Below, piece by piece: positions 1-15,209 of a stretch of 15,209 bases of DNA. Source of the DNA: Thermodesulfobacteriota bacterium. Lineage in GTDB: Bacteria; Desulfobacterota; Desulfobulbia; Desulfobulbales; SURF-16. Location of the stretch: NCBI GenBank assembly GCA_039715015.1, contig JBDLIE010000061.1:1-15209 (forward strand). Direction: 5' to 3'. The position numbers and the translations under genes were made by a program. The notes under the pieces are model-generated. The model was given only the letters and a program-made list of their open reading frames with translations, was not told the DNA's origin and made no database searches. Position 1 is the stretch's first letter; every line of letters begins with the position of its first letter.

Positions 1-78
1 GGTGTCTTGGATTTATGGTTTTGGTTGGCGCTTAAACCTTAAAACCAATTCACCGTTTTTCCTATCCTTCCACTAAAT

Positions 79-114
79 TCCGTGATGAACCTTTTTTTTT
101 GGGTTCATCACGGA
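79..114. repeat. Perfect 13-bp inverted repeat downstream of the selenoprotein gene (possible terminator/stabiliser or small palindromic element)
   Basis: tccgtgatgaacc (79-91), loop T9G, then ggttcatcacgga (102-114). Imperfect outer arms are ccttccac (66-73) and gtgggaagg (120-128). Confidence 0.7.
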
Positions 115-174
115 TCAGGGTGGGAAGGGCTGAGACCTGTATTGTCTTTCTTGCTTCGAATATCGTTTTTTTTG

Positions 175-1719
175 TTAGTGAATTTTTCCCTTCTTTACCT
201 GAAAGTCAAAATTGTCATCACGATCAGGTGCGTGGCAGTTCGTGCATAGACGTGGGTTTGGAATTTTGGAAGGGCTGTTTTGCTTGGGGTTTTCAGCATG
301 CATTTGGCCGGGCCCATGGCAGACCTCACAGCCAACCTCCAGCAGTCTGGTGGGTAAAGATGTGGCAAGATAAGCGGTTGTTTCGTCAAGACCAGTGACA
401 TGGCAATATACGCAGGTGAGATTGTTGTTTTGGTCGCGTTCCTGGAGTGTCTGATACGATGAGGCGTGAGGAGTTTTAGCCCAGGCTGTGTAGAGTTGCT
501 CATGGCAGCTCCGGCATTGCTGGCTGCCCAGGTATTGATCAAGTTTTTTCGTTTCAGCTGTCTGTCTGCGGACCTGATTTGCCTTTTTGCGTGATTCCTG
601 CAGCAGTTTAATCATGACCGCATCATCCGGGACTGAGGGGGGGAGGGGATGGAAATGGTTGCTGTGGGATGCCTTGGGAACAGAGTTTTTCTTCTCTTCG
701 GCGGTTATTTTTTTAAGTTCAACTTCCAGTTCCTGGTATCTCTTTAATTTCTTGGCAAAGTCTTTTTGCCTGGTTTCATTGTCCTTATAAACTTCTTTGG
801 GACCACCCTTTTTTTGTACCCTGTTTATCAACCACCCCAAACGATCATATTCTTTACGTAAGGCCAAAATGGGATGTTCTCCCTGTTGCCATTTTTTGGA
901 GGAAGTCCAGTTGACAGTGAGTTGCCCTTGGTATTTGCCGTCATGGCCAGACTGGCTAATGAGCGTGTTGTTGATCTGTTGAGGTCGAAGGTTTTGCTTG
1001 CTAACTCCAGACTGGAAGATGAGATGCACGTCGGAATGCTGTCTTGAAATCTCTTTGTTGTCAGCAGCGCTTAAGTTGGAAAGAAGGATAACAAGATCGC
1101 TTTTACCTGCGGCTCTTTTTAATAAGTCCGGTAACACGTCTTGCCACGCCAATATTTTCAGAGCATCAACGCCACTATCCGGGAGTTTTGCTTGACCGGT
1201 TAAACCAATCAAGGCAATGCGCATTCCTGCCCGCTTAAGATGGACAATCTCTTTGAAGAGGAGAGCGCCCTCCATATCAACAATGTTGGCGCTGAGGAAA
1301 GGAAAGGATGCCTCATGGGCCAATGTTTGTAGGGCCTGTGGCCCTGCTGCCAAGTCTTGTCTGCCAATGGCAACTGCATCATATTCCATATGATTATATG
1401 CCTGAACCAGGGCTGAAGCCGTGATGAGAGACTGTTGGATGCGCTGGGGTTGGCGGTAAAGTTTGTCGTCAAAAAAGAGGGTGCCTGCATCAATCTTCAG
1501 GTCGTTTTCTGGTGTGGCCAGGCTTTGGAGCAGTGATGATTTCTTGGACAGACCGCCCAATTGACCAGATTTTCAGCCACATGGCTCTGTCTGGCCACCA
1601 ATATCATTAGAGTAGAAAATGTTTAAGGGAGCGAAGCTAAAACAGGATAGAGGACTAAGAAGAAGGGTGGCAACGCAGATAAAAAAAGAAAAGAGAGCTG
1701 TGGTTTTGTTGGTCTTCAT
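175..1719 (-). CDS. Putative exported selenoprotein (Sec49 in C-G-U motif): UshA/5'-nucleotidase-like metallophosphoesterase-fold domain fused to a C-terminal tetraheme cytochrome c (c554-like), 514 aa
   Basis: Extending ORF 175..1560 upstream in frame gives MKTNKTTALFSFFICVATLLLSPLSCFSFAPLNIFYSNDIGGQTEPCG*KSGQLGGLSKK, with one TGA (1573-1575). The ATG at 1719 overlaps the rarA stop (TAATG). The extension supplies a signal peptide and the first phosphoesterase strand (IFYSND). Downstream motifs include DAG, YDAVAIG, FPFLSAN and IALIGLT. Four CxxCH motifs: CRSCH 502-516, CVYCH 400-414, CEVCH 316-330, CTNCH 232-246. Confidence 0.88.
1544..1575 (-). promoter_or_regulatory. Bacterial SECIS element (UGA plus downstream hairpin)
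   Basis: The mRNA reads UGA AAAUCUGGUCAA UUGGGC-GGUCU-GUCCAA. The stem has 6 bp (1544-1560, one G-U) and a GGUCU loop. GGUCUG lies 19-24 nt after the UGA, the same sequence and register as my recollection of the E. coli fdhF SECIS. Confidence 0.8.
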
Positions 1720-3068
1720 TAGTTGTTTTCCTTCTTTTTACGGCTGGCGAGGATGGTCCGCCATTTATCCAGCCGGTCTTTAATTATCTTCTCAAGGCCC
1801 CTGTCGGTAGGGTTGTAATAACTCTGGCCAGATAGTTTCTCTGGCAAATGGTCTTGCTCTACAAGGGCCAAAGGGTCATCGTGGGCATACTGATAGCCTT
1901 TTCCATAGCCGAGATCTTTCATGAGTTTGGTTGGCGCATTACGGATGTGGTGTGGGACTGGTAAACTGCCAGTTTTGGCGATGTCTTGCCGTACCTTCTT
2001 GTATGCCATGTAGACGGCATTACTTTTTGGCGCTGTGGCAAGGTATAATACGGCCTGGGCAAGGGCAAGTTCTCCTTCGGGTGAGCCCAGCATTTGATAG
2101 CTGTCCCGGGCCATGATGGCCACCTGCAAGGCAGTGGGGTCGGCATTGCCGATATCCTCAGTGGCAAAGCGGATCATTCTGCGTGCGGCGTAAAGGGGCT
2201 CTTCTCCGGCCTCAAGCATTCTACACAGCCAATAGAGGGCTCCGTCAGGATCACTGTCACGCAGGCTCTTATGGAGGGCCGAGATTTGATTGTAATGCTC
2301 CTCGCCATTTTTGTCATACTGTAAACTTTTTCTGCTAAAGCATTCAGCGACAATTTCCCGGGTGACCGTTTGGGGGCCACAATCACTATCATTGACTAGG
2401 GACGAGGCAATTTCAAGACTGTTTAAAAGGCGCCGGGCATCACCATCTGCCAGGGAGACAAGAGAAATAAGGGCATCTTCTGAAAAGGAGATGTTGCCCC
2501 TTTCCAGGCCATGGATGGGATGGGTTAAGGCACGCTTTGCAATTGCTAAAAGGTCGTCGTCAGTAAGGGCATTTAAGGTGAGAACACGGCACCGGGACAA
2601 AAGAGGGGCCACCACCTGGAAAGAGGGATTTTCAGTTGTGGCCCCGATTAAGGTTATCAGACCATTTTCGACATAGGGCAGGAAGCCGTCTTGTTGACTT
2701 TTGTTGAAACGGTGAATCTCATCAACAAAAAGAATGGTGGATTTTGATTGCCGTCTAAACTCTTCGGCCTGGCTGATGATCTTGCGGATTTCTTTGACGC
2801 CGGTAAGCACGGCAGAAAAGAAGATAAATTCAGAACTGGAGTTGCGGGCGAGCAGGCGGGCAAGGGTTGTCTTGCCGGTCCCTGGGGGTCCCCAGAGGAT
2901 AAGAGAGGGCATTTTTTGGGCGGCAAGAATGCGCTCTAAAAATTTGCCGGTGCCAAGAAGATGGTGCTGGCCAATAAATTCATTAAGGCTTTGCGGCCGT
3001 AATCTCTCAGCCAAAGGGCGAGTGTCGCTGAAGAGGCTTGCCGGTCCTGTCGTGATTGGTTGCGACAT
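1719..3068 (-). CDS. rarA: Replication-associated recombination protein A (AAA+ ATPase, MgsA/RarA)
   Basis: PLAERLRP, Walker A GPPGTGKTT, Walker B LFVDEIHRFNKSQQD, GATTENPSF, ISALHKSLR, EDIGNADP and HIRNAPTKLMK motifs. Confidence 0.97.
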   Translation of the reverse strand: MSQPITTGPASLFSDTRPLAERLRPQSLNEFIGQHHLLGTGKFLERILAAQKMPSLILWGPPGTGKTTLARLLARNSSSEFIFFSAVLTGVKEIRKIISQAEEFRRQSKSTILFVDEIHRFNKSQQDGFLPYVENGLITLIGATTENPSFQVVAPLLSRCRVLTLNALTDDDLLAIAKRALTHPIHGLERGNISFSEDALISLVSLADGDARRLLNSLEIASSLVNDSDCGPQTVTREIVAECFSRKSLQYDKNGEEHYNQISALHKSLRDSDPDGALYWLCRMLEAGEEPLYAARRMIRFATEDIGNADPTALQVAIMARDSYQMLGSPEGELALAQAVLYLATAPKSNAVYMAYKKVRQDIAKTGSLPVPHHIRNAPTKLMKDLGYGKGYQYAHDDPLALVEQDHLPEKLSGQSYYNPTDRGLEKIIKDRLDKWRTILASRKKKENN

Positions 3069-3072
3069 GTCC

Positions 3073-3861
3073 TTAAGAGGGTTCGATGATATGCTCAGCC
3101 AGACGTTCGGCAGTAAAGACCAGGGATTCGATGTCGAGAAAAGTAAGCACGTTTTTTGTAAACAGAATTTTCACCTTTGCATCAAATCCGTCCTCAGGTT
3201 CTTCATCCCAGAAGAAAAGCTGTTGGGGAATTTTAGGCAAAACAGCCATTGTTAAAGCTGCTGAGGCTGTGGTGCCATGCAGTGGTTTACCCCCCCAAGG
3301 CTCACAGAGATAGAAAATCTCATTTTGCGATCGACCTTGAAAAAAAGTGGCCAGTTTATCCTCGCAATAGGTGGCAAGGGTTCTGACCTTGGAAATACTG
3401 TTTGGTAAACTTTCCAAGCCTATCCATTCATCTGAAGGGAGATCAGCGCCGTGGAAATGGATATAGTTATAAAGGAGGATTTGGTCCCGGGGATCTTCAG
3501 GTGGATTGTTGTTGATGAGCAATTGGTCCTTGCTCACCGTTACTTCTTGACCCAGGTAATAAAAACAGAGCCGACCGTTTGTAAAGGTGGCACCTAAGGT
3601 TTGAGCCATGTTCTCGAAATCGAGAGGGGCGAGCTTGCCTTTAAGGTGCCTGATAAGCTCTAGATCACGCTCCTGAGCAAGCTGATCAAGGGCTAAGCTG
3701 TGGCCCGTGTCAAGTTTAAGGCCGCTGAGGTCAATATAGGGGCATTTCCTCGGGTCTTCACCACTTTTGGCAACATGAGCAGCAAATGCAAGGCAGGCAG
3801 GGTGGCCACACTCTCCACAATTGTTTTTAGGAACTCTCTTGAGAATCTCGTGGGGGTCCAT
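3073..3861 (-). CDS. N-terminal FeS-domain (CxxCx4C...CP) protein with a DUF3786-like C-terminal domain
   Basis: NNCGECGHPACLAFAA...CPY resembles the RnfB/AcsC-type N-terminal 4Fe-4S motif. QILLYNY, LPKIP..FFWD and LDIES resemble DUF3786. Confidence 0.8.
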   Translation of the reverse strand: MDPHEILKRVPKNNCGECGHPACLAFAAHVAKSGEDPRKCPYIDLSGLKLDTGHSLALDQLAQERDLELIRHLKGKLAPLDFENMAQTLGATFTNGRLCFYYLGQEVTVSKDQLLINNNPPEDPRDQILLYNYIHFHGADLPSDEWIGLESLPNSISKVRTLATYCEDKLATFFQGRSQNEIFYLCEPWGGKPLHGTTASAALTMAVLPKIPQQLFFWDEEPEDGFDAKVKILFTKNVLTFLDIESLVFTAERLAEHIIEPS

Positions 3862-3865
3862 ATTT

Positions 3866-4132
3866 CTAGATGATCATTTTCAGATTGGGATGACTCTGGA
3901 GCTTCTTGAAGATCAGGTTCCGCATATCCTCAGAGTCCACCATTATCTCAAGATTTATGGAAAGATATTTACCCTTACTACTTGATTTGGATTCAGAGAT
4001 GGAATGTTCCATTTCTCCAATGACAGAGCTGATTGCCTCAAGGATTTCATGCTTTGCTGTACCAATAACTTTGTATTGCCAGAGGCATGGATAATCTATT
4101 TCAGGCTTTTTGTTCGTGAGACAGGAACTCAT
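3866..4132 (-). CDS. DUF493 / YbeD / HP0495-family ACT-like protein
   Basis: IDYPCLWQYKVIG and SSKGKYLSINLEI motifs; 88 aa. Confidence 0.9.
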   Translation of the reverse strand: MSSCLTNKKPEIDYPCLWQYKVIGTAKHEILEAISSVIGEMEHSISESKSSSKGKYLSINLEIMVDSEDMRNLIFKKLQSHPNLKMII

Positions 4133-4310
4133 GATAAATCAACTGTTGAAGGTTTGGTTTCTCAAGCTATGAGAACTTTTAGAAGGAATTGGTTCCTTGG
4201 GACTGGGAAATATACTTTGTTTAGAAGGAACTTTAAAGCAGATAGTGGAAAGCAGGGTGGGGGAAAATCAGAGAATAAGGGCCGGAATTTTATCAGCTAA
4301 AAAGATATTA

Positions 4311-4637
4311 TTATTTTGAGGTGAACTGTTGAAGTTCATTAATTGCGTTTATAAGGTCGTCATACCCCGAGGAAATTTCTTCATGGCGTTCCTCTTTGAC
4401 AATGTCGCCCCAGTTTGTAGCGGCATTTTCGAGTTTTTCTGCGGTGATGGTGCCTGCAGCGCCACGGATTCTATGGCAAACCTTTCTTATTGTTTCAATG
4501 TCATTTGAGTGTAAGGCTTCTTCCGCCTCTTCAATCCATTCAGGAATACGTTTTTTGAGGGCATCAACAAGCATCTCGACCTTATCGGTGTTACCGAGAA
4601 ACATCTCTTCGAGTTTTTTGTAATTAATGATATGCAT
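4311..4637 (-). CDS. Stand-alone Hpt (histidine phosphotransfer) domain protein
   Basis: Helical 108-aa protein with IRKVCHRIRGAAGTITA, matching the Hpt H-x-x-K/R-G motif. Confidence 0.85.
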   Translation of the reverse strand: MHIINYKKLEEMFLGNTDKVEMLVDALKKRIPEWIEEAEEALHSNDIETIRKVCHRIRGAAGTITAEKLENAATNWGDIVKEERHEEISSGYDDLINAINELQQFTSK

Positions 4638-4724
4638 CGTAGCCCTACGTTTGGTGTTTGAAAATATGAGCTGATCTAAAGGCAGTTTTACACTAAGTTT
4701 TAGTAATATATTAAACAGAATACA

Positions 4725-4784
4725 AAGAAAAGCTCATTTGCTTCAAGAATTAATATGGGGATGCCAGGTAGGTGAGCTTTTCTT
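4725..4784 (-). terminator. Long-loop inverted repeat, possible terminator of the 206-aa gene
   Basis: aagaaaagctca (4725-4736) and tgagcttttctt (4773-4784) form a perfect 12-bp IR. On the minus strand the 3' arm ends in UUUUCUUUGU. Confidence 0.45.
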
Positions 4785-4823
4785 GTGAGAAGGACGAGAG
4801 AGGAGGGTGAAGATTTTGATCTC

Positions 4824-5444
4824 TTAAGTTTTTAACCTGCTTCCTCTAAAAAGGATTGAAAATCCATCTATATATTCTCTGTTAAGGGCAAGGAAAGGAA
4901 AAAATTTAGTCCCTTTATTTTTGGTTGAGCCAGGAGCTCCATCAAGACGTTTTATAAGTACGTTGGTCATGGGGATAAATGGATGTTTGGCAAGACAGGC
5001 ATTGAAATTATAGACATGGCAATTGATATGGTAGGCCGGGGTGCCGGATGACTTTGTTATAATATCTACGCCGTCAGGGGTAAGTCGATGGTGATCTGGG
5101 TGGTTACTGTGTTTGTTGGTGCCCATCCGCTGGTATTCGTCATGGGCAAAGATGACACCTTGCAAATCAAGAAAGAAATTCTTGTAATGAAGGATCTGTT
5201 TGTCCGCAATGATGATCTCAGCATTGCGGATTTCCCGAAAGCCAGCGTAGGTTGGCATATAATTGTCAACGAGCTGCTTTTTGGGAGGATTGTTGAGCCA
5301 GGAAATTGTTCTTCTTTCCCGGCATTCTTCTTGAGAAAGGGAGAAACGGATAGCTTTTGTGGGCATTTGTAGCACAACTACCCAGCTTTCATTCTCCTTG
5401 CCACCATCAGGGGCAAGCTGTTTTGTTTGCGAAATGTTCTCCAT
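4824..5444 (-). CDS. Hypothetical protein, possibly two tandem DUF6812-like beta domains
   Basis: 206-aa ORF co-oriented with its neighbours. It contains FIPMTNV...FLALNREYI in the second half and a similar FREIRNA...FFLDLQGVI pattern in the first. Confidence 0.6.
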   Translation of the reverse strand: MENISQTKQLAPDGGKENESWVVVLQMPTKAIRFSLSQEECRERRTISWLNNPPKKQLVDNYMPTYAGFREIRNAEIIIADKQILHYKNFFLDLQGVIFAHDEYQRMGTNKHSNHPDHHRLTPDGVDIITKSSGTPAYHINCHVYNFNACLAKHPFIPMTNVLIKRLDGAPGSTKNKGTKFFPFLALNREYIDGFSILFRGSRLKT

Positions 5445-5515
5445 AGCTCTTAAAAACTATAAAACGTTGTTAATGCCGCTCTGAGCGCATGAGTATATCG
5501 GTAATAAAAAGCAGT

Positions 5516-5710
5516 TTAGGAACTGCCACACCCCTGTGAGTTTGCAAAGTTGGTATCTAAAAACTGACACTCCTTGGGTGATAGATCAAAGCGGATCTCA
5601 GCCTCTCTGAGGGCATCGATCCTATTCTTCTCAGGATTTTTCTGGAGCGTTTCTGACAGCCATTGAAGAACTTTTTTCATCTTATCTTTATTAATTGCCG
5701 CGCAAGCCAT
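5516..5710 (-). CDS. Small helical hypothetical protein (alternative start at 5680)
   Basis: Starts 18 nt after the glgB stop. KKVLQWLSE...EAEIRFDLSPKECQFL resembles small conserved Desulfobacterota proteins (from memory). Confidence 0.7.
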   Translation of the reverse strand: MACAAINKDKMKKVLQWLSETLQKNPEKNRIDALREAEIRFDLSPKECQFLDTNFANSQGCGSS

Positions 5711-5728
5711 AATAAGTCGGTTTTACAA

Positions 5729-7930
5729 TCAGTCTCTTACGGGTTTAAAGACTATCCCTGCCAGCGGTGGAACAGAGACAAGAATATGTTGTTCAGCCTC
5801 GCCATAAGGTTCCGTAACAGGAACTTTAACATCTGGATTGGTCATATTGCTGCCACCAAAGGTAGCATTGTCAGAACAGAGGGCCTCTTGATAAGCAACA
5901 TTTTCTGGAACGCCTAGCTTGTAGTCATAGGCAATTTCAGGAGTCATATTCAAAAGGCATACAACATGGTCTTTGGGGTCATTGCCAAAACGGGCAAAGG
6001 AAATAATAGAGCGATTTACATCCTTGAAATCCATCCAGCGAAAACCATCATAGGAGAAATCTTTTTCCCACAGCGATGGAGATGACGTATAAAATTTATT
6101 CAGCTCTTTAACGAAATTTTGGAGCTGGCTATGTGCCTCTTCCTGTTCTGCCAGGTGCCAATCCAGGCTTACCTTACAGAACCATTCCGAGATTTGGCCA
6201 AACTCACCGCCCATGAAAAGAAGTTTTTTGCCGGGGTGAGTCCATAGGAAGAGAAAGAGCAGGCGCAGGTTGGCAAATTGCTGCCAACGATCACCCGGCA
6301 TTTTTGACAATAGGGACTGTTTGCCATGCACCACCTCATCGTGTGAGAGTGGCAGAATGAAGTTCTCTGAAAAGGCGTAGAGCAAGGAAAAGGTGAGGGC
6401 GTTATGGTGATATTTTCGATAGAGGGGGTCTTTGCTGAAATAGCTGAGCATATCGTTCATCCAGCCCATATTCCATTTAAAACCAAAACCCAGACCACCA
6501 CTGTCTGCTGGCTTGGAAACGCCGTAGAAGCTTGTTGACTCCTCGGCAATCATAGCTACATCAGGGTGGCGTTGGTAAATAATGGAGTTGAGGTGACGAA
6601 TAAACTCTATGGCTTCTATATTTTCTTTGCCGCCATACTGATTAGGAACCCAATCCCCTTCAGTACGGCCATAGTCGAGGTAGAGCATAGATGCGACGGC
6701 ATCAACTCTTAATGCGTCAATATGGAATTTTTCAAACCAGAACAAGGCGCTGGCAATGAGGAAGTTTTCAACCTCTTTGCGGCCATAATTAAAAATTAAT
6801 GTTTTCCAGTCTGGATGTTCTCCTTGGCGTGGATCATCATGTTCATAAAGGGCTGTACCGTCAAAACGTCCAAGGCTGTGACCATCTGAAGGAAAGTGGG
6901 ATGGGACCCAGTCCAGAATGATGCCAATGTTGTTTTTATGGCATTGGTCAACAAAATACATGAGATCCTGAGGCGTGCCCATCCTGCTTGTTGCGGCAAA
7001 ATAGCCGGTTACCTGATAGCCCCAGGATTCATCGTAAGGATGTTCTGTTATGGGCAAGAGTTCTATGTGGGTAAAGCCCATTTTTTTGACGTAGGGGATA
7101 AGATGTTCAGCCAGTTCTCGGTAGCTTAAGAAGCGTTGCGGGTTGGCTGGGTCTCGTTGCCATGAGCTCAAATGCACCTCGTAGATAGAGACAGGAGATT
7201 CGTAAAGTGGAGTTGTTGCTCTCTTGTTAAGCCATGATTCATCGCTCCAATTGTAGCCTTCAATGTCCCAGATGACAGAGGCTGTTTTGGGTCGCACTTC
7301 AGAAAAGAACTGAAATGGGTCAGCCTTTTCAATAATTTCACCATGGGCGCCACGGATTTCGAATTTGTAAATCTCGCCCTTGCCAATGCCAGGGATGAAC
7401 AACTCCCAAATGCCAGACTCTTCTAGGGCCCGCATTTGATGAACTCTGCCGTCCCAATAATTAAAGTCTCCGATGACACTAACCCTACGGGCCGACGGGG
7501 CCCATATCCGGAAAATTGTACCTTCTACTTCATCTATGTTTGCCAGGTGCGCACCTAGCTTGTTGTAAATTTCGTAATGGGTGCCGTTTTTGAAGAGATG
7601 CCAGTCATACTCGGTGAGTTGGGGAGCGAAACGATAAGGATCATGGAAGGATCGAATAACATTATTGTGACAGGTTGCCTCAAAATAATATGAAAAAGGT
7701 TCCTTGTAGTCAGGGTAGACAATTTCAAAGAGGCCCTCTTCACGCATTTTATACATGTCGTGTTTTTTGTCGCCAACCACAATCCGGACAGATTCTGCCA
7801 GAGGAAGAAAGGTCCGGATTACCGCAGTATTCGGGTCGTGTTCAAGAACATGCAAACCCAAAACAAGGGAGGGGTCGTGGTGGTCTGAAGCAATTACTCT
7901 GTCAAGTTCTGTGGTGACGTCAAAGCTCAT
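5729..7930 (-). CDS. glgB: 1,4-alpha-glucan branching enzyme (GH13)
   Basis: IYEVHLSSW, ESWGYQVTGYFA, ILDWVPSHF, LRVDAVASMLY, AEEST and LSHDEVVHGK motifs. The start is placed at MSFDV (7930); the ORF extends to 8002. Confidence 0.97.
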   Translation of the reverse strand: MSFDVTTELDRVIASDHHDPSLVLGLHVLEHDPNTAVIRTFLPLAESVRIVVGDKKHDMYKMREEGLFEIVYPDYKEPFSYYFEATCHNNVIRSFHDPYRFAPQLTEYDWHLFKNGTHYEIYNKLGAHLANIDEVEGTIFRIWAPSARRVSVIGDFNYWDGRVHQMRALEESGIWELFIPGIGKGEIYKFEIRGAHGEIIEKADPFQFFSEVRPKTASVIWDIEGYNWSDESWLNKRATTPLYESPVSIYEVHLSSWQRDPANPQRFLSYRELAEHLIPYVKKMGFTHIELLPITEHPYDESWGYQVTGYFAATSRMGTPQDLMYFVDQCHKNNIGIILDWVPSHFPSDGHSLGRFDGTALYEHDDPRQGEHPDWKTLIFNYGRKEVENFLIASALFWFEKFHIDALRVDAVASMLYLDYGRTEGDWVPNQYGGKENIEAIEFIRHLNSIIYQRHPDVAMIAEESTSFYGVSKPADSGGLGFGFKWNMGWMNDMLSYFSKDPLYRKYHHNALTFSLLYAFSENFILPLSHDEVVHGKQSLLSKMPGDRWQQFANLRLLFLFLWTHPGKKLLFMGGEFGQISEWFCKVSLDWHLAEQEEAHSQLQNFVKELNKFYTSSPSLWEKDFSYDGFRWMDFKDVNRSIISFARFGNDPKDHVVCLLNMTPEIAYDYKLGVPENVAYQEALCSDNATFGGSNMTNPDVKVPVTEPYGEAEQHILVSVPPLAGIVFKPVRD

Positions 7931-8250
7931 ATTCTTATCTTGTGAAGGGGGAGGGTTTGTAAAATGTTCCAATTTGTCGTTGAACTCCAGGCTGAATGCC
8001 ATTGCTTTATGGGCAGGAATGGCACTGGGCTAATGAAGTTGTAAGTTGTGGTAATTACGAATTATTTTAAGGCCTTAATGAGGAGTGATGAAGGTCCTTT
8101 TTACTCACATCGTAAATAGATAAAAATTATTTAACTAGAGTAACTAATTACGACAAAAACAATAGCATATTTTTTGCTTGAATATCTAATTAAATTTACA
8201 GGTTGAGTATTTGCCGGAGGGTATGGAGAGGCCGAAAAGATAAGGTTGTC

Positions 8251-8278
8251 TTGACCTTGATTGAGGGTGAATTATACT
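8251..8278 (+). promoter_or_regulatory. Candidate sigma70 promoter for the yqgE-like gene
   Basis: TTGACC (8251-8256), a 16-nt spacer, then TATACT (8273-8278). It lies about 50 nt upstream of the ATG, which has a GGGGGA RBS. Confidence 0.5.
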
Positions 8279-8326
8279 TTGAAATGAATTGAGCTTTATT
8301 ATCGACGAGGTACACTTGGGGGAATT

Positions 8327-8881
8327 ATGGAGAGTTTGCAGGGAAGTTTTTTGGTGGCAACGAACCAGATGTATGACCCGCGTTTTATGAAATGTGTGAT
8401 TTTGATCTGTGTCCACAATGATGATGACGGTGCCATGGGGCTGGTTGTCAACCAGCCGTTAACTGATTTATCCATGGCTGATGTTTTCAGAAATTGCAAC
8501 ATAAAACCACCCGCCATGCCTGCTCCTCCGGTGCTTTTCGGAGGTCCTGTGGATGTTGAATCTGCTTTTATTCTTCATAGCGCAGATTACAAAAAAGAGC
8601 AGAGCCAAAAGGTGGCGGATCAGATTTTCCTGAGCCGGGATCCCAACCTGCTTTTTGATCTGGTTGATGAAAAAGGGCCTGAACATTATCTCTTGACCCT
8701 TGGTTATGCAGGATGGGCCCCTGGCCAGCTAGAGCAGGAACTTTATGGTGAAGGCTGGCTGACATTGCCCGCAGAGGCAAATGATATCTTTCTTACCTCT
8801 GCAGAATCAATGTGGCACACCATCACATCTAAAAATGGCATCGATATTAATCTTTACTCTGATATTCCTGGAAATGCTTGA
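8327..8881 (+). CDS. YqgE/AlgH family protein (DUF179)
   Basis: FLVAT..MYDPRF, GAMGLVVNQP, FGGPV and GYAGWAPGQLEQE motifs; ends in PGNA. Confidence 0.93.
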   Translation: MESLQGSFLVATNQMYDPRFMKCVILICVHNDDDGAMGLVVNQPLTDLSMADVFRNCNIKPPAMPAPPVLFGGPVDVESAFILHSADYKKEQSQKVADQIFLSRDPNLLFDLVDEKGPEHYLLTLGYAGWAPGQLEQELYGEGWLTLPAEANDIFLTSAESMWHTITSKNGIDINLYSDIPGNA

Positions 8882-9025
8882 ACAGGCAAGGGCTCATATT
8901 TTCTTTGAGCTCATCATCTCTTTATGGTATCAGGGGACACTTTCTTCGGGCCTTTGATATGTATGTTGTTAGCTTAATTAATATCAGGGCCTGTTTGCTA
9001 TTATTTTTCCTGTGGTTGATACAAA

Positions 9026-9418
9026 ATGACAGATGAAACAGAAATTTTTGATTGCCAGCAATGTGGCTATTGCTGTCATGGTGAGACAACCGTTTCCCTA
9101 AATGAAGAGGATGTGCAGAGAATGTGCAATCACCTCGGAATGGATTTTGACGAGGTTAAGGCGAAATATCTCCGGGTTAACGGATCTGTTATCCAGATGA
9201 AAATTGTCGACGGTCACTGCATATTTTATGATAACGGCTGCACCATCCATACAGGTAAACCATGGCGCTGTAGCCAGTGGCCCATTCATCCGAGTATGCT
9301 TGCCGATGAGGCAAATTTTACGGCGATCAGCAGTTCCTGTCCTGGGATCAAAAAAGAAGTAGGCTATAAACGTTTCTGTAAAGTCTTACGCAATGTTTTG
9401 AAAAAACAGAAGTCCTAG
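9026..9418 (+). CDS. YkgJ-family CxxCxxCC cysteine-cluster (Zn/Fe-chelating) protein
   Basis: FDCQQCGYCC, CIFY..GCTIH..KP..CSQWP and CPG motifs. Confidence 0.9.
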   Translation: MTDETEIFDCQQCGYCCHGETTVSLNEEDVQRMCNHLGMDFDEVKAKYLRVNGSVIQMKIVDGHCIFYDNGCTIHTGKPWRCSQWPIHPSMLADEANFTAISSSCPGIKKEVGYKRFCKVLRNVLKKQKS

Positions 9419-9464
9419 CTCTCCTCCCCTCAACCTATACTTTTGCCGGGAAGGTTTTCTTACC

Positions 9465-9926
9465 ATGCATATTACTATTCTTGCTCCTGGCAAGACAAAG
9501 GAGATGTATATTCAGCAAGGTGTAGATGATTTCTTAACTCGATTAAATAGGTACACAAAGGCCACCTTGATAGAGGTTAAGGTAAAGGGAAGGGCTGCGA
9601 AGAGTGGCGACAAGGACCTGGAGGCTGATTCACTTTTAGGACGTGTTCCGGCCGGTAGTTATCTTGTTTCTTTGGACCCTCGAGGCAGTTCTCTTTCCTC
9701 TGAACAGCTTGCCAGCAATATTAGAAAGCTTGAGAACCAGGGGACTGGTGTCATGACTTTTGTAATAGGAGGGCCGCAGGGGATCAGCGAAAAGGTCCTT
9801 AACCAATCATCCTTGGTCTTGTCTCTGTCAAAGATGACCTTTACCCACGATATGGCCCGCCTTCTTCTTGTCGAGCAACTCTATCGGGCCTATTCCATCA
9901 ATGCCGGTTCCGGCTATCATAAATAG
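9465..9926 (+). CDS. rlmH: 23S rRNA (pseudouridine1915-N3)-methyltransferase
   Basis: SPOUT motifs FVIGGPQG, LSLSKMTFTHDMARLLLVEQLYRA and C-terminal YHK. Confidence 0.96.
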   Translation: MHITILAPGKTKEMYIQQGVDDFLTRLNRYTKATLIEVKVKGRAAKSGDKDLEADSLLGRVPAGSYLVSLDPRGSSLSSEQLASNIRKLENQGTGVMTFVIGGPQGISEKVLNQSSLVLSLSKMTFTHDMARLLLVEQLYRAYSINAGSGYHK

Positions 9927-9981
9927 TTTGTTGTCTCTTTAACGGAAAAATTATTTAAAAACCCCAATAATTGAAGCAGTT

Positions 9982-9990
9982 TGCTATACT
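9982..9990 (+). promoter_or_regulatory. Candidate extended -10 promoter for the dikinase-like/gdhA pair
   Basis: TGcTATACT about 40 nt upstream of the ATG at 10032; no good -35 box. Confidence 0.4.
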
Positions 9991-10031
9991 CTCTAAGGAG
10001 AAGCACCATTTAATAAATTTCTCCTTATGCC

Positions 10032-13007
10032 ATGGAAAATTATCTCGGGGTTGATCAACATTTCAATGTCTTTCATGAGCTTATGGCCAAGAAGGTGCGT
10101 GATATCCTCTTGGTTTCAAGCCCCTATGATGCCTTTATTATGGAGGAAGACGGTAGTGTTGCTTCGCGGATTATTAATGAATTCCATGGTCTAAATCTAA
10201 GTAACCCCCCTCGGTTAAAATGGGCTTCCTCCGCCAAAGAAGCCCTGGAATTTCTCTGCTATAAACGATTTGACCTGGTCATTACCATGCCCCAGGTTAA
10301 TGACATGGATGGCGCTCAACTTGCCATCGAAGTTAAGAGGATGTACCACGATGTGCCTGTGGTCCTCCTTGCCCATTCAATGGAATCAGCTAATTTGGGC
10401 CCGGAGCCTCTGGCATGCGGCAATGAGATCGACCATTTTTTTATCTGGTCCACCAATCCTGCTCTTTTCCTCGCCATTATCAAGAACGTTGAGGACCATC
10501 TCAATGTCATGGTTGATACCACTAGGGCCATGGTCAGGGTGCTTATTTTGGTCGAGGATTCGCCCCATTACGCCTCCTTTTTCCTGCCGCTTATCTATAA
10601 GGAAGTTGTCCAACAAACCCAAAATGTTCTCGACGAAAGCCTCAACCAGGAACATCGCCTCCTTAAGATGCGGGCCCGGCCAAAGATTTTATTGGCCACC
10701 AATTATGAAGAGGCCTTGGAGCTTTATGAGCGCTATAACGACTACGTTTTTGCGGTCATTTCCGATGTGCGGTTTCTGCGTAACTGCAAGATGGATCCCA
10801 TCGCCGGTATTCGGCTTCTTTCCAGGATTCGTGAACAGCAGCCTGATTTGCCTATGCTGCTTCTAAGCTCAGAACCGGCAAACAAGCAAAAGGCAGGTGA
10901 GGCTGGCGTCGGTTTTATTGATAAGAATTCCCCACGCCTCGAACAGGATGTCCATGATTTTTTCCTCAACCAGCTGGGTTTTGGCGATTTTGTTTTTCGC
11001 CACCCAGACGGCAAAATGGCTGCCTGGGCCACAAATTTCCGTTCTTTGGAGCAATGTTTGGCCACGGTTCCAGAAGAATCTCTTCTCTATCATGCCAGAA
11101 ATAATCATTTTTCCAACTGGATCATGGCCCGTTCCGAGGTTGATCTGGCCCTGAAAATTAAAAAAGCCCAGGTGGAAGATTTTGACTCAGTCGAGGCCAT
11201 CCGCACCTTTTTAATGCAATGTATTCATGATTTGCGGCGCCATCGTCAACAAGGGGTGGTGGTGCAGTTTTCCGGCGCTGAATTTGACCCGGAGGTTATG
11301 GATTTTGTTAAGATCGGTGGTGGTTCTTTGGGGGGCAAAGCCAGAGGGCTTGCATTTTTGGCCAATGTTCTGCCGCGATGTCAGGAGCTTAATGATATAA
11401 GTCTCAAGGTGGAGTTTCCCAAAACCACTGTTATTGGTTCTAGTGGCTTTGATGATTTTGTCAAAGAAAACAGCTTGGGTTCCCTGGGTAAAAAAAGCAG
11501 TGATGATGAGATAGCGTCGGCCTTTCTCGACTGCCCTTTGCCCGGCTGGCTGGCCCGGGATCTACGCGCTCTGCTGACCAAGGTGAAGGGCCCGCTTACT
11601 ATCCGTTCATCAAGTATTCTTGAAGATGGTCATGCCCGTCCCTATGCCGGACTGTATAAGACCTACATGCTTGCCAATAACCATCCAGATTTCAGAGTGC
11701 GTTTTAAGATGTTTCAGGATGCTGTGAAGCTGGTTTGGGCCTCCACTTGGTTTGCCGGGCCACAAGCGTTTTCGCGCTCCGTTCGCACCTCACACGAGGT
11801 GGATTCCATGGCTGTCATTGTCCAGGAACTGGTCGGGAGGCAGTACGGCCATTATTTTTATCCGGCCATCTCAGGGGTGGCACAATCCCACAATTATTAT
11901 CCTGTTTCCTATATGAAAGGGGATGAGGGGATTGTTCACCTTGCCCTGGGGCTGGGCAAGACAGTGGTTGAAGGTGAGAAATCATTACGTTTTTCACCGA
12001 AATATCCCAAGGTCATGCCGCAGTTTTCCTCTGTTGATGATATTTTGAAGAATTGTCAGCGTCATTTCTACAGCCTTGATCTCAACAACAATGACAGCAC
12101 CCTTTCTGCTAATGATGCCGATTGTCTGGCCAAGATGGAGGTGGATGAGGCCAGTGGTGACCATAGTGTGCAGATGCTTGCCTCTACATATATTGCTGAT
12201 GAAGATCGTATCCGTGACGGTAATCATCCTGGCATGAAGGTCCTGACTTTTGCCCAGATCCTTAAGCATAAATTGATTGCCTTGCCGGAAGCTCTGGCCA
12301 TTATTCTGCAGCTGAGCCGTGATGGTTTGGGGTGCCCCAGTGAGATTGAGTTTGCCGTTGATCTTGATCCTGATCCTTCGAAAAGCACCCTCTATGTTCT
12401 GCAAATGCGGCCCATGGTTAAGAGCGGCGATCTCCATAAGGTAGAGTTGACTGACGAGGAACGCGAAAAGTCTTTTTGCCATTCTCGCCAAAGTTTAGGG
12501 CACGGCATCATTAAAACGATTTCAGATATTGTTTTTGTTAAGCCTGACCATTTTGATCCGGCCAAGACCAAGGAAATGGCCCAGGAAATCCATGTTGTTA
12601 ATGGCACATTAGAGGATGAGCGTCGCCCCTATCTTTTGGCTGGGCCGGGTCGATGGGGCTCAGCTGATCCCTGGCTTGGCATTCCGGTGCAGTGGCAGAA
12701 TATATCAGGTGTGAGGGCAATAGTTGAGCTCCGCCCGCCAGAGTTTAAGGCCGACCCATCTCAGGGTTCCCATTTTTTCCAGAATATAACCTCTTTGGGT
12801 ATTCCTTATGTCACGGTTTCAAAAGGAGAGGGTTCTTTTGATTTTGATTGGCTGGCAACTCAGGAGGTCATCACCGAAACAACCTATTTGAAACACGTTC
12901 GTGTGGAACCTAATCTTGTCATCAAAATTGATAGCAGTCAGTCGGAATGTTTAATGCTGGTCGGCGCTCCAGAAAAAAAAGAACTGGAATTACCCATGCT
13001 AGAGTAA
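10032..13007 (+). CDS. Receiver-domain-containing PEP-synthase/PPDK-like (ATP-grasp, PPDK_N) protein
   Basis: Two REC-like units (DILLVSS..FDLVITM and VLILVEDS..AVISDVRF), then GGKARGL, IRSSSILED, YAGLY, MAVIVQE, GLGKTVV, EIEFA and LQMRP. There is no C-terminal PEP-binding barrel. Confidence 0.85.
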   Translation: MENYLGVDQHFNVFHELMAKKVRDILLVSSPYDAFIMEEDGSVASRIINEFHGLNLSNPPRLKWASSAKEALEFLCYKRFDLVITMPQVNDMDGAQLAIEVKRMYHDVPVVLLAHSMESANLGPEPLACGNEIDHFFIWSTNPALFLAIIKNVEDHLNVMVDTTRAMVRVLILVEDSPHYASFFLPLIYKEVVQQTQNVLDESLNQEHRLLKMRARPKILLATNYEEALELYERYNDYVFAVISDVRFLRNCKMDPIAGIRLLSRIREQQPDLPMLLLSSEPANKQKAGEAGVGFIDKNSPRLEQDVHDFFLNQLGFGDFVFRHPDGKMAAWATNFRSLEQCLATVPEESLLYHARNNHFSNWIMARSEVDLALKIKKAQVEDFDSVEAIRTFLMQCIHDLRRHRQQGVVVQFSGAEFDPEVMDFVKIGGGSLGGKARGLAFLANVLPRCQELNDISLKVEFPKTTVIGSSGFDDFVKENSLGSLGKKSSDDEIASAFLDCPLPGWLARDLRALLTKVKGPLTIRSSSILEDGHARPYAGLYKTYMLANNHPDFRVRFKMFQDAVKLVWASTWFAGPQAFSRSVRTSHEVDSMAVIVQELVGRQYGHYFYPAISGVAQSHNYYPVSYMKGDEGIVHLALGLGKTVVEGEKSLRFSPKYPKVMPQFSSVDDILKNCQRHFYSLDLNNNDSTLSANDADCLAKMEVDEASGDHSVQMLASTYIADEDRIRDGNHPGMKVLTFAQILKHKLIALPEALAIILQLSRDGLGCPSEIEFAVDLDPDPSKSTLYVLQMRPMVKSGDLHKVELTDEEREKSFCHSRQSLGHGIIKTISDIVFVKPDHFDPAKTKEMAQEIHVVNGTLEDERRPYLLAGPGRWGSADPWLGIPVQWQNISGVRAIVELRPPEFKADPSQGSHFFQNITSLGIPYVTVSKGEGSFDFDWLATQEVITETTYLKHVRVEPNLVIKIDSSQSECLMLVGAPEKKELELPMLE

Positions 13008-13046
13008 TAATTGTATGATTTTATTTAACATATTAAGGACGTAATA

Positions 13047-14393
13047 ATGGCAATAATGGAATTGATTAAGGACAGGGACCCTGGCCAGCGAGAGTTTCAT
13101 CAGGCAGTGTCAGAGGTTTTGGATACTGTGAAGCCGGTTTTAGACAGGAACCCTGAATATCGCCAAGCCGCCGTTTTGGAGCGTATCGTTGAACCGGAGC
13201 GAGTGATCATGTTCCGTGTTCCCTGGATGGACGATCAGGAGCAGGTTCAGGTCAATAGAGGCTTCCGGGTTGAGATGAATAGCGCCATTGGACCCTATAA
13301 AGGAGGACTGCGGTTCCATCCTTCCGTCAATCTGGGCATCATCAAGTTTTTGGCTTTCGAACAGGTTTTTAAAAATAGCCTCACTACCCTTGCCATGGGG
13401 GGAGGAAAGGGGGGCTCTGATTTTAATCTTAAAGGGAAATCAGATAATGAGGTCATGCGTTTTTGCCAAAGCTTTATGCTGGAACTCAGCCGTCATATTG
13501 GCCCCAATACCGACGTGCCGGCCGGTGATATCGGGGTGGGCGCCAGGGAAATCGGCTACCTCTTTGGCACCTATAAAAGGATACGCAACGAGTTTACCGG
13601 GGTGCTCACTGGCAAAAGCATGAACTGGGGTGGCAGTCTCATCCGCCCTGAGGCCACTGGTTACGGAGCTGTTTATTTTGCGGCCGAAATGCTGGCAACC
13701 CGTAGCGAAACGCTGGAAGGCAAGACCTGTCTCGTATCCGGCAGCGGTAACGTGGCCCAGTTCACCACGGAAAAGATACTTCATCTTGGTGGCACGGTGG
13801 TGACTCTCTCGGACTCCTCAGGCTATATCTATGACGAGTCAGGGGTTAGCATGGAGAAGTTGGAGTGGGTAAAAAAACTCAAAAATTATCGACGGGGCAG
13901 GATTAGCGAGTATGTCGAAAAATTTCCTGAAGCAGTTTACCAGGAGGTGGACAGCTCTCTTGACTCTAATCCCCTCTGGACCCACAAGGCGCACTGTGCC
14001 TTCCCCAGTGCCACTCAAAATGAGATTAATGATCAGGATGCCAACAATTTAATAACAAACGGCGTTTATGTCATATCCGAAGGTGCCAATATGCCTTCAA
14101 CACCGGAAGCAGTGAATATCTATCTTGAACACAAGATTCTCTATGGCCCAGGCAAAGCAGCAAATGCCGGCGGGGTGGCGGTTTCGGGCCTGGAAATGGC
14201 CCAGAACTCCATGCGCCTCAATTGGCCGGCAGAAGAGGTGGAAGAACGACTGCGTCAAATCATGAAATCCATCCACAAAACCTGCCTCGATGCTGCGGCC
14301 GACTATGGCATGGCTGGCAATTATGTGGCCGGTGCTAATATCGCCGGTTTTACCAAAGTGGTCAACGCCATGCTGGACCAAGGCCTTGTGTGA
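13047..14393 (+). CDS. gdhA: NADP-specific glutamate dehydrogenase
   Basis: GPYKGGLRFHPSV, GGGKGGSDF, DVPAGDIGVG, RPEATGYG, SGSGNVAQ and GKAANAGGVA motifs; AAGGA RBS. Confidence 0.97.
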   Translation: MAIMELIKDRDPGQREFHQAVSEVLDTVKPVLDRNPEYRQAAVLERIVEPERVIMFRVPWMDDQEQVQVNRGFRVEMNSAIGPYKGGLRFHPSVNLGIIKFLAFEQVFKNSLTTLAMGGGKGGSDFNLKGKSDNEVMRFCQSFMLELSRHIGPNTDVPAGDIGVGAREIGYLFGTYKRIRNEFTGVLTGKSMNWGGSLIRPEATGYGAVYFAAEMLATRSETLEGKTCLVSGSGNVAQFTTEKILHLGGTVVTLSDSSGYIYDESGVSMEKLEWVKKLKNYRRGRISEYVEKFPEAVYQEVDSSLDSNPLWTHKAHCAFPSATQNEINDQDANNLITNGVYVISEGANMPSTPEAVNIYLEHKILYGPGKAANAGGVAVSGLEMAQNSMRLNWPAEEVEERLRQIMKSIHKTCLDAAADYGMAGNYVAGANIAGFTKVVNAMLDQGLV

Positions 14394-14460
14394 TGAGGGA
14401 GTGACTCTCTGTTTGGCTAGCTTGAAATCCTCGGCAACGCCCAAGCTTATATGCCAACAT

Positions 14461-14500
14461 ACTCCCTCTCCCAAGGGGGGAGAGGGCCGGGGTGAGGGGA
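14461..14500. repeat. REP-like palindromic element (CCCTCACCCC-N-CCCTCTCCC-N-GGGAGAGGG type)
   Basis: ccctctccc (14464-14472), loop aaggg, gggagaggg (14478-14486), then the tail ccggggtgagggg. Confidence 0.75.
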
Positions 14501-14557
14501 AAAGCTGCAATTAAGACATTAAAAAGTAGACAAAAAACTAAACCTCAATAGCCATAA

Positions 14558-15181
14558 TTACAATATCCTCATTAAAATCCGCCTCCCGAGAAACAACATG
14601 ACTCCTTGGCTTACTGATACCTGCTGCATTTCAAAAAAGGCGTTTGGCAAAATCCCCATGGCATCACCCCGGCATTCGATGACGCGGGCGGCACCATTTT
14701 GAGGAATGTGGAAAAGGGGAGGGGGCAGCATGCACCACCTTAAGCTTGTTGGTAGCCCGGTTCAAGTTGGTGAGGCAGGCGGTAAGATATTTCTCCGGCG
14801 GCAAAATACCCTTTAAGGCATCATGTATCTCTTCATACTCTCGGCCCGTGAGTATATGAGTGAGACATTCTGGCTGAGAAGCGTCTTTAAGGTAAAGGTC
14901 AGAAAGCTGGTGCCGATATCATGTCCGGAGAAATCTGCCACAAGATAGCTATGGATATGCTCCGAGAGTTCAAGGACATCATAATATCAAGGAGGATCAG
15001 CTTGGGCTGCTTCTCTCTGGCCAGACGGCAGCCATCCCTGCCGTTATCAGCCCCCATGGCCACATAGCCGGTCGCAGCCCAGAACCTCTTGGAGGACGAG
15101 GAGGTTAGAGGGCTCATCATCAACAACGAGGATGGAGATTTTTTCAGTAGGATTTCTTTAGTCGTGATTTGGAGTGATCAT
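14558..15181 (-). pseudogene. Decayed response-regulator / PP2C phosphatase (RsbU/SpoIIE-type) gene
   Basis: Stitching frames gives EKISILVVDDEPSNLLVLQEVL/AATGYVAMGADNGRDGCRLAREKQPKLILLDIMM//YDVLELSEHIHSYLVADFSGHDIGTSFL...SMK/IHDALKGILPPEKYLTACLTNLNRATNKLKVVHAA/PPLFHIP...GDAMGILP...SQGVMLFL. There are frameshifts near 15078, 14830 and 14722, an internal deletion near 14980, and no final (Y)TDG motif. The start position is uncertain. Confidence 0.85.
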
Positions 15182-15209
15182 CAAGATAAGGGCTGAAGTC
15201 AGTGAAACG

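Follow-up and report, generated by a model that had tools for sequence, protein, structure and literature searches.

The gene on the minus strand near the start of the window, by which we mean the whole 15,209-nucleotide stretch of DNA that was analysed, raises the following question. Does the one TGA in its reading frame end translation, or does it specify a selenocysteine (Sec) in an exported protein that joins a UshA-like domain to four hemes, and, in the latter case, what might such a protein do? The features on which the argument draws are collected in Table 1.

The gene and its product

Reading of the minus strand from 1719 to 175 gives 514 codons in one frame, with a sole TGA at codon 49 (1575-1573), inside the motif EPCGUKSGQLGG. 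The ATG overlaps the stop codon of rarA (TAATG, 1721-1717). Four CxxCH motifs, at residues 402, 436, 464, and 492, all lie within the last 115 residues. These elements, namely, the continuous frame with its coupled ATG, the signal peptide, the motif around the UGA, and the four heme-binding motifs, had been described in the first-pass annotation, and each was found again in the sequence. Export, which had also been claimed, is supported by the strong hydrophobicity of residues 9-21 (Kyte-Doolittle 13-mer value 2.7) and by the similar N-termini of homologues. By the same hydropathy measure, the table-11 open reading frame (ORF), which has 461 residues and starts from a TTG at 1560, reaches 0.21 in its best hydrophobic stretch; it has no export signal and therefore is not able to be an exported c-type cytochrome. 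A promoter and terminator scan gave counts at or below the chance level.

The N-terminal CG[C/S] motif is missing in 109 of 120 database homologues. Gene callers therefore truncate family members, as had been expected for this locus, and the UshA-like family is hidden in most annotations because the signal peptide and the active site precede the UGA.

Table 1. Features of the selenoprotein gene and its surroundings, in window coordinates.
Feature	Coordinates	Strand	Basis
Whole CDS, 514 aa UshA-like (seleno)protein + tetraheme domain (NF041198)	175..1719	-	Frame and profile match
Probable signal peptide of the Sec pathway (residues 1-~29; inferred cleavage site)	1633..1719	-	Hydropathy; similar N-termini in homologues
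Cys47-Gly48-Sec49, TGA at 1575-1573	1573..1581	-	Sequence and comparison of relatives
SECIS-like hairpin, 6-pair stem, 5-nt loop; begins 21 nt past first TGA base, overlaps codons 54-59	1544..1560	-	Fold; synonymous-site constraint in 124 TGA loci
5'-Nucleotidase/SoxB-type metallophosphoesterase domain, dimetal ligands degenerate	565..1632	-	Structure comparison; ligand alignment
Long inserted helical hairpin (residues ~283-345); many relatives have it shortened or lack it	685..873	-	Predicted secondary structure; split HMM matches
Linker helix (residues 367-386), main predicted contact to heme domain; heme-less orthologues stop just past it	562..621	-	Model
c554-like tetraheme domain; CxxCH at 516-502, 414-400, 330-316, 246-232	178..552	-	PF13435, fold, motifs
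Heme-2 motif CVYCH, heme without conserved distal His/Met	400..414	-	Alignment; ligand assignment partly by analogy with c554
Distal-ligand candidates H418 (468-466), H474 (300-298), H514 (180-178)		-	Alignment, superposition
rarA/mgsA AAA+ ATPase, stop overlaps start codon of CDS	1719..3068	-	Profile match; syntenic in 27/41 loci (window included)
FeS + DUF3786 protein, upstream of rarA	3073..3861	-	8/41 loci
Perfect 12-bp inverted repeat, possible terminator or REP-like element; 3' of gene	80..113	.	Sequence

Codon 49 as selenocysteine

We hold with high confidence that TGA codon 49 specifies selenocysteine, a conclusion that rests on conservation, as follows. The TGA stands in PCGU in all 30 loci first fetched from relatives, and among 131 orthologous loci, cleanly parsed and non-duplicate, 124 carry the TGA and seven a Cys codon. 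The counts leave out six duplicates, the paralogues L099-L105, and three single loci: L095, which lacked an anchor, the partial L097, and the broken L111. For L011, L109, and L132 the motifs were entered by hand (CGU for one, CGC for another, which is P0028, and for L109 inferred from a match with one TGA), which gives 91 tetraheme loci; these three were left out of the hairpin and TGA counts, the N-domain column counts, and the conservation-loss ranking described below. Full-length database homologues (n = 11) have CGC in ten cases and CGS in one, and the in-frame UGA aligns with Cys at position 49 with homology on both sides.

The hairpin downstream of the TGA is not unusual in stability alone when compared with shuffled sequences (z -0.57 to -0.80), and Rfam has no match in the window. 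Its constraint is seen in the comparison of loci. The offset is 21 nt in 124/124 TGA loci, at least five of the six pairs form in 123/124, and the synonymous sites are nearly fixed, with Gly55 encoded by GGC in 123/124 and Leu57 by CTG in 122/124. Among the seven Cys loci, the hairpin has decayed to four or fewer pairs in three. The stem itself barely varies among TGA loci.

The genome, which is 99.99% complete, carries selA, selB, selD (with its own TGA), and tRNA-Sec, so that all four members of the selA/selB/selC/selD set are present. One DNA sequencing run, possibly the source of this DNA, contains the stretch with the TGA intact and one other letter changed; among the runs listed as containing the stretch, none is of RNA. 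A genome-wide SECIS-motif script caught the UshA-like gene and missed selD and ExtKL; it is not a selenoproteome survey. The first-pass proposal that UGA and a SECIS element together encode Sec is thus borne out by the 124 TGA loci of 131, the Cys codons at the same site in the others, the constrained hairpin, and the sel genes, and none of the observations that it had named as contrary (a genome without sel genes, a non-Cys residue at position 49 across homologues, a sequencing error) was made. That the TGA is instead a true stop or an error, with the 461-residue ORF or a pseudogene as the product, can draw on the insignificant stability of the hairpin by itself, but it is next to impossible given the TGA in 124 loci with Cys codons at the same site elsewhere, the fixed synonymous codons of the hairpin, the complete sel machinery, and the missing export signal of the short ORF.

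Family identity and spread

The protein matches the NCBIfam model NF041198 (UshA_like_PCGU) with 502.4 bits against a cut-off of 275, and the PCGU/PCGC trait that this model places near the N-terminus is present as EPCGU at residues 45-49. Since the match runs over residues 30-507 (model positions 22-519 of 519), the curated model already includes the hemes. NCBI names homologues "UshA-like (seleno)protein", JGI names some of them 2',3'-cyclic-nucleotide phosphodiesterase, and a feature search found an Atlas cluster auto-named c554/calcineurin-like phosphoesterase. The suggestion in the first-pass annotation that the fused architecture may be undescribed is not supported, since NF041198 covers both domains and the NCBI and Atlas cluster names exist. 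The fusion is not new, and the gene does not differ in kind from other members of this family, which has a name but is functionally uncharacterised. The score against NF049981 (UshA-like (seleno)protein family 2) is below the cut-off (41.3 vs. 140 bits), and the motif of that family is CxxU, where the present protein has CxU.

NF041198 corresponds to the COG0737 group of UshA-like CxU proteins reported by Zhang and Gladyshev in 2008 (PMC2398784). That paper, PMC9312934, and PMC13188914 list the CxU family as one line of a table, and the excerpts of these papers make no mention of hemes, mechanism, or function. A literature search of main texts found no paper describing the fusion or its function, and recent literature may treat the family; a term search found neither UshA nor nucleotidase in 10.1101/2025.05.29.656830 and PMC13326102.

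Relatives were taken from a genome search; a pattern search of genome contigs had given 73 matches, of which none was confirmed. In the class, 142 of 151 genomes have a match, 120 of them over the NF041198 cut-off. At the level of the phylum, a match is found in 131 of 251 genomes (54 over the cut-off), and the weaker ones may include true nucleotidases. A search of representatives returned 3438 proteins at E ≤ 1e-30, and among the new representatives, distant relatives included, 132 of 144 have four CxxCH motifs. A feature search with a Cys homologue as the query found look-alike clusters most commonly in Planctomycetota, Acidobacteriota, Myxococcota, and Bdellovibrionota, and also in Nitrospinota. 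The occurrence of look-alikes in so many phyla argues against a narrow role in sulfur respiration.

A nucleotidase fold without its dimetal centre

The AF2 model of the whole chain has a pLDDT of 91 and a pTM of 0.85; the CGU loop is the lowest-confidence part of the N-terminal domain (pLDDT blocks 78 and 69). The fold of this domain matches 3IVD (Z 32.6), UshA 1USH (Z 32.2), and SoxB 2WDC (Z 31.3), superposing on the 5'-nucleotidases and SoxB with an rmsd of 2.3-2.5 Å over about 272 residues, in agreement with the UshA-like scaffold proposed in the first pass. No thioredoxin-like fold is found among the structural matches of the domain. The metal motifs are degraded. Only the first Asp, D39, is left; DxH has become DIG, GD has become GT, GNH has become GRQ, and both later His motifs are gone. 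This loss holds across the 131 loci and most of the family, and the profile scores are far under the cut-offs for UshA (40/600) and SoxB (31/550). The N-terminal domain is a pseudo-phosphoesterase whose dimetal centre has been lost. Some distant homologues, such as P0259, retain histidines in the metal motifs.

The residues C47-G48-U49 begin eight residues past D39 and, judged from the fold, would lie on a loop over the former metal site. The protein has in common with UshA and SoxB the N-terminal metallophosphoesterase fold and the linker helix. In contrast to them, it lacks the dimetal ligands and the catalytic His, and the C-terminal substrate-binding domain is replaced by a cytochrome. We take residues 367-386 to correspond to the inter-domain hinge helix of UshA, which leads to the UshA substrate-binding domain.

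The tetraheme domain and heme 2

The features expected of a c-type cytochrome are present: four CxxCH motifs, a PF13435 match, the c554 fold, a hydropathic export signal, and maturation genes in the genome. The C-terminal domain superposes on cytochrome c554 (1BVB, Nitrosomonas europaea) with Z 10.8 and an rmsd of 2.4 Å over 116 residues and on OcwA (6I5B) with Z 7.7, and the PF13435 match and the former value uphold the c554-like tetraheme domain of the first-pass annotation. A Foldseek search with the heme domain alone gave nothing at E ≤ 0.001, and MccSep did not figure in its listing. Hemes 1-3 are collinear with those of c554, and they align weakly (E 2e-4) with the genome's own ExtKL/MccSep.

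Every one of the 134 aligned proteins carries four CxxCH motifs, H418 and H474 without exception, and either His or Cys in the tail at the C-terminus; the 134-row alignment contains no further conserved His, Cys, or Met outside the CxxCH motifs. The last ligand position, compared in 89 loci, is occupied by Cys alone in 46 and by His alone in 30, while 12 loci have both residues there and one has neither; the superposition aligns this position of the window protein, model residue 125 (H514), with c554 residue 179. By collinearity with c554 and its structure, we presume H418 to be the distal ligand of heme 4, H474 that of heme 1, and the C-terminal His/Cys that of heme 3. With three conserved distal ligands for four hemes, heme 2 is left over and, judged from the alignment, is probably open distally.

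The likeness to c554 and to hemes 1-4 of OcwA extends to the fold, the heme order, and a heme 2 lacking a conserved distal His; the differences are that the domain here is much smaller (125 aa), is fused to a Sec domain, and has a last ligand that varies between His and Cys. According to the excerpted text of 10.1101/641308, the active site lies at heme 2 in c554, OcwA, and MccA. The first-pass annotation had treated the hemes as an electron wire. They are probably more than a wire, since heme 2 lacks a conserved distal ligand; nor are they obligatory, since 43 heme-less loci keep the Sec/Cys site, as described next.

Heme-less orthologues

Forty-three orthologous loci have no heme domain and stop just after the linker helix, and 42 of these keep the Sec TGA and the hairpin; the heme-less loci were drawn from fetched loci chosen by match type rather than at random. 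About 41 of the 142 matching class genomes carry the heme-less kind. A split gene, that is, a heme-less form with an adjacent cytochrome, was considered and rejected. None of 20 heme-less loci has a cytochrome gene within about 5 kb, 37 of the 42 genomes with the heme-less form have no c554-like tetraheme match elsewhere, and two of the matches in the remaining five are broken heme remnants beside the gene. The heme-less rows are scattered in the tree and occur in the same genera (g33, g41) as tetraheme forms; the tree was made by a quick method, with the careful search unfinished, many weak forks, and five of 40 neighbourhood loci out, and is used for scatter only. Scatter, shared genera, and broken remnants together point to repeated loss of the heme domain. 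Since 42 of the 43 loci keep Sec and 37 of the 42 genomes have no tetraheme match, the Sec site is under selection where these hemes are missing. Across the compared loci, then, it is Sec that stays constant, whereas the heme module is optional.

Cys47 is exact in 91/91 tetraheme loci vs. 35/43 heme-less loci, where it is shifted in five and lost in three (Fisher p 7e-5 for shifted plus lost and 0.03 for lost only, with kin that are not independent). The loss at Cys47 ranks 16th of 48 columns. Given this relatedness of the loci and a drop that does not stand out from those of other columns, any tie of Cys47 to the hemes appears weak and fits a general relaxation.

Predicted docking of the CGU loop around heme 2

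To place the loop relative to the hemes, P0023, a homologue that naturally has Cys at the Sec site and is 36% identical to the window protein, was divided into its two halves, and these were modelled as a complex with four hemes. The complex scores 0.70 against 0.04 for the best control; the 0.70 mark is reached by 116 of 157 solved and two of 215 mismatched calibration pairs, counts that are only roughly valid here, where the halves derive from one chain of a stand-in protein. The runs share at least 94% of their contacts, with a partner pLDDT of 91 or more. Most of the top contacts fall in the linker helix. The predicted interface further comprises P41-C42-G43-C44, Q48, a loop at 431-439 whose last residue is the heme-2 motif's first Cys, and the stretch that follows heme 4. 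The contact C44-H503, which equals U49-R500 of the window protein, has an expected error of 1.6 Å. The model thus suggests that the CGC/CGU loop docks on segments around heme 2. Heme contacts in it are unscored and carry no Fe distance; ligation of the heme-2 iron by Cys is therefore at most a possibility.

The heme-less forms are absent from the alignment behind the complex model, so a check of conservation against them is independent. Among 48 N-domain columns that are conserved in tetraheme forms, the largest loss in heme-less forms is at Q53 (1.00 to 0.26) and the third largest at P46 (0.99 to 0.56), both of which are predicted interface residues; D77 and K262, at the old active site, come next in loss. 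Near the Sec site lie a conserved Lys262 and His/Arg500.

Genomic neighbourhood

The neighbours in the class are housekeeping genes, rarA in 27/41 loci and a Mn-pyrophosphatase in 25/41, not sulfur genes, and no metal-resistance, efflux, or regulator genes recur among the neighbours in 61 loci. Elsewhere in the phylum, eight of 20 hand-picked loci (five families) in other classes adjoin a 16-heme NrfH-type cytochrome, a 9-heme cytochrome b fusion, or both. In those classes, this arrangement links the family with the quinone pool. The host genome has no clear homologue of those flanking cytochromes; it does contain dsrA, a DsbB-family gene, and a separate true MccSep/ExtKL. Co-occurrence of MccSep with the heme domain was looked for and rejected, MccSep being present in 24/40 genomes with heme-less and 25/40 with tetraheme forms (80 of 93 intended genomes).

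What the protein may do

We favour, tentatively and somewhat short of an even chance, a periplasmic S-S/Se-S oxidoreductase in which Sec49 is the nucleophile and is recharged via heme 2. Its likeness to MccSep, a polysulfide reductase, would be convergent. The proposed steps are as follows. SelB would read the hairpin and insert Sec49, as conservation indicates. The former dimetal fold would present Cys47-Gly-Sec49 on the loop that follows the first former metal motif, and the linker helix is predicted to keep the c554-like tetraheme domain over this loop. Hemes 1, 3, and 4 would be six-coordinate through H418, H474, and the C-terminal His/Cys, whereas the open heme 2 would face the CGU loop. 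By analogy to MccSep, Sec49 would attack the substrate, Cys47 would resolve the adduct and possibly ligate the heme-2 iron, and the heme chain would exchange electrons with the quinone pool by way of separate cytochromes and so reset the site. Polysulfides or persulfides may be the likeliest substrates, an assignment by analogy that is the weakest step.

In the excerpted account of PMC13510729, MccSep has a His/Cys-ligated heme 2 with Sec beside it and reduces polysulfide. MccSep/ExtKL (NF040886, Geobacter sulfurreducens) and the present protein are alike as periplasmic multiheme selenoproteins with a c554-type module and collinear hemes 1-3, with Sec brought towards heme 2 by a second domain, a feature demonstrated for MccSep and predicted for the window protein. 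They differ in that MccSep has five hemes rather than four and a C-terminal Sec (DGU) on an Ig-like domain, with the ligating Cys 86 residues off, whereas C and U are adjacent here on an N-terminal nucleotidase fold. The window protein, with its N-terminal Sec and four hemes, scores 22.3 bits against the NF040886 cut-off of 250 and does not belong to MccSep/ExtKL; the true ExtKL lies elsewhere in the genome.

Several observations tell against the oxidoreductase reading. Sec persists in 42 of 43 heme-less loci, housekeeping genes surround the gene within the class, a separate MccSep is already encoded, whose presence across genomes is untied to the heme domain, and the cytochromes that flank distant members have no clear homologue here. 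Moreover, the look-alikes are commonest in Planctomycetota, Acidobacteriota, Myxococcota, and Bdellovibrionota, and confidence in the N-domain model is lowest at the CGU loop.

The main rival is a housekeeping periplasmic thiol catalyst, a protein disulfide oxidase, isomerase, or reductase or an enzyme of peroxide or sulfenic-acid repair. Its CGU would act on cysteines of other proteins, and its hemes would be an optional sink or source of electrons, replaceable by DsbB/DsbD-type partners. Such a catalyst explains the heme-less forms (Sec in 42/43 loci, no replacement tetraheme in 37/42 genomes) and the wide spread, near-universal in the class with housekeeping synteny and with look-alikes in many phyla, better than an S-S/Se-S oxidoreductase does. 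There are precedents for the motif as well: CGC is the active site of the disulfide-forming MauE (10.64898/2026.03.05.709764), and CXC peptides replace PDI in yeast (10.64898/2026.01.27.701630). We nevertheless regard it as rather unlikely, since the complex model buries the CGU loop on the heme domain, limiting access of proteins unless the hinge opens, the tetraheme form dominates even among distant relatives (132/144), a DsbB-family gene is already present, and the fold is not thioredoxin-like.

It is tempting to carry the comparison with MccSep further and to propose a second, independently evolved Sec-Cys-heme centre, in which the hinge swings the CGU loop onto the vacant heme-2 site, Cys47 ligates the iron, and Sec49 attacks polysulfide. 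In this specific form, the proposal is doubtful, a shade more so than the thiol catalyst.

A detoxifying or metal(loid) protein, in which CGU would bind soft metals or oxyanions of Se, Te, or As and heme 2 would reduce these or NO or hydroxylamine, is improbable. The excerpted sources offer parallels, in that MccSep also reduces selenite (PMC13510729), NO reduction is reported for c554 (PMC4377587), and OcwA shows nitrite and hydroxylamine reactions (10.1101/641308), and the conserved Lys262 and His/Arg500 are close to the site; however, resistance, efflux, and regulator genes do not recur in the 61 loci, and resistance genes have a patchy spread, whereas this family is retained in 142 of 151 genomes. 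A UshA- or SoxB-type hydrolase, acting on a nucleotide or thiosulfonate with Sec and the hemes in a regulatory or accessory role, could appeal to the near-equal fold matches to both enzymes, the histidines of P0259, and the JGI phosphodiesterase names, but with only the first Asp surviving, both later His motifs gone here and across the family, the substrate-binding domain of UshA replaced by a cytochrome, and the low profile scores, the comparison of sequences leaves this reading largely refuted and very improbable.

Implications

The new points of the present analysis are the loss of the dimetal site, the three distal ligands for four hemes, the predicted docking on heme-2 segments, and the heme-less loci. 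The family deserves attention because matches occur in 142 of the 151 genomes of a class that cycles sulfur, while most annotations miss it. To our knowledge, the S0 and sulfide pathways in such organisms are still partly unassigned. The analysis yields a testable enzyme, with C47, U49, heme 2, H/R500, K262, and the C-terminal His/Cys as the residues and sites of interest and with Cys-type and heme-less forms as natural controls. Should the doubtful second Sec-Cys-heme centre prove true, the protein would be a core periplasmic enzyme of sulfur metabolism, systematically mis-called, in almost all Desulfobulbia, and it could account for an unassigned step of S0 reduction, disproportionation, or sulfide oxidation, in which the His/Cys swap would tune the last heme. 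If it works like MccSep, it would be a convergent selenium-heme catalyst.

The Last Distal Heme Ligand

The last distal-ligand position of the tetraheme UshA-like proteins, those with the four-CxxCH c554-like domain, is occupied in the window's gene by the codon at 178-180. At this position and its orthologues (L004-L153; 89 tetraheme loci), 46 loci have only Cys and 30 only His; 12 have both residues and one has neither. This variation at the sequence level suggests a natural swap from His/His to His/Cys ligation on one heme.

Copies and Paralogues

In four genomes, a Cys-type tetraheme copy occurs in addition to a TGA copy (G021:C125, G158:C62, G133:C201, and G155:C18), and L160 contains a pair of divergent copies. 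A further heme-less paralogue family (L101-L104) has a CGG motif instead of CGU. The 1207-residue database homologue P0259 contains two UshA-like domains, with the metal histidines partly kept, a CEC motif, and a tetraheme at its terminus. In one family of another class (L156:7097-9564, L157, L158, and L159), a CAU member that lacks the hemes forms a tandem pair with a CGU member of the tetraheme type. The pair is flanked by 9-heme/cytochrome b genes and 16-heme NrfH-type genes, and its products possibly form a heterodimer.

Neighboring Genes and Elements

In 8 of the 41 class loci, the UshA-like gene has an FeS + DUF3786 gene in its vicinity, as it also does in a distant family (L156:3148-3966). 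Family searches with the 206-aa ORF gave no match except the weak one listed in the table. The arm of the inverted repeat occurs 19 times genome-wide, but only once as this hairpin. The window's genome has 34 frames with at least three CxxCH motifs; at G000:C42:3081-6401, a 26-heme ORF adjoins a 16-heme ORF.

Features of the window and locations of MccSep/ExtKL, a separate five-heme selenoprotein
Feature	Location	Remarks
Inverted repeat	window 80-113	perfect, 12 bp, A/T-rich loop
FeS + DUF3786 gene	window 3073-3861	near UshA-like gene
206-aa ORF	window 4824-5444	weak DUF6812 match
MccSep/ExtKL, window's own genome	G000:C34:5247-6428 (L154)	five hemes, DGU
MccSep/ExtKL near heme-less UshA-like gene	L039, L042; genomes G071, G140, G145, G153, G076	

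By coordinates, 7 of the 24 heme-less genomes that have MccSep/ExtKL place its gene no more than about 8 kb from the UshA-like gene; none of the 25 tetraheme genomes with MccSep/ExtKL does so. In these heme-less genomes, other genes intervene between the two. The proximity of MccSep/ExtKL to heme-less UshA-like genes probably reflects one or two ancestral events.
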